This document shows, in pieces, positions 1 to 64,000 of a DNA stretch of 64,000 nt (its first letter is position 1; each line of letters opens with the position of its first letter). The notes under the pieces are model-generated. The model worked only from the letters and a program-made list of their open reading frames with translations, was not told where the DNA came from and did no database searches. The position numbers and the translations under genes were made by a program. Source of the stretch: Trueperaceae bacterium (GTDB lineage Bacteria; Deinococcota; Deinococci; Deinococcales; Trueperaceae); contig CBDCDZ010000004.1 of assembly GCA_965215565.1 (NCBI GenBank), positions 4,288,001 to 4,352,000 on the forward strand, read 5' to 3'.

Positions 1-282
1 CGCCGCCTCGTAACCCAACGCTTTGAGCATTGCGTCAAATCTCAGGCGCACGGTGGGGTAGGAGAGCCCCAAAATCCGCTCAACTTCTTTGAGGTTGCCG
101 CGCACCTTGACGAAGAGGCGTAAGAACTCTAGGGGTTCGTTCGACAGGAGGGCGAACTCGTTCGGTGCAAAACGTCCTTCGATGGTGACGCCGCTCTCGG
201 GGCACTCGAGCCGCGTCACCTCCAGAGGCTCCCCTGTGACGGGACAGTGGGTGGGCATCGGCAGTTTTTTCGTATCGCTCAT
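1..282 (-). CDS. DUF2089-family protein (Zn-ribbon-like + HTH), runs off window start
   Basis: Manual translation from ATG 282: MSDTKKLPMPTHCPVTGEPLEVTRLECPESGVTIEGRFAPNEF...FVKVRGNLKEVERILGLSYPTVRLR, the DUF2089 pattern; absent from the ORF track because it is truncated. Confidence 0.85.
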   Translation of the reverse strand, partial: MSDTKKLPMPTHCPVTGEPLEVTRLECPESGVTIEGRFAPNEFALLSNEPLEFLRLFVKVRGNLKEVERILGLSYPTVRLRFDAMLKALGYEAA

Positions 283-289
283 GTCACCA

Positions 290-658
290 CTACACCATAT
301 CGAGGACGATGCGGACCGGATAGCCTTGCTCGTTCGTTTCCAAGTCGAGGAGGCGTCCTTCGCTCGAGCCGTTCAGCGACGCGAGCAGCTCGTTCAGGTC
401 AACCCCTTGCCCTTGCAGCGTCATCTGACCCTCTTTCGGAATGAACCGCGCGGCGAACTTGGCTAGACCGAGTGGCACGTTCACGCGCACTTTTGGTTCG
501 CCGTCCGCGTCTACGGCGATGTGGAGCGACTTCGCGATACCTTTAGGTTTCGCCTCGGCGCGCGTTTCCGCCCGTAGAGCGCTCAGGAGCCCGTCGGCTT
601 CGTCTACGCTGATTTGCCCGGCAGCGAGCATCTCCAAAATGCGGCGCTGCTCGTTCAC
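290..658 (-). CDS. SHOCT-like domain protein (DUF2089-associated)
   Basis: N-terminal MNEQRRILEMLAAGQISVDEADGLL SHOCT-like motif and KVRVNVPLGLAK motif; overlaps upstream gene by 4 nt. Confidence 0.75.
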   Translation of the reverse strand: MNEQRRILEMLAAGQISVDEADGLLSALRAETRAEAKPKGIAKSLHIAVDADGEPKVRVNVPLGLAKFAARFIPKEGQMTLQGQGVDLNELLASLNGSSEGRLLDLETNEQGYPVRIVLDMV

Positions 659-1533
659 GCTTTCACGCTCACGTCGCCCGCCATGAGGTCAACCTCGAGC
701 CTCGCCGCCCCCGCCCCCACCGTGCCCTCGAAACGCCCGCCGGTCATGCTCTCCTGGCGGGTGAACGGTTCCTCGACGTGGAGCGAGCCCGCGCTTATGG
801 TTCCCTTTGCGGTGACGCTCGAGCCCGCCAACAGCACGATGTCCACGTCGCCTGCCTTCGCTTTGAGGCGGTGCTCTCCCGCTGTGAGGCGCAGGCTCAC
901 GTCCACGTCGCCTGCTTGCAGCACTAGGTCCACGCCGCCGATGTCTTGCGCGTCCACGTCGCCCGCTAAGAGCTTCCCTTTGAGGTAGGGAACGTCCTCA
1001 ACGTCAATATCGCCCGCCTTGCTCTGCACCTCTAAGCCATACCCGGCTGGGATACGTACCCGCAAGTCGCCCGCCTTGACCCAATTCAAGAGGTTATCTA
1101 GGATGCTCTCGCCCTCCTTCTGACGTGGGCGCTGCCTGATTTCGAAGTCGTCGCCGCGCCGCGTCAGCTCCGCCTTGCCCTCGAAGGCGGGCTCGCTCAG
1201 GGAGGTATCGATGTGTACGTCCAAGTCCCCCGCCAGCATCGAAACCGTAACCCAGCGCGTGACTTCTTGGGTGGATGAGGTTGATGGGGCTTTGAAGGGG
1301 GGTTCTGCACCGGGTGGTGGCGTGCTCGCTATAGGTTCGGCGTTAGACAAAGAGGTAGGCGGATGAGGCGGCGTAATCGGTTTTGACACATTTACGCGCT
1401 CGTCCTCTTCTCGCTCGGTGTTCCCTTCGGTATTTTGTTCAGGGTCTTGGAGCGCCTCGAGCAGCAGCGCCGCTTCCTGCTGGCTAATTTTCCCTTCCTC
1501 GACAAGTGCTTGAATACGGTCTTGTTCACTCAT
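655..1533 (-). CDS. SHOCT-like + DUF4097 beta-strand repeat protein
   Basis: SHOCT-like N-terminus, Pro-rich linker, repeated AGD(V/I/L)xV units; AAGGAG RBS before ATG 1533. Confidence 0.8.
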   Translation of the reverse strand: MSEQDRIQALVEEGKISQQEAALLLEALQDPEQNTEGNTEREEDERVNVSKPITPPHPPTSLSNAEPIASTPPPGAEPPFKAPSTSSTQEVTRWVTVSMLAGDLDVHIDTSLSEPAFEGKAELTRRGDDFEIRQRPRQKEGESILDNLLNWVKAGDLRVRIPAGYGLEVQSKAGDIDVEDVPYLKGKLLAGDVDAQDIGGVDLVLQAGDVDVSLRLTAGEHRLKAKAGDVDIVLLAGSSVTAKGTISAGSLHVEEPFTRQESMTGGRFEGTVGAGAARLEVDLMAGDVSVKA

Positions 1534-1592
1534 CTTCGACTCCTTTAGCTGCAACTGAGAGTAAATTGAAAGATAAATTTGATAATCACTTT

Positions 1593-1643
1593 TATATTAC
1601 GTTCCTCGAGAAGTAATATAGAACTAAAAATTCATATTGTCAA
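1593..1643 (-). promoter_or_regulatory. sigma70 promoter (TTGACA-17-TATATT) with overlapping inverted repeat
   Basis: Minus strand TTGACA (1643-1638), 17 nt, TATATT (1620-1615); inverted repeat TATATTAC(1593-1600)/GTAATATA(1613-1620) in an AT-rich region. Confidence 0.7.
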
Positions 1644-1781
1644 GTTGAGGTTTATATTTGAATATCTGAACTTTGCTTTTCTGATGTTCTGTAAAGCTTT
1701 TTCTAAGCAAAAGAAAAGAGAGGTGATAACCTCTCTTATAAACGGTTGGGGCTTTTTGACTTCTTCGTATTTACGTTCTTA

Positions 1782-1894
1782 TAGTACTTCCAAAATATAC
1801 TGAGATAGAATGCCGCAGGTATCATCTCATAACGTGCGCGCTAAACGCCGCTTTATATAGAGTGAGAGTGTCTCAAACCAGATGATACCTGCTA
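1782..1894. repeat. ~110-bp TAGCA..TGCTA dispersed element, copy A
   Basis: Shares GCAGGTATCATCT/AGATGATACCTGCTA stem and TACTGAGA/TTCCAAAA blocks with the other copies. Confidence 0.8.
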
Positions 1895-3383
1895 TTACAT
1901 ATGAATAGGACGCTTCTCCACCGCTAACGCTGCTTCTTTGATGGTCTCGGCGAGCGTAGGGTGCGCGTGGCTGGTGCGGGCGATGTCTTCTGCCGATGCG
2001 CCGAACTCCATGGCCGCTACCGCTTCGGCGATCAGGTCGCCAGCGCGTACGCCGATGATGTGCACGCCCAGCACGCGGTCCGTCTCCGCGTCCGCTAAGA
2101 TTTTGACCTTGCCCTCGGGATGACCGAGCGCCTTAGCGCGTCCGTTGGCTTGATAGGGGAAGACGCCCTTTTTGAAGTCTACGCCTTCATCTTCGAGTTC
2201 CTCTTCGGTCTTGCCGACGGAAGCGATCTCTGGCTCGGTATAGGCAACCGCAGGAATCGCTTGATAGGGGAAGACGCCCGTCTACGCCTTCATCTTCGAG
2301 TTCCTCTTCGGTCTTGCCGACGGAAGCGATCTCTGGCTCGGTATAGGCAACCGCAGGAATCGCACCGTAGTTGACGTGTCCGTAGCCATTGGCGATGCCC
2401 TCCACGCAGGCGATACCCTCTTCCTCCGCCTTGTGCGCCAGCATCGGACCGCGAATCACGTCGCCGATGGCGTAGACGTTCTCTACGGAGGTTTTGAAGC
2501 TTTCGTCTACGGGGATGCGTCCCTTATCGTCTAGCTCGAGCCCAATGGACTCTAAGCCCAGCCCCTCCGTATTCGGCTTGCGCCCTACCGCCACGAGCAC
2601 GCGGTCGCAGGTGATGGGATCTGCGCCCTCGATCTCGACGGTGCAGGTGTCGCCCTCTGCTTTAGCGGAGGTGACTTTGCTCCCTAGGCGAAACTCTAAG
2701 CCCTGTTTCTTAAACTGCTTGAGCGCTTCCTTAGCGATTTCAGCGTCCATGCCGGGAAGGATGCGGTCCAAATACTCGACGACGGTGACGTTTGCGCCTA
2801 AACGCTTCCAGACGGAGCCGAGTTCTAAGCCGATGTAGCCCGCGCCGATGACGACGAGGTGCTCGGGAACTTCATGGTAGTCGATGGCTTGGCTGCTCGT
2901 GCCGATGCGGTCGCCGTCTAACTCGACGCCGGGCAAGGTGGCAATGGCGCTGCCTGTGGCGATGAGGATGCGCTGCGCTTGGAGTTCCTGTTCGCCCTCG
3001 TCGCTCTGCACCGTGACGTTGCCTTGACCCCTGATGCGTCCGAGTCCTTGATAATGCGTCACTTTATTCTTCTTGAAAAGCCCTGCTACACCCCCCGTAA
3101 GGCTTTTAACGACGTCATCTTTACGTTTGAGCATCGTACTTAAATCTAGCTCGACGCCGCTCACGTTGATGCCGTGATCTTGAAGACTTTTCTGCGCTTC
3201 ATAAAACTTCTCACTCGACTCCAAAAGTGCTTTGCTGGGGATACAGCCCACGCGCAAGCAGGTTCCGCCTAAGGCGTCATTCTTGTCGATACAAGCCACG
3301 TCGAAGCCGAGTTGGGCGGCGCGAATCGCGGCGACGTAACCGCCTGGTCCTGCGCCGATGATGATGAGGTCGTGTTTGGTCAT
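1895..3383 (-). pseudogene. lpdA: dihydrolipoamide dehydrogenase, frameshifted by a 103-nt tandem duplication (possibly an assembly artefact)
   Basis: GAGPGGY, GGTCLRVGCIPSK, GAGYIGLE; C-terminus (..[25 protein letters not shown], stop 1895-1897) lies in another frame; removing 2259-2361 gives a 461-aa ORF. Confidence 0.85.
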
Positions 3384-3540
3384 AGTCACAGCTTATCGCA
3401 GGGCGGCGCGAAGAGGTGACGCCCATGAGCCCATCCCCCTGTCGGCGCTTTAAGAGGCTCGAGTTGAGTGACGAGGGCTGAATAGAAGCGCCGAGGGAGG
3501 TCGGCGTTTGTCTTGGCGTGTTGCTTCTGCGCCAATAGAG

Positions 3541-3568
3541 AAGCAGGGAGTCTTAAAACTCCCTGCTT
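3541..3568 (-). terminator. hairpin, probable terminator of the beta-helix gene
   Basis: AAGCAGGGAGT-cttaaa-ACTCCCTGCTT, ~22 nt past the stop of 3591-5600. Confidence 0.55.
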
Positions 3569-3590
3569 GGCAGACTGATTTTCCCCCTTC

Positions 3591-5600
3591 CTACCTACTT
3601 GCCAACTGCCCCCCGCCTTGTAACTTTTTAACGGTTTCACCTAAGAGCGAGGCGATGCTCTGCTTGCCTTCTAGGGCACCTAGGTCAGGGGCTTTGCCCT
3701 GGAAGGCGAGGTTGAGCTTGACGCCTGCGTCAATAGCTTTGGAGGAGGAGCTTAACTTCAAGAAGCTCTTGTTGGAGGGGCTGAGGCTGGTGAAGTCGGG
3801 GTTGTTGATGTTTAAGTCCCAGGAGTTGTGGCTGCTCTTGTCGTCGCGGCTCATGCCCTTGGTCTTCTTGTCCTGAAAGCTGAGGTTGTTCTTGAGGACG
3901 TTGGGGGCTTTGCCACTGCTCTTAGGAGCGTAAGCGATGAAGCCGTGGGCACCCGCTTTCCAGGAGGTGTTGTGGAGCATGGTGAGCCCGCCTCCACTGT
4001 TGCCGTCAAAGTTGTTGGCACGGTTTTTGTAGGCGACGTTGTAACGAACGATGTTCTGGCTGTTGTCGGTGCGGCGGCAACCCAACTTGAACCCGTTGCC
4101 GTCACCGGAATGCCCGGCCCCGTTGGAGTGCGCAACGCTGTACTCGACTAAAGACCTGCTGCCGCAGAAGACGTCGATGCCGTCGTCGGAGTTGTTGTAG
4201 GCTAAAAAGTTGCGCACGACGTGCTTGGTGCCCGCAGCGATCTTGATGCCGTCAGCGGATTCGCCCCCGTTCTGATAGCTGTTGTTGGAGTGCGAAACAC
4301 TGTCTTCAAAGGTGCCGTAGTCCCCTAGTAAGTAGATGCCGTCGCTGTGGTGGTTGTGCGATAAGACGTTGCGCACGCTGATGTGGTCACCCTTGAGGTA
4401 GAGCCCGCGCCCCGCTCCGTGGCGGAAGGTGAGGTTCTGGACCGTGTAGTAGTCGGCGGCGATTCTAAAAAGCGTGGGGTTGGAAACGCTCTTGTAGTTT
4501 TTCCAGTGGCGGGACTTGCCGTCGATGATGGCACGCTCGCCAGGATAGCTGGTGATGGTGATGGGCTTGTCTTTGCTGCCGTCGGTCTCAAAGGACTTGC
4601 TGAGGTAGCCCTTGTGCACGCCGCTGCGCAAGTAGACCGTGTCGCCCGGCTTGACGAGCTTCGCCGCTTGCCCGAGGGTCTGGAGGGGCTTCTTGGCACT
4701 CCGCCCGTCGTTCTTGTCAGAGCCCGTGGGCGAGACGTATAGAGCGGACTTCGCCGCGGCGACAGGCTGAGGCTCGGGGCTGGGTGCAGGGCTAGGTGCA
4801 GGGCTGGGCGTAGGGGCACTCGGACCAGCGCTGCTGGGGATGTACTCGACGTAGAGTTGTGGGGCGGCGCGCTTGTTGCCGCGGTAGGACTCGGCGACAC
4901 GCTTGTTGCGCTTGCTCTCGCTGCTGAAAAGCACGGCGAAGGCGTTGCCGCTCTGCCAGCCCCGGCGGTTGACCACCTCTTGCAGCAGGGGCGCAACGTT
5001 GGGCGTGAACTGCTTGCCGCCGCGCTCGCCCACCTTGCGCCAGTCCTGGGGCTGCCAGCGCACCTTGGCGGCGGTGGCTGGGCGCTTAGAGAGGTTGCGG
5101 GACTTCTCCTCAAAGCGCGCGGCGTTGTCGCTGTCGTCGGCGTACACCTTGAGCTTAAGCGCACCTCTGTCGATCTCGTCGGCGGTGAAGCGCACCTCGG
5201 CGCGGCGAATCTTGGCACCCTGGGGAATCTTGAGGTTGGTAAAGCGCACGCCCACGAGCTGCTGACCGCGCTTCACATCATAGGTGAGTTCTAAGTCGGT
5301 GCTAGAGGTCACGACTTTGCCCGAGGCGCGCTCTTCGGCGTCATCACGGTCAGAGGCGACGCGCATCTTGATGTACTTGACGCTGCCCTGCGCTTCTAGC
5401 TCGGGCGTCTCGACGCTGCTGCAAGCGCTGAACAAAAAGGCGCTCGCGGCTAAAAGACCTAAGCGGGTGTAGCGCTTGAGTCTGGCGGCGCGGGCAGACG
5501 TTGGGGTGTCGGCTTGGGTATTGGTTTGAGTATTGGTTGGGGTGAGAAGGGTGTTGACTACTTTGCTTGCTACTTTGGATGAACGGTTCACTGGTGACAT
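3591..5600 (-). CDS. secreted lipoprotein with right-handed beta-helix (PL9 pectate-lyase-like/DUF1565) domain
   Basis: Lipobox FSAC, N-terminal SxxDDAEE beta-sandwich-like domain, PSPAP linker, YVSPTGSD..GDTVYLRSG, NSDDGID, GDGNGFKLG, APDLGALE; start uncertain. Confidence 0.75.
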   Translation of the reverse strand: MSPVNRSSKVASKVVNTLLTPTNTQTNTQADTPTSARAARLKRYTRLGLLAASAFLFSACSSVETPELEAQGSVKYIKMRVASDRDDAEERASGKVVTSSTDLELTYDVKRGQQLVGVRFTNLKIPQGAKIRRAEVRFTADEIDRGALKLKVYADDSDNAARFEEKSRNLSKRPATAAKVRWQPQDWRKVGERGGKQFTPNVAPLLQEVVNRRGWQSGNAFAVLFSSESKRNKRVAESYRGNKRAAPQLYVEYIPSSAGPSAPTPSPAPSPAPSPEPQPVAAAKSALYVSPTGSDKNDGRSAKKPLQTLGQAAKLVKPGDTVYLRSGVHKGYLSKSFETDGSKDKPITITSYPGERAIIDGKSRHWKNYKSVSNPTLFRIAADYYTVQNLTFRHGAGRGLYLKGDHISVRNVLSHNHHSDGIYLLGDYGTFEDSVSHSNNSYQNGGESADGIKIAAGTKHVVRNFLAYNNSDDGIDVFCGSRSLVEYSVAHSNGAGHSGDGNGFKLGCRRTDNSQNIVRYNVAYKNRANNFDGNSGGGLTMLHNTSWKAGAHGFIAYAPKSSGKAPNVLKNNLSFQDKKTKGMSRDDKSSHNSWDLNINNPDFTSLSPSNKSFLKLSSSSKAIDAGVKLNLAFQGKAPDLGALEGKQSIASLLGETVKKLQGGGQLASR

Positions 5601-6315
5601 AGCTCTGCTCCCTGGAACCCCATGAGAAAGTGTAGTGGATACCAAGTCGTAGCAAAGAGCTACCCTCGGCCGGTTGCGCTACTAGCTCGACTTGTTCCAA
5701 GCGCCCAGAAGAGCCTTTAGCTGCAGGTAGCATCTGGTTAGAGATGCGTGCCTAGCAAGTCATTGCCTGCTAAAGGTTCATAGAGAACAAGTGTCATCGC
5801 TTCCGAGGGGTGGGGTTCGTTCCCCTCAGTGATATATGTAGTTTAAGCCGAGCCAACCGCTCGGTCTGTAAGATTTCTGTAAGAACGTGAAGAGCAAGTG
5901 AAGGGTGTGTAAGAGGTAACAGAGGTGACAGAGGTGCGTGACTCGAGCCGCGTAAAAGTGTTTCCTTGGAACCATTCTAGGTAAGTAGAGGTGTAGAGAT
6001 AATCCAAACTGGAAAAGTTTGCAGTTCTCGCCTCGAGCGTAAAACTTCAGCAAAAGGGTTTAGGTTATTCAGACCGGAGCACTTACGGCTAGGACGCTGA
6101 AAAGGACCCAAGCCGAACGGAGCCCTAAGAATCTCGTTAAACGTCTTTGCAAGTTTTGGCTGAAGCGATAGCGTTTCCACGTTTTATTGCTACAGCAACA
6201 AAACGTGCGAGCGGGTGCGTTCACGAAGTCGCCAGTGGGAGTGAAGTGACGCGCAAGCCTTGAAGAAATAGACGCGGGGCAGTTGGTGCAGCGAAGCGTG
6301 GAAGTGCTACGAGTA

Positions 6316-9078
6316 TCAAACGCGGTTCTTAGAGCTTAAAAAGAGGTCAGCACCTCTTCCTAGTTCCACCTTGAACGCCTCTTCCAACACTGCGGTCTCT
6401 AACGTCACGACTCGTTTCTCTCGCAGATAGACGAGTTGCACCTCCGGCGTCACGCCGCGCACCTCTTTAATCGCTCGGAGGTAGACCGCGAGTTGAAAGT
6501 GATAGCGCTCCGGCTCGATACTTTGGTCCGTCTTGTAGTCCTCTAAAATCCACCGCTCGCCTACGCGGTAGAGGCGGTCGATGACGCCTTGCCAGACGGT
6601 TGCGTTGTGTGGCAGCGCCATCGGCAGTTCAGGATAGTCTTCGTCCCTCGAGGCGAGCGCGGGGAGAGCGCCGCCTAAGAGCGCTTCGTAGTTCGCCAGC
6701 AACCCCTTCACCTCTCCTAAAATATCTCCCTGCTCCCCTTCGCTAAAAGGGAACATGACCTCTTGCGCCCCCAAATTCGCCAAGTGCACGGGGTTGTCCG
6801 CGCGCCAGTTCTGCGAAATAGCGTAGTGGACTAAGGTGCCTACCGTGCGCGAGCGTCCCGGCAACCGCTCGCCCTCGTCGGGGTCGGAGATGGGCAGCGG
6901 CTCGAAACTCTCGGTTCCCTTGAGGCTCGAGGGTGATGACACAGGTGGGTGCGGGTGTGGCGGAAAGAATCGTTCTACCCAGGGAGACGTTTGGAGTTCG
7001 TGGCGCTTGTGTTCGCCTAAAGAGGCCGCCTGAACAGATTTGTACGCCCACGTCTTCAGCACGAAGTCGGGGCGCTCCCAAGCGGCTGCGCCCGCGCCTA
7101 AGCCCATCGTGTCCAGACCCTTCGCCCACCCGTCAGGCTCGCCCCCCTTCACGCTGCCGCTCATCAGCAACACGTCCCGCGCCCGCGACGCCGCGACGTA
7201 GAGCAGGCGGTAACTCTCCGCCTCTTCTCGAGCTTTCATCCCTTCGCGTAGCGCTTCGAACTGGGGCGTACCTGCGAGCGCGATACGTCCGGTTTTGGGC
7301 TCGAGGTAGAGGGGCTGCGGGTGATGATAGTGCTTTCTACCCAGATCGAACACGGCGACGACGGGCCACTCGAGCCCCTTCGCCCGGTGCACCGTGAGGA
7401 GCGACACCCCCTCGCCGCTCTGCGGCACGTCGCCCGCCTCGGCTTGGCGGCTCAGGAGGTCTAGGCGTTCTAGGAGGACTTCGAGATCGCCCGGCGGCCT
7501 CTCCGCCACCGTGAAGAGAAGCGCGTCCACGTTCTCCCTCGCCCGCGCCTCCAAAAAGTCCACGTAGCGCGCGCCGCCGATGAAGGGCTCACGGATCAAG
7601 AACTTGAGCGCGGCGAGGGGCGTCGCTCTGACCTCTTCGCGAATCCTTTCCAACCGCTTGAACACGTCGGGGTGGTCCGCTTCCAGGCGCGCTAAGGGGT
7701 CCTCCGCCGAAAGAACCCGGTCGAGTTCGTCCAGCGCGAGCGCGGCGAACGGGCTCCGCAGCCACGCGCCTAAGCTTAGACCTGACGGATCGACGCCGAC
7801 GCGCAGCGCGTGGTAGAGGTCGCGCACCTCGAGGCGCTCGTAGTAGCCGCGCCCTTGTAGGAGGACGTAGGGGAGACCCACCGCCTCCAGCGCCGCCTCC
7901 ATAGTGGCGAGCCCGGCGTACGACTTCGCCAAAACCGCCATCTGGCTCGGCGGGTAGGACGCGCTCAGCGCCGAAAGCTGCTCGGCTAGAAGGTGCGCCT
8001 CATAGCGGCGCAAGTCGCCTATGGGCGCGTCGCCCGTCACCCAGTGGAGCGCGACGCGCCCGCGCTTCTGCGCCTGCTCGCCCGCTGCGAACACCTCGGG
8101 CGCTTCCTCTTCGCTAAAGCCCAAGCCGTGTTCGGCAAAGGTGCGCGTCATCCCGTTGAGAAAGCGGGTCAAGACGGCGGCGTGGCGGCGCGTTTGGTCG
8201 AGGGGCGCGAGGACTTCGCCGCGAGTGAGGGCGCGGCGGAAGACCTCGACGTCGGCGCTCCGAAAGCCGTAGATGGACTGCTTGGGGTCGCCGACAACTT
8301 CGATGTGGATACCGCTCGTCTCGAGCCGCTCGAAGAACTCCCCTTGCAGCGGGTTCACGTCCTGAAACTCGTCTACGAGCACGACGCGGTAGCGCTCCGC
8401 GAGACGTGCCAGGGTGTCCTTCGTCTGGACCATCACGAGCGCGCGCCGCTCGACTTCGGCGGGCGGCAAGAGTCGCGCGCCGAGCCGCACGCGGTAGCGG
8501 TCATAGACCGCGCCGAAGAGTTTGAGGAGGGCGGCGTTGTGGGGAGCGTGGGTATCTTCACCCGCCTCGAAGCGCGCCGCCAGCGAACGCTGTTTGAAGA
8601 GGTGCAAGAGGAGCGGCTTCGCTTGCGCGCCGAGCGCGCTCAGGACAGGGTAGAGGCTGTGCTGGGGGTCGTCGGCGAGGTAGAGCAGCGAGGTCAACTC
8701 CTCTTCGAACATCACGGACGCCTCCCACTCGCCGAGCGTCTTTGCGTCCGGATCCAGACCCAATTGCGGCGCGACGAGCCGGAGTGCGTTCGTCATGAAG
8801 CCGTGGATGGTGGTCAGCGTCGCGCCGCTCAGCTCGAGGTCCGCCTCCTCGAACGCTGCTCTCGCACTGGCGCTCGGGCAGAGGTCTAAGTAGCGTCCGG
8901 TTGTCAGCACCGCCCGCAAGCCCGCGCCGACGCGCTGACGCAACTCGTTCGCGGCGGTGCGCGTGAAGGTCACGCCCGCGACGCGGCGCAAGGGTGTGCC
9001 TTCGCCGACTAACTCCAGATAGCGCCGCACCAAACTCGTCGTCTTGCCCGTGCCCGCCGAGGCGACACGCACCCTCAC
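6316..9078 (-). CDS. addA: AddA-type UvrD helicase with C-terminal PD-(D/E)xK nuclease
   Basis: ASAGTGKT, VDEFQD, VGDPKQSIYGFR, TVHRAKGLEW, YVAASRA, GVIDRLY..LEDYKT. Confidence 0.85.
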   Translation of the reverse strand: MRVRVASAGTGKTTSLVRRYLELVGEGTPLRRVAGVTFTRTAANELRQRVGAGLRAVLTTGRYLDLCPSASARAAFEEADLELSGATLTTIHGFMTNALRLVAPQLGLDPDAKTLGEWEASVMFEEELTSLLYLADDPQHSLYPVLSALGAQAKPLLLHLFKQRSLAARFEAGEDTHAPHNAALLKLFGAVYDRYRVRLGARLLPPAEVERRALVMVQTKDTLARLAERYRVVLVDEFQDVNPLQGEFFERLETSGIHIEVVGDPKQSIYGFRSADVEVFRRALTRGEVLAPLDQTRRHAAVLTRFLNGMTRTFAEHGLGFSEEEAPEVFAAGEQAQKRGRVALHWVTGDAPIGDLRRYEAHLLAEQLSALSASYPPSQMAVLAKSYAGLATMEAALEAVGLPYVLLQGRGYYERLEVRDLYHALRVGVDPSGLSLGAWLRSPFAALALDELDRVLSAEDPLARLEADHPDVFKRLERIREEVRATPLAALKFLIREPFIGGARYVDFLEARARENVDALLFTVAERPPGDLEVLLERLDLLSRQAEAGDVPQSGEGVSLLTVHRAKGLEWPVVAVFDLGRKHYHHPQPLYLEPKTGRIALAGTPQFEALREGMKAREEAESYRLLYVAASRARDVLLMSGSVKGGEPDGWAKGLDTMGLGAGAAAWERPDFVLKTWAYKSVQAASLGEHKRHELQTSPWVERFFPPHPHPPVSSPSSLKGTESFEPLPISDPDEGERLPGRSRTVGTLVHYAISQNWRADNPVHLANLGAQEVMFPFSEGEQGDILGEVKGLLANYEALLGGALPALASRDEDYPELPMALPHNATVWQGVIDRLYRVGERWILEDYKTDQSIEPERYHFQLAVYLRAIKEVRGVTPEVQLVYLREKRVVTLETAVLEEAFKVELGRGADLFLSSKNRV

Positions 9079-9097
9079 GCGAACCCTACCCTAAGCA

Positions 9098-11458
9098 CTA
9101 TCTTTGCCCCACCCGGCAGAGGTCGAAGACGCGGCACGCGCGGCAGACGAAGCCGGGTTTGGGCGTTACGTCGCCCGCTGAAAAGCGCGCGAAGGCGCGT
9201 TCGGCTTTCTGTTGCCTCGAGGCGATCTGCCGCCACACGTAGCCTATCGGCGCATCAAACACGTCGATGGGTTCACCCAACACGGGCCACACGTAGAGCC
9301 GCACGCCGGAGATGCGCGGACCGTACGTATCTAAGAGGTGCCCCGCCGCCCACAGCTCGTTCCAGCGGTGCAGCCCTCGCAGCCAGCGTTCGGCGTCCTC
9401 GCGGCTCCACGTGCCGGGCTCCACAAAGGTGTAGAGCCGCATCTCCGTCCCGCTGCGCCCCGCCGCGTCGAGCAGGGCGAAGGGTCCGCCCTGCCCATCA
9501 TGGCGACGCTCAGGTAGAGAAACGCCGAAGGTGAGCGGCAAGAGGTCGTCTTCGAACTGGGCGAGCCACGCCGCCGCTTCGGGGTAGCTCGCTTTGAGGG
9601 CGTCCAAGCGTGCCGCGCCCAAGGTGCGCCGCGCGCGCAATTCGCGCACCAGTTCGCGCCACCACACTACCTCTTCGTCCGCCACGCGCCGCTCCGCCCA
9701 GTAGCGAAAGCCGCACTCGGCGTAGCGCGACAGAGCTTGAACGCGGGGCGAACCGAGCGCGACTCGGCTCAGCGAAGGGGTGAAGGTGGCAGCGCTGCTC
9801 AGCTCGAGCCGACTCCCCGCCGCTACCTCCGGCAGCGGGGTACACGCGTCACCGACGAGCGCAAGCTCCGGGACGAGCGGCCCGCCCTGGTCCGCCTCGG
9901 GATAGGTGATGATGACCTCGTCGCCCCGCGTGAGCAGTTCGGCGAAGAGCGCCCCGTCGCGCCCCAGAAATCGCTTTGGAAGTCCCGGCGCACCGCGCGG
10001 ACTGCTCGAGGGGTTCAGCAGAGCGAAAACAGCCTCCCACGTCCCCCGCCCCTCCTCCGGTGTGAAGTAATCCTCCGCCTCGCCCACCGTGTACGCCCCC
10101 TCCACCGCGTGCGCCAGATAGACCCGTTTGAAACGCCGCCCCGAGGCGAGTTTCGCGGTGAGGAGCGCGACGCCCCCTTTGGGACGTGAGAAGAGGGCGG
10201 TCTCCTGCAGCAGCGCGCCCCACCAGGCGCGAAACTGCGCGCCCTTGGCGAGCTGCGCGGCTTCTTTCGCACGCTCTAAAGCGTGGTCTCTAAAGGTACC
10301 CCAGTCGAAGCGCTCGGCGTTTTTGACGCCGAATTCGGGCAGGCTCGCCACCAAATCCTGCGCCCAGGCGAGTTCACCGTCGGGTACGTCTAAGCGCGCG
10401 AGCCACGCGCGCCAACTCGCGCTCTCGCCCACCTCTTGTGCCAGGAGGGTCAGCGCCTCGCGCCCCGCCACGCCGCGCTTTAGGGCGGCTTTCGCCAAGG
10501 GCGCAAGCTCGGGTATGGCTAAGAGCCTCGAGGCCGTCGGGTAGTCCGGCAACTCCAAGAGGTCCAAGAGCAGGCGTCCTTGCGGCGTCTCGGCGAGCGC
10601 CTTGGGCGTCTCGTCCATGAGCGGCACGCCGTACTCGTCCGCTAGGGATAAAAACGCTCGCACCTCCCGCTCGGGTAAGATGACCGCCAAGTCCAAGGCG
10701 TCGTAGCCGCTCGCCAAGTCGCGCTTCAAGGCGCGTAAGAGCCAGCGCGACTGGAAGACGGGGTTGGGGGCGCGGTGCGCTACTACCTTACAGGCGTACG
10801 TGCGCGCAACCTCTTCGCTCGCTGTTTCACCAGGCGGCGCGCCCGGCAAGCTCAGCCACACGCCTACTCGATGCTGAGAGAGCGCCCTGTAAAGCTCGAG
10901 TTCTAAGGGTCCAACCTCTCTAAACCCGTCCACGATGATGAGGTCGGGCTCGAGTTCGAGGTCGGCGGAGCGTGCTAGGTGGAGCGCCTCGAGCCTGAAG
11001 TCGTCATAGTCCCACGCTTCACCTTTGAGTTCTTCGTACAGGCGCAAAACGGCGCGAAAGCGCGTCGTCTCCTCGTCGTGCGCCCTGACCTCTCGCCACG
11101 TCAGCCCGAAGCGCTTCGCCTCGGCTACCCCGCGCGTGAAGAGTCGCGCCTCGCCCGGCGAGGGCAATTCGTTACGCAGCTTTTTGAGCGCCTCGCCTAC
11201 CAGCGCGATGCGCCCCGTACCGACGACGAGCGGCTTGAGTTTCAGCGCGTGCGCGAGCAGGCGGTAGTAGACCTGCTGTGAGGAGAGGAACTCGAGTCCC
11301 AAAACCGCGCCCTCCTCCGCGAGCCGCCTATAGAGGTAACTTCGCTGACTCGGCAAGCCCACCCACCACACGCGCTCGCCCCGCCGCGCCGCCTCTCTCG
11401 CGACGCCTAAAAGCCTCGTCGTCTTGCCCGAGCCCGGTGGACCGATGAGGAGGTTCAC
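9098..11458 (-). CDS. addB: AddB-like helicase/nuclease partner
   Basis: GPPGSGKT at N-terminus, four-Cys Fe-S staple (ECGFRY...CRACRVFDLC), directly upstream of addA; leaderless TATAGT box. Confidence 0.7.
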   Translation of the reverse strand: MNLLIGPPGSGKTTRLLGVAREAARRGERVWWVGLPSQRSYLYRRLAEEGAVLGLEFLSSQQVYYRLLAHALKLKPLVVGTGRIALVGEALKKLRNELPSPGEARLFTRGVAEAKRFGLTWREVRAHDEETTRFRAVLRLYEELKGEAWDYDDFRLEALHLARSADLELEPDLIIVDGFREVGPLELELYRALSQHRVGVWLSLPGAPPGETASEEVARTYACKVVAHRAPNPVFQSRWLLRALKRDLASGYDALDLAVILPEREVRAFLSLADEYGVPLMDETPKALAETPQGRLLLDLLELPDYPTASRLLAIPELAPLAKAALKRGVAGREALTLLAQEVGESASWRAWLARLDVPDGELAWAQDLVASLPEFGVKNAERFDWGTFRDHALERAKEAAQLAKGAQFRAWWGALLQETALFSRPKGGVALLTAKLASGRRFKRVYLAHAVEGAYTVGEAEDYFTPEEGRGTWEAVFALLNPSSSPRGAPGLPKRFLGRDGALFAELLTRGDEVIITYPEADQGGPLVPELALVGDACTPLPEVAAGSRLELSSAATFTPSLSRVALGSPRVQALSRYAECGFRYWAERRVADEEVVWWRELVRELRARRTLGAARLDALKASYPEAAAWLAQFEDDLLPLTFGVSLPERRHDGQGGPFALLDAAGRSGTEMRLYTFVEPGTWSREDAERWLRGLHRWNELWAAGHLLDTYGPRISGVRLYVWPVLGEPIDVFDAPIGYVWRQIASRQQKAERAFARFSAGDVTPKPGFVCRACRVFDLCRVGQR

Positions 11459-11529
11459 GCGCTTACTATACCTGGGTAGGGAAGAGGGTGCTCAGGAGGG
11501 GTTCCACAACTAAGCAGTGTTTCAGCATG

Positions 11530-11910
11530 TCAGGTCGTTCTAAAAATGAGATAGAGAAGCGCGAGGTGAATGAGCGCCAACAACGCCGCACCATAAATTA
11601 AGAGGCGAGAATGCGGCGTACGGAACTCGTACTGAGGACGCGCTGAAAGTCGCCAGTGCAGCCCCGCATGAACCACCATGAAGAGGTCGAGCCCTATCAT
11701 CGTCCAAAGCTGCGTTACTTCGTTAGGAAAAGCGACAAGCCAGAGGAGCACGGCGACAACCGGAACGTGAAGGAGGACGAAAGCGCGCCGCGCCGCGTCG
11801 TCGGGCATGGTGCGCAGCACGAAAAGAAGACGCCATTCGCGTTTGTGAACGGCGTCGAGTTCGTGGGCGAGCAACGTTGAAAAGGCGAGGTAGAAGATGA
11901 GGTCGAGCAC
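11530..11910 (-). CDS. small membrane protein (DUF6713-like)
   Basis: HELDAVHKREWRLL motif, four hydrophobic segments. Confidence 0.65.
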   Translation of the reverse strand: MLDLIFYLAFSTLLAHELDAVHKREWRLLFVLRTMPDDAARRAFVLLHVPVVAVLLWLVAFPNEVTQLWTMIGLDLFMVVHAGLHWRLSARPQYEFRTPHSRLLIYGAALLALIHLALLYLIFRTT

Positions 11911-11915
11911 AAGTT

Positions 11916-12134
11916 TTATATACTACCTGCGTCGCGGTCAAGTACGACTCGGTCTTCTAGAGGCACTGAGTCGTAGTCGGGAAGTTTTAGTTCCTTGACG
12001 AATCCAGCTAGGGACAAAAGCGCGTCGAGGTCCTTTTTGCGCAAAGAGGTATCATCCACCTCTCGAGTGGAGTCAAGGCCTGTTTCTCCGGTGCGCAAAA
12101 GTTGCTCATCAGGTTGGTCATCCGTCCGTTTCAT
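11916..12134 (-). CDS. hypothetical small acidic protein
   Basis: ATGA overlap with the upstream dehydrogenase; no recognised motif. Confidence 0.4.
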   Translation of the reverse strand: MKRTDDQPDEQLLRTGETGLDSTREVDDTSLRKKDLDALLSLAGFVKELKLPDYDSVPLEDRVVLDRDAGSI

Positions 12135-13123
12135 GACCCTACTATCCTACGCTTCTTCATGAGGTCTGTCTGTTCATGAAATTCGCCATAGCGAACCAGC
12201 ACTTTGACGGGTCGAAGCTCACCTCTTACAATGTGTTCAAACGTCCCCGGTAAATCTGCCGCGTCCACCTCGAGGTCAAAGAGCGCCGTCAATTTGAAGA
12301 GGTTGGGCAAGCCGAAAAACCACCTCGCGTGCTCCCGGTAATCCTCGCCGTCACTCGAGCCCACCACCCTGAGTTCCTTTTGGTGAAAGTGCGGCGTGAG
12401 TTCGAGCGGTTCTAGGTTGCCGTCGGCGAGAATGCAGATGCGCCCGTTTGCTCGGAGCTTGTTTTGCAAAAGTGCGAAGGCGGCGTTGCGGCTCGAGCAC
12501 TCCAGCCCAACTGTGTAAGAGGTCTGCGCGCCCCTAACCTCTTCGGGCGTAAAGACGTTGGTTGCGCCTAGCTGGTGGGCAAGCTCGAGCCGCGCCCTTA
12601 GAGGGTCTACGACATCTATGTGTATGGTTATGTGTATGGTGCCGAGCGCTTTGAGGACGAAGAGCGTCAGGAGCCCAATTGCCCCTGCACCCGTCACGAG
12701 CACCCGTTCGCCTGGCTGCGGCGCGACTTTGAGCACACCCCGCTTCACGTCGTTCGAGAGGATGGCGAGCAGCGCTAGGCGCGGGTCTATGTCTTTAGGC
12801 ACTGGGATGAGCCTGGGGGCACCGAGAACTGCGTGCGTGACGTAACCCTCGAACGTGACGACGGGGTCTCCTACATGAAAATCTCCGACCGCTTCGCCCA
12901 CCGCTTCCACCACGCCATAGGTTTCGTAGCCGGTCATCTTGGGATAGGTGACGTGTGCGGGGTTTCTCGAGCTACCCATAAAGAGCGGCACTTCCGTGCC
13001 GAGGCTGACGGCGCTAAAGCGCGTGCGGACGAGGACCTCATCCTTCTGGAGAGGCGGGAGCGGTTGCGCCTGCCACACCAAAGTGCGTGGCGCAGTGAGC
13101 AGGAGAGCGTGCGAGCGGTCCAT
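12131..13123 (-). CDS. MDR/zinc-type alcohol dehydrogenase-like oxidoreductase
   Basis: SLGTE, GYETYGVVEAVG, Rossmann motif VTGAGAIG; canonical catalytic Zn ligands (Cys, GHE) are absent. Confidence 0.8.
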   Translation of the reverse strand: MDRSHALLLTAPRTLVWQAQPLPPLQKDEVLVRTRFSAVSLGTEVPLFMGSSRNPAHVTYPKMTGYETYGVVEAVGEAVGDFHVGDPVVTFEGYVTHAVLGAPRLIPVPKDIDPRLALLAILSNDVKRGVLKVAPQPGERVLVTGAGAIGLLTLFVLKALGTIHITIHIDVVDPLRARLELAHQLGATNVFTPEEVRGAQTSYTVGLECSSRNAAFALLQNKLRANGRICILADGNLEPLELTPHFHQKELRVVGSSDGEDYREHARWFFGLPNLFKLTALFDLEVDAADLPGTFEHIVRGELRPVKVLVRYGEFHEQTDLMKKRRIVGS

Positions 13124-13488
13124 CTAGCGTTACACTATGACACGACTGGGTTTGGCGTCGGCGCGCGCGCCGACGTTACAAAACTCACCCAGAGAACGTA
13201 CCAGAATTGTTGAGAACGCACCGCTCGAGCTGGATAGATTTGTGGGGGCTACGTGCTGCCTTCTACCGGCTGCTCGACGCTTTTGACCCTGTGCTACATC
13301 CGCGAATTCGAGCGTTTTATGGATGCGCAATGAAAAACTTCACAAAGGTGCGTTATGCTTGACAACATGCGGGGCACATCTATGAAAATTACCGAAATGA
13401 CATTGGCGTGGCGCAGTCATCCCTTAATGCACGTGCTAAGCAGTATTTCTGAACGTGAGGCTGGCTCCAATCAGATGAGACATATGCT

Positions 13489-16400
13489 ATGACGACGTTC
13501 AGCAAAAGTCTAGCCTTTCTTTTGGGGTTTGGCATCACCTTTCTACCTCTTTACGGGCCCCTACTCGGGCTGCTCCTCTTCTTCTCGACGCGCTGGACGG
13601 TGCGGCGCTTCGACGCGCTCTGGTGGGGCGCAGCGCTCCTCTTCGCGCTGCCGCTTTTAGTGCGCGGTGACGTGACGGGCTTCTTCTTTAGCGGCGTGCA
13701 GATTTTGGCACCTTGGCTCGTCTACCGCGCGTTCGCCCAGCTCGCGGTAGGCGGACCGAGCCTCGGCAACGCGCGGCTCTCCAAACCTGTCGGCGTTGGG
13801 CTCTTATCGGGGCTCGCGCTGGCGGTGCTCTTCGGGTGGCTCCAACTCGGCGCGGCGGGACCGCTCGGCACCGTGACGCAGACTGTCGTGGGGGTGTCGG
13901 GCTCGAGCGTGTACGGGCACACCATCTTCGTGCTCGGCGCACTCGTGGCGATTTTGCTGCCCGACATGCGCCTCAAACTCGTCTCCTTGGGGCTTTCGGC
14001 GCTGGGCATCCTGGTCTCGGGTAGCCGCGAGGCGGCGCTCGCTTGGCTGCTCGTGGCGGCGGCGCTGCTGCTCATGGGCGGCAAGCGCTCCTGGCGCAGC
14101 CGCGCCGCCGAGATCAGCTTAGTAGGCCTGATGCTGCTCGTGGCGGCGGGTATCGGGCTGCAACTCGGGTGGGGACGCGCCGGTCTGCTCGTCGATCTAG
14201 CGCCCTCTACGGATACATCCGTGAACCTTTTGCAGGGCTCCGAGCGCCCCGAAGGTGCCTGGTGGGACACGCTGGGCGTCCGCGTGGAGACGGACCGTGT
14301 GACCCTTGCCGGGCAAGAGCGCGTCAGCTACCACCTCGTCAAAGAGACGCCGGAGAGTTGGGGGCGGCTGCAACAGGTCGTGCCGCTCACGCCGAACACG
14401 CCCTATACGCTGAGCACGTGGGTGAGGGTGCCAGAGGGTGCGGTGCGGGGTTTGCCGGGCGTCCAAGGGCGCTCTCAGGCGGCGGGTTCGGCGTTTACGC
14501 TGCGCGCTACTTTGAACGGCGACGTGTGGCGGGCTGACGTCCAGGGCGCGGGGCGCGTGCTCAGCTCGGGCGTCGCCGCCGAAGAGACGACGGCGGACGG
14601 CGTCTGGCGGCGCGTCTGGGTGAGTTTCGTCTACGAGGGGGACGAGCCCCGGCTACTGTGGTGGCTCGGTCTATCGCCGGATCAGCGCATCACGGCGGGG
14701 AGCGAGGCGAGTTTCGCGGGCTTTCAGCTCGAGCGCGGAGACACGCTCACCCCTTATATGCCTGGTCCCGCCACCCAAGGGTTCAGTCTGCGCAACGCTA
14801 GGGCGTCCTACTGGGCGTCGGCGTGGCAAGGCTTCACGGCTCGCCCCATTTGGGGCGCGGGACGCGACGCCTTTAGCGAAGCGTACCGCTCCGACTGGCT
14901 CGCCCAGCGCCGCCTCCATGAGGTCCCCGAGCACGCCTACAACGTGTTTTTGACCGTTCTCTTCGAGCGCGGCGTGGTGGGCTTCGCCGGGTTACTGCTG
15001 CTGCTCTACGCGCTTACCAGAAGGGCGTATAGGGCTCGCGACGCCGCCTTTTTAGTCGTTTTCACCGCGCTGCTCGTCGCCAACATGTTCGACGCGACGC
15101 TCTTCTACGGCGGCGTCCTCTACCCCTTAGCCGCCGTCGCGGGCTGGCGGGCGGCGTCGCGGCACGTGCCCGCACCTCAAGAAGCCACCGCCAAGCAGGT
15201 CGGCGTGCGCTTGACGCTCTGCGTGACCGACTTCTTCACCGCGCTCGCCGCGTTTAACCTCGCGGCGCTCTGCTTGTGGTGGGCGAGCCAGGCGTTGGGC
15301 TTCGACGCGGGCTCTATCGTCTCGCCGACGGGCGCGATCGGCTACGCGCTCTTGCTGTGGCCCCTCATGGCGTGGCGCGAAGGGCTCTACCCCGGCTACG
15401 GTCTCACCGCGCCGCAAGAGTTGCGCAAACAGGTCTCGAGCGCCGCCTACGCCGGGCTCATCCTCGCAGCGAGCAGCGCGCTGTTTAGCGAAGAGTTGCC
15501 GGTTCCCGGTACGGTACTCGTGTTGACGGTTCTCTTCAGCGCGCTGCTCGCTCCTTCAGGGCGCACGGCTGCTAAATACGTGCTCCACCACTTCGAGCTG
15601 TGGGGGCGCGACGTGGTGATTTTAGGCGCAGGCAACGCGGGGCGGCGCGTCGCGCGGGCGCTGCAGCAGCGCCCTCTGGACGGGCTCCGCCCGGTGGCGC
15701 TCTTCGACGATGACCCGGCGAAACGTGACTTGGAAATTGAGGGTTTGCGCGTCGCAGGCACCCTTCAGGACGCGCAGACCTACGCCCAGGCGCAGGGCGT
15801 GCGCCACGCCATCGTCGCCATTTCACACGCTTCAGAAGGCACCTTAACGCAACTTCTCAACACCCAAGGACGCGCCTTTAAGCAAGTTCAGTTCGTCCCG
15901 CACATCGAAGGCTTGCCCGTCTACGGCGTGCGCACGGGCACGCTCGACAACCTCTTGGCGCTGGAGGTGGATAACGCGCTGAACTCCAAGCTCAACCAGA
16001 GCGTTAAACGCACCCTTGACCTCGTCGGCGTCACCGTCGGCGGCGTTCTCATCAGCCCCTTCTTGCTCCTCCTGATGCTCGCCATCTACATCGACTCGCC
16101 CGGGCGGGTCTTCTTCGGTCACAAGCGCGTCGGGCAGAACGGTGAGCACTTCATGACCTGGAAGTTCCGCACAATGGTTCCGAACGCGCAAGAGGTCTTG
16201 GAGGAGCACCTGGCGCGTGACCCCTTGTTGGCGCAAGAGTGGCAGACGAGCTTCAAGCTCCAACATGACCCGAGGATCACGCGCGTCGGCAAGTTCTTAC
16301 GCAAGACGAGTTTAGACGAGCTGCCGCAGCTTTGGAACGTCCTGGTCGGTGAGATGAGCCTAGTCGGACCGCGCCCCATCATCGACGAAGAGGTGCCGCG

Positions 16401-16602
16401 CTACGCTAATGCCTTTGCGCTTTACAAGCTCGTGCGTCCCGGCATGACCGGCTATTGGCAGGTCTCCGGGCGCAGTGATACGGACTATCCGCACCGCGTG
16501 GCGTTAGACAGCTTCTACATCCGCAACTGGTCGGTGTGGCTCGATATCGTGATTTTAATGGCGACGGTGAAGGTGGTGCTGGAGGGGGACGGGGCGTACT
16601 GA
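13489..16602 (+). CDS. wbaP: fusion: O-antigen ligase/Wzy-like membrane domain with CBM-like insert + WbaP-type undecaprenyl-phosphate sugar phosphotransferase
   Basis: C-terminal KRTLD, KFRTM, DPRITRVGKFLRKTSLDELPQLWNVLVGEMSLVGPRP, PGMTGYWQVSGRS; N-terminal SGSR and RPIWGAG...EHAYN..ERGVVG ligase-like motifs. Confidence 0.8.
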   Translation: MTTFSKSLAFLLGFGITFLPLYGPLLGLLLFFSTRWTVRRFDALWWGAALLFALPLLVRGDVTGFFFSGVQILAPWLVYRAFAQLAVGGPSLGNARLSKPVGVGLLSGLALAVLFGWLQLGAAGPLGTVTQTVVGVSGSSVYGHTIFVLGALVAILLPDMRLKLVSLGLSALGILVSGSREAALAWLLVAAALLLMGGKRSWRSRAAEISLVGLMLLVAAGIGLQLGWGRAGLLVDLAPSTDTSVNLLQGSERPEGAWWDTLGVRVETDRVTLAGQERVSYHLVKETPESWGRLQQVVPLTPNTPYTLSTWVRVPEGAVRGLPGVQGRSQAAGSAFTLRATLNGDVWRADVQGAGRVLSSGVAAEETTADGVWRRVWVSFVYEGDEPRLLWWLGLSPDQRITAGSEASFAGFQLERGDTLTPYMPGPATQGFSLRNARASYWASAWQGFTARPIWGAGRDAFSEAYRSDWLAQRRLHEVPEHAYNVFLTVLFERGVVGFAGLLLLLYALTRRAYRARDAAFLVVFTALLVANMFDATLFYGGVLYPLAAVAGWRAASRHVPAPQEATAKQVGVRLTLCVTDFFTALAAFNLAALCLWWASQALGFDAGSIVSPTGAIGYALLLWPLMAWREGLYPGYGLTAPQELRKQVSSAAYAGLILAASSALFSEELPVPGTVLVLTVLFSALLAPSGRTAAKYVLHHFELWGRDVVILGAGNAGRRVARALQQRPLDGLRPVALFDDDPAKRDLEIEGLRVAGTLQDAQTYAQAQGVRHAIVAISHASEGTLTQLLNTQGRAFKQVQFVPHIEGLPVYGVRTGTLDNLLALEVDNALNSKLNQSVKRTLDLVGVTVGGVLISPFLLLLMLAIYIDSPGRVFFGHKRVGQNGEHFMTWKFRTMVPNAQEVLEEHLARDPLLAQEWQTSFKLQHDPRITRVGKFLRKTSLDELPQLWNVLVGEMSLVGPRPIIDEEVPRYANAFALYKLVRPGMTGYWQVSGRSDTDYPHRVALDSFYIRNWSVWLDIVILMATVKVVLEGDGAY

Positions 16603-16603
16603 A

Positions 16604-17911
16604 TTACTCCAAGAGGTCGGTGGGCGTCATCTGGTCAACGAAGATGAGGGCGTCATATTCTTTTGGAAGTTGCCTTTTCGAAAAGGAGAGCTGATAATGA
16701 TTGGCGATGGTTCCGATGACCGTCCGCGTATCTCGAGGGGCTGCGAGCCACGCGGCTTGTCCCTGCTCCCCCGCGCGCAAATCGAGTAGGAAAAGAGGTC
16801 GCCCTAGCGTGTGAAAAACGCCCTCGACGCTCCTCGCAGGTGCGTCTTCTACCTGGTAAACCTGGGGCTCCTCTCCGCTTCGAGGCTGCGCTTGGAAGTC
16901 TCCGCCATAAAAAGTGAAGCCGAGTGACATATAATCCTCACCGAACGTTTTAGAAAGCCGCTCGCCCATGACGGTAATCGGTTCTTGATGCCATTCCTTA
17001 ATGTGAGCGTTGTGCGCCCAAAGGATAGCTTTGGCTTCAGGATTTTGGGACAGGACCCATTCAACATTGGCGGCCATGCGCTCATCGCGTACGGTGTCGC
17101 CTGATACAGATTTGTCTAGCCTCGCGAGTTCATATTCGGCACCTTGCAGGACGATGCGGGCGTTCTGAAGTGCCCAGGCGACTTCACTTTGATCCGCCTC
17201 TAAATACGTTGCTTGGCTGTCGTTAAGGTGCGTTAGCACCCGCTGGGCTGCGTCTTGCCAGGCTCTTAGCTCGCTCTCCTCCGCGTCCCGGTCCTCGCTT
17301 TGCAAAAATACGCGCTCAACTGTTTTGTAAGCATTGTCTAGCTGAGCCAAGTAAGCGGAGTCGTGCGCTGCAACGAAGGTGCGCACCTCTTCTGTCGCCA
17401 CAGTTGGTGTTTGCATGTCAAAACCTGTGAACTGCATCACTCCCCGCCCTGAGGCGTTGAACTCACGCATCCAGAGAATCATGTCCAAGACCTCTTGCGT
17501 ATTCCACATCCAAAGACGGTGTATATCGCGCAAAAGTTCTTCGGGATCGCCCTCGCCCGTCAGTACGTATTCGTTGACGCGGTACGCCTCAGGCATATTC
17601 GCCTCGATGGAGAAGATAGTAAAGTCCATCTCTTCGGCTAAGAACTGGACGACGCGGTGTTTGATCGTGAAGAACTCGCTGGTGCCGTGCGTGGCTTCAC
17701 CTAGCGCGACGATACGAGCGCCTCCGACGATGTCTCTAAGCGGCTCGAGGTCCTCATTATTCTCAGTAGGAATCGCGCTTTGAAGCGGGTGCGCGTGCTC
17801 GCGCAGCCAAGCGAGGAGTTCGGCGGGCGGCTTAGGCGCTTCACGCCCCCCGGCTGTCTGAGCAAAGACCGTACCAAGCGCTATGAGTAAAAGTGCGGTT
17901 AAAACTCGCAT
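16604..17911 (-). CDS. erythromycin esterase family protein, secreted
   Basis: VALGEATHGTSEF, GFDMQ, RDERMAANV, LWAHNAH; signal peptide. Confidence 0.85.
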   Translation of the reverse strand: MRVLTALLLIALGTVFAQTAGGREAPKPPAELLAWLREHAHPLQSAIPTENNEDLEPLRDIVGGARIVALGEATHGTSEFFTIKHRVVQFLAEEMDFTIFSIEANMPEAYRVNEYVLTGEGDPEELLRDIHRLWMWNTQEVLDMILWMREFNASGRGVMQFTGFDMQTPTVATEEVRTFVAAHDSAYLAQLDNAYKTVERVFLQSEDRDAEESELRAWQDAAQRVLTHLNDSQATYLEADQSEVAWALQNARIVLQGAEYELARLDKSVSGDTVRDERMAANVEWVLSQNPEAKAILWAHNAHIKEWHQEPITVMGERLSKTFGEDYMSLGFTFYGGDFQAQPRSGEEPQVYQVEDAPARSVEGVFHTLGRPLFLLDLRAGEQGQAAWLAAPRDTRTVIGTIANHYQLSFSKRQLPKEYDALIFVDQMTPTDLLE

Positions 17912-17948
17912 GAATATCCTCTCAGGGCTCGAGCTTTAGAACTACCAG

Positions 17949-18389
17949 CTATCCGCTACCGACGCCCCCGTCACTCGCAGAGAGCCCCAAAGCGTTCGCT
18001 TCCTCTATCAGCTTTACGTCGAGCGAGTAAATTGCGTCTGCGCCGCTGTTGGCTGCTACGGCTAGATGCAGCGCGTCGGGACCTCGGAGGCTCGAGCCCT
18101 GACGCAGGATGAAGCTCGAGGCGAGCGCGTAATCTGCTTGCGATGGAACAAGGACGGAGAAAGATTCATCCACTTCCTTCTGAAACGTGTTGACGATGGT
18201 TTCGAGGATCCCTTGTTTAAGCTCGCCCATCCGCTTTCTGCGTGAAAGCAAGCTGGCGAACTCTACGCTTACAAACGAACTGATCGCAAATTCTCCAGGG
18301 GTAGAGGCAACAAAGATGGATATAACCTGCTTGCTCGTCGCTTCTTTAAGATAGAAAGGGACGAGGAAGCTCGTGTCCAGATAGGTCAA
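17949..18389 (-). CDS. vapC: VapC PIN-domain toxin
   Basis: YLDTS..E..LRGPDALHLA..D PIN motifs. Confidence 0.85.
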   Translation of the reverse strand: MTYLDTSFLVPFYLKEATSKQVISIFVASTPGEFAISSFVSVEFASLLSRRKRMGELKQGILETIVNTFQKEVDESFSVLVPSQADYALASSFILRQGSSLRGPDALHLAVAANSGADAIYSLDVKLIEEANALGLSASDGGVGSG

Positions 18390-18643
18390 TAGCGTGCCTC
18401 GTCACGTAGGATTATGAGGGTCTCGAGACTGCTCGTTTTTGCATCGGGCTGAGAGGCGAGGAGTTCGGTGTGGGAGGCAAAAGGTTTAAGGGCTTTCCTC
18501 GCTGGCGAGAGGGTAGCGACAGGCTTGCCGCGCCGCGTAATTGTGATCTCTTCACCCTCTTCGACTCGCGTCAATATCTCGCTAAGTTTAGCCTTTGCTT
18601 CGGCTACGCTGACTTCTACGTTGCTGCGCTCTTGGTCAACCAT
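18386..18643 (-). CDS. Phd/YefM-family antitoxin
   Basis: VSVAEAKAKLSEIL..EGEEITITRRGKPVA; 4-nt overlap with vapC. Confidence 0.85.
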   Translation of the reverse strand: MVDQERSNVEVSVAEAKAKLSEILTRVEEGEEITITRRGKPVATLSPARKALKPFASHTELLASQPDAKTSSLETLIILRDEARY

Positions 18644-18719
18644 ATGACTATTTTAGCATGACCGAGCAAGACGGCTTAAATGGGGGAGGGGTGCTTGCTC
18701 GTGTGCTACACTCACCTCA

Positions 18720-19475
18720 ATGCCTAATATTACTCACCTTGACCAACATACTCAGGACTTCACCCAGAGTTTCACCGTCACCTCGTCTCACTTCACAGGT
18801 ACGTTAGGCGAACTCGCCCACGCGCTACGCTCCGGGCGCGTCACGCCCGCGCAAGTTGACCTCTTTAAGCTGGTGAAGGAGTATTTAGCGTACTACCATC
18901 ACCTCTCCGAGCGGAGCTTAGACCTCGCCACCGAGACCTTGCCGATGCTCGCGCGCATCGTCGAACTCAAGGTGCGCTTACTCTTGCCTCGTCCGCCCAA
19001 GGAAGAGGACGAGGAGGAACTAGAGGAGGTCTTAGAAGCCGTCATGCTCTTAGAGGAGTTCGAAGACGCCATCGCCTTTTTGCAGAAGCGCCGCGTCGAG
19101 CGGCGTTTTCTCATGAGCGCGAAAGCGCCCCGCCCGAGCTATACGCGGCGCGCGCGTCCGCTCAGGGTGAAGTTAGAGGGTTTGAGCGACATCGCTTCGC
19201 GCTTTAGAACTACCTCTTACTTCGAACTCACCGCGCCGCGCTTGACGATGGCAGACGCCGTCGCTAAGCTCCGTGAGACCTTGCGACGTGCCCGGCGCGG
19301 CTTCTTCCGCGACATCGTCGCGGCGAGCTGGTCTACGGCGGACTGGGCGACGCAAGTGGTGAGCTTTGCAGGCTTTTTAGAACTCGTTAAAGAGGGCGAA
19401 GTTCAGGCGACGCAGGATGAACCTTATGGTCCCATCGAACTCGAAGAGGTCACGCAGGTGCGTGACGTCGCTTAA
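18720..19475 (+). CDS. scpA: segregation and condensation protein A
   Basis: FTGTLGEL..., ELKVRLLLP, FAGFLELVK..QDEPYGPI kleisin motifs; leaderless TACACT box. Confidence 0.8.
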   Translation: MPNITHLDQHTQDFTQSFTVTSSHFTGTLGELAHALRSGRVTPAQVDLFKLVKEYLAYYHHLSERSLDLATETLPMLARIVELKVRLLLPRPPKEEDEEELEEVLEAVMLLEEFEDAIAFLQKRRVERRFLMSAKAPRPSYTRRARPLRVKLEGLSDIASRFRTTSYFELTAPRLTMADAVAKLRETLRRARRGFFRDIVAASWSTADWATQVVSFAGFLELVKEGEVQATQDEPYGPIELEEVTQVRDVA

Positions 19476-19526
19476 CGAGTTTCTCAATCAGTAGTGGCTC
19501 TATCTGAAATGATGCTGATGTCGTAG

Positions 19527-19546
19527 CAAGGGGTTTCAACCCCTTG
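19527..19546. repeat. REP-like palindrome CAAGGGG-N6-CCCCTTG
   Basis: Second related copy at 20453-20474. Confidence 0.5.
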
Positions 19547-19705
19547 TTCATTACATGGAGATGGTAGAAAGAGCACATGGTGGCATTTGACTTAGAACCA
19601 CCATCTCTCACATTTGACACCTCTTCCTTCGTCCCCCTACTTCTCCATGCCTTACAGTCACCGCCGCACCTCAGCACGTAGGCTAGGACCAAAGGGGTGA
19701 AACGA

Positions 19706-20368
19706 ATGGCGACACCAAATGAAGGTACGCACGTCAAATTCAGTCAACTCGTCCGGGACGATACGCTCTTAAAACCACGCTTGGAAACCGAGACGTTGCA
19801 GCAGGATATAGAGACGATCCAAGCCGCGTACAGGGACAGGATTACAAGCATTTACGAGAGCGTTTCGGAGGCGATTGGCGAGGCACGGGACCCGCTCGAG
19901 CAGGGCACCCTCACCGGTCTCAACGGGGAGATGAGCGACGACACCTTTAGCCTCGACGCGCTTGTCGCCGAGTTGTCCGGTGAAGAGGTTCAAGACGCGA
20001 GTAGTCAAGAGTATCAAGATATTTTGGTGCGCACTGTAGATGAGGACGACATCCCCGACATTCACTTTCTCGCCTTTATGGACTCGAAGACCTTTTACGG
20101 TAAGTCGGGGAGCGTCGGCGAAGAGGAGAACAACCGGAGCTACTTGGAGATGCGCACCGAGATGCGCCGCGTCAAGGAGCAGCTAGCGCGGGCGCGGGAA
20201 AACGGCGATGAGGTTGAAGAGGCGGAGCTTGAGCGCGTTTTCGAGTCGCTGCAAGCGGGGTTGCGCTCAGGCGAGCCCTCCGCATCGGGACCCAAGACGG
20301 GCAAGAAGAACGCCGACATGATTCAAGACCCACCCGCTGAAAGCTATGCGGAGCGCAAGTCGGGCTGA
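19706..20368 (+). CDS. hypothetical acidic coiled-coil protein
   Basis: Long ORF with typical codon usage, AAGGGG RBS; no family recognised. Confidence 0.65.
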   Translation: MATPNEGTHVKFSQLVRDDTLLKPRLETETLQQDIETIQAAYRDRITSIYESVSEAIGEARDPLEQGTLTGLNGEMSDDTFSLDALVAELSGEEVQDASSQEYQDILVRTVDEDDIPDIHFLAFMDSKTFYGKSGSVGEEENNRSYLEMRTEMRRVKEQLARARENGDEVEEAELERVFESLQAGLRSGEPSASGPKTGKKNADMIQDPPAESYAERKSG

Positions 20369-20452
20369 GCGCTAAAGGCGTTGGAGACGGCATCTTTAGC
20401 TGAATTCGTGTCAAGAATGAACTGTTGGCTCGAGGCTACTCAGTACATTCCG

Positions 20453-20474
20453 ACAAGGGGTAGCTACCCCTTGT
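20453..20474. repeat. REP-like palindrome ACAAGGGGTA-GC-TACCCCTTGT
   Basis: Perfect palindrome related to 19527-19546. Confidence 0.5.
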
Positions 20475-20517
20475 TTCAACTTGTAGAGCACCACACTCCA
20501 GAGCGAAAGAGGTCAGC

Positions 20518-20850
20518 ATGGCGAAAGCGGCGTACAGTATCGTCTTATGGCTCAACGTGCCGGGTCCGCAGGCGAAGCAAGAGGAAGAGGTCGAGTACTT
20601 GAGCGAACGTGGTGAGAAGCCGGGCGCGCAGTCGCACGTGTTCAATGCGCCCGCCGCCACGCGGCTCGTGTACGGCTCGTACGAGACGCACGAGGAGGCG
20701 CGCTCAGCGTTGACGGAACTAGAGTCTTTGCTCGCACGGGACCAAGCGGTCCACGTCGGCGACGAAAAGGACGAACGCGGAGCGCTCTACCTCATTCCGG
20801 CCAAGAGCATCTATTACGCGGTTTTAGCGGCGACACAGCACGCAGACTAA
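20518..20850 (+). CDS. hypothetical protein
   Basis: GAGG RBS, typical codon usage. Confidence 0.6.
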   Translation: MAKAAYSIVLWLNVPGPQAKQEEEVEYLSERGEKPGAQSHVFNAPAATRLVYGSYETHEEARSALTELESLLARDQAVHVGDEKDERGALYLIPAKSIYYAVLAATQHAD

Positions 20851-20886
20851 GCTGCTGGGGTCGTCGCGTTTCGGCCCATATACCTC

Positions 20887-21135
20887 TTAGCTTTGGCTTA
20901 GGTCGTCGTTTATGAAGTCCCACGGAATTTCTCTCTTAAACACCGCGATCGACTTCTCCACTAGCTCGAGGGGTAAATCACGTTTGTAAAGCGTGACTTC
21001 ACGGGCTTTCTTTGTGTCGTCGCGAAAAATTTCTAAAACCAGTTCTTCGCCGAGATATATCTCAACACCGATGCCATCTCGGTGGAGAACATCGCTGGCG
21101 ATTACGACGCTGATTTCTTTAGCATTGCTTGCCAT
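20887..21135 (-). CDS. small hypothetical protein (lower GC)
   Basis: 82-aa ORF with leaderless-type TACTAC/ACTACT box; IASD..RDGIGVEIY..EIFRDD. Confidence 0.55.
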   Translation of the reverse strand: MASNAKEISVVIASDVLHRDGIGVEIYLGEELVLEIFRDDTKKAREVTLYKRDLPLELVEKSIAVFKREIPWDFINDDLSQS

Positions 21136-21170
21136 ATTGACTCGTAGTAGTGCAAACTCGTTACCTTTTA

Positions 21171-22223
21171 CTACAAAATCTCCTCCGCCACCTCTACCCG
21201 TAAAAGCGCCCGCACATTCTCGATCTGGTTCGCGATCATCGCTACCTCCGAGCCCGCGAAGAGGAGCCCCACCGCGACGTTGTCTAGCGTCGTTACGAGC
21301 GAGCCCGAATCGCCGCCCGCCGACATGTTTGTGGTGATGATCTGGTCTACGAACCGCGCCACTGCGCCCCCGCCGTAATTCACGTCTACCATGGCGTCAA
21401 TCACTGTGATACGCCCGGTGGTATAGCGCGTGGTGCGCCCTGTCTTCTGCACGACTGTTCCTACCGTCACGTCCTCCTTGCGCCGCCAACCGCGCACGTG
21501 ACCCGTCCAATAAACCTCGCGGTTCAAGAGGTCGAAAGGACCTTCGGCGATGGCGGCGTCCACGAGGTTATTATGCTCTTCTAGCGGAACGGGTGGGCTC
21601 AAGCGAATCGGGATGAAGCGCGTCAGGTTGGCGATGCGGTCCGCCGGATCGGTGCCGCCGTCCGCCGTGCCGGGTTGCAGGATAGGGTCGCCGATTGAGG
21701 CGGCGTTGCTGTTCGCAATCACGTGGTTGTTGCTGAGGAGGTAGTAGCGGTTGGGGACGCCCACACCCGGCTGCGGCGGCGTGACAGTCCCGCCGGGCAA
21801 GATGTCGTAGACGCAGGTGCCGAGCGTCCCAGCCGACACGTCGGGGTGGCTGACGCTGTAGCCGCCCTTGGCGGGACGCACGCGCATCGTAAGCTCTTGG
21901 GTGATAGGTGCGGGGAAGACCCCCCTAGCGAAAGGGTACGCGAAGGGGAAGCCGATGGCGAGCACGTCGGTCTGCATTCCCGAGAGTTCAGCCGGGATGA
22001 GGTCGGTTTTGTTCAGCACACTTTTCTCTAACTTCTGCGTGACGAGAACCACGAGCGCAGGGTCACCTGTAGGTTCCCCGCCGCGCCACTTCACGCCGAC
22101 GCCCATCCCGACGACGTTGGCGGTCCTACCGTTTATGAAGTCAGGGCGCGCCTCCTGCCCCGCTCTTCTAACCTCGCGGAGCGCTTTGGCGGACAGGGTG
22201 AGTTTTTTGGCGTCGATGCTCAT
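21171..22223 (-). CDS. Nal1-like trypsin-fold serine protease
   Basis: AGTLGT, LSNNHV (His), VDAAI (Asp), GGDSGS (Ser); no signal peptide. Confidence 0.8.
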   Translation of the reverse strand: MSIDAKKLTLSAKALREVRRAGQEARPDFINGRTANVVGMGVGVKWRGGEPTGDPALVVLVTQKLEKSVLNKTDLIPAELSGMQTDVLAIGFPFAYPFARGVFPAPITQELTMRVRPAKGGYSVSHPDVSAGTLGTCVYDILPGGTVTPPQPGVGVPNRYYLLSNNHVIANSNAASIGDPILQPGTADGGTDPADRIANLTRFIPIRLSPPVPLEEHNNLVDAAIAEGPFDLLNREVYWTGHVRGWRRKEDVTVGTVVQKTGRTTRYTTGRITVIDAMVDVNYGGGAVARFVDQIITTNMSAGGDSGSLVTTLDNVAVGLLFAGSEVAMIANQIENVRALLRVEVAEEIL

Positions 22224-22456
22224 GACGCCTCTGCGCTGTGGGCGCTCACAACGCCCATCTCTTCGACGTCGCAGGGGACGCCCTCCACCTCGCGCGGCAC
22301 CCGTTCCGACGCCGAAAGCGTCTCTAAAGGCAGCTTGCGCACCACGAAGACCTTGATGACCTGTGATCCAGCTCGTTCACCGACGCCAACGCCCGTCACG
22401 TTGGGCAGCGCCATCAGCTCGGCGGCGTGTCTCTTGCTGACCTCTTTTACGTCCAT
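22220..22456 (-). CDS. stand-alone homolog of the protease N-terminal domain
   Basis: LPNVTGVGVG..KVFVVRKLP..VPREVEGVPCDV matches the protease segment NVVGMGVG..VVLVTQKLE..IPAELSGMQTDV; GAGGAG RBS. Confidence 0.75.
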   Translation of the reverse strand: MDVKEVSKRHAAELMALPNVTGVGVGERAGSQVIKVFVVRKLPLETLSASERVPREVEGVPCDVEEMGVVSAHSAEAS

Positions 22457-22711
22457 GTGGGTCTCCTCATAGCTGGATGCGAGATGACGAGTGGGCACGG
22501 CGGCACAGTCAATGGTGTGGCAACTGGTGTCGCAACTGCCGTGATGCGGGGGTAACGACGACGTTGCGCGGAACGGTCTTGATAGTCTACTTCTTTCTAC
22601 AAACGGATGTGAAATTCAAATCGATGTGAAATTTAGGGCGAGAGGTTTACGCGCGGCTCGCAAGGCTGCGCGCGCTACGTGATAGACTGGGAGGGTTAGA
22701 GGAGTAGTATT

Positions 22712-24766
22712 ATGAACCCGCTGTTATCTCGAGACTTTCGCATCCCTTTTGACAAAATCAAACCCGAACATATCGAACCCGGCATCCAAGAGGCGTTGGC
22801 GCAGGCGCAGAAGGACCTGGACAAGCTGACCGCTCTTCCCGGCGTGCGCACCTATGAGAATACGGTTCAGGCGCTCGACATTCTAGAGGAGCGCCTAGAC
22901 CGCGCGGTGGGTCTCGCGTATCACCTCACTTCGGTGGTGAGCAGTCCCGAGCTGCGCACTGCGTACAACGCCGTCCTGCCTGAGTTTTCCGCCTTCTACG
23001 CCAAGTTGCCGCTCAATGACGCGCTGTGGCGTGCTCTCAAGGAGTACAGCGAAACGTCCGAAGCGGCAGCCTTGACGGGTATTCGCAAGCGCCACCTGGA
23101 CAAGCTCGTGCAGAGCTTCGTGCGCGCGGGCGCGGATTTGCCTACGGACGAAAAGTCCAGGGCGGAAGCCATCAAGATCGAACTCTCACAGCTCCACACC
23201 AAGTTCGCTGAGAACGTTCTAGACGCCACGAACGTCTTTGAACTTATCGTTACAGACGAAGCCGAGCTGTCGGGCTTGCCCGATTCCGCCCTGCGGCAAG
23301 CTAAAGCGAGCGCCGAGGCGAAAGGTGCAAGCGGCTACCGCTTCACGTTGCAAGCGCCCTCGCTCGTGCCCTTTTTGCAGTACGCCGACAACCGCGAATT
23401 GCGCCAGAAACTCCAGAGCGCCTATGTGAGCCGCGCGTCCGGGGGGGAGATAGACAACAGGCCGCTGCTCGAGCGCATCTTGGCGTTGCGCCGCGAGCTG
23501 GCGCAGCTCATGGGCTACAAGGACTTCGCGGACTACCGCCTGGAAGTCAACATGGTAAAAACGGGCGACGCTGCGGTGCGTTTCGAGCGCGAGCTGTTCG
23601 AAAAAACCGAACCTTTCTGGCGCGAAGAGGTGACTGAACTCACCGAGTTCGCCCGTACGCTGGGTATTGACAATCTGCAACCCTGGGACACCTCCTACGT
23701 CGCTGAGAAGCTCCGCCAGTCGAAGTATGACTTAGACGCTGAGGCGCTTCGCCCTTACTTTCCGGTGGACCGCGTACTCCAGGGGCTCTTCGAGATCGCT
23801 GAGCGCATCTTCGGCGTCACGGTTACGGAGCGCGACATCGAAGAGGTTTGGCATTCCGAGGTCAAGTTCTACGACATTCACGGCGAGAACGGCGTACACT
23901 TGGGCTCCTTTTACGCCGACTGGTTCCCGCGCGAGTCGAAAAACGGCGGCGCGTGGATGAACTCGTTCATTACAGGCGGCCCGCGACGCGCAGATAACGA
24001 AGAGGGGGACGAGGAATTCGAGCCGCATCTGGGGCTTATGGTCGGCAACTTCTCGCCGCCGCAAGCGGGCAAACCTGCGCTCCTGACCCACCGCGAGGTC
24101 GAGACGACGTTTCACGAGTTCGGGCACCTCTTGCACCACTGCTTGTCTCGCGTCGAGATTCCCGCCCGCGCAGGTACCAACGTCTCCCGCGACTGGGTTG
24201 AACTCCCCTCGCAGATGATGGAAAACTGGACTTGGGAGAGGGGCGCTTTAGACCTCTTCGCCAGACATTACGAAACCGGCGAGCCCTTACCCGACGAACT
24301 GTTCCAGAAGATGCAAGCCGCCAGAACGTTCATGGCAGCGAACGCGCAGATGCGCCAGCTCTCGTTCGGCACGGTGGATTTGTCGCTCCACATCGACTAC
24401 GAGCCTGGCACGGGTAGTGACGCGGTCTCGTTCGGCCAGAAGGTGATGGAACCTTTCAGCATCAAACCCGAGTTCGCGCACAACTCCTTCTTGACGGGTT
24501 TCACGCACGTTTTCACAGGCAGTTACGCGGCAGGGTACTACTCCTACAAGTGGTCAGAAGTCCTGGACGCGGACGCCTTTAGCCGCTTTCAAAACGAGGG
24601 CATCTTCAGCCGCGAGACGGGGCGCGACTATGTGAACGCCATCCTCGCGCGCGGCGACAGCGCCGACGCCGCCGAGCTGTTCCGCGAGTTCATGGGACGC
24701 GGCCCTGACGTGGGCGCGCTCCTGCGGCGGAATTTGGGGCGGGAGAAAGTAGCCGCTACGGACTAA
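22712..24766 (+). CDS. prlC: oligopeptidase A (M3 metallopeptidase)
   Basis: FHEFGHLLH, DWVELPSQMMENW, YAAGYYSYKWSEVLDADAF. Confidence 0.92.
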   Translation: MNPLLSRDFRIPFDKIKPEHIEPGIQEALAQAQKDLDKLTALPGVRTYENTVQALDILEERLDRAVGLAYHLTSVVSSPELRTAYNAVLPEFSAFYAKLPLNDALWRALKEYSETSEAAALTGIRKRHLDKLVQSFVRAGADLPTDEKSRAEAIKIELSQLHTKFAENVLDATNVFELIVTDEAELSGLPDSALRQAKASAEAKGASGYRFTLQAPSLVPFLQYADNRELRQKLQSAYVSRASGGEIDNRPLLERILALRRELAQLMGYKDFADYRLEVNMVKTGDAAVRFERELFEKTEPFWREEVTELTEFARTLGIDNLQPWDTSYVAEKLRQSKYDLDAEALRPYFPVDRVLQGLFEIAERIFGVTVTERDIEEVWHSEVKFYDIHGENGVHLGSFYADWFPRESKNGGAWMNSFITGGPRRADNEEGDEEFEPHLGLMVGNFSPPQAGKPALLTHREVETTFHEFGHLLHHCLSRVEIPARAGTNVSRDWVELPSQMMENWTWERGALDLFARHYETGEPLPDELFQKMQAARTFMAANAQMRQLSFGTVDLSLHIDYEPGTGSDAVSFGQKVMEPFSIKPEFAHNSFLTGFTHVFTGSYAAGYYSYKWSEVLDADAFSRFQNEGIFSRETGRDYVNAILARGDSADAAELFREFMGRGPDVGALLRRNLGREKVAATD

Positions 24767-24771
24767 GTCCA

Positions 24772-24798
24772 GTAGGGGGATTCATGAATCCCCCCTAC
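24772..24798. repeat. GTAG-type REP-like palindrome
   Basis: GTAGGGGGATTCATGAATCCCCCCTAC just after the prlC stop. Confidence 0.55.
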
Positions 24799-24878
24799 GC
24801 CGCGCAAACGAAGTTTGTGATGGAGCGAGTGGCGCAGCGGTTGTTTTGAAGCCCCTATATCAGCGCCAACTAAACGTA

Positions 24879-24991
24879 TACAGCAATTCACATAAACACT
24901 GAGCTTGAATCACACAAGTATCATTCTCAAATGTGCGTGCTAGAGCGTGTTTTCTCTTCTCAGATTGGCTCAAACTAAATGATACTTGCTA
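24879..24991. repeat. ~110-bp dispersed element, copy B (diverged)
   Basis: TACAGCAATT..CAAGTATCATT..GTGCGTGCTAG..AATGATACTTGCTA; flanked by TAAACGTA direct repeats. Confidence 0.7.
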
Positions 24992-25019
24992 TAAACGTAT
25001 AGTTCTGGGGGCGTTTTGT

Positions 25020-26102
25020 TTAGTCGAGCGCCTCTAAACAGTGAACCTCGTACTCGTTCTCGCAGGGCGGTCCGTCACTCACGTGCATCGTCAGACCGTT
25101 CAGTTCCATCACGACAGAGGTCACGGTTTCGTACCTCTCGAACTCAGGGTCCGAGGTGTCGGGGTGGCGGCAGATGGAGTTGGGGTGCCCCTGGTGGTCG
25201 CGGAGCCGCGCTTTGACCTCTTCGGCGCTGAAGGCGGGATGATAGCGAAAGAGCGCGCTGAGGCGCGCTTGACGCTCGTAAGACTGCGGGCGGTGCTCGT
25301 CTTCGGGAGGTTCGACGACGCCCGCTGCTTCTGGCTCGAGGAAGTGGTTCGCGTGAACGAGGACGCCTCCCTCCGGTGCTGGCTCGTAAAGAACGTCCGG
25401 GGCGGCTTCGATATCGATCAGCTTGTCCGGCGCTTGCGCGATCACGAAATTCGCCGAGCACGCCCGCTTTTCGCCCGTCACAATTGAGAGCGCCTCCTCA
25501 AAGGTCCGCTGCCGCAAGATGTCGTAGCAGCGCACGTGAAAAGGCGTGCGAAAGCTCTGCCAGTCGTCCGCCGTGCTCGTCAAGCCGTTGATAGCGAGCC
25601 CGAGCCGGGCGCTGTTCATGCCTATTTTGCCCCCGACGATGCCTGCCTCGGTGAAGCTCAAGGTCTTCATACCGTCTTCGTGCGCCGCGCGGAGCAGCGC
25701 GCCTTTGACCTGCGGAATCCAGTCCCAGTTTTGCCCGATGAAAAGCTCACGCGCCCCGGTGCGCTCCGGCGCTAGCGCAAACGAGGTGCAGCCGTCCGCT
25801 ACGCCGAACTCGTAATAGAGAAGTTCGTAGCGGATGTTGAGCGCGGTGATGGTAGTCAGGTCCGTGCTCGAGCCCTCCGCCACACCTCGCATGGCGGCGT
25901 AGTAGTCGGGGCTTCTCTCTCGGATAGCGTCCTCGTAAGCACTCGAACGCGCCAAGACCTCCGCTTTTGACAGCCCCACCTCTTCCTCGAAGCGCCTGAA
26001 GTAGACGCCGATATTATGCTGAATCTCGTTTCTAAGCGCCTCGCCGTGCGCGAGCCCTTGCTCGAGCGGCGAGCCGCGCAGTGTGATCATCCGTAGGCTC
26101 AA
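25020..26102 (-). CDS. C45 family autoproteolytic acyltransferase/peptidase
   Basis: DGCTS cleavage site, GQNWDW, GMNSARL, HANH. Confidence 0.88.
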   Translation of the reverse strand: MSLRMITLRGSPLEQGLAHGEALRNEIQHNIGVYFRRFEEEVGLSKAEVLARSSAYEDAIRERSPDYYAAMRGVAEGSSTDLTTITALNIRYELLYYEFGVADGCTSFALAPERTGARELFIGQNWDWIPQVKGALLRAAHEDGMKTLSFTEAGIVGGKIGMNSARLGLAINGLTSTADDWQSFRTPFHVRCYDILRQRTFEEALSIVTGEKRACSANFVIAQAPDKLIDIEAAPDVLYEPAPEGGVLVHANHFLEPEAAGVVEPPEDEHRPQSYERQARLSALFRYHPAFSAEEVKARLRDHQGHPNSICRHPDTSDPEFERYETVTSVVMELNGLTMHVSDGPPCENEYEVHCLEALD

Positions 26103-26147
26103 GGTGCCACCTCCGGCGTCCAGTATGACGCATATCCTTTCGTCCCC

Positions 26148-26960
26148 TCAAGCCGAAGCGGACAGCGGCTGTCCGCGCGTATTCCCTTCGCTGAACCACC
26201 TGACGAACACCGCCGCGAGCGCGATGAGCATCGTCGTGATGTAAATCGTGCCCATGATGACCCCCGCAAGCTGCTGGTCTTGCAGCACGCCCAAGTTGAA
26301 GACGCGCGGCACCTCTTGGTACCAAGGATAGATCACGCCTGGATAGAACGAGAAGACGCTCGAGAACGGGTTGTGCGCCGTGATGAGCACGAGCAGGTAG
26401 ATCATCTGGGTTTTGTACGTAGGGTTCGGCAGTTCACCCGGCAGCGGGTTCATGAGCGGCCACCACATCAGCACGGCGGAGCCGAAAATCGCAAAATAGG
26501 TGTAGTAGTGGAGCAGATCAGTGGAGAACATGAGCGGCTTGAGCACGAACGGCAAGTGAATAACCAAAAACGCCAAATTAAAGTGCACGACGTTGACAAC
26601 GGGGCGCGTCAAAAATCGCAAAATTGGTTTGATAACCGGGTGCAGCGCAAGGGGCGCGATCAGCCAGCCCGGAACGCCGAGCAAAAAGAGCGGGGCGACA
26701 AGAAAAATAACAACCATCATCGTTGCCATGTGCGCGCTCAAGAGGTAGAACTCACCCAGGGTGTGCAGCGGCGAGACGAAGACGAGCGTAAGGATCGTCA
26801 TGGAGAGGTAGAAGAGCGCGGCCTTGGTTGCAGGGTAGGCGCGTCCAGGGAAGAAACGCGAACGCAGCGGTCCGGTCCCTAACGTGTAGAAGAGCAGCGC
26901 GGCGAAGGTCAGCGCGACGGGGATGGGTTCGAAGCGCCACAGATCGGCAAGTTCAGGCAT
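26148..26960 (-). CDS. ctaG: caa3-type cytochrome c oxidase assembly factor CtaG family
   Basis: SPLH..YLLSAHM, APLFLLG, WWP, DQQLAGVIM. Confidence 0.8.
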   Translation of the reverse strand: MPELADLWRFEPIPVALTFAALLFYTLGTGPLRSRFFPGRAYPATKAALFYLSMTILTLVFVSPLHTLGEFYLLSAHMATMMVVIFLVAPLFLLGVPGWLIAPLALHPVIKPILRFLTRPVVNVVHFNLAFLVIHLPFVLKPLMFSTDLLHYYTYFAIFGSAVLMWWPLMNPLPGELPNPTYKTQMIYLLVLITAHNPFSSVFSFYPGVIYPWYQEVPRVFNLGVLQDQQLAGVIMGTIYITTMLIALAAVFVRWFSEGNTRGQPLSASA

Positions 26961-27077
26961 GACTTCATTGTACGGCGTGCGGCGGGGAAGGGCTGTAGGG
27001 GAAGCCGCTTAGGGTCTCGCGCCGTTTCGTTCACTGTGGAGTGTGAGGGAAGAGAAGAGGAGGAGTTGAAAGCAATG

Positions 27078-27124
27078 AGTAACGAGCAATGAGTTAAAGG
27101 CTTGCCCACTCATTGCTCGTTACT
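27078..27124. repeat. 17-bp perfect inverted repeat built of heptamer units; possible terminator
   Basis: AGTAACGAGCAATGAGT / ACTCATTGCTCGTTACT with flanking AATGAGT/AACGAGC-like heptamers. Confidence 0.6.
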
Positions 27125-27175
27125 TTTCACTCGTTGCTCCTATCCGCTAGAGCTAACGCCCTGCCAATACGCACG

Positions 27176-28237
27176 TTAAAACCGTAAGTTAATGCCCGCC
27201 ACTAGCCCCGCGTCGATGCTGCTGACGGGTGCGAAGCCGTAGCTCGTAATGAGCTGGGCGAACAAGCCGACGCGCGGCGTCACGAAGTATTCGACGCCGA
27301 AAGGAGCTTCGACTAAGAGCGCGTCGCCAGTTGGACGCAGCGTGTAGCCGACGCCGAAACCGCCGTAGAGATCGAAGTCGTCGGTGAGGGCGTCTAGACG
27401 CACGAGCGCGTCTAAGCTCAGGCGCAGTTCGTCGTCGCCGCCGTTAAAGGTGAGGCGGCTCGCGACGCCGACGGGTCCTAAGAGGTTGTCGTAGCCCGCT
27501 TGGACGCTCAAGTAGAGATCGCCCGCCGTCGAGATGACGCCAGGGGCGACGCCGATGTAGAAGGGGTAGATAGGTTGCTGAGCGAGTTGCACGCCGCCGC
27601 TGCCGCCTTGGGTAACGGGACCGCCGCGCGAGCCGGCCTGCGCCCTGCGCCGCGCTTCGCTCCAGGCGGAGCGCTCGCCCTGTGAGCCGTCCTCTAGCGC
27701 GGCTGGAAACTCGTCCGTGCCGCGCTCCGCGTTGAGGGCCCGCTCGAGAGCGACTAAGCGCCCCTCGAGCCTGCGCACGTAGCTCAGGGACGCTGCGTCA
27801 TTGAGCGCCGCTTCTAAGCTCTCCGTGCGCTCCAAGAGGCTGGTGCGTCCTAGCGAGACCTCGTCGCGGCGCATCCGCTCCTCGAAACGTGCGCCCGGCA
27901 CCGCGCCCAAAACCTGATCGGTGTAGTCGATGAGCCGCGCCGCTACCAGGGCGAGTTCGTAGCGCGACGCGCTCTGTTCGCCCTGGTAGTCGCCCCCCGG
28001 ATAGCCGGTCAAGACGCCCAGGCGGGCGAGCGCGTCGACCGCCGGGTAAGCCCAGTGCGTGCTCTGCACGTCGCTGAATTCTGCCGGAGCGGGACCCAAC
28101 GCGCCTGTAGGGAGCGGTGCTTGCGCGTTCGCTGTCAGGAGCACGCTCAAGAACGCTGCGAAGAGCACCGTGAAGGCTACGCCTAGGCGCTCAGGGGTGC
28201 GCTCGCGCCTGTTCGGATTGCGTTTGCCTATTTGCAT
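27176..28237 (-). CDS. S-layer homology (SLH) domain protein with C-terminal beta-barrel
   Basis: FSDVQSTHWAYPAV..GVLTGYPGG..SRYELA, coiled coil, C-terminal ..GINLRF. Confidence 0.82.
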   Translation of the reverse strand: MQIGKRNPNRRERTPERLGVAFTVLFAAFLSVLLTANAQAPLPTGALGPAPAEFSDVQSTHWAYPAVDALARLGVLTGYPGGDYQGEQSASRYELALVAARLIDYTDQVLGAVPGARFEERMRRDEVSLGRTSLLERTESLEAALNDAASLSYVRRLEGRLVALERALNAERGTDEFPAALEDGSQGERSAWSEARRRAQAGSRGGPVTQGGSGGVQLAQQPIYPFYIGVAPGVISTAGDLYLSVQAGYDNLLGPVGVASRLTFNGGDDELRLSLDALVRLDALTDDFDLYGGFGVGYTLRPTGDALLVEAPFGVEYFVTPRVGLFAQLITSYGFAPVSSIDAGLVAGINLRF

Positions 28238-28402
28238 GGTGACCTCCGCGTCAAAGTACGCCAGTTTAACAGGGTGATCATATGTCGCGTGGTGAGGCGT
28301 TAGTGAGGAATACTTCACGAAACGCTTTGTGGTGGAGTGAGGCTCGAGCTAAAAAAGGAGGCTCTTATCCGAGCCTCCCAAAGTTATGCTGTACAACCCG
28401 TT

Positions 28403-28804
28403 CTAAGCTGCAACGACTGGACTTACGCTCTCACTCGGCAAGGGCTGACGCGCCTTGACCTCTTGGTTGAGGCGGTGATAGTGCGTCACGGCGTCCTTAC
28501 CCTGCTCCCAGCACAAGTAGATGACTTCCGCACCTAAGCGGCTAGGAAAGTCCACAAGCCCGGTCTCGACATCTTGCAGGTGAACGCCCATGCCGTCGAG
28601 TTCCAGCTTCTCCTGCTGCACCACGCCAAGCAAAAACTTGATCTCTTCGGCGGTCTGCTGCGCCTCTAAGCTCAGACCGTTCATCGGCTGTAGCGCCTCG
28701 CGGAGCGCCAAAATGTCCTTGATGGCCCCCTGCATCTCGCTCAATTTCTGGTCGACGACGGGGATGAGGTTGTTCGCTTCCTGAACTGTAAAAAGTTTAT
28801 ACAT
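28403..28804 (-). CDS. DUF2203 family protein
   Basis: FTVQEAN..P, GLVDFP, YLCWEQG..HYH. Confidence 0.85.
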   Translation of the reverse strand: MYKLFTVQEANNLIPVVDQKLSEMQGAIKDILALREALQPMNGLSLEAQQTAEEIKFLLGVVQQEKLELDGMGVHLQDVETGLVDFPSRLGAEVIYLCWEQGKDAVTHYHRLNQEVKARQPLPSESVSPVVAA

Positions 28805-29130
28805 CGTCTACCGCCCTTTCGGTGACAGGTGTCATCTTGTCACTAACGCGCTCGGTCAAAGAGGTATGCCGTAAGTTTGCACGCTGCGAGATGACCCCTG
28901 TGGCAATCCTGGTTAAAACGTCTTCAGAACCGCCTCATTGACATTATTATAGGGCGCTAAATACCGAAAGTGTGTCATCAATTATACAAAATCTTAGTGA
29001 AGTATTATCAAGTTTGAAGGAAGTATTAAGGCTAAATGTGAGGGGGTAGTGCGGCTCAGTCTGACGGCGAATGGACGAAAAGTCTGTAGCCCTTTTCTCA
29101 GGGCACCTGTGCGGTGTTACACTCCTCTTT

Positions 29131-30438
29131 GTGTCTACGCCTGCGTCTACTCCCCTCGCCGAACGGTTGCGCCCGCGCTCGCTGGATGAGGTGGCTGGAC
29201 AGTCTCACCTCGTCGCAACAGGTAAGCCCTTGCGCGTCGCCCTAGAAAGTGGACGGCTGCGCTCGGTTTTGCTGTGGGGACCGCCCGGCGTGGGCAAAAC
29301 GACGCTGGCGCGGCTCATCGCGGAAACGAGCGGCGCGCATTTCGCCCAACTCTCCGCCGTAACTTCGGGCGTAAAAGAGGTGCGCGCGGTGGCGAAAGAG
29401 GCGCAGACACGCCGTGAAGCGGGCGAGCAAACTGTGCTCTTTTTAGATGAGGTTCACCGTTTCAACAAAGCGCAGCAAGATTTGCTCTTGCCGTTCGTCG
29501 AGGACGGCACCTTGACGCTCATCGGCGCGACGACGGAGAACCCCTCTTTTGAGGTCAACGGGGCGCTCCGCTCGAGGATGCAACTCTTCGTCCTCCACCC
29601 TCTTTCGGAAGAGGACCTGGCGGCGGTCATTCGACGTGCCCTAGCGCATCCCGAAGGTTTTGGGGGCACACTCACGGTGGATGATGACGCCGTCACACTG
29701 CTGAGCACTTGGGCGGATGGCGACGCGCGGCGGGCGCTTTCGGCGCTGGAGGTGGCGGAGGGCTACGCCACTCATGATCACCTCAATGCGGAAGGGGTCA
29801 AGCGTGCTCTGGGCGCAAAGGCGCTCGCCTTTGACAAAGGAGGCGAGCATTTCTACAACCTCATGAGCGCCTTTCACAAGTCGGTGCGCGGCTGTGACCC
29901 CGACGCCGCGCTCTACTGGTTGGCGCGGCTTTTGGGCGGTGGCGCGGACCTTATGTACGTCGCGCGCCGCCTGGTGCGCATGGCGAGCGAGGACATCGGT
30001 CTAGCGGACCCCAACGCCTTGCGTTTGGCAGTTGCCGCGAGAGACGCCGCGCAATTTTTAGGGCAACCCGAAGGGGAACTGGCGTTGGCAGAACTCGCCG
30101 TTTACTTAGCAGTTGCGCCTAAGTCGAACGCGGTCTATACCGCCTGGAAACGCGCCCGCAAGGAGGCGGAGCGCCACGCCTCGGCACCCGTGCCGCTCAA
30201 CTTGCGCAACGCGCCTACTGGGGTGATGAAAGGGCTCGGCTACGGCGCGGGCTACCGCTACTACTTCGACGACAAAGAGGCGAGCTTTTTGCAGCCCTAC
30301 TTGCCCGAAGAGGTGCGAGGGGGCCTCTACCACGCGGACGGGGAGGGGTGGGAGGTCAAGGTGAGAGAGAGGCTCGAGACCTTCAGAAGGTTAAAAGAGG
30401 GCGAAACGCTAGAAAAGGGCAAGGCAGCTAAGCGCTAA
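29131..30438 (+). CDS. rarA: replication-associated recombination protein A
   Basis: [45 protein letters not shown]; leaderless GTG after TACACT. Confidence 0.92.
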
Positions 30439-30452
30439 AGGTGATGTGAACT

Positions 30453-31640
30453 GTGGCTGAATCTAAACGCAAATCCGAAATAACCCTATCCGAAACCTCC
30501 CCCGTCTTAGTCGTCAACGCGGGCAGCTCGTCGCTCAAGGTGAAGCTGTTGCCGCAAGGTCACACCTTTTTAGTCGAGCGCATCGGCAGCGAGGCGTCGG
30601 CGAAAACGAGCTTGGCGGACGAGGTTGACGTTGAAAACATCACGGACGCCGAAAGCGCGTTGAAAGCGTGCTTGGAAGTGCTTCGCCAAGAGGTTGATTT
30701 AGGTGCCATCACCGCCGTAGGACACCGCGTCGTCCACGGCGGCGAGCGCTATACAGAAGCCACCCGTCTAACCGAAGAGGTCATCGCGGACCTGGAGACG
30801 CTCTCGCCCCTCGCGCCGCTTCACAATCCCGCGAACTTAGCAGGCATTCGCGCAGCTATGTCCCTCCTGCCGGGCGCGGTTCACGTCGCCGTCTTCGACA
30901 CCGCCTTTCACAGCACGCTGCCGCCGCACGCCTACCTTTACGGTCTGCCGCGCTCCGCGTACGAGCAGGGCGTGCGGCGCTACGGCTTTCACGGCACTTC
31001 GCACGACTTCGTGACGCGCCGCGCGGCTGAGGTGCTGAGTCAACCGCGCGAAAACCTCAACCTCATCTCGCTCCACCTGGGCAACGGGGCGAGCGCCGCC
31101 GCCGTCAAATATGGCGCGTCGGTAGACACGACGATGGGCATGACGCCACTCGCCGGGCTACTGATGGGCACCCGCTCAGGCGACGTGGACCCCGGCGCGC
31201 TCCTCTACCTCTTGGAGCAGGGCACCTCGGCGGAAGAACTGGATACGCTCCTCAATAAAAAGTCCGGGTTGTTAGGACTCTCGGGCGTCTCGAACGACAT
31301 GCGCGATGTTCACGCCGCAACCAAAGAAGGAAACGCCGAGGCGAAAGAAGCGTTCGACGTCTTTTGCTACCGCATCCGCAAAACCGTCGGTGCGTACGCC
31401 GCCGCGATGGAGGGTTTGGACGCGGTTATCTTCACAGGCGGCATCGGTGAGAACAACGAGGAGGTGCGGGCGCGTTCGGTGGCGGGCTTGGGATTTTTAG
31501 GGCTCGAGCTTGATCCACAAAGAAATGCGAGAAGCGAGGAGACGATTAGCACATCTGATAGCGCCGTCCACCTCTTCGTCATCCCCACCGACGAAGAACG
31601 CATGATCGCCGAAGCCACCCTGAGTATCGCCGCGCCGTAA
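30453..31640 (+). CDS. ackA: acetate kinase
   Basis: NAGSSSLK, GHRVVHGG, APLHNP, FDTAFH, HLGNGAS, FTGGIGEN. Confidence 0.95.
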   Translation: MAESKRKSEITLSETSPVLVVNAGSSSLKVKLLPQGHTFLVERIGSEASAKTSLADEVDVENITDAESALKACLEVLRQEVDLGAITAVGHRVVHGGERYTEATRLTEEVIADLETLSPLAPLHNPANLAGIRAAMSLLPGAVHVAVFDTAFHSTLPPHAYLYGLPRSAYEQGVRRYGFHGTSHDFVTRRAAEVLSQPRENLNLISLHLGNGASAAAVKYGASVDTTMGMTPLAGLLMGTRSGDVDPGALLYLLEQGTSAEELDTLLNKKSGLLGLSGVSNDMRDVHAATKEGNAEAKEAFDVFCYRIRKTVGAYAAAMEGLDAVIFTGGIGENNEEVRARSVAGLGFLGLELDPQRNARSEETISTSDSAVHLFVIPTDEERMIAEATLSIAAP

Positions 31641-31821
31641 CTTCAACTGTAAACAGTCGTCGTTCCGTCAAACGCACGTCTTTACTAAGAAGGTATTGGG
31701 GCGTACTATCAGCTATGTCAAAGTTATCGGCAGTTACACTCTCGAGGTGCGCTCGTACTAAAATGTCGCAACGACCGTTGTCTCCTTCTAACTTCTTGCT
31801 CCTTACGCCTTACTTCCTCCC

Positions 31822-32721
31822 ATGAAAACCCTCGGCTTAGATTTGGGCGGCACCAAAATCGCCGCCGCCATCGTTGAAGACGGCGAGATGCTCAGCCAGC
31901 ACCAGCTAGGGACGCCGCACTCGGGTTACGAAGACGTATTGGGAGCGCTCGAAGAGGCGGCGAAGTTCGTCTTAGCCGACTACCCCGACGTCGAGCACGT
32001 CGGGCTCGGCTCGCCCGGACCTCTTGACCTAGAGGCGGGCAAGGTACTCTTTGCGCCGAATATTCCGGATATGGAGGACGTCAGCATCGCCGAAGACTTA
32101 GGGGAGCGCTTAAAGCGCACTGTCGTTCTGGAGAACGACGCCAACGCCGCAGGCTACGCCGAGCACCTCTTCGGAGCGGCGCGCGACCTGACGAGCAGCA
32201 TCTACGTCACCATCTCGACGGGCGTCGGTGGCGGTCTCTTTTTAGGTGAAGACATCGTCCACGGCGCGGACGGCGTCGCGGGCGAAGTCGGGCATATGAC
32301 CTTGCAACTCGGCGGACCCCTATGCGGCTGCGGTCACTACGGCTGCTGGGAGGCGGTGGGCGCGGGGCGAGCGATTGCGCGCGACGCCTCACACAGCTAC
32401 GGCGAAGATTTGAAGACTCGTGAGGTCTTCGAGCGAGCGAAGAAGGGTGAACGTAAGGCGCTCCAGGCGGTGGACCAAGCGGCGCGTTACACGGGGCTCG
32501 GGCTCGCCAACTTGCTCAAAGCCTTTAACCCCGACGGCTTCGTGATTGGCGGCGGGCTCATCCGCGCGGGCGACTTCTATATGGACAAGGTGCAAGCGGC
32601 GGCGGACGAATTTTGCGCAGGCTATCCGAACGTGGAAATCTACATCGCCGAACTCGGCACGGACGCGGGTGTGATTGGAGCGGCGAGCGTGGCGACGCGG
32701 GGGCTGGATAAGCGCGCTTAA
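31822..32721 (+). CDS. glk: ROK-family glucokinase
   Basis: DLGGTK, ENDANAA, GEVGH, CGCGHYGCWE. Confidence 0.85.
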   Translation: MKTLGLDLGGTKIAAAIVEDGEMLSQHQLGTPHSGYEDVLGALEEAAKFVLADYPDVEHVGLGSPGPLDLEAGKVLFAPNIPDMEDVSIAEDLGERLKRTVVLENDANAAGYAEHLFGAARDLTSSIYVTISTGVGGGLFLGEDIVHGADGVAGEVGHMTLQLGGPLCGCGHYGCWEAVGAGRAIARDASHSYGEDLKTREVFERAKKGERKALQAVDQAARYTGLGLANLLKAFNPDGFVIGGGLIRAGDFYMDKVQAAADEFCAGYPNVEIYIAELGTDAGVIGAASVATRGLDKRA

Positions 32722-32987
32722 CATCGTTGGGTTGAGAGCGGCTGGTATTCGGTAAAGGTTGGAGCGGATAATTTTAGGCTCGAGGTTGCTCAACGTCGGG
32801 GCTCAAGTCTCACCGTACCTCTTCTCTTGTCTTCAAAAAGGTGACGAAACGTCTTGAGGAGACCTACGAACCAAGCCTCTTAACGCCTACGCCCTACCCG
32901 CAATTCTCTTGTAATTGAAAGTCTTGTATAAACCTCTTCGCACGCGCCTAAAGGCGGGTGAAAGGGTTAAGGAAATCCGTAAACTAC

Positions 32988-33098
32988 TAGCAGTTCCAAA
33001 ACATACTGAGACGGATGAGCGCAGGTGTCATCCCAAAATGTGCGTGCTAGGCGATGTTTGTTACAGTGAGAGTGTTTCTGACCAGATGACACCTGCTA
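32988..33098. repeat. ~110-bp dispersed element, copy C
   Basis: TAGCAGTTCCAAAACATACTGAGACGG..GCAGGTGTCATC..AGATGACACCTGCTA. Confidence 0.8.
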
Positions 33099-33150
33099 TT
33101 ATGTACTGAATTTTCACCTCGCGTTCGTCCATTCTGCTAGGCTTTTGAGC

Positions 33151-33687
33151 GTGGAACTATCTCTTCTTCTCAGCGCCTTTTTTATCTTCTTGATGCGCAT
33201 CGCCGACGTCGCGATTGGCACGGTTCGCATCGTCATGCTCGTGCGCGGCAAGCGTCTGCTCGCCGGTATTTTAAGCTTTCTGGAGTCTTTCGTCTGGCTT
33301 TTGGCAGCGGCGCAGGTGCTCACCGACCTGGATGACCCTGTCAAGATGGTGGCGTATGCGGGCGGCTACGCGGCAGGTACCATGCTCGGCGCGTCGGTGG
33401 AGCGTTGGATTGCTATGGGCAAGTGTATGATGCGCATCGTGGTGCCTATCCACTCGCCCGACGTCGCTTACGTGCTCCGCGAAAGAGGGTACTACGCAAC
33501 GGTCCTCAACGCCGAAGGGCGCGACGGCGGCGTGCGCATCGTCTTCAGCGTGATCAAGCGCCGCTATATCAAGGAGCTGCTTGCGCTCGTCCACGAGGCT
33601 AATCCCAAAGCGTTTGTCACGTTTGAAGAGGTCTCGGTGGGTACGGTCAAAGAGACGCAGCTTCGGCGTAAAGCGGTGCGGGTGTAA
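33151..33687 (+). CDS. DUF2179/DUF5698 membrane protein
   Basis: RIADVAIGTVR, FLESFVW, YAGGYAAG, AEGRDG, PKAFV. Confidence 0.85.
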   Translation: MELSLLLSAFFIFLMRIADVAIGTVRIVMLVRGKRLLAGILSFLESFVWLLAAAQVLTDLDDPVKMVAYAGGYAAGTMLGASVERWIAMGKCMMRIVVPIHSPDVAYVLRERGYYATVLNAEGRDGGVRIVFSVIKRRYIKELLALVHEANPKAFVTFEEVSVGTVKETQLRRKAVRV

Positions 33688-33733
33688 AACTCGAGACAAC
33701 ACCCCCTTGAAGGGTTTGTAGTAAAGTGCCCTC

Positions 33734-35122
33734 ATGATCAAAATTGACACAAAAAACGTAACGAGCGAACGTTTAGGGGAAACGCACGGCTTGGACTTGG
33801 AGCGCGAGTTCGGCGCGTGGAGCGAGACGCTGGACGGGTACGTGGATGACCTCTTGGGCAAGAAGGACGACCCGGACGAGATGCTGGGCTGGATCGACCT
33901 GCCGGACGGCGGTCCCGAATCGACCTCCGGGGAAGTCGAACGGATTTTAGAGTACGCTGAGAACGTCGATTCGAAATATACGGACCTGGCGGTGTTGGGG
34001 ATTGGGGGCTCGAGCTTAGGCGGCATCACCGTCATCAACGCGCTCCAGCATCCTTACCGAAACATGCAAGAAAACGGCGACGGGCTGCGCGTTCACTTCG
34101 TGGACAACGTAGACCCGGACGCGGTACACGGGCTTTTAGAGGTCTTGAATCCTGAAACCACTTTAGTCAACGTCATCAGCAAGTCGGGCACGACCGCCGA
34201 GACGATGGCGGCGTATCTGGCATTCAAGGCGTGGCTCAGAGATGGCGTAGGTGACGCCTACAAAGACCAGATTATCGCCACGACGGACCCGGAGACGGGT
34301 ATCTTGCGCCCCCTCGCGGAGCGCGAAGGCTATACAACGTTCGTTGTGCCTCCTTCTGTCGGCGGGCGTTTCAGCGTTCTCTCTGCCGTAGGGCTCTTAC
34401 CGATTGCTTTAGCAGGGCTCGACGTGCGCGGACTCCTACAAGGTGCTGCCGAAGCGAACGAGATGGCCTCGAAGCCGATCTCCGACAATCCCATCAAGCA
34501 AGCCGCCATCATCCAGTATTTGGCGTACCGTCGCGGCAAGCCCATCAGCGTCTTGATGCCCTACAGTTCCCGCTTGCGCTACCTCTCGGACTGGTTCGTG
34601 CAGCTCTGGGCGGAGTCACTGGGTAAGTCCGAAGACCGCAACGGCAGCTTGGTCCATGAGGGCAGCACGCCTTTAGCCGCTCTGGGCGCAACGGATCAGC
34701 ACTCGCAGGTGCAGCTCTTCAACGAGGGACCGAACAACAAGCTCTTCACCTTCGTGCGCATCGAGACCTTCGACCAGACCGAGACCATCCCCGACGCGGA
34801 GCCCGAACTGGACGAGCTAGCCTATCTCGCAGAGAAGACCTTCAACAAACTTATCAACGCGGAACAGGCGGCGACGGCGCACGCGATTTTAGACCACGGA
34901 AAACCTAACTACACGCTCACGCTAGACAAGCTCGACGCGCATCACCTAGGGATGCTCCTGCAGTTTTTGGAGTGGCAAACCGCCTTGATGGGTGAACTGA
35001 CCTTTGTCAATACCTACAACCAACCCGGCGTCGAACTCGGCAAGAAGTACACCTACGCGCTGATGGGGCGCGAGGGGTTCGACGAGACGCGCGAGGAGTT
35101 GAACGAGGCGGGGGTAGAGTAG
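33734..35122 (+). CDS. pgi: glucose-6-phosphate isomerase
   Basis: GIGGSSLG, SKSGTTAET, VGGRFSVLS, QLWAESLGK, DQHSQVQ, QPGVELGK. Confidence 0.95.
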   Translation: MIKIDTKNVTSERLGETHGLDLEREFGAWSETLDGYVDDLLGKKDDPDEMLGWIDLPDGGPESTSGEVERILEYAENVDSKYTDLAVLGIGGSSLGGITVINALQHPYRNMQENGDGLRVHFVDNVDPDAVHGLLEVLNPETTLVNVISKSGTTAETMAAYLAFKAWLRDGVGDAYKDQIIATTDPETGILRPLAEREGYTTFVVPPSVGGRFSVLSAVGLLPIALAGLDVRGLLQGAAEANEMASKPISDNPIKQAAIIQYLAYRRGKPISVLMPYSSRLRYLSDWFVQLWAESLGKSEDRNGSLVHEGSTPLAALGATDQHSQVQLFNEGPNNKLFTFVRIETFDQTETIPDAEPELDELAYLAEKTFNKLINAEQAATAHAILDHGKPNYTLTLDKLDAHHLGMLLQFLEWQTALMGELTFVNTYNQPGVELGKKYTYALMGREGFDETREELNEAGVE

Positions 35123-35152
35123 GCTTTACACTTAATTCGAAGGGAGCTTCGT

Positions 35153-35443
35153 TTGCAGCCTCGAGTCCTCTTTCTGCGCCGCTTCCTCATTCCGCTCGCA
35201 CTAAGCGTCACCCTGCTCTTCGCGGTGCTCTCGCTCGGTGAAGTGCTCTTCTATATCTATGAGCGGCGCAGTGTTCCGCCCTTTCGCCTCCTGCTTGAGG
35301 CGAGCTTCTAGTGCGCGCTCTACGGCTGGCAACTGTCCATCCGTCAGCGGAGGATCAGCCGAGCTTACGGGTGTGGGGTTGTGGCGCTGCTGACTTTGGG
35401 CTACTTCTTCTTATCCTTTGGAACCCAACTCGCTGCGAGGTAG
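35153..35443 (+). pseudogene. small membrane protein interrupted by an in-frame TAG
   Basis: AAGGGAG RBS + TTG; MQPRVLFLRRFLIPLALSVTLLFAVL...EASF*CALYGWQ...VVALLTLGYFFLSFGTQLAAR*; stop at 35309-35311. Confidence 0.5.
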
Positions 35444-35453
35444 ACTCTAAACG

Positions 35454-36077
35454 ATGCCTTTTCCCTTAAACCGTCCCGCCCGCCTCGCCGTCTTCGCCTC
35501 CGGGCGCGGCTCGAACTTGCGTGCGCTCCGCGCCGCGTTTCCGCCCGGACATCCGCTGGCGTCGGTTCACCTCGTCATAAGTAACCACGCGGAGGCGGGC
35601 GCGCTGACCTACGCCCGAGAGAAGGGCGTCCTCGCGCACTTCATCCCGTTCGGCAAAAACCGCGAGGGTTTCGAGCGGGCGGCGGCGCAGCTTCTGGACA
35701 CCGAAGCGGTTGACCTAGTCTGCTTAGCGGGTTTTATGCGCGTGCTCTCGCCCGACTTTGTAGAGCGCTACGCGGGACGCATCTTGAACATCCACCCGTC
35801 GCTCTTGCCGCGTTTCCCTGGGCTTCATCCGCAGCAGAGAGCCCTGGACGCGGGCGTGAGCGAATCGGGTTGTACCGTGCACTTCGTGGACGCAGGCGTG
35901 GACACCGGACCGAGCGTCGTGCAGCGGCGCGTCCCGGTCTACCCGGAGGATGACGTAGACACGCTCTCGGCGCGCATCTTACGCGCCGAGCACGCCGCGT
36001 ACCCCAAGGCGGTGCGGCTCGTTCTGGAGGGAGAGGTTGTGATGGACGCGCCCCAGCGTGAAGAGGTCGAGCGGTGA
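35454..36077 (+). CDS. purN: phosphoribosylglycinamide formyltransferase
   Basis: ASGRGSN, LAGFMR, NIHPSLLP, GCTVHFV..DTGP. Confidence 0.95.
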   Translation: MPFPLNRPARLAVFASGRGSNLRALRAAFPPGHPLASVHLVISNHAEAGALTYAREKGVLAHFIPFGKNREGFERAAAQLLDTEAVDLVCLAGFMRVLSPDFVERYAGRILNIHPSLLPRFPGLHPQQRALDAGVSESGCTVHFVDAGVDTGPSVVQRRVPVYPEDDVDTLSARILRAEHAAYPKAVRLVLEGEVVMDAPQREEVER

Positions 36078-37318
36078 AGGTGCTCGTCGTCGGCGGCGGC
36101 GGCAGGGAGCACGCGGTCGCGTGGGCGCTCGCGCGTTCGCCGCGCGTCACGGACGTCGTCGCCGCACCCGGCAACGCGGGTATCGCTCAGTTCGGGCGCT
36201 GTGTAGAGACTGACTTAACACCTGATAACCTCCTAGCTGTTGCCAAGCGCGAGCGCGTAGACCTCACCTTTGTGGGACCGGAAGCGCCGCTCGTGGACGG
36301 CGTCGTCGACCTCTTCGAGGCGGAAGGGTTGCGGATTTTTGGACCCAACAAGCAGGCGGCGCAGCTCGAGGGCTCCAAACGCTACGCGAAAGATTTCATG
36401 GCGCGTTACGGTATCCCTACGGCGAATTACGCGAGCTTTAGGGAGGTGGACGAGGCGCTCGAGCACCTCCGCGCCGCCGCTTACCCCACCGTCGTTAAAG
36501 ACGCCAATCTCGCGGCGGGTAAGGGCGTCACCATCGCGCAGACCCCCCAGGAGGCGCGGCGGGCAACCGAAGAGGTGCTCACTGCGCCCGGTGGGGGAGA
36601 GGTAGTCACCGAAGACTTTTTGGTTGGACAAGAGGTCAGCTTGCTCCTCTTCACCGACGGCGAGACGGCGAAACCGATGCTGCTCGCCCAGGACTATAAG
36701 CAGGCGCTGGACGGCGATACCGGACCCATGACGGGCGGCATGGGAACGGTTGCGCCCGCACCTCTTCTAAGTGGCGCGCAGATGGAAGAGGTCACAGCGC
36801 AGATTGTCGAGCCCACCCTGCGCGGTCTGCGTGAAGAGGGCGTGATTTACAAGGGTGTCCTTTTCATCGGTTTGATGCTGACGGAGGCAGGCGTCAAAGT
36901 TCTGGAATACAACGTGCGCTTAGGCGATCCTGAAACGCAGGTGGTTTTACCTCTTCTCAAAACGGATTTGGTGGACGTTTTAGAGGCGGTCATTGAAGAG
37001 CGCTTGCACGAGGTGAAGCTCGAGTGGTCCGCCGGGCACGCCGCGTGCGTCGTGATGGCTGCGCCGGGCTATCCGGGCGATTATCCGAAAGGTTTACCTT
37101 TTAATATTCCACCGCTGCCCGAAAACGTTACCGTCTTTCACGCGGGCACCTCTTTGCAAGACGGGCGTTGGGTCAGTTCTGGTGGGCGCGTGCTCGGCGT
37201 GACGGCGCTGGCGGATACGCTGGCGGGCGCGGTCCGCTCGGCATACGGAGCGGTTGAGAAGGTTCACTTTGAGGGTGCGCACTACCGCCGGGACATCGGG
37301 CGGCGCGTGCTTTCTTGA
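36074..37318 (+). CDS. purD: phosphoribosylamine-glycine ligase
   Basis: [46 protein letters not shown]. Confidence 0.95.
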
Positions 37319-37390
37319 GTAGGGTTCACATTTTTAGCAGGTCTTACAACTCGAGTCCTATCCAAAACCTTGAGACCCTCACGCTATGTA

Positions 37391-37651
37391 TAGCAAGTAT
37401 CATTTGGTTTGAGTGTACGTAAGTTTTTCCCGGTTACACCGTTTTCGCGGATGCGAAAGGGAAACTTCGTAAGCGGAGCAACGCTCTCACAATGTAGAAC
37501 ACCGTTGCCTAACGGCAAACTACGTCATTCGCTTTGCGAAAACTTCGTCCCTACGAGCTTTCAGAAAGCAGCACGCACATTTGAGAATGAAATCCTGCTA
37601 GCCTACGGCTGAGACTTGCGCTATTCCAATCAGTACTTATGTTAATTGCTA
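37391..37651. repeat. dispersed element, copy G (expanded to ~260 bp)
   Basis: TAGCAAGTATCATTTGGTTTGAG..GCACGCACATTTGAGAATGA..TTGCTA with internal hairpin insertions. Confidence 0.7.
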
Positions 37652-37826
37652 TATTGCACTGTCAGCTAAATACTGAACCATAATATCATTCTGAGCGGAG
37701 CGAAGCGGAGTCGAAGAATCTCTGCGTTTGCCTTCTCCTCTAGCAGAGATTGAAAGACGAGACCCTTCGACAAGCTCAGGGTGACATCAGCGAGAAGGTG
37801 TCAATACCTTGTTGACAGTGCAATAT
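37651..37826. mobile_element. MITE-like element with 14-bp terminal inverted repeats
   Basis: ATATTGCACTGTCA ... TGACAGTGCAATAT enclosing the structured TCATTCTGAGCGGAGCGAAG..CTTCGACAAGCTCAGGGTGA motif. Confidence 0.65.
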
Positions 37827-37897
37827 TTGGGTTTGTCGCTTAGACCTCTTAGCCTCCGCAACGCTGCACCTCATTTGTAAGCGTTACACTCTGGGGC

Positions 37898-38806
37898 ATG
37901 TTAGACGACCTTAGCAGACTCACCGCCGCCGACGAGCGCGGCTTCTTGACGCGCTTAGCCGCGCTCCCCGGCTCTTACGACGGACCTGACGGGCTCCGCG
38001 CCGAACCCTACGGGCTCACGGGCTTCGGCGAAGCGAGCGCCCTAAGTGCCGCGCTGCGGAGTTGGGTAGACGCGCCGCTCGTCGTAGCGGGGACGCAATT
38101 CATGCTCGCATCGGGCTTTGATTTCGGCGAACTCGGGGCGCTGAAGATGAGCCTCGAGCTTGCCGACGCCGCCGTCATCACCTTAGGTTATGAGGCTTAC
38201 ACGCCAGACTTTCGCGTCGCGCCGGACGTGCTCAGCCCTTACATTTACGCGAGCTACCTCGCCTACGCCACTGGGCACGGCGAGGCGCTAGCGCAAGCCG
38301 AAGCGGTCATGGCAACCCTGCGTGACCAGCTCCGCCCCGAAGTCGAGACGGAGCGTAACCCCGCCAAGACGCTCGCCTGGGCACTCTGGAACCGCGTGCC
38401 CCTGCTCGTTGCGCCTAAAAGCGACGCAGGTGCACTCAACCTCTTGCAGCGCGTCTTCGCCCGGGTAGGCAAGTCGCTCAGCGTAAGCGCAGGGGAGCAT
38501 CCCCTGGAGTTTTTAGCGGGCGCGTTCGAAGGGCGACACAACCTCGCGGATGACGTCGTCGGCGTTATCGTCGGCGCGGAGGACGAAGAGATACGTTTGG
38601 CGAAAGAGGTGTTGGAAACGCGGGCGGCGCAACTCGAGCACTTGCGTATTCCTTTTGGCGGCGTCGGCGAGCCGCTCGCTGACCCTGGAGCGAGGGCTTT
38701 AGTGCTCTGGTACGCGGGGCTCTGGGTTGCAGCGTACTTAGCGTTTCTCCACGAGCAGAGCCCGGAGGACAGCCAAGTCTACGAGACGCTGCAAACGGTG
38801 CAGTAG
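37898..38806 (+). CDS. bifunctional phosphoglucose/phosphomannose isomerase-like (SIS) protein
   Basis: ERNPAKTLAWAL..PL motif of the PGI/PMI C-terminal domain; leaderless TACACT. Confidence 0.6.
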   Translation: MLDDLSRLTAADERGFLTRLAALPGSYDGPDGLRAEPYGLTGFGEASALSAALRSWVDAPLVVAGTQFMLASGFDFGELGALKMSLELADAAVITLGYEAYTPDFRVAPDVLSPYIYASYLAYATGHGEALAQAEAVMATLRDQLRPEVETERNPAKTLAWALWNRVPLLVAPKSDAGALNLLQRVFARVGKSLSVSAGEHPLEFLAGAFEGRHNLADDVVGVIVGAEDEEIRLAKEVLETRAAQLEHLRIPFGGVGEPLADPGARALVLWYAGLWVAAYLAFLHEQSPEDSQVYETLQTVQ

Positions 38807-38814
38807 CACCAAGC

Positions 38815-38852
38815 GAAGAAGCGCTCAGCGACGGTACGCTGAGCGCTTCTTC
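38815..38852. terminator. hairpin between convergent genes
   Basis: GAAGAAGCGCTCAGCG-acggta-CGCTGAGCGCTTCTTC. Confidence 0.7.
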
Positions 38853-38893
38853 ACAGTAGTTCTGCGTCGTAAATTCTCGGGCGGACGAGTACT

Positions 38894-39997
38894 CTAGTCT
38901 TGCTCGAAGCGGATATTCATCTCGTCTTCCATGCCGAACGCCTGCATCTTCTCCCTATCGGCGAGCAGTTCAATCTGATCGCCTGCTTCGACTCTGGCGT
39001 GCGGGTCCACGCGGGCGACTAAGTTTTGATCGCCGTCTACCGAGGCGATGATCTGCGTCTCTGCGCCTAAGGGCTCGACGACTTCGACCGTCGCTTTAAT
39101 GATGTTGTTTTCTTCAGGAATCTCGGTGAGCCCGCGAACGCCTAAGTCTTCGGGGCGAATGCCGAAGTAAACCTTGTTGCCGTCGTGCTTTTTGATCTTT
39201 CTCAGCAGTTCGTCGTCGGGCTTGACGCTAAAGCTGTTGCTCTGGATCATGCCGTCCTTGACGGAGCCCACCAAGAAGTTCATAGCGGGCGAGCCCATGA
39301 AGCCAGCGACAAATCTGTTAACGGGCTTTTCGTAGAGGTTGATGGGCGTATCGACCTGCTGGATAAAGCCGTCTTTCATCACGACGATGCGCGTACCCAT
39401 CGTCATCGCCTCGACCTGATCGTGCGTGACGTAGATGGTGGTGACGCCCAAGCGCTTATGCAGCTTCGAAATCGAGGCGCGCATCTCGACGCGGAGTTTC
39501 GCGTCCAAGTTGGACAGAGGCTCGTCCATCAAGAAGACCTTGGGCTCGCGCACGATGGCGCGGCCCAAAGCGACGCGCTGGCGCTGCCCGCCGGAGAGTT
39601 CGCGCGGGCGGCGGTCTAAGAGGTGCTCGATCTGCAGGATTTGCGCGGCGTCTTTGACGCGCTTCTCGATCTCATCCTTGGGTGTTTTGCGCAGCCTCAG
39701 ACCGAAGGACATGTTCTGACGCACGTCCATGTGAGGGTAGAGCGCGTAGTTTTGGAAGACCATCGCGATGTCGCGGTCTTTGGGCGGCACGTCGTTGACG
39801 ACTTTGTCACCGATGCGGAGCGTGCCCTCGCTGATCTCTTCTAGCCCCGCGATCATCCGCAGCGTCGTCGTCTTGCCGCAGCCCGACGGACCGACGAAGA
39901 CCATGAACTCCTCGTCTTGGATGTGCAAGTCGAACTCCTGAACTGCCGTCACAGGACCGAACCGCTTGTAGACGTTATCTAGCACTACCTCTGCCAT
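38894..39997 (-). CDS. malK: carbohydrate ABC transporter ATP-binding protein (MalK/UgpC/MsmX)
   Basis: GPSGCGKT, FQNYALYPH, LSGGQRQR, MDEPLSNLDAKLR, C-terminal TOBE. Confidence 0.88.
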   Translation of the reverse strand: MAEVVLDNVYKRFGPVTAVQEFDLHIQDEEFMVFVGPSGCGKTTTLRMIAGLEEISEGTLRIGDKVVNDVPPKDRDIAMVFQNYALYPHMDVRQNMSFGLRLRKTPKDEIEKRVKDAAQILQIEHLLDRRPRELSGGQRQRVALGRAIVREPKVFLMDEPLSNLDAKLRVEMRASISKLHKRLGVTTIYVTHDQVEAMTMGTRIVVMKDGFIQQVDTPINLYEKPVNRFVAGFMGSPAMNFLVGSVKDGMIQSNSFSVKPDDELLRKIKKHDGNKVYFGIRPEDLGVRGLTEIPEENNIIKATVEVVEPLGAETQIIASVDGDQNLVARVDPHARVEAGDQIELLADREKMQAFGMEDEMNIRFEQD

Positions 39998-40105
39998 GTC
40001 AGCCTCCTTTTATCTTTTTATCTTGTGCCTTTCACAGTGCGTGTGATTCACCACTTTAACACAGCCGGGCGCAGAAGAGAAGGGGGCTAGGGGGTTGCAT
40101 CCTCG

Positions 40106-41023
40106 CTACATTCTCGTGGTGCCCGTGAGCCACTCGCGCCACGAGAGCTTGTCGCCGCGCTCAGAGAACTGCCCCTTGTCCTCGCCGAACTGCATGTAGT
40201 TTAGAAACGCCACGAAGACCACACCGCCCAGCGTGTTGCCAAGCACCACCGGGATGAGGAAGCGGAAGAGGTAGTCACCCAAGTTAGCGCTGCCCTTAAA
40301 GACGATAAAAAGCACCTCCACCGAGCCGACGATGCAGTGAAAGAGGTCAGCGGAGACCTGCAAGTAGATGAGAAGCCAGATGAGAACCACCCTCGAGAGC
40401 GTATCCCGCGCCGCGTGCACCAGCCAGACGATGCCCGCTAAAAGCCAGCCCGCTAAAATCGCCTTGAAGAAAGCGTCCCACCACCCCTCTTCAATGAGGT
40501 GCTCACCGAAACCTACGGCCGCCTCCGTCGCCTCGGGCGAGAGTACGCCCGTAGAGGCGAGTAGCAGGGCGAAAAGCGCCGCGCCTACAACGTTCGCGAC
40601 CAAGACGATGCCCCAGATGCGCAAGAGGTCGGGTAAGCTCGCCAAACGGGTCAAGACCAGCGCCACGGGCGTCAGCGTGTTCTCGGTGAAGAGCTGATAG
40701 CGCCCTAAGATCAAAAAGATAAACCCCACCGGATAGAGCAAGTTCGCTACCAGACCGCTCTCAAAGGGCGTCAGCGCGGCGAACGTGGCTCGCGCCAAGA
40801 TGCAGAGCCCCAGCACGAGCCCCGCTGTCAGACCGCTCCAGAAGAGGAGTCCGTTCGAGCGCCCCAGCTCTTCATCGGCGGTGGCGAGCACGCGCCTGTA
40901 AATCTCGTCCAGATTGAAAAAGTCAGGGACAGCCTCTCCTTTATCAGGCGCGTCCTTGATGGAATGCGGCACCTCGCCGGGCGGCACCTCTTCGGCGTCT
41001 AACGTTTCGTTCACTTCTGCCAT
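40106..41023 (-). CDS. formate/nitrite transporter family protein
   Basis: LYPVGF, QLFTENT, ANVVG, AILAGW, HCIVG, GNTLGG. Confidence 0.85.
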   Translation of the reverse strand: MAEVNETLDAEEVPPGEVPHSIKDAPDKGEAVPDFFNLDEIYRRVLATADEELGRSNGLLFWSGLTAGLVLGLCILARATFAALTPFESGLVANLLYPVGFIFLILGRYQLFTENTLTPVALVLTRLASLPDLLRIWGIVLVANVVGAALFALLLASTGVLSPEATEAAVGFGEHLIEEGWWDAFFKAILAGWLLAGIVWLVHAARDTLSRVVLIWLLIYLQVSADLFHCIVGSVEVLFIVFKGSANLGDYLFRFLIPVVLGNTLGGVVFVAFLNYMQFGEDKGQFSERGDKLSWREWLTGTTRM

Positions 41024-41225
41024 GAAACCCCTTTCGGTTGCTCAGCGATTCTACCTCACGGGTTCGGCGTAACGTGACCTCCGTTTACAGTTTGGGGGCC
41101 CCAGGTAGAGCTTTCAGAGAAGATGGCGCGGCAAGAAGAGGTGGCGGAGATGTTGAGTGAAAAGGTCTGAATCCTTTTGCATGTTTTGCCGTTGTTGAAA
41201 CTACGTCTCTGCCGTATAATTACTT

Positions 41226-41288
41226 GTGCTCGAGTTCACCGAAACCTCTTTGTTCACGAAGATCAAGGAGGCGATTGACCATGAATGA
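41226..41288 (+). pseudogene. HigB/RelE-type toxin remnant (internal deletion)
   Basis: Leaderless GTG after TATAAT; 20-aa MLEFTETSLFTK-IKEAIDHE resembles HigB N- and C-termini joined; overlaps higA start. Confidence 0.6.
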
Positions 41289-41583
41289 AAAAGACCTAGC
41301 TGAATGGGAAAAAGGACGCGACCTCGGTCAAGAAATCTTGCAGGGTATAGGAGAGATTAAAGCAGGTAAAACGGGGCGGAGATATACAGCAGCGTCTTTC
41401 CCAATCGTTCGTGCTCGTGAAAAAACAGGGTTAAGCCAAAGCGAATTTTCTGAACTCCTCGGTGTGTCGGTTCGCACCCTCCAAGATTGGGAGCAGGGAC
41501 GGCGAGAGCCTTCGGGGGCTGCGAAGACGTTGCTCAAAGTGGCGGAGCGTTGTCCTGAGATTTTGCGGGAGGTGGCAGCTTAG
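41281..41583 (+). CDS. higA: HigA-like XRE HTH antitoxin
   Basis: REKTGLSQSEFSELLGVSVRTLQDWEQGRREPSGAAKTLL; AAGGAGG RBS. Confidence 0.8.
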   Translation: MNEKDLAEWEKGRDLGQEILQGIGEIKAGKTGRRYTAASFPIVRAREKTGLSQSEFSELLGVSVRTLQDWEQGRREPSGAAKTLLKVAERCPEILREVAA

Positions 41584-41654
41584 TTATTGGGAGTGGGAGA
41601 AGATTGACCTCTCAGTAAAGATAGCGAAGTGGGAAGAGGTGACGGAGATGCTGA

Positions 41655-41972
41655 ATGCAAAAGCATGATGTAGAGATAGAGAAGCGCTACCTAATGCTGA
41701 AAGGAGTACTCGAGCAACTCGCTGAGCGCTTTTATGACAATCCAGGTATTCAAGCTTTACGCAAAGAGAACCGTTATGACGTTGTTGAGCAAGTTAAAGA
41801 CTACGCTAATCATAGCGAATTTAGCATTTCATTCGAGACACTTGTAGATCAGCTTTACGAATTTGACATAGCGATTTCAAAAGAAGATGTCAAGCACATC
41901 CGGTACGTGGCTGACCTCTTAAAAATTCCTTACAAACGCTGGGGTTTTGTGCGTCGCTTGGTTAGAAATTGA
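41655..41972 (+). CDS. MafI-like immunity protein (orphan, low GC)
   Basis: EFSISFETLVDQLYEFDIAIS motif; no toxin nearby. Confidence 0.55.
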   Translation: MQKHDVEIEKRYLMLKGVLEQLAERFYDNPGIQALRKENRYDVVEQVKDYANHSEFSISFETLVDQLYEFDIAISKEDVKHIRYVADLLKIPYKRWGFVRRLVRN

Positions 41973-42149
41973 CCCGGAGATTGTCGGATAGAAATCACCT
42001 TTTTCTTCGTCCTAAACGGCTCAAACTGTAGCTCAGACACCTTGCTTTTCGGCTCAAAATTGAGTACAATAAATTCAAATTAGTTAGACGCTCCAAGCGC
42101 AACTTCACCTCTTTAGACAACCTGAATTTCTCGCACAGAGGAGTCACTT

Positions 42150-43223
42150 TTGCCTGTAGCCGAGCCCATCCGCCCGACCTCAGCCACCTCACGCCCTGCC
42201 CCTGCCAAGAAGCCCAAGCTCTGGACCCCTAAGCGTGTCCTCTTCACCCCGGACGCCTTAGAGCAGCCCTTTGGTCAGCAGATGTACGAGCGCATGACCT
42301 CTTTAGGTTTAGATATCACCGAACTCAAGAGCAACCGCGTCACGGGCTTGCGCGGCAAAGACGAGCGTGAGACCTACCGCCTCGCCAAGCAGACCCTAGC
42401 GGTGGTCAACGCGCCCCCCAGCATGATGAAGCTCCAGCCCATCCCACCCTCGGCGGACTGGCAGTTTCACCTCGCTAAGGGCTGCCCCGCGCACTGCCAG
42501 TATTGCTATTTGGCGGGCTCCCTGTCGGGTCCACCCGTGACCCGCGTCTACGCTAATTTGCCTGAGATTTTGGGTCATCTAGCGCAGTACGAGAACGGTC
42601 CGACCTCTTTCGAGGTGTCGTGCTACACCGACCCGCTCGGTCTGGAGCACCTCACGGGCAGCTTGTCCGAGTGCATCAAGTATTTCGGCACGCGCACGGA
42701 CGGCTCACTGCGCTACGTGAGCAAGTTCGACGCGGTGGACGGGTTGCTCGACTTGCCGCATAACGGTCAGACTCGCGCCCGCGCATCGGTCAACGCTGAG
42801 CTTATCGGCAAGAGGCTCGAGGGTGGCACCGCCCCCGTCTCCGCCCGCTTAGGAGCCATCCGCAAGCTCGCCCAGGCGGGCTATCCCGTCGGCTTAGTCA
42901 TCGCGCCCATCATGCCTATCGAGGGCTGGCGTGAGCACTACACCGCCTTGTTCGGCGAGATCGAGGCGACCCTAGACTTCCCCGTGGACCTCACCTTCGA
43001 GCTGATCAGCCACCGCTTCACGCCCGGCTCGAAAGAGGTCTTGGAGGGCTGGTATCCGAACAGCAGCCTCGACCTGAGCGAGGAGAACCGCAGCGTCAAG
43101 CGCAACAAGTTCGGCGGCACGAAGTTCGTCTACACGAAGGACACGATGAAGACCTTGCGCGAGTTTTTCGAGGCGGAGATAGCCGTGCGCTTTCCCGAGG
43201 CGCAACTTCTGTACTGGACGTAA
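42150..43223 (+). CDS. splB: spore photoproduct lyase family radical SAM protein
   Basis: GCPAHCQYCYL, FEVSCYTD, TRARASVN, GYPVG..IAPI, HRFT..SK, KFGGTKFVY. Confidence 0.8.
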   Translation: MPVAEPIRPTSATSRPAPAKKPKLWTPKRVLFTPDALEQPFGQQMYERMTSLGLDITELKSNRVTGLRGKDERETYRLAKQTLAVVNAPPSMMKLQPIPPSADWQFHLAKGCPAHCQYCYLAGSLSGPPVTRVYANLPEILGHLAQYENGPTSFEVSCYTDPLGLEHLTGSLSECIKYFGTRTDGSLRYVSKFDAVDGLLDLPHNGQTRARASVNAELIGKRLEGGTAPVSARLGAIRKLAQAGYPVGLVIAPIMPIEGWREHYTALFGEIEATLDFPVDLTFELISHRFTPGSKEVLEGWYPNSSLDLSEENRSVKRNKFGGTKFVYTKDTMKTLREFFEAEIAVRFPEAQLLYWT

Positions 43224-43290
43224 GCAGATGTACGTGAGGTGTTGGCTGCTGGCGGCTGACACCTCTTCTCTTTTGGTTTAGGAGACCTCT

Positions 43291-44343
43291 CTGAATCTTC
43301 TCAACGTCAAAAAGATTTATCTCGAGCCCGACGTCCCCGCCTATCCACGCGGCATGGAAATCTTAGCCCGCTTCCCCGACGCGGAGCAAATTGAAATCCC
43401 ATCTCATTGGAACATCCCCAGCTTGCACGGCAACGAGGGTTCGGTGGACGACTGGGTACGTATCAAGCGCGACGTGCTCGTTTTGGGCGTGCGTAAGTCG
43501 CTACCTGTGCGTGAAAATGGGCGGAGCGGCGACTTTATCGCGCCGGGCACCGCGAACGGCTGCGCGATGGCCTGCGCCTACTGCTACGTGCCGCGCCGCA
43601 AGGGGTACGCCAACCCCATCAGCACCTTTGTGAATATCGACGCGGTTTGCAAAGCGATTCGCCGTCACGCCGCTAAACAGCCTCCCAAGCCACTTCTTCA
43701 AACCGACCCTAAATGTTGGGTCTACGATATCGGCGAGAACAGCGACTGTTCGGTGGACGCGCTCATCTCAGACAACGTCCGCGACCTCGTAACGCTCTTT
43801 TGGGAACTTCCGAATGTAAAGGCGTCCTTTGCGACCAAGTACGTCAATTGCGACCTCTTGAACTACGATCCGCAGGGCAAGACCCGCATCCGCTTCTCGC
43901 TCATGCCGCAGAAGATCGCCAAGACCGTAGACGTGCGCACCTCACCTATGAGCGAGCGTATCGCAGCGGTGAACGACTTCGTGGCGGCGGGCTATGAAGT
44001 ACATCTCAACTTCAGCCCGATTATCTTGTACGAAGGCTGGTTAGAGGACTACGCGGCACTTTTAGAAGAGGTGGACGACGTACTCTCCGACGAAGCTAAG
44101 GCGCAGCTCAAGTGCGAGGTCATCTTCCTGACGCACAATGAGGGGCTGCATGAGGTCAATTTAGGGTGGCACCCGAAAGCCGAAGACCTACTCTGGACGC
44201 CTGAGAACCAAGAGGCCAAGGTGTCGAAGATGGGTGGGAGGAATGTGCGGTACAAGCGCGGGTTTAAGGGGGCGCGGGTGCGGGAGTTTAGGAGGTTGCT
44301 AGAGGAGAGGTTGCCGTATTGTGAGGTGCGGTATGCGTTTTGA
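43291..44343 (+). CDS. second spore photoproduct lyase family radical SAM protein
   Basis: GCAMACAYCY, DIGENSD, FATK, TRIRFSL, GYEVHLNFSP; AGGAG RBS precedes CTG at 43291 (in frame with ATG 43354). Confidence 0.8.
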   Translation: MNLLNVKKIYLEPDVPAYPRGMEILARFPDAEQIEIPSHWNIPSLHGNEGSVDDWVRIKRDVLVLGVRKSLPVRENGRSGDFIAPGTANGCAMACAYCYVPRRKGYANPISTFVNIDAVCKAIRRHAAKQPPKPLLQTDPKCWVYDIGENSDCSVDALISDNVRDLVTLFWELPNVKASFATKYVNCDLLNYDPQGKTRIRFSLMPQKIAKTVDVRTSPMSERIAAVNDFVAAGYEVHLNFSPIILYEGWLEDYAALLEEVDDVLSDEAKAQLKCEVIFLTHNEGLHEVNLGWHPKAEDLLWTPENQEAKVSKMGGRNVRYKRGFKGARVREFRRLLEERLPYCEVRYAF

Positions 44344-44468
44344 GCGATGGTTGCGGGTATTTCTCTTCCGACCTTCGCGCTGAATATTCCACAACTACAA
44401 CGAGATGTGACCTTTTAGGAGAATTCCGCTCTACGATGTCGTACATTTCTTAACTGGGTGATTCTATT

Positions 44469-44789
44469 ATGCAAATAGGTGACTATATCATCTTCCCAAG
44501 CGGAGGCGCGGCTGTCGCACTCGTTTATATTTTTATTTCCACCGCTATCGGCGTCCTGAGCTGGTTTTTCTACCTCTTTCGTGTCGGCGGCGCTCGTTTA
44601 GCGAAGAAGCAGTTTCAGACTGACCATCCAGGTATGCGTATCGCTAAGAGCAAATCGTTTCGTCTCGGCAACTATAATTATGTCGAATTTCGACTTAAAA
44701 CGGGGGAGTCCGTCTTCTACCGGATTGCTCGAGAGCAAGAGATGGCGTGGGAAGTATCTAATCCAAATGTGGCACAAAGTAGGCTGTAG
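44469..44789 (+). CDS. hypothetical single-pass membrane protein
   Basis: One hydrophobic segment, lower GC. Confidence 0.55.
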   Translation: MQIGDYIIFPSGGAAVALVYIFISTAIGVLSWFFYLFRVGGARLAKKQFQTDHPGMRIAKSKSFRLGNYNYVEFRLKTGESVFYRIAREQEMAWEVSNPNVAQSRL

Positions 44790-44826
44790 TGCTGATTCAA
44801 CCCAGGGCTGCTCTGCCGAAAAACTC

Positions 44827-45049
44827 ATGATCCCGCCAAGAGACGCTCGAAACGATCAACGAACTCCTCCCTCAGCAACCGCAAGAGAAGCTCGAGGCAC
44901 TCCTATCTTGGCTTGAGCAAGAAGACGACGCTTTCAAGGCGCGGCTACGTGCTGACGTTGGCGCTGGTAAGTTTGACCAACTCATTGCTGATGTGATTGC
45001 TGAAGACGAAGCTGGAGAGACCCTAGACCTTGAAGCGTCGTGCGATTAA
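44827..45049 (+). pseudogene. antitoxin-like remnant, followed by the start of a truncated toxin
   Basis: ..QETLETINELL..WLEQEDDAFKARLRADVGAGKFDQLIADVIAEDEAGETLDL; ATG 44827 is out of frame; overlapping TTG MKRRAIK.. breaks off. Confidence 0.45.
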
Positions 45050-45116
45050 GGCGTTGCTGAACTTCCCAAGCTCGAGCGCTAGGATGTCTTCGCGGTTCTC
45101 AAGCTATAATCAACCT

Positions 45117-45338
45117 ATGGAACGTATTATGATTGACCCTAATATCTGCAACGGACGTCCGGTTATTAAGGGGACGCGCATTACGGTGCAAACTGTGCTC
45201 GAGTTTCTAGGTGCGGGCGATTCCATTGAGGACATTTTAGGCGAGTATCCGAGCCTGACACGCGAAGATATCTTGGCGAGTTTACGTTACGCCTCACGCT
45301 TGTCAGCCAACCGCTTTACGCTCGAGCGGGTTGCGTGA
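45117..45338 (+). CDS. DUF433 (VapB45-like) antitoxin
   Basis: IDPNICNGRPVIKGTRITV..EYPSLTREDILASLRYA; leaderless TATAAT. Confidence 0.88.
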   Translation: MERIMIDPNICNGRPVIKGTRITVQTVLEFLGAGDSIEDILGEYPSLTREDILASLRYASRLSANRFTLERVA

Positions 45339-45677
45339 CCGGATTTCTACTTGATGAGAACTTGCCTGCCAAACTTCGCTTTATGCCTTCGCTACCTGTT
45401 ATTCACGCACGAAATCTAGGAGAAAGTCCTAGCGACACCGAGTTGTGGGCTTATGCGCAAGCGAATGATTTAGCTGGTTATCACCAAGGACGTGGACTTC
45501 TCTGCACGCATTTTGTCTGCTAAGCCGCCGCCTAGGATTGTGCATCTGCGATTTGGCAATTTGCGACTAGCCGCTTTCCACACGCATCTAGCGCACGTTT
45601 GGCCTCGGGTTGAAACGCTGTTAGCCTCCAACAAACTCGTGAACGTCTATCTGGACCGTTTAGAAGCTGTGACTTAG
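45335..45677 (+). pseudogene. DUF5615/VapC45-like PIN toxin, frameshifted
   Basis: FLLDENLP..SDTELWAYA in one frame, VITKDVDF..PPRIVHLRFGN in another; shift near 45470. Confidence 0.75.
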
Positions 45678-45730
45678 AAGCTCGAGCCTCTTTAAACCTA
45701 GTTTGCTAAACTAACTTTGCGACAACACGA

Positions 45731-45970
45731 AAACGCAGGTTTATCACCGATGAGGCGAGCAACCCTGTCGCGGTAATTTTATCCTTGGAAGATTATGCCC
45801 ACGTTCATGCGATTTTCAAGCCCAACCAGAGCGAAGAGGATGAATTGGACCTCATGCAAAGGACCGCGAATGATGCCGCTTTCCCGAGTGATCTAAAGCA
45901 AACCATGAAGGACTTCGAGCACGCCGATGCAGGATGGCGGGAGTCCACTGGGTGCTCGAGGTTCGCATAG
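45731..45970 (+). pseudogene. antitoxin-like fragment without start codon
   Basis: KRRFITDEASNPVAVILSLEDY Phd-like N-terminus; no in-frame start after TAA 45707; no toxin follows. Confidence 0.4.
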
Positions 45971-46039
45971 TAGACAAAAAGAGACGCGGATTCCGCTACT
46001 GCTGAAATTTGCGTCTTCACAACTTCTGTTCCTAGCCAA

Positions 46040-47152
46040 TCACCCAAACTGCGTCAACCCGACGCTCGGCGTCGCCCGGTCTCTCTGAATGTCAATCTGC
46101 GTCGCCGCCATCTTGAATGCTTGCGAACTCGTCGCGGCGGTCATGCCGGTGACGTAGTCGATGAGGTCATCGCGGTAGAGGTCCGCTAGGGCGTCGTCGA
46201 AAATCTGCATCCCGTCGAGTTTGGAGTCTTTAAGGGCGTCGTAAAGTTCCGCGTTGCGGTCCTCGTCGCGCAAGAGGTCTTTGATGCGCAAGGTACCCTT
46301 CATGATCTCCATCGCGGCGACGCGCCCGCCGTTCATACGGGGCAAGAGGCGCTGTGAGACGATGCCGACGAGCGAGTCGGCGAAGAGGATGCGCGCCGAG
46401 TCGCGCTCGTGCGGCGGGAAGAGTTCCATGACGCGGTTCACCGTGCGCACAGTGTCGAGCGTGTGGAGCGTGCTGAAGACCAAGTGACCCGTCTGGGCGG
46501 CTGAGATGGCGGCTGCCGCCGTCGCGTAGTCGCGAATTTCCCCGATCATGATGACCTCGGGGTCTTGGCGCATCGCGGCGACGAGTGCCTCGCTAAAGGA
46601 GGGCGCGTCCACGCCGATTTCCCGCTGGACGATGACCGACTTTTTCGCGCGGTGCAGGTACTCGATAGGGTCTTCCACGGTGATGATCATCTTGTTATGC
46701 GAGACGTTGATCTCGTCGATGATGCGCGACAGCGTCGTGGACTTGCCCGAGCCCGTCGGACCCGTCACGAGGATGAGCCCCTTCTCCTGGTCACGGAAGT
46801 AGTCGATGAGTTCTGGCGCTAAGTTCACCACTTGAAGCTGCGACTCGTCGCTGTTGATGACGCGCAAGACCGCGCTGACCGAGCCGCGCTGCCGGAACAA
46901 GTTGACGCGGAAGCGGCTCATGCCGGGGATGCTGTAAGCGAGGTCCGCTTGGTGCTTCTCTTGGAAAATCGCCTTTTGCCTATCGTCGCACATGATCTTG
47001 ACGAACGACTCGGTCATAGCGGGCGTGAGTTGGGTTTGCCCTACGGGAACGAGTTTGCCGCCGACGCGCGCCATCGGCGGCAAGCCGGCGTGCAGGTGAA
47101 TATCCGATGCGCCCTTGGCGACGAACTGGGTGAGCATGTCGTTAAAAGTCAT
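46040..47152 (-). CDS. pilT: PilT/PilU-family type IV pilus ATPase
   Basis: ASDIHL, GPTGSGKSTT, TVEDPIEY, RQDPEVIMIGEIRD, TGHLVFSTLHT. Confidence 0.85.
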   Translation of the reverse strand: MTFNDMLTQFVAKGASDIHLHAGLPPMARVGGKLVPVGQTQLTPAMTESFVKIMCDDRQKAIFQEKHQADLAYSIPGMSRFRVNLFRQRGSVSAVLRVINSDESQLQVVNLAPELIDYFRDQEKGLILVTGPTGSGKSTTLSRIIDEINVSHNKMIITVEDPIEYLHRAKKSVIVQREIGVDAPSFSEALVAAMRQDPEVIMIGEIRDYATAAAAISAAQTGHLVFSTLHTLDTVRTVNRVMELFPPHERDSARILFADSLVGIVSQRLLPRMNGGRVAAMEIMKGTLRIKDLLRDEDRNAELYDALKDSKLDGMQIFDDALADLYRDDLIDYVTGMTAATSSQAFKMAATQIDIQRDRATPSVGLTQFG

Positions 47153-47207
47153 ATGCCCGTTATTGTAGCGGCGCGAGAGGGTGTGTGGAGCGCAAATCCT
47201 CATATTC

Positions 47208-47319
47208 TAGCAGGTATTATCTGGTCAGAAACACGCTCACTGTAGAAAATACTGCTCAGCACGCACATTATGAGATGAGGTCTGCAGCACTCCGTCTCAG
47301 TATGTTTTGGAACTATTTA
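47208..47319. repeat. ~110-bp dispersed element, copy D
   Basis: TAGCAGGTATTATCTGGTCAGA..GCACGCACAT..CCGTCTCAGTATGTTTTGGAACT. Confidence 0.8.
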
Positions 47320-47454
47320 TAGCAAGTCCAGCGAGAACGCCCCACATAGCTTCATCTGGTCAGACGCCCCTACGTCGCAAAGTATTGCCGAGTTGCGCAC
47401 ATCAGGGAATAATTTCCATGTTTGTTCGTCTCGTTAAGCTACGGAACTGCTGTA
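47320..47454. repeat. diverged dispersed element, copy H, abutting copy D
   Basis: TAGCAAG..TCATCTGGTCAGA..GCGCACAT..GTCTC..GGAACTGCTGTA. Confidence 0.55.
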
Positions 47455-47484
47455 GCAGGTGCTGCAGAAGCGTTAAACTGACGC

Positions 47485-48096
47485 ATGATCGATATTACTA
47501 GAATCCTCAAGACCAAATATCCCACCTGGCCCGGTGACACCGACTTCAAGCTCAAAGACACCGCCAACATGAGAGACGGCTCGCCTGTCAACATCATGGC
47601 GATAAAAACTACGACGCACGTCGGCACGCACCTAGACGCGCCGTATCACTACACGGACGAGGGCGATAAGCTCGGCGCGGTCCCGCTAGAATTGCTCGTC
47701 GGCGACGCGCAGGTTTTACATACGCTCGCTTACGACGCGGTGCCCGCTGAAACGGTCTCGCACTTCGGTTCGCTGCCAGAGCGAATACTCTTCTTCACCG
47801 GGGAGCCCGATGTGTGGACTGACTTTCCCGAAGACTTCACCGCGCTCACGCCGGAACTCATTCACGCGCTGAGCGAACGCGGCGTCAAAGTCGTCGGCGT
47901 TGACAGCCCGAGCGTAGACAAATTCAGCAGTAAGGACTTGCCCGTCCACAAGGCGTGCGCCGAGACGGGTGTCTACATCGTCGAGGGGCTGAACTTGCAA
48001 GGGGTGGACGAAGGGCGCTATCACCTTATCTGCCTGCCGCTCAACATGCCCGACGCCGACGCTTCGCCGGTGCGGGCCGTCCTCACGAAACCGTGA
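47485..48096 (+). CDS. kynB: kynurenine formamidase (cyclase family)
   Basis: HVGTHLDAPYH, GVDSPSVD, ADASPVRA; adjacent to kynU. Confidence 0.85.
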   Translation: MIDITRILKTKYPTWPGDTDFKLKDTANMRDGSPVNIMAIKTTTHVGTHLDAPYHYTDEGDKLGAVPLELLVGDAQVLHTLAYDAVPAETVSHFGSLPERILFFTGEPDVWTDFPEDFTALTPELIHALSERGVKVVGVDSPSVDKFSSKDLPVHKACAETGVYIVEGLNLQGVDEGRYHLICLPLNMPDADASPVRAVLTKP

Positions 48097-48106
48097 TCTG
48101 GTTACG

Positions 48107-49288
48107 ATGAAGCGCGAAGCCTTCTTACTCCCCAAAGGCATCTACTTAGACGGCAACTCGCTCGGACCGCTTTCCTACGGCGCGCAAGCCGCTATTGAGC
48201 GGCGGCTCAAGCAGTGGCAGGTCTACGGCGTGAGCGCGTGGGAGGAGTGGTTCGCGCTCGCTGAGCGGCTCTCCCCGGCGCTCGCCAAGCTCGTCGGCGC
48301 GAAGCCGAGCGAGGTCATCGCGGCGGGCACCCTGACGGGCAACCTTCACGCGCTACTCGCCACCTTCTACCGCCCCAAAGGGCGGAGGCGCAACCTGCTC
48401 GCCACCTCACTCGACTTCCCGAGCGACCTCTACGCGCTACAAGCTTGGGCGGAGCGTGAGGGCGCGGAGCTTAAACTCGTCCCCTCGAGAAATCCCTACA
48501 CCCTCCACCTAGGCGACATCCGAGACGCGCTAACTGACGACATCGCCCTCGCTGTACTGCCTACGGTCCTCTACCGGAGCGGACAACTCCTGAACGTCGA
48601 AGAGGTCACGGCGCTCGCGAAGAAACGAGGAATCACAATAGGCTGGGACGCGGCGCACTCAATTGGTGCAGCACCACATACTTTCCATAAGGCGGGCGCG
48701 GACTTCGCGGTGTGGTGCTCGTACAAGTACCTCAACGCGGGTCCGGGAGCGCCCGGCGGCTTGTTCGTCCACGAGAAACACCATCATCTCAAGCCAGGGC
48801 TACCCGGCTGGTGGGGAAATGACAAGGCGACGCAGTTTGAAATGAAACACGAGTTTACGCCCGCTGAGGGCGCGAGCGCGTACCAGATCAGCACGCCGAG
48901 CATCTTGGCGTTAGGGGGGCTCGAGGGCGCATTGGCGCTGTTCGAAGAGGTCGGGATTGAAGCCATCCGCCAACGCTCTTTGGGCCTCACGGATTATCTT
49001 ATTGAACTCGCCGACGAACACTTGCCCGAGATGACGCTACGAACGCCTCGCGACCACGCCGAGCGCGGAGGGCACATCGTGTTGGAGCATCCCGACGCCA
49101 AACAGCTCAGCGCCACCTTGCGCGCGCGCGACATCATCCCCGACTACCGCGAGCCCAACCTCTTGCGCCTTGCGCCCGCTGCCCTCTACAACACCGAAGC
49201 GGAGTTGGGAGAGGTCGTTGAGGTTCTGAAAGAGCTGTTGGCGAGTGGCAGCTACAAAAAAGTTAAGGCCGAGCAGCAGGTGACTTGA
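48107..49288 (+). CDS. kynU: kynureninase
   Basis: YLDGNSLG, FPSDLY, WDAAHSIG, WCSYKYLNAGPG, GWWG. Confidence 0.92.
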   Translation: MKREAFLLPKGIYLDGNSLGPLSYGAQAAIERRLKQWQVYGVSAWEEWFALAERLSPALAKLVGAKPSEVIAAGTLTGNLHALLATFYRPKGRRRNLLATSLDFPSDLYALQAWAEREGAELKLVPSRNPYTLHLGDIRDALTDDIALAVLPTVLYRSGQLLNVEEVTALAKKRGITIGWDAAHSIGAAPHTFHKAGADFAVWCSYKYLNAGPGAPGGLFVHEKHHHLKPGLPGWWGNDKATQFEMKHEFTPAEGASAYQISTPSILALGGLEGALALFEEVGIEAIRQRSLGLTDYLIELADEHLPEMTLRTPRDHAERGGHIVLEHPDAKQLSATLRARDIIPDYREPNLLRLAPAALYNTEAELGEVVEVLKELLASGSYKKVKAEQQVT

Positions 49289-49422
49289 AAGCCCGCTGCT
49301 CTTGGCCCATTCACCCCGGTTGAACTAACCCAAACGCCCGACTCAAACGCTTCACGTTAAAAAACCCTCGAGTTTTAGCTCACCACCTCACCCCGGACAA
49401 ATGCGCCATAATACTGGGTGTT

Positions 49423-50388
49423 ATGACCCAGCGAGGCGCGATCACCAAAGCGAGACGTTTAGCGAGCCTACCCGAACTCCTCGAGCGAAAACCGCGCACG
49501 ACCACCGAACTTGCTGAACTTTTTGGCGTTCCGAGGCGTACAGTTCAGCGCGACTTAGAGACGCTGCGTGAGGAAGGCTACGAGATTGACAGCCCTGCGC
49601 GCGGCCTCTACCTCATCCCCTCCAACCCCTCGAGTCTCAACGCCGTCGAAGCGCTCGCCGTCCACGCCGCCACCAGGCTCCTCTACCACCACGCCCCAGC
49701 ACGCAACCCGCACTACCGCTCCGCTTTAGAAAAGCTCGCCTCCTTGCTACCAGAACCGGCGCGAGGCGTCGCGCTGAGCAGCGTAGAGGCGCTGGGTGAG
49801 CGCCCTCCCGACGACAGGGCGCTCGAGCTTGCCGCTCAAGCGTGGTTCGAAGGGCGCGTGCTCGGGTTCGAGTATCTCTCGCCGAGCGGCTCGGGCAAGT
49901 GGCGCGCTAAAGCGCTAGAGATTTATATGATCGAGATCAACCGGGCCAACCTCGCCCCCTACGCCATCGGTTTCGAGCGCAGCTTTCACAAAAGGATACT
50001 CACCTGGAAGCTCTCGCGAATGCGCAACACGCGCCTACTTGGAGACACCTACACCATCCCTCAGAACTTCGATCCGAGGGACTACTTAGAGACCGCTTGG
50101 GGTGTCATCGGCACCAGTGGCGGAGAGACCGTAGCCGTGAAGTTGCGCTTCGCACCCGAGGCCGCTCACCGCTTACGTGAAGGCGGCTACCCGAACATGA
50201 GCATCGAGCGGGAACTAGCCGACGGCGCTTTAGAGGTCTCCATCCAGGCTGGCACGAACGACGAAGGGTTCCCCTTAGAGCTTCTCCCCTGGGTGCAGAG
50301 TTGGGGTCCGCGCGTCGAGGTGCTAGAACCCGCGAACTTGCGCGAACGCTGGTTAGAGGAGGCCCGGCGCGTCGCTGGGGTATACTAG
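49423..50388 (+). CDS. wHTH-WYL-WCX transcriptional regulator (CRISPR-associated)
   Basis: ELAELFGVPRRTVQRDL, WYL core (WKLSRM), WGPRVEVLEPANLR. Confidence 0.88.
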   Translation: MTQRGAITKARRLASLPELLERKPRTTTELAELFGVPRRTVQRDLETLREEGYEIDSPARGLYLIPSNPSSLNAVEALAVHAATRLLYHHAPARNPHYRSALEKLASLLPEPARGVALSSVEALGERPPDDRALELAAQAWFEGRVLGFEYLSPSGSGKWRAKALEIYMIEINRANLAPYAIGFERSFHKRILTWKLSRMRNTRLLGDTYTIPQNFDPRDYLETAWGVIGTSGGETVAVKLRFAPEAAHRLREGGYPNMSIERELADGALEVSIQAGTNDEGFPLELLPWVQSWGPRVEVLEPANLRERWLEEARRVAGVY

Positions 50389-50389
50389 G

Positions 50390-50502
50390 TAGCAGGTATC
50401 ATCTGGTTTGAGACGCTCCCACTTTGAAGAACACGCTCTAGCACGCACGTTCAGAGATGATATCTGCGGCACTTTGTCTCAGTATGTCGTGGAACTGCTG
50501 TA
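50390..50502. repeat. ~110-bp dispersed element, copy E
   Basis: TAGCAGGTATCATCTGGTTTGAGAC..GCACGCAC..AGATGATATCTGC..GTCTCAGTATG..GGAACTGCTGTA. Confidence 0.8.
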
Positions 50503-50510
50503 GATAGCGC

Positions 50511-50587
50511 ATGTTCGTGAGGACGTTGACAACTCATGCTCGAGACTTAGAAGGGGTAAAACGCTAGTTTTGCCGTCTGGGTCTAGT
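50511..50587 (+). promoter_or_regulatory. CRISPR leader of array 1
   Basis: AAAACGCTAGTTTTGCCGTCTGGGTC identical to the sequence before array 2. Confidence 0.75.
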
Positions 50588-51164
50588 CTATTCCCCACGT
50601 GTGTGGGGATGAACCGCGAGCATCGCCAAACGCAAAGAGTACATCAAACTATTCCCCACGTGTGTGGGGATGAACCCACTGGGCAGAGTTGCCCCGTGAG
50701 ACGTTGCAACTATTCCCCACGTGTGTGGGGATGAACCGCTCGACAAGGCGCGTTCACAGTCGTTAAGAGACTATTCCCCACGTGTGTGGGGATGAACCGA
50801 ACTTAGCCGCGTCGGTCTGCTCGTAAGCGTCCTATTCCCCACGTGTGTGGGGATGAACCGTAACGAGCTGAGCGATTTACTATATTGCATTGCTATTCCC
50901 CACGTGTGTGGGGATGAACCGCTGGCTGTTTCACAGCAAACTAGGATACGCGACTATTCCCCACGTGTGTGGGGATGAACCGCGGCGTGCTGCGCCTGGA
51001 CACCTCGAACGTCACTATTCCCCACGTGTGTGGGGATGAACCGAGGTTTACCTCAAGTTAGCGCAGGTTAGCGAACTATTCCCCGCGTGTGTGGGGATGA
51101 ACCGTATCAGTGGACAACGCTCAGCCAATATATTCCCTATCCCCACGTGTGTGGGGATGAACCG
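50588..51164 (+). CRISPR. type I-E CRISPR array 1: 10 repeats, 9 spacers of 32 nt
   Basis: Repeat CTATTCCCCACGTGTGTGGGGATGAACCG at 61-nt period; repeat 2 ends in C, repeat 9 has A>G, repeat 10 lacks one T. Confidence 0.97.
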
Positions 51165-51247
51165 GGTCATTTCCCATATGGAATTGTCACCCTCTGGGGT
51201 ATAGTAAAGAAGTGTAACACGCACGACACTCACCCAAAGGAGCAACT

Positions 51248-51592
51248 ATGTCCGAACCGACCGCCAACACCAACTTCAGTGACACCGAACGTCGCGCCCT
51301 TATCCTCGAGGGCGCGACGGGTGAAATGAGCAAACGACTCGACGACATTCACGCTGATATTAAAGAGCTGCGTGGCAGCGCCCGCGACGACAACCGTGAG
51401 CTACGCGCTGACATCAAGACAAACGCTGAGGCGACCCAGGCGGCTTTACTCAACGTTCAAACCAACATCATTGACGTACAAAAGAGCGTGATTAGCGTGC
51501 AGAACAGCATTAACCTAATGACGTGGCGACTGCTCGGCGGCGTGTTGCTTCTACTCATCGTCAACGGCATCATTGACCGGGTGTTTTCATGA
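51248..51592 (+). CDS. coiled-coil protein with C-terminal TM helix (between CRISPR repeats)
   Basis: AAAGGAG RBS; heptad-like centre; WRLLGGVLLLLIVNGII tail. Confidence 0.75.
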   Translation: MSEPTANTNFSDTERRALILEGATGEMSKRLDDIHADIKELRGSARDDNRELRADIKTNAEATQAALLNVQTNIIDVQKSVISVQNSINLMTWRLLGGVLLLLIVNGIIDRVFS

Positions 51593-51876
51593 ACGCACCT
51601 AACTCTTCCCCCGCGTCTGCGGCTAGCGGGAGCGTCCACGCGACAGAGGTGAACCCCTTACGCATACGCGAAAAGCTCGGCTTGTCGCAGAGTCAATTTG
51701 CTGAACTACTTAGCGTGAGTAAGAAAACCTTGCAGAATTGGGAGCAGGAGGTCCGCGCCCCATCCGGTCCAGCGCTGTCACTTCTTAAACTCGTTGCCGC
51801 CGACCCGAAACACGCCGCGCGAACGTTAGGCTCCGCAGAATCCGGCTTTGCCGGTTCGTTAGGGGTGAAGCGGTGA
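51589..51876 (+). CDS. XRE/HigA-like HTH protein (between CRISPR repeats)
   Basis: IREKLGLSQSQFAELLSVSKKTLQNWEQ..PSGPALSLL; ATGA overlap. Confidence 0.8.
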   Translation: MNAPNSSPASAASGSVHATEVNPLRIREKLGLSQSQFAELLSVSKKTLQNWEQEVRAPSGPALSLLKLVAADPKHAARTLGSAESGFAGSLGVKR

Positions 51877-51956
51877 AAGGGTTGAGGGCATTTTTAGCAG
51901 CGCTTTTGTGTGTTCTTTTGGGCGCGTGCGGTGAGGTGGACATCGACACAGGTTAG
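51873..51956 (+). pseudogene. lipoprotein signal peptide ORF, truncated
   Basis: GTGA overlap; MKGLRAFLAALLCVLLGAC lipobox, stop 9 codons after Cys inside the first arm of the structured element. Confidence 0.5.
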
Positions 51957-52210
51957 AGCATAGGTTAAGGCTGAAAGCCTCAGCATCTGAGATGCTCACC
52001 TGTGTTCAAAGGCTCTTAGCCTTCACCTGTGCAACCCACTACCGAGGAGTACCGGGCGCTGCTCACAGGTGAATGCTGAGAGCGTCCGGCAGTCGCCGTA
52101 ACCTGTGAGCGCCGCCTTATAGACGGCTACACGCTGCACGACGTGTATCAAGTGACGGCGGGTGAGCAGGTGACGGCTAAGAGCCGAGCTGAGCTTTGCT
52201 CTAACCTGTG
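51947..52210. other. 264-bp nested inverted-repeat element with repeated T(A/C)ACCTGTG motifs
   Basis: Perfect 14-bp outer IR 51947-51960/52197-52210, inner 18/20 IRs, about 8 motif copies in both orientations. Confidence 0.7.
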
Positions 52211-52250
52211 CGAGCAAGACCTCATCGAGCCGGATGGCGTCATCGTGGGC

Positions 52251-52279
52251 CTATTCCCCACGTGTGTGGGGATGAACCG
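52251..52279 (+). CRISPR. isolated perfect array-1 repeat
   Basis: CTATTCCCCACGTGTGTGGGGATGAACCG 29/29, 1,086 bp after repeat 10. Confidence 0.95.
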
Positions 52280-52285
52280 GAGAAA

Positions 52286-52495
52286 ATGATGGATGACATG
52301 AAACCGGTAACGAGCATGGCTGACGTTCCCGACTTCTCTACAGATGAGGAAGAGCAAGCGTTCTGGGCGACGCATTACATCGGCGACGATGTGCTCGTCA
52401 CTCCGCGCGAACTGTCTGACCAGCCGCTTCCTCCCCCGCGTCCACGCAGGGTTGAATCCAAGCGTATCTCGCTCACGCTCGAGCCAAGTGAATGA
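52286..52495 (+). pseudogene. CopG/BrnA-like antitoxin, C-terminally truncated
   Basis: VPDFSTDEEEQAFWATH motif; ends at KRISLTLE, the start of the RHH; GGAG RBS formed partly by the repeat end. Confidence 0.6.
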
Positions 52496-52565
52496 AATAT
52501 CAGCAACGCTGCTGACCTCCCATCGCCATTGACCTCATAATCTAAGGGCGGCAGAAGGCAGCTTC

Positions 52566-53153
52566 TCAAATATCCGCTAGAATTTTCTCAGCTAACTGCT
52601 TGGCAACCTTCTCTTTCGCTTCCTCTTCTCGCCGCGCTTTGTCGTACTTCGCTGCTCTGACCTCGAGCTTCTCGCCCAATATGCGGAGGGCGCGTTCAGG
52701 TTTCATAAAGGGATTGAGCACGAAGCTGTACGTCCGCTTCCGCTGCCGGTCAATGGCTAAAATTTGATAATGTTTTGGACTTAGCAGCGCAGCGAGTTCA
52801 AAGCGTCCCATGCGCTCTGCTGCGATAATCTGCGAGTCTTTGAGCTTGTTCTCTAAGTCCCAACGGCTAAGTTCACGGTCACTACCAAATGTCGGACGCA
52901 TTCCGAGGATATTCCACAAAAAGGGGATGCCGAATGATGCTAGGAAAGAGAGTCCAAGAGAGAGCGGTAAAACACCGACTCTCTGCCAAAATTCGCTACC
53001 CCACACGATAAGCGCAGTGCCAAGGACTGCCGTCGCAATAAACGTATACATTGCCCAGACTGGCAAGTAAGCCTCCCCTCTAATAGCAGCGTTGAACCGC
53101 TTGTGCCACGGTGCTTTGTCTATTAGTAGGTCTCTAAACAATGTATCTGACAT
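52566..53153 (-). CDS. hypothetical 2-TM membrane protein divergent from cas3
   Basis: AGGAGG RBS before ATG 53153; two hydrophobic helices, charged C-terminal helix; lower GC. Confidence 0.7.
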   Translation of the reverse strand: MSDTLFRDLLIDKAPWHKRFNAAIRGEAYLPVWAMYTFIATAVLGTALIVWGSEFWQRVGVLPLSLGLSFLASFGIPFLWNILGMRPTFGSDRELSRWDLENKLKDSQIIAAERMGRFELAALLSPKHYQILAIDRQRKRTYSFVLNPFMKPERALRILGEKLEVRAAKYDKARREEEAKEKVAKQLAEKILADI

Positions 53154-53281
53154 GCACGTCCTCCTATTGCAGATGATAACGAAGTGCTGAACCCTTATTA
53201 TCGCATATTGCGCTTGGTGAGTGAGGGGCGCGTCAGCTATTACGAGGCACAGTACGAGCGAGCGATTGCAAGATTTTACTT

Positions 53282-53298
53282 GCGTCACCAATTGACGT
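53282..53298. promoter_or_regulatory. palindromic operator GCGTCA-N5-TGACGT before cas3
   Basis: Matches GCGTCA-N5-TGACGC before cas8e. Confidence 0.6.
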
Positions 53299-53320
53299 TA
53301 GAGCGTGATATATCTGTTTC

Positions 53321-56065
53321 ATGCCTAAGTTGAGCCAACGAGCACAGAGCTTCTGGGCGAAGAGCCCTAAAAAAGGTGAGCCGTTCGAGTCCCACCCCGT
53401 TATCGCTCACCTCTTGGACGTAGCCGCGAGTGCGTCCGAAATTCTGAAACTCGAGCCCGAGAAGATAACTGCTCTGTACGCCGGTGACTTCAAGCTGTGC
53501 GAAAGTGAGGCTGCCCTTTGGGTTTGCGCTCTGGCAGGGTTGCATGACCTTGGCAAAGTGAGCCCAGCGTTTCAGCAACTCTGGACTCCGGGGTTGGAGA
53601 AACTTATTTCGGTTGCTCCCGAGTTTGATTGGCATACTACCGACTCGCTTGCCCCTTCGTCCCCACCAGGCTACGTTTCTCACAGTGTAGTCAGCCAGGT
53701 CATACTGCCTAGCTTGCTGAAAGCAAAAGGCTTTCAGGGTACGTTAGCAAAGGGCGTTGCGGACGCTGTCGGCTGTCACCACGGGTTTCGAGCAGATGGT
53801 CAAGAACTCGGTGAGGCGTGTAAAAAGAAAGAGAAGGGACGCGAGGTCTGGGACGACGCGCGTGAAGAGATATTCAGAGCAGTATTAGAGGTCGTTGGCG
53901 TTACGGATAGCCCCGAGGTGAAAAAACTAAGCGCAGCAGGCTTTATGCGCCTTGCGGGTCTAACGAGCTTTGCAGATTGGATCGGCTCGAGCCTCTATCC
54001 CTCACTAAGCTTCGTCGGGTATGAGAATGACCTGGAAGGTTACTACGAAGAGGCGAAGGTGGCAGCGCGACATAGGTTAGCTGAATTGGGTTGGACAAAG
54101 CGTACGCCTCTACACACGGACGCGCGACTACTGGAGGATACCTTCGCTTATCTCACTCGTGAAGAAGGCAAGCCGTTCTCGCCGCGCACGCTCCAGACAG
54201 AAGTCGAGAAGCTGTTGAGGGAGGTCTCCGCGCCAACCCTTCTACTCATCGAAGCGCCGATGGGCGAAGGTAAAACGGAGGCTGCATTCTACGCGCACCT
54301 GCGCCTGCAAACCGAACTCGGTCACAGAGGGATGTACGTGGCGCTGCCCACGATGGCAACCGGAAACGCGATGTTCAGCCGGACGGCTGAGTTCTTGAAC
54401 GAGCAAGCCGAGGGACGGACGGTTCCGCTCGACTTGCAGCTTTTGCACGGGGCGACGCAGCTCAATAGTGTCTATCAAGCGCTTCAGAGCGAAGTGCGTC
54501 CTAACTTTCCCGATGAAGAGAAGCTCGAGCACGTCCAAGCGAGAGAGTTCTTCACGCACAAGAAGCAAGCCCTTCTTTCGGAGTATGGCGTCGGCACGGT
54601 GGACCAGGCGCTACTGACCATTTTGAACATTCGGCATCAGTTCGTGAGGCTGTGGGGTCTCGGCAACCGCGTCGTCATCATCGACGAGGTTCACGCTTAC
54701 GACACCTACACCTCAGAACTCGTGAATGGACTCGTGCGCTGGCTCCACGCACTCGGCTCGAGCGTCGTTTTACTGAGCGCGACCCTCTCCGAGAAATCTC
54801 GTAACGAGTTGCTCGAGGCTTACGGCGGGGAGGCAAAAGAGACCGAAGGCTATCCGCGCATCTTCAAAGTTGCTGCTGGTGAAACCGAAGTCTTTCCGTT
54901 CGACGCCGAATCTAAGCGTAAGGTCGAGATAGCTGTCCATCACCTCGCCGCAGATTTGGACACCATCGTTCGGCTGTTGGAGGATAAGCTCGCAAAAGGT
55001 GGTTGCGCAGTCTGCATTGTCAACACGGTAAACCGGGCGCAAGAGCTTTATAAGAAGCTCGGGGGGAAAGATACGTACCTCTTTCACGCCCGCTATCCTG
55101 CCGAAGAACGCGCTGAGATTGAGACTCATATCTTAGAGACGTTTGGCAAAGCAGCAACGAGGGAGAACGGCAAGCGCCCGCACCGCGCTATCCTTATCGC
55201 CACCCAAGTCGTAGAGCAGTCGCTCGACCTCGACTTCGACCTCATGGTCACAGACTTAGCACCAGTGGACCTCATTATCCAACGGGCAGGGCGCATGTGG
55301 CGGCACGAGCGCCCGTCGTCAGAGCGCCCTATCTCTGAGCCACAGCTCTTCATCGCGGGCATGGAGCATGAGGGAGAGCTGCCGGAGTTGTCACGCTATT
55401 TTTGGGACAGGGTCTATCAGCCTTTTATCCTCTACAAAACCTGGGACGTGCTGCAAGGTAAAACTCAGCTCACGCTGCCCACTGATATTGACGACCTTGT
55501 GCAGCGCGTTTATGACGGTGATAGTGAACCGCTCCAAGCGAGGCTTTCAGAAGAGGCGTTTGAGCAAGCTGAAGAAAATCAGCGCAAGTTCGTGGAGGAG
55601 CGAAAGGCTGATAAAAGCCTCGCACGTGAAGCAATCATCAGTCAGGTGAGGAAGAACGGTGAGCTTGCGCTACGCGACCCGACCAGAGTTAGAGAAGAAG
55701 AGGACAAACCGAATGGACTGCCAGCCGTTTTTACGCGCAAAGGGCAACCCTCAGTGCTCGCCGTTCCCCTCTTTGAGCGCGGCGGTGAATACTTCTTGGA
55801 TGCCGAAGCAAAAAAGCCCTATGACGCTAAAAAGCCGCTCGAGACCTATAAACGCTCCGTCCGCCTGAGCAGGCGCGGGTTTCCTCAAGCACTTGAGAAG
55901 CACAATGCGGCGCAGGGATTTGAAGAGACTTTTAAGCACTGGGAGAAGAACCCGCTTTTGCAAAACTGCGTTCCACTTGTGCTAGATACGGATGGAAGCG
56001 TTGTCGTGGGTCAAACGAGAGTAAGACTGGATAGCGTTTTAGGCGTGGTGTATGAAAGCGCCTAA
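53321..56065 (+). CDS. cas3: Cas3 HD nuclease-helicase
   Basis: HLLDVA, LHDLGKVSP, HHG, ADWIGS, APMGEGKTEA, IDEVHAY, SAT, QRAGR..RH. Confidence 0.96.
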   Translation: MPKLSQRAQSFWAKSPKKGEPFESHPVIAHLLDVAASASEILKLEPEKITALYAGDFKLCESEAALWVCALAGLHDLGKVSPAFQQLWTPGLEKLISVAPEFDWHTTDSLAPSSPPGYVSHSVVSQVILPSLLKAKGFQGTLAKGVADAVGCHHGFRADGQELGEACKKKEKGREVWDDAREEIFRAVLEVVGVTDSPEVKKLSAAGFMRLAGLTSFADWIGSSLYPSLSFVGYENDLEGYYEEAKVAARHRLAELGWTKRTPLHTDARLLEDTFAYLTREEGKPFSPRTLQTEVEKLLREVSAPTLLLIEAPMGEGKTEAAFYAHLRLQTELGHRGMYVALPTMATGNAMFSRTAEFLNEQAEGRTVPLDLQLLHGATQLNSVYQALQSEVRPNFPDEEKLEHVQAREFFTHKKQALLSEYGVGTVDQALLTILNIRHQFVRLWGLGNRVVIIDEVHAYDTYTSELVNGLVRWLHALGSSVVLLSATLSEKSRNELLEAYGGEAKETEGYPRIFKVAAGETEVFPFDAESKRKVEIAVHHLAADLDTIVRLLEDKLAKGGCAVCIVNTVNRAQELYKKLGGKDTYLFHARYPAEERAEIETHILETFGKAATRENGKRPHRAILIATQVVEQSLDLDFDLMVTDLAPVDLIIQRAGRMWRHERPSSERPISEPQLFIAGMEHEGELPELSRYFWDRVYQPFILYKTWDVLQGKTQLTLPTDIDDLVQRVYDGDSEPLQARLSEEAFEQAEENQRKFVEERKADKSLAREAIISQVRKNGELALRDPTRVREEEDKPNGLPAVFTRKGQPSVLAVPLFERGGEYFLDAEAKKPYDAKKPLETYKRSVRLSRRGFPQALEKHNAAQGFEETFKHWEKNPLLQNCVPLVLDTDGSVVVGQTRVRLDSVLGVVYESA

Positions 56066-56087
56066 ATGCTTACTTGTCTATCCTCTG

Positions 56088-56104
56088 GCGTCACTAAATG
56101 ACGC
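56088..56104. promoter_or_regulatory. palindromic operator GCGTCA-N5-TGACGC before cas8e
   Basis: Perfect palindrome in the 58-nt cas3-cas8e gap, followed by CATATT. Confidence 0.6.
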
Positions 56105-56123
56105 TTCACCATATTAAAGTGAG

Positions 56124-57758
56124 TTGAAGGAGGACCAAACATTGGCTACGTTCAACCTCATTACAAAACCTTGTATTCCTGTACGAGTAAATGGAAAACT
56201 CGAGCACTACTCCCTCGAACAAACGCTTTTGGACGCGAAAGACATTGAGCGCATAGAGGACGCCTCTCCTCTCGTTGTAGTCGCGCTGCACCGGCTTCTG
56301 CTCGCCATTCTCTACCGCGCCCTCAACCCTGACAGCACTGAAGAGATTGGGGAGTGGCTCGAGGACGGCTTTCCAGAGGAGGGCATACGCACCTACTTGG
56401 AGAAGTGGAAACCTCACTTCGATTTGTTTGATGCGAAACGCCCTTTTTATCAGGTAGCAGACCTCGAGCAAGCTACCTTCGGCAAGCCGATTGAGCCGAA
56501 AGCCTGGACCGAACTCGCGCCCGAGGTGCGTGACGGCGGTCAGGGGGCGTCGCTCTTCAACCATCTTAACGAAGTTGCAGAGCCGATTCCTGCCGCCACA
56601 GCGTTTCACCAACTGCTCGTCCGTCAGACCTTTGCGCTAGGCGGGCTTAGCAGAACTTTCGTAGATTCGGCGAAGAATGCCCCTTCCCCAAACGCAGTCT
56701 TTCTCATACCACATGGGCAGAATTTACACGAAACACTCTGTTATTGTCTCGACCCTAACAACTACACACACCATGAGGACGACGTGCCATTCTGGGAGCG
56801 CAATACAGCTTATGATGTCGCTTACCTAGAAAGGACAAGAGAAGAGCCGGTTTTAGGCTGTGTTCAAGTGTATACCTGGATGAGCCGCTCAGTGAAGCTC
56901 ATCCCGCTCGAGACGGACGATGGTCCTTATGTTGAGGAAATCTACTTTGCCTCCGGCATCGCGCCGAAGTTCGAAATCGCTCAGTATTTCGACCCGATGG
57001 TTGGAAAGAGAGTTAAGTCCGGTAAAACCGAGAATAGCCTTACCTTTATTCGCTTCGATGGAAATAAGCAATTCTGGCGAGACTTCCAATCGCTATTCGC
57101 TGAACAGCAAACAGGTATAGCACCACGTGTAATTAGCCTATCTGCCCGCCTAGCATCTGAGTTCAACCGTAATGTGAATCTCGGCGTTTACGGCATCAAT
57201 AACAAGCAGGCAAAAGTAAACTTTGCGCGACAAGAAAACCACATTCTTCCCGAGGCTGTTAGCGCTGATAGGACAGAAGATGTTTATGCCACGCTTGCAA
57301 ACTCGCTCACGCAAACGGACAAGCTGGGGTATTCGCTAAGAAAAGCAATCTTTGAAATACATATTCACCTTGACCCCGAGCTTCGGATTAAAGATAAGAA
57401 GAAGCGAGAGGAATTCTGGCGAAAGGTCAACGCTCCACCTCCTCCTAAAGAGAATCCTACGATTACTCGGTTGAGAACGGCAGTGAATACATCCTACGGA
57501 GTTAGTTTTTATTGGTCTACACTGAGCCGTCTCTTTCCAGAGTTATTGGACCAGCTCACCGCTGACTTCAAACCCAAAGAAGTCCAACGTTATTGGGCGC
57601 AGAGACTCCTAGATGCTTCTGACCGCGCCTGGACGCTCGCCCGCGCCGCCGCTGGCGACGACGCCTACGCCCTCCGCGCCATCTACTCTGCCGAAGGCAT
57701 CCTACGCGCCGCGCAGAGCGAGTTTCGCACTCTCACTACATCTCAGGAGGCAGCATGA
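56124..57758 (+). CDS. cas8e: Cascade large subunit Cas8e/Cse1
   Basis: FNLITKPCIPV, ALHRLLLAILYRA, FDLFDAKRPFYQ, YTWMSR, WRDF; position in operon. Confidence 0.9.
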   Translation: MKEDQTLATFNLITKPCIPVRVNGKLEHYSLEQTLLDAKDIERIEDASPLVVVALHRLLLAILYRALNPDSTEEIGEWLEDGFPEEGIRTYLEKWKPHFDLFDAKRPFYQVADLEQATFGKPIEPKAWTELAPEVRDGGQGASLFNHLNEVAEPIPAATAFHQLLVRQTFALGGLSRTFVDSAKNAPSPNAVFLIPHGQNLHETLCYCLDPNNYTHHEDDVPFWERNTAYDVAYLERTREEPVLGCVQVYTWMSRSVKLIPLETDDGPYVEEIYFASGIAPKFEIAQYFDPMVGKRVKSGKTENSLTFIRFDGNKQFWRDFQSLFAEQQTGIAPRVISLSARLASEFNRNVNLGVYGINNKQAKVNFARQENHILPEAVSADRTEDVYATLANSLTQTDKLGYSLRKAIFEIHIHLDPELRIKDKKKREEFWRKVNAPPPPKENPTITRLRTAVNTSYGVSFYWSTLSRLFPELLDQLTADFKPKEVQRYWAQRLLDASDRAWTLARAAAGDDAYALRAIYSAEGILRAAQSEFRTLTTSQEAA

Positions 57759-58299
57759 GCGAGAAGACGGACAGGTTCATCTCTTACTTATGGAAGCTAG
57801 ACCGCAAAGCCTTCGCCGAGCTGCGGCGCAGCCTCAGCGACGAACCGGGGCGCTCTATCCCTGCGATTCCTTACGTAGAGCGCTTCACCCTCGGTGAGCG
57901 CCGCTGGAATCAGCAGATGTACTACTTAGTGGCGGGGCTCTTTTGCCTTGTGGAGCGCCCGCTCGAGCAGAGTGCAACACCGCCCCCACCGCGCCAACAG
58001 AGCTTCGGCAGCAGCGTTGGAAGGCTCTACGTTCTTAAAGAGAAAAGCGCCAGCACCGAACGCCGCTTTATCCGGCTGCTCGACGCCGACGCGGGACAGC
58101 TCGCCGAGCGGCTTCGCCAGATGGTGTCTTTGCTGCGCTCCGAAGGCGTCGAAGTCGGTTGGTCGCGGCTTTTGAACGACCTGCTTTACTGGCACGCCGA
58201 CGACTGCAACATCCAGCACCGCTGGGCTCGAGAGTTTTACATGCAAGAAGCCAAGAGCGAAAGAGCATCCGAAACGGAAGAAGTGACAGGAGGAACCGC

Positions 58300-58303
<4 letters not shown>
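57755..58303 (+). CDS. cse2: Cascade small subunit Cas11/Cse2
   Basis: AELRRSL, STERRFIRLL, WSRLLNDL..W, WAREFY. Confidence 0.9.
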
Positions 58304-59438
<1,135 letters not shown>

Positions 59439-59442
<4 letters not shown>

Positions 59443-60071
59443 CGCACACGCTGTTACTTTGCTTGGCGGGTCCGCTCCAGTCGTGGGGCACGAAGTCCCG
59501 CTTCGACGAACGCGACACCGAACTCGAGCCCTCGAAAAGCGGCGTAATCGGGCTCTTATGTGCGGCGCTCGGCGTTGATCGGCACGAGGCGGAACCCGTT
59601 CTAAAGCTTGCCGAGATGCCGATGGGCGTTCGCGTTGACCGCGAGGGGGTGTTGCAGCGCGACTATCACACTGCTCAGAGAATTGACTATAGCGGTAGGG
59701 TGCGAGATACAGTCGTCTCGCACCGCTACTTCCTTTCGGACGCCGTTTTTCTCGTAGGTTTTGAGAGTGAGGATAGAAGTTTTCTCGCGGAGGTACAAGC
59801 GGCTTTGAAGAATCCACACTGGTCTCTTAGCCTCGGGCGCAAGTCTTTTGTGCCGTCACGCCCGATTTGGTTGTCCGACGGTCTTGTTCAGAAGAGCTTG
59901 GACGATGCCTTATGTCAGTATCCAAATCTCACGAACGAAGAGCCAGTGCGCTTAGTGCTCGAGAGTTCACGCGGCTCACTACGAACAGACCAGCCGCTCT
60001 CGAGCTTTCATGAGCGCCGTTTCGGTACGCGCTATGTTACGAGTGAGCCGTGGAGCCACCCATGTACTTGA
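59439..60071 (+). CDS. cas5: Cas5e/CasD
   Basis: LAGPLQSWG..RF..RDT..PSKSGVIGLL, DYHT, LGRKSF. Confidence 0.95.
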
Positions 60072-60787
60072 GCAAACTCGTCTTAAACCCTCGTGCTCAT
60101 CAAGTACGCCGCGATCTCACCAACCCCTACCAGACCCACGCCAGCCTCTGCTGGGCGTTTCGCAAACCTGAAGCGCTCTCAGAAGCCGAAACTGGAAGCT
60201 GGGAACGCGGCAAAACCGTGTATCCCTTTTTGTGGCGCTTGGAGCCGCCCCAGCCTCGCGCTGCACCAATCCTCTTAGTTCAGAGCGAAGTGGAACCTCA
60301 GTGGGACGTTTTCGCCGAGCGACACCCAAACTACTTTAGCCGAAAGGTCAAGGTAGGTAAGCTTCCCCTCGAGCACCTTGTACAGGGTCAAACCCTGCGC
60401 TTCCGTCTCAAAGCTAACCCGACCGTCACCAAGCGGCACGATGACCAACCCGATAAGCAGAAGCGCGTCGGGCTCTACAAGATGGAGGATTTACTCGGCT
60501 ACCGGAGTGATAACGGCGAATGGATACTTGGCTGGATTGAGCGGCAGAGCGACTTTGGCACAGAGCAGCGCGGCTTCGTGGTCGGCGCACAGGACGTTAT
60601 TTTGCGCAACACCGAGCGCTTGCGTTTTCATAAACATGAAGGAGGTCATCCCATCACCTTGCAGTCCGCGCTCTTCGACGGCTACTTGAAGATTACCGAC
60701 GTAGACCTATTCAAAGAGACGCTCGCTAAGGGCGTCGGCAAAGCCAAAGGGCTCGGCTTCGGTCTCCTCTCGGTTGCGAGAGCCTGA
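60062..60787 (+). CDS. cas6e: Cas6e/Cse3 endoribonuclease
   Basis: MYLSKL, H..L, FRLKANP, GVGKAKGLGFGLL. Confidence 0.93.
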   Translation: MYLSKLVLNPRAHQVRRDLTNPYQTHASLCWAFRKPEALSEAETGSWERGKTVYPFLWRLEPPQPRAAPILLVQSEVEPQWDVFAERHPNYFSRKVKVGKLPLEHLVQGQTLRFRLKANPTVTKRHDDQPDKQKRVGLYKMEDLLGYRSDNGEWILGWIERQSDFGTEQRGFVVGAQDVILRNTERLRFHKHEGGHPITLQSALFDGYLKITDVDLFKETLAKGVGKAKGLGFGLLSVARA

Positions 60788-61770
60788 TGCCCTCCTTACG
60801 CAACCTCCGCGAACTCCCCAAATTCCGCGACGGTCTCTCGTACCTCTACATCGAGCGCGGACGCATCGAGCAAGACGCTAAAGCCATCGCCTGGTACGGC
60901 GAAGAGGGCAAGGTGAGCGTACCCGCCGCCGCGCTGGGCGTCTTGATGCTCGGTCCCGGCACCAGCATCACCCACGAAGCCGTGAAAGCCTTGGCGGATA
61001 ACGGCTGCTTCATCAACTGGGTTGGCGAGGACAGCGTGCGCTTTTACGCGGGCGGCACAGGCGAGACGCGCAGCAGCGCCAACCTCATGCGCCAAGCGGA
61101 GTACTGGGCGGATAGTGGCAAACACCTTCAGGTAGTGCGGCGCATGTATGAGATGCGTTTTGAGGGTGGGTTAGAACCGGGGCTCACCCTCGAGCAGATT
61201 CGCGGCAAAGAGGGCGTGCGGGTGCGCACCATCTACGCCCAGATGAGTAAGGAGACCGGCGTCCCCTGGCACGGGCGCAGCTACAAACGCGGTGCTTGGG
61301 GCAGCGCTGACCCTATCAACCGCGCCCTCTCCGCCGGAGCCGCTTGCGTCTACGGCGTTTGCCACGCCGCTATCGTTTCAGCAGGCTACAGCCCCGCACT
61401 TGGCTTTATCCACACAGGCAAGCAACTCTCCTTCGTCTACGACATCGCCGACCTCTACAAGATGGAGGTGCTCGTACCCGCCGCCTTTAGACTCGTCGCC
61501 GAGTCAGACGAGCACGTAGAGAGCCGCGTTCGGCATCACCTTAGAGACGCCATGCGCGAGGCGCGGATGTTGGAGCGCGTCGTGAGCGACCTGCACAGCC
61601 TTTTCAGCAGCGACGCCGAGAGTAATGAACGCTTTGCCGAGGACGGCGCAGCACCGGGTGAGCTGTGGGACCCGAGCGGCAACGTGGAAGGAGGGGTGAG
61701 CTATGGTGGTGATGACGCTCGAGAAAGTACCGACGAGCCTACGCGGAGAACTGAGCCGCTGGATGGTTGA
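60787..61770 (+). CDS. cas1: Cas1 (type I-E)
   Basis: LGPGTSITH, RGKEGVRVR, GYSPALGFIHTG..SFVYDIADLYK. Confidence 0.96.
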   Translation: MPSLRNLRELPKFRDGLSYLYIERGRIEQDAKAIAWYGEEGKVSVPAAALGVLMLGPGTSITHEAVKALADNGCFINWVGEDSVRFYAGGTGETRSSANLMRQAEYWADSGKHLQVVRRMYEMRFEGGLEPGLTLEQIRGKEGVRVRTIYAQMSKETGVPWHGRSYKRGAWGSADPINRALSAGAACVYGVCHAAIVSAGYSPALGFIHTGKQLSFVYDIADLYKMEVLVPAAFRLVAESDEHVESRVRHHLRDAMREARMLERVVSDLHSLFSSDAESNERFAEDGAAPGELWDPSGNVEGGVSYGGDDARESTDEPTRRTEPLDG

Positions 61771-62056
61771 AGTTTCGACAGGCGTCTACGTCGGCAAACT
61801 GAGCGCTTTGGTGCGCGACCTCTTGTGGGAAAAGGTCACGAAGAGCAAACGCACCGGGCGCTGTTGTCAGGTCTACCGCACCAACACCGAACAAGGGTTT
61901 GCCATTCGCATGGACGGCGACTCGGAAAGGAGTGTCGTTGACCTGGACGGGTTATACTTAGTGGCAGTGAAAAACGCGGCGTGGGAAAAGATGTTTGTTG
62001 AACCTGCCGAGGACCATGACAGACCCGATGGAGACATAGAGGGGTCAAAACGCTAG
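61703..62056 (+). CDS. cas2: Cas2 (type I-E)
   Basis: VPTSLRGELSRWMVEVSTGVYVG..RDLLW, EQGF, VDLDGL. Confidence 0.93.
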   Translation: MVVMTLEKVPTSLRGELSRWMVEVSTGVYVGKLSALVRDLLWEKVTKSKRTGRCCQVYRTNTEQGFAIRMDGDSERSVVDLDGLYLVAVKNAAWEKMFVEPAEDHDRPDGDIEGSKR

Positions 62057-62076
62057 TTTTGCCGTCTGGGTCAAGT

Positions 62077-62465
62077 CTATTCCCCACAGGCGTGGGGATG
62101 AACCGAACCAATGGTGCGAATAGGCTCAACTATTCCCCACAGGCGTGGGGATGAACCGACACCGTGTGCGAAGAAACGGTGCATGATTTCCTATTCCCCA
62201 CAGGCGTGGGGATGAACCGTATAGACACTCGGACCCAAGCGGCGAAACATGCCCTATTCCCCACAGGCGTGGGGATGAACCGAGATGGATACATCCAACT
62301 GGCACATTCAGGACCTATTCCCCACAGGCGTGGGGATGAACCGCCTCTCTCTTCACCTTCAGTTTTTTGGCTAGCCTATTCCCCACAGGCGTGGGGATGA
62401 ACCGTAGAACTCGTCGATTTGCCCGATGTCCTTGCCCTATTCCCCACAGGCGTGGGGATGAACCG
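62077..62465 (+). CRISPR. type I-E CRISPR array 2: 7 repeats, 6 spacers (24, 32, 34, 32, 32, 32 nt)
   Basis: Repeat CTATTCCCCACAGGCGTGGGGATGAACCG. Confidence 0.97.
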
Positions 62466-62473
62466 CTGAATGA

Positions 62474-62509
62474 GAAAGCCCCTAGTTGGGCTAGGGGTCT
62501 TTTCTTTTT
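62474..62509 (+). terminator. intrinsic terminator after array 2
   Basis: CCCCTAG-ttggg-CTAGGGG followed by a T-rich tract. Confidence 0.75.
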
Positions 62510-62527
62510 GACTCAGTGGACTTTTCT

Positions 62528-62603
62528 TGGTGGAGCTGGGGGGATTCGAACCCCCGACCTCGTGAGTGCGATTCACGCGCGCTCCCAACTGCGCCACAGC
62601 CCC
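62528..62603 (-). tRNA. tRNA-Ala(CGC)
   Basis: GGGGCTGTGGCGCAGTTGGGAGCGCGCGTGAATCGCACTCACGAGGTCGGGGGTTCGAATCCCCCCAGCTCCACCA; G3:U70 pair, encoded CCA. Confidence 0.95.
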
Positions 62604-62658
62604 AGGCTTTAAGAGTCTACCGCGCTATTAGAGAGGCGTCAAGCTAGGGAGAACATAG

Positions 62659-62877
62659 TAGCAGGTATCATCTGGTTTGAGTGCGCGGAGCGATGCGAAG
62701 CAACAATCTCACTTTGAAAAGCAGTGTTCAGCACGCAAATTCAGAGATGAAATCCCGCTAGCTTCGCTGAGACCTTTGGCGTTGCCAAAACTTCCGTTTG
62801 CGTAGCCCTTACTTCGTGAAGCTTCGCGCACCTTCGGGAGAAGCGCTCATCCGTCTCAGTATGTTTTGGAATTGCTA
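62659..62877. repeat. dispersed element, copy F (expanded to ~220 bp)
   Basis: TAGCAGGTATCATCTGGTTTGAG..GCACGCA..AGATGA..[hairpin insert]..CCGTCTCAGTATGTTTTGGAATTGCTA. Confidence 0.8.
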
Positions 62878-62933
62878 AAGAATAGGGTCCTGCGTTCCTT
62901 CCCTTTGCCTCCGCTGACCTCTTAGTGCTCGAG

Positions 62934-63391
62934 CTAAGATACCTCTTCACGCTGCGCTAACTCCGCGAGCTTGTCGAACTGCTTCATTGTCCCGAGCGAG
63001 ATGAGGTGGTCTCCCGCGCTCAGCACGAAGTCTCCGCCTGGATTGCTGCCTTGTCTTCCACTTTGCGCCTTTCGTCCTGACCGCTGAGCTGCACCGCCAC
63101 GAGGTGTTCCATGACCGCTGTGGAGAGGTAAAAGAGGCTCGCGATGCCCGTCATCGCTACGACTACCGTAAAGATGCGCCCGACGCCGCTGAGTGGATGA
63201 ATTTCATTATAGCCCACCGTCGTGATGGTGATAAAGGTCATGTAGAGGGCGTCGAGCCAAGTGCCGCCCTCGCTGAGCCACAAGAGGTAGTAGCCGAACG
63301 TGCCGACGACGATGATGCCGACAGCCAGAACAATGGGGTACTTGAGACGACGGATGAGGTCGGAGAAGTTCGGTTCGTGAGCGTCTGGCAC
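62934..63391 (-). pseudogene. TrkA-domain potassium channel with internal deletion
   Basis: Pore TITTVGY intact; RCK/TrkA-N missing; TrkA-C tail NPGGDFVLSAGDHLISLG..LAELA follows out of frame. Confidence 0.7.
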
Positions 63392-63453
63392 GAGGGTATT
63401 ATCTCCCAAATCCGGTGGATGATACAAACCATTAGAGGTTGACGCGGCGTCCG

Positions 63454-64000
63454 CTACCAGTAGAGGTCATACCTCGTATTCTTACTTCGCACCTCGGCGT
63501 TCGGTTTTCGGTCTCCCAGTGTCGGCGCGCTGCGCGGGCGCTTCACTACGGCGCGCTTTCGGGCGCAGGTCAGTGCGGCATCTAAGACCTCAGCCGCGTC
63601 TTCGTCGCCACCTACCAATATCCGAAAGAGACGCATCTCCTTTTTCTGCAACGCGGACTTGTTGCCGTGCGGGTACATCGGGTCTAAGTAGACTACGTCG
63701 GGGCGCTCTGCGCCTGGCAGGGCGCGCATGACCTCGGCTGCCTGCCCGACGGTGAGCGACATGTGCGCGGCGACGGCGGACGTTTCAGGCTCCTGCCCGG
63801 CCCGCCGCAGCCCGTCCTCCAAAAGTGCCCCGACCACGGGCGACCTCTCGACGAGGTGGACGGTGCAGCCGAGCGTTGCTAGTACCCATGCGTCTTGCCC
63901 GAGCCCTGCGGTGGCGTCTAAAACGTGCGGCGCGTCGTCCGCTTTTAGGCCTACCGCCCGCGCCAGCGGCTGCTTCTTGCCGCCGCCGAACCGCCGCCGA
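63454..64000 (-). CDS. rsmJ: 16S rRNA m2G1516 methyltransferase (5' end outside window)
   Basis: LDATAGLGQDA, VYLDPMYP, KKEMR, AVVKRP, RYDLY. Confidence 0.88.
   Translation of the reverse strand, partial: RRRFGGGKKQPLARAVGLKADDAPHVLDATAGLGQDAWVLATLGCTVHLVERSPVVGALLEDGLRRAGQEPETSAVAAHMSLTVGQAAEVMRALPGAERPDVVYLDPMYPHGNKSALQKKEMRLFRILVGGDEDAAEVLDAALTCARKRAVVKRPRSAPTLGDRKPNAEVRSKNTRYDLYW

Follow-up and report, generated by a model that had tools for sequence, protein, structure and literature searches.

A gene-sized interval between two repeats of a type I-E CRISPR array in a Trueperaceae genome, and similar inserts at the trailer ends of other arrays

Introduction

The integrase of type I-E CRISPR systems acts as a molecular ruler that fixes new spacers at about 33 bp. 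We asked how an array of this type came to hold 1,086 bp, with reading frames in it, between two of its repeats. The array lies in a stretch of 64,000 nucleotides (contig CBDCDZ010000004.1 of assembly GCA_965215565.1, a Trueperaceae bacterium, positions 4,288,001 to 4,352,000), which we call the window; coordinates are those of the window unless another genome is named. We compared the locus with that of relatives, notably genome G001 of the same genus, and with arrays from a wider survey.

Results

The interval lies within an otherwise ordinary type I-E locus

The locus contains the following features.

49423..50388, plus strand: HTH-WYL-WCX transcription regulator, lying 5' of the leader; G001 has it at 86% identity
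50505..50587, plus strand: leader of array 1; its proximal part, including the first repeat, is 89% alike with the array 2 leader
50588..51136, plus strand: repeats 1-9 of array 1 with nine 32-nt spacers
51137..51164, plus strand: repeat 10; 28 nt, lacking one T in its 5' part; hairpin and 8-nt 3' handle retained
51165..52250, no strand assigned: repeat-to-repeat insert; 1,086 bp, 56% GC, present once in the genome except for its dispersed repeats
52251..52279, plus strand: repeat 11, perfect array-1 type, 29/29
52280..52495, plus strand: probable end of a BrnT-type toxin gene and, overlapping it, a CopG/BrnA-like antitoxin gene (52286-52495; weak PF12441 match, E 0.004)
52566..53153, minus strand: membrane protein, 194 aa, divergent from cas3; conserved in G001
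53321..62056, plus strand: complete type I-E operon cas3, cse1, cse2, cas7, cas5, cas6e, cas1, cas2
62077..62465, plus strand: array 2, with seven variant-type repeats; a hairpin and tRNA-Ala (62528-62603, minus strand) come next

The full cas gene set, 29-nt hairpin repeats, 32-nt spacers and a leader identify the system as type I-E. The anatomy given in a preliminary description of this DNA was borne out: repeat 10 is followed by 1,086 bp and then by a 29/29 repeat of the array-1 type. The interval thus has a complete repeat on both sides, one of them with a 1-nt deletion, and is not of the canonical spacer length (32-33 nt). Neither its length nor those of the other long inserts described below is a multiple of the 61-bp period. 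Allowing up to 8 mismatches, we found 18 copies of the repeat in the whole 4.49-Mb genome, all within the CRISPR locus; a single exact copy would be expected by chance only about 5e-11 times.

False joins can arise at repeats, and the preliminary description had named misassembly as a possible cause of the layout. We consider this scarcely credible. The window comes from a contig of 4.39 Mb, G001 has the same layout, and separately assembled Logan contigs of sequencing run X1 (51015-51991 and 51962-52639) span both junctions with 0 differences. Because runs X1 and X2 may derive from the window's own sample, the bridging contigs exclude assembler error and do not provide a second strain.

The interval is a decayed patchwork rather than an intact operon

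We identified the following features within the interval.

51200..51242, plus strand: TATAGT box (51200) and AAGGAG ribosome-binding site (51237); no consensus -35
51248..51592, plus strand: ORF1, 114 aa, coiled coil and C-terminal hydrophobic helix; intact
51589..51876, plus strand: ORF2, HTH_3 protein of HigA/NadS/MqsA type; HTH_3 domain from residue 25
51873..51956, plus strand: ORF3, lipoprotein-like signal peptide, 27 codons; stop within the repeat cluster
51947..52210, no strand assigned: cluster of palindromic dispersed repeats, four units, 264 bp, 17-nt inverted ends; genus-wide

The interval had been described as an operon of three coupled ORFs with a TATAGT box, a strong ribosome-binding site and a structured element. 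The TATAGT and AAGGAG motifs and the ATGA and GTGA overlaps are present, but the box has no -35 partner and is absent from the three sigma-70 promoter matches (1.7 expected by chance). ORF1 is intact, with three other metagenome proteins at 88-93% identity and one more at 56% as homologues; it matched no confident family and no toxin family in Pfam or NCBIfam, an XhlA-like match being a lead only. The other two ORFs look broken. ORF2 is without the N-terminal region of about 40 aa present in its two genomic paralogues, one of which adjoins what appears from its sequence to be a RelE-like toxin gene, and its codons 10-19 overlap a short dispersed repeat module found in both sister genomes too. 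ORF3, for which a homologue search found none, stops within the palindromic cluster, and its frame reopens at 52211-52250, from the end of the cluster to repeat 11. The structured element is real but is a dispersed repeat: two of its unit ends have 20 and 35 copies in the genome and 0 in reversed controls. It had no Rfam match near the gathering score, and because it is this genus-wide repeat we rejected the ideas that it is a new RNA or belongs to foreign cargo. An attC-like reading of the cluster motifs was also dropped; there was no integrase among the scanned genes.

Decay extends past repeat 11. The three codons that follow it are probably the tail of a BrnT toxin gene, judging from 9 nt. 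The CopG/BrnA-like ORF has four paralogues in the genome and is 123 nt shorter than its G001 counterpart, the missing stretch including the DNA-binding part. With ORF2 apparently truncated, ORF3 interrupted by palindromic repeats and brnA shortened, we regard the 'operon' as a decayed patchwork, and a reading of the insert as an intact cargo operon was not supported. The insert has no toxin gene beside its antitoxin-like gene, as a type II toxin-antitoxin operon would, and the cassettes of the window seem spent, their antitoxin-like genes truncated and the toxin gone.

A 280-nt contig of run X4 contains the antitoxin stretch (3 differences in 116 nt) and then, about 135 nt on, a CRISPR repeat, which hints at a second repeat-bounded unit. 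A separate cluster of HigBA-like and BrnTA-like pairs was seen at G000 C4:1477396-1478953; the genus appears to be rich in toxin-antitoxin genes.

Relatives carry unrelated inserts at the same array position

The preliminary description had suggested a search for the source of the interval in plasmids, phages and related genomes, and no source was recovered. Plasmids and phages had no blastn match, the only matches in IMG/VR were two of 23 aa, JGI metagenomes gave none, and the insert was present in 0 of 300 other genomes of the order. Homologues of the insert proteins exist without genomic context. Among the relatives none shared the ends of the interval, at which a rejoined 32-nt spacer would show. 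The earlier statement that the interval has no transposase or evident target duplication holds for its ends, which have no terminal inverted repeats either; those present lie inside it (51947-52210). In the absence of a source, the origin of the window insert is argued by analogy with the cases below.

Comparison with relatives, also suggested earlier, was more informative. The orthologous locus of G001 has no spacers in common with the window. Its order is repeat 13, a 970-bp insert, repeat 14, a 27-nt spacer and a degenerate repeat, then a 5'-truncated HigB gene, HigA and the C-terminal half of brnA. The 970-bp insert occupies the orthologous position and is not homologous to the window insert. 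A phage head-morphogenesis gene (58% identity), cut at codon 1-2, forms its left end; the 3' end of an HU gene lies within about 13 nt of the repeat on the right, and an intact BrnT-CopG (BrnT-BrnA) pair on the minus strand lies in the middle. Among 14 inspected family genomes with such repeats (G110 left out), four (G000, G001, G020 and G054) had non-IS inserts of more than 700 bp. Genome G002 had no repeat match.

Short spacers of unusual size also occur: in the genus 5 of 42 fell outside the 59-63 period (12, 24, 26, 27 and 41 nt), and in the pooled surveys about 50 of 6,479 were off-size among the loci listed. At L013 6217-7100 (G001), the distal repeat adjoins a toxin gene without its 5' part, the antitoxin gene being retained, the same arrangement as in the window.

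Long inserts lie at the trailer end and are enriched for toxin-antitoxin pairs

We surveyed at least 122 loci from GTDB genomes and at least 123 from metagenomes, together with 34 stretches of family f2 and 40 further stretches, mostly of family f4. A search for other repeat-gene-repeat units had been proposed, and it yielded, among the loci listed, ten inserts of about 570-1,310 bp, excluding IS elements and cas genes. Besides those of the window and G001 they are:

G020: 1,062 bp, Xre-RES
G054: 882 bp, DUF4258-DUF2283
L064: 776 bp, YefM-YoeB; array of only two repeats
L117: 933 bp, PIN toxin preceded by a small unclassified gene
L224: 719 bp, nucleotidyltransferase-HepT; pair starts 44 nt after the repeat
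L237: 819 bp, DUF4160-DUF2442
G245: 1,310 bp, Mu-like phage DNA, no toxin-antitoxin pair
G170: 573 bp, Mu-like phage DNA, no toxin-antitoxin pair

We take the DUF4258-DUF2283 and DUF4160-DUF2442 pairs to be toxin-antitoxin modules. Several kinds of gap do not figure among the ten: those in which cas1-cas2 separates arrays (L106, L107, L402), one with a TPR gene ahead of a new leader (L400), IS elements (L187, L401, L408), N-filled gaps and the noisy locus L061. Seven inserts of less than 400 bp (L088, L117a, L156, L157, L237a, L350, G125) were left out as well. The 34 stretches of family f2 had no N-free gap of more than 300 bp.

The last or penultimate gap of the array was the site of all ten long inserts among the loci listed, counting L064, which has two repeats only, G170, which is cut by a contig end, and G054, which is without its leader side. 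Pairs of toxin-antitoxin families were present in 7 of the 10. As a control we used the first kilobase beyond the final repeat in 89 arrays that had no terminal gap (194 ORFs, at most two per strand, so that some may have been missed). Six of these flanks had matches, four of them pairs and two single genes. The difference gave a Fisher p of 1.2e-5; restricted to the four cases that came from the two broad scans (among the loci listed), the test gave 7e-5. Both values are inflated by kinship and by the directed search in the family. We found no similarity among 15 compared gap sequences, which argues that they are not one mobile element.

Smaller inserts of 200-400 bp between repeats were seen at L161 (G125 C1:288315-288746), L156, L157, L088 and L117 1772-2114, mostly near the trailer and several with small genes or fragments. 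In L237 a degenerate repeat lies 32 nt within the gap, and at about 885-1070 (array orientation), beside the toxin-antitoxin insert, three adjoining GA/CT-rich spacers, alike or complementary, sit between degenerate repeats; they could be a regulatory mini-array.

Junctions point to probable integration by Cas1-Cas2

The insert of G245 provides the most direct evidence on mechanism. Its 1,310 bp align over 2-1308 to one phage contig and over 1-516 and 1235-1310 to one prophage. The homology reaches both ends of the insert, leaving no room for a split spacer. The repeat upstream of the insert ends in T, not G, and T occupies that position in 21 of 22 distinct homologous junctions. The last base of a type I-E repeat derives from the protospacer side, according to the relevant part of PMC3338789; the deviant last base of G245 is the phage base, and under that rule it is a signature of type I-E Cas1-Cas2. 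In G170 the corresponding bases are G and G, consistent with the rule. There was no AAG PAM in homologues of the G245 and G170 sources, the two that are testable.

Other junctions were also sharp, being exact to 1-2 nt at both ends in G245, at the left end in G170 and G001, and in G020 and L064. The RES toxin gene of G020 runs to within 1 nt of the repeat and has no stop. In L064 a gene is cut within 2 nt of the repeat; a 29-nt remnant is possible at one end. Searches with the genes that are cut on the right-hand side in G020 and L117 found no homologues. A test based on the last base alone was set aside: G preceded 10 of 14 long inserts and 5,917 of 6,427 ordinary spacers (p 0.02, among the loci listed), and it ended 99 of 130 terminal repeats. 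Because terminal repeats are also often non-G (31/130, against 4/14 for long inserts), this test does not discriminate.

The preliminary description had offered two origins. The second, in which DNA entered an old spacer, can be excluded for G245 and is unlikely for G001. The first, oversized capture, is supported by unrelated kilobase inserts at the same position, genes cut at repeat edges and the end-to-end phage match of G245 with its last-base rule, that is, mainly by relatives.

Could the arrays have been split without Cas1-Cas2, either by illegitimate recombination into an old spacer or because repeat 11 is what remains of a second array that lost its leader side to a deletion, with toxin-antitoxin genes present since they crowd defence regions? 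We regard this as rather unlikely, although several observations fit. Repeat 10 is degenerate, like a terminal repeat, and the non-G bases before long inserts resemble those of terminal repeats. In the 6 of 89 control arrays, too, toxin-antitoxin genes closely follow an ordinary terminal repeat, and behind these genes we found no hidden repeats above shuffled scores. IS insertions occur within arrays (L187, L401 and probably L408), and deletions occur in the region, such as the 123 nt lost from brnA. In contrast, there is no leader before repeat 11, the ends of the interval have none of the marks of transposition listed above, and gene-repeat junctions exact to 1-2 nt are unexpected from random deletion.

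Pieces that include the start of the same Mu-like protease gene were captured independently in two genomes (L398 4544-5853 and L399 gap 3), and the array of G245 terminates in half a repeat joined to a further phage head gene.

Discussion

Probable oversized capture and proposed retention at the trailer

We think it probable that the interval of the window is an oversized spacer acquired by the locus's own type I-E Cas1-Cas2 with normal repeat duplication, and that such inserts persist at the trailer since many carry toxin-antitoxin pairs. By analogy with its relatives, the window insert itself would have arisen by capture. On rare occasions, Cas1-Cas2 would join a long fragment at its two ends to the leader-proximal repeat, a product seen only in G245. 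Normal spacers would then pile up in front of the captured fragment, and repeat-repeat recombination would remove old units. Loss of an active toxin-antitoxin pair would be lethal, so that the cassette and one distal repeat would stay at the trailer. Later the toxin would decay and the cassette erode, which fits the state of the window. We infer that capture is rare and independent of a PAM, and that addiction causes the retention of cassettes. Because the window insert has no recognisable toxin, addiction does not explain its retention today. We found no experiment in the literature showing kilobase integration by the I-E integrase.

A different possibility is that the interval is a domesticated unit, in which read-through of the array and cleavage by Cas6e release a handle-bearing mRNA, as the preliminary description suggested, or a regulatory RNA, by a logic like that of CreTA, and so would link the genes to CRISPR expression. 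We consider this quite improbable. The hairpin and 8-nt handle are kept in both repeats, no plus-strand terminator was called from the leader to repeat 11, the window ORFs are sense to the array, and the L224 pair begins shortly past its repeat; it is therefore possible, going by these features, that the window operon is released as a Cas6e-cut mRNA. However, the cargo is unconserved even in sister species, and two of the three ORFs look broken. For the 32 nt after either repeat there was no PAM-flanked seed match in the locus and no match of at least 17/32 genome-wide. Five of the seven toxin-antitoxin inserts are antisense to the array, which counts against mRNA release as a selected function.

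Relation to known systems

The inserts that we attribute to capture resemble E. coli type I-E acquisition, as described in the part of PMC3338789 concerned, in having full repeats around unrelated foreign DNA and a last base from the source (shown in G245, consistent in G170); they differ in that they measure 570-1,310 bp instead of 32-33, have no AAG PAM at the two testable sources and contain whole genes. Kilobase-scale mobile DNA between repeats has a precedent in locus F of S. solfataricus, where an 899-bp pNOB8-like fragment lies between two repeats (PMC4390879); that is a single archaeal case, and section 4.5 of the paper describes no toxin-antitoxin cargo or positional bias. CRISPR2.2 and CRISPR2.3 of E. 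coli, separated by 0.5 kb (PMC3903273), likewise represent a type I-E array broken by a sub-kilobase segment; they are treated there as two arrays, and the passages on them give neither origin nor gene content of the segment.

Toxin-antitoxin genes have been linked to CRISPR-Cas before. Pairs of vapBC interspersed in cas cassettes were proposed to maintain CRISPR-Cas, in the portion of PMC4390879 that deals with them, whereas here protein type II pairs lie within the array, between near-perfect repeats. CreTA was shown to maintain CRISPR-Cas (PMC9458426); in the account given there it consists of degenerate ectopic repeats and RNA toxins, unlike the protein type II pairs here. In the window, repeat 11 is not degenerate (29/29), and there was no PAM-flanked guide matching a nearby promoter. 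A parallel also exists outside CRISPR. In chromosomal superintegrons, toxin-antitoxin cassettes protect a repeat-delimited array from deletion. Here, in contrast, the scanned genes include no integron integrase, and the boundaries are CRISPR repeats that cut through genes.

Single long inserts are thus already in print, and the combination of toxin-antitoxin cargo with trailer position was not found in the literature searched. In open-access full text we found no description of repeat-bounded spacers that consist of type II toxin-antitoxin operons. Loci of this kind would be split by array callers, and cases have therefore likely been overlooked.

A broader proposal, on which we are evenly divided, is that ordinary complete type I-E systems occasionally integrate kilobase fragments, that type II toxin-antitoxin operons, once captured, anchor the trailer end and possibly the whole locus by addiction, and that arrays also serve as a means of acquiring genes. 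Natural inserts 20-40 times longer than normal, one with an integrase signature, would reveal a leak in the Cas1-Cas2 ruler in standard immune loci, and such a leak would be useful for DNA recording and insertion tools. The bias toward toxin-antitoxin pairs and the trailer suggests a testable explanation of what keeps spacer loss at the old end of an array in check.

Other features of the locus

The WYL-domain regulator immediately 5' of the array leader is kept in G001 and, near an array, in G005. Between this gene and the leader there is a dispersed repeat of about 110 bp (50390-50499) with well over 100 look-alikes in the genome, which is missing at the G001 site. The membrane protein at 52566-53153 matched no Pfam or NCBIfam family. 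It is kept in G001 though cas3 is much more diverged, and may be a cas-linked gene.
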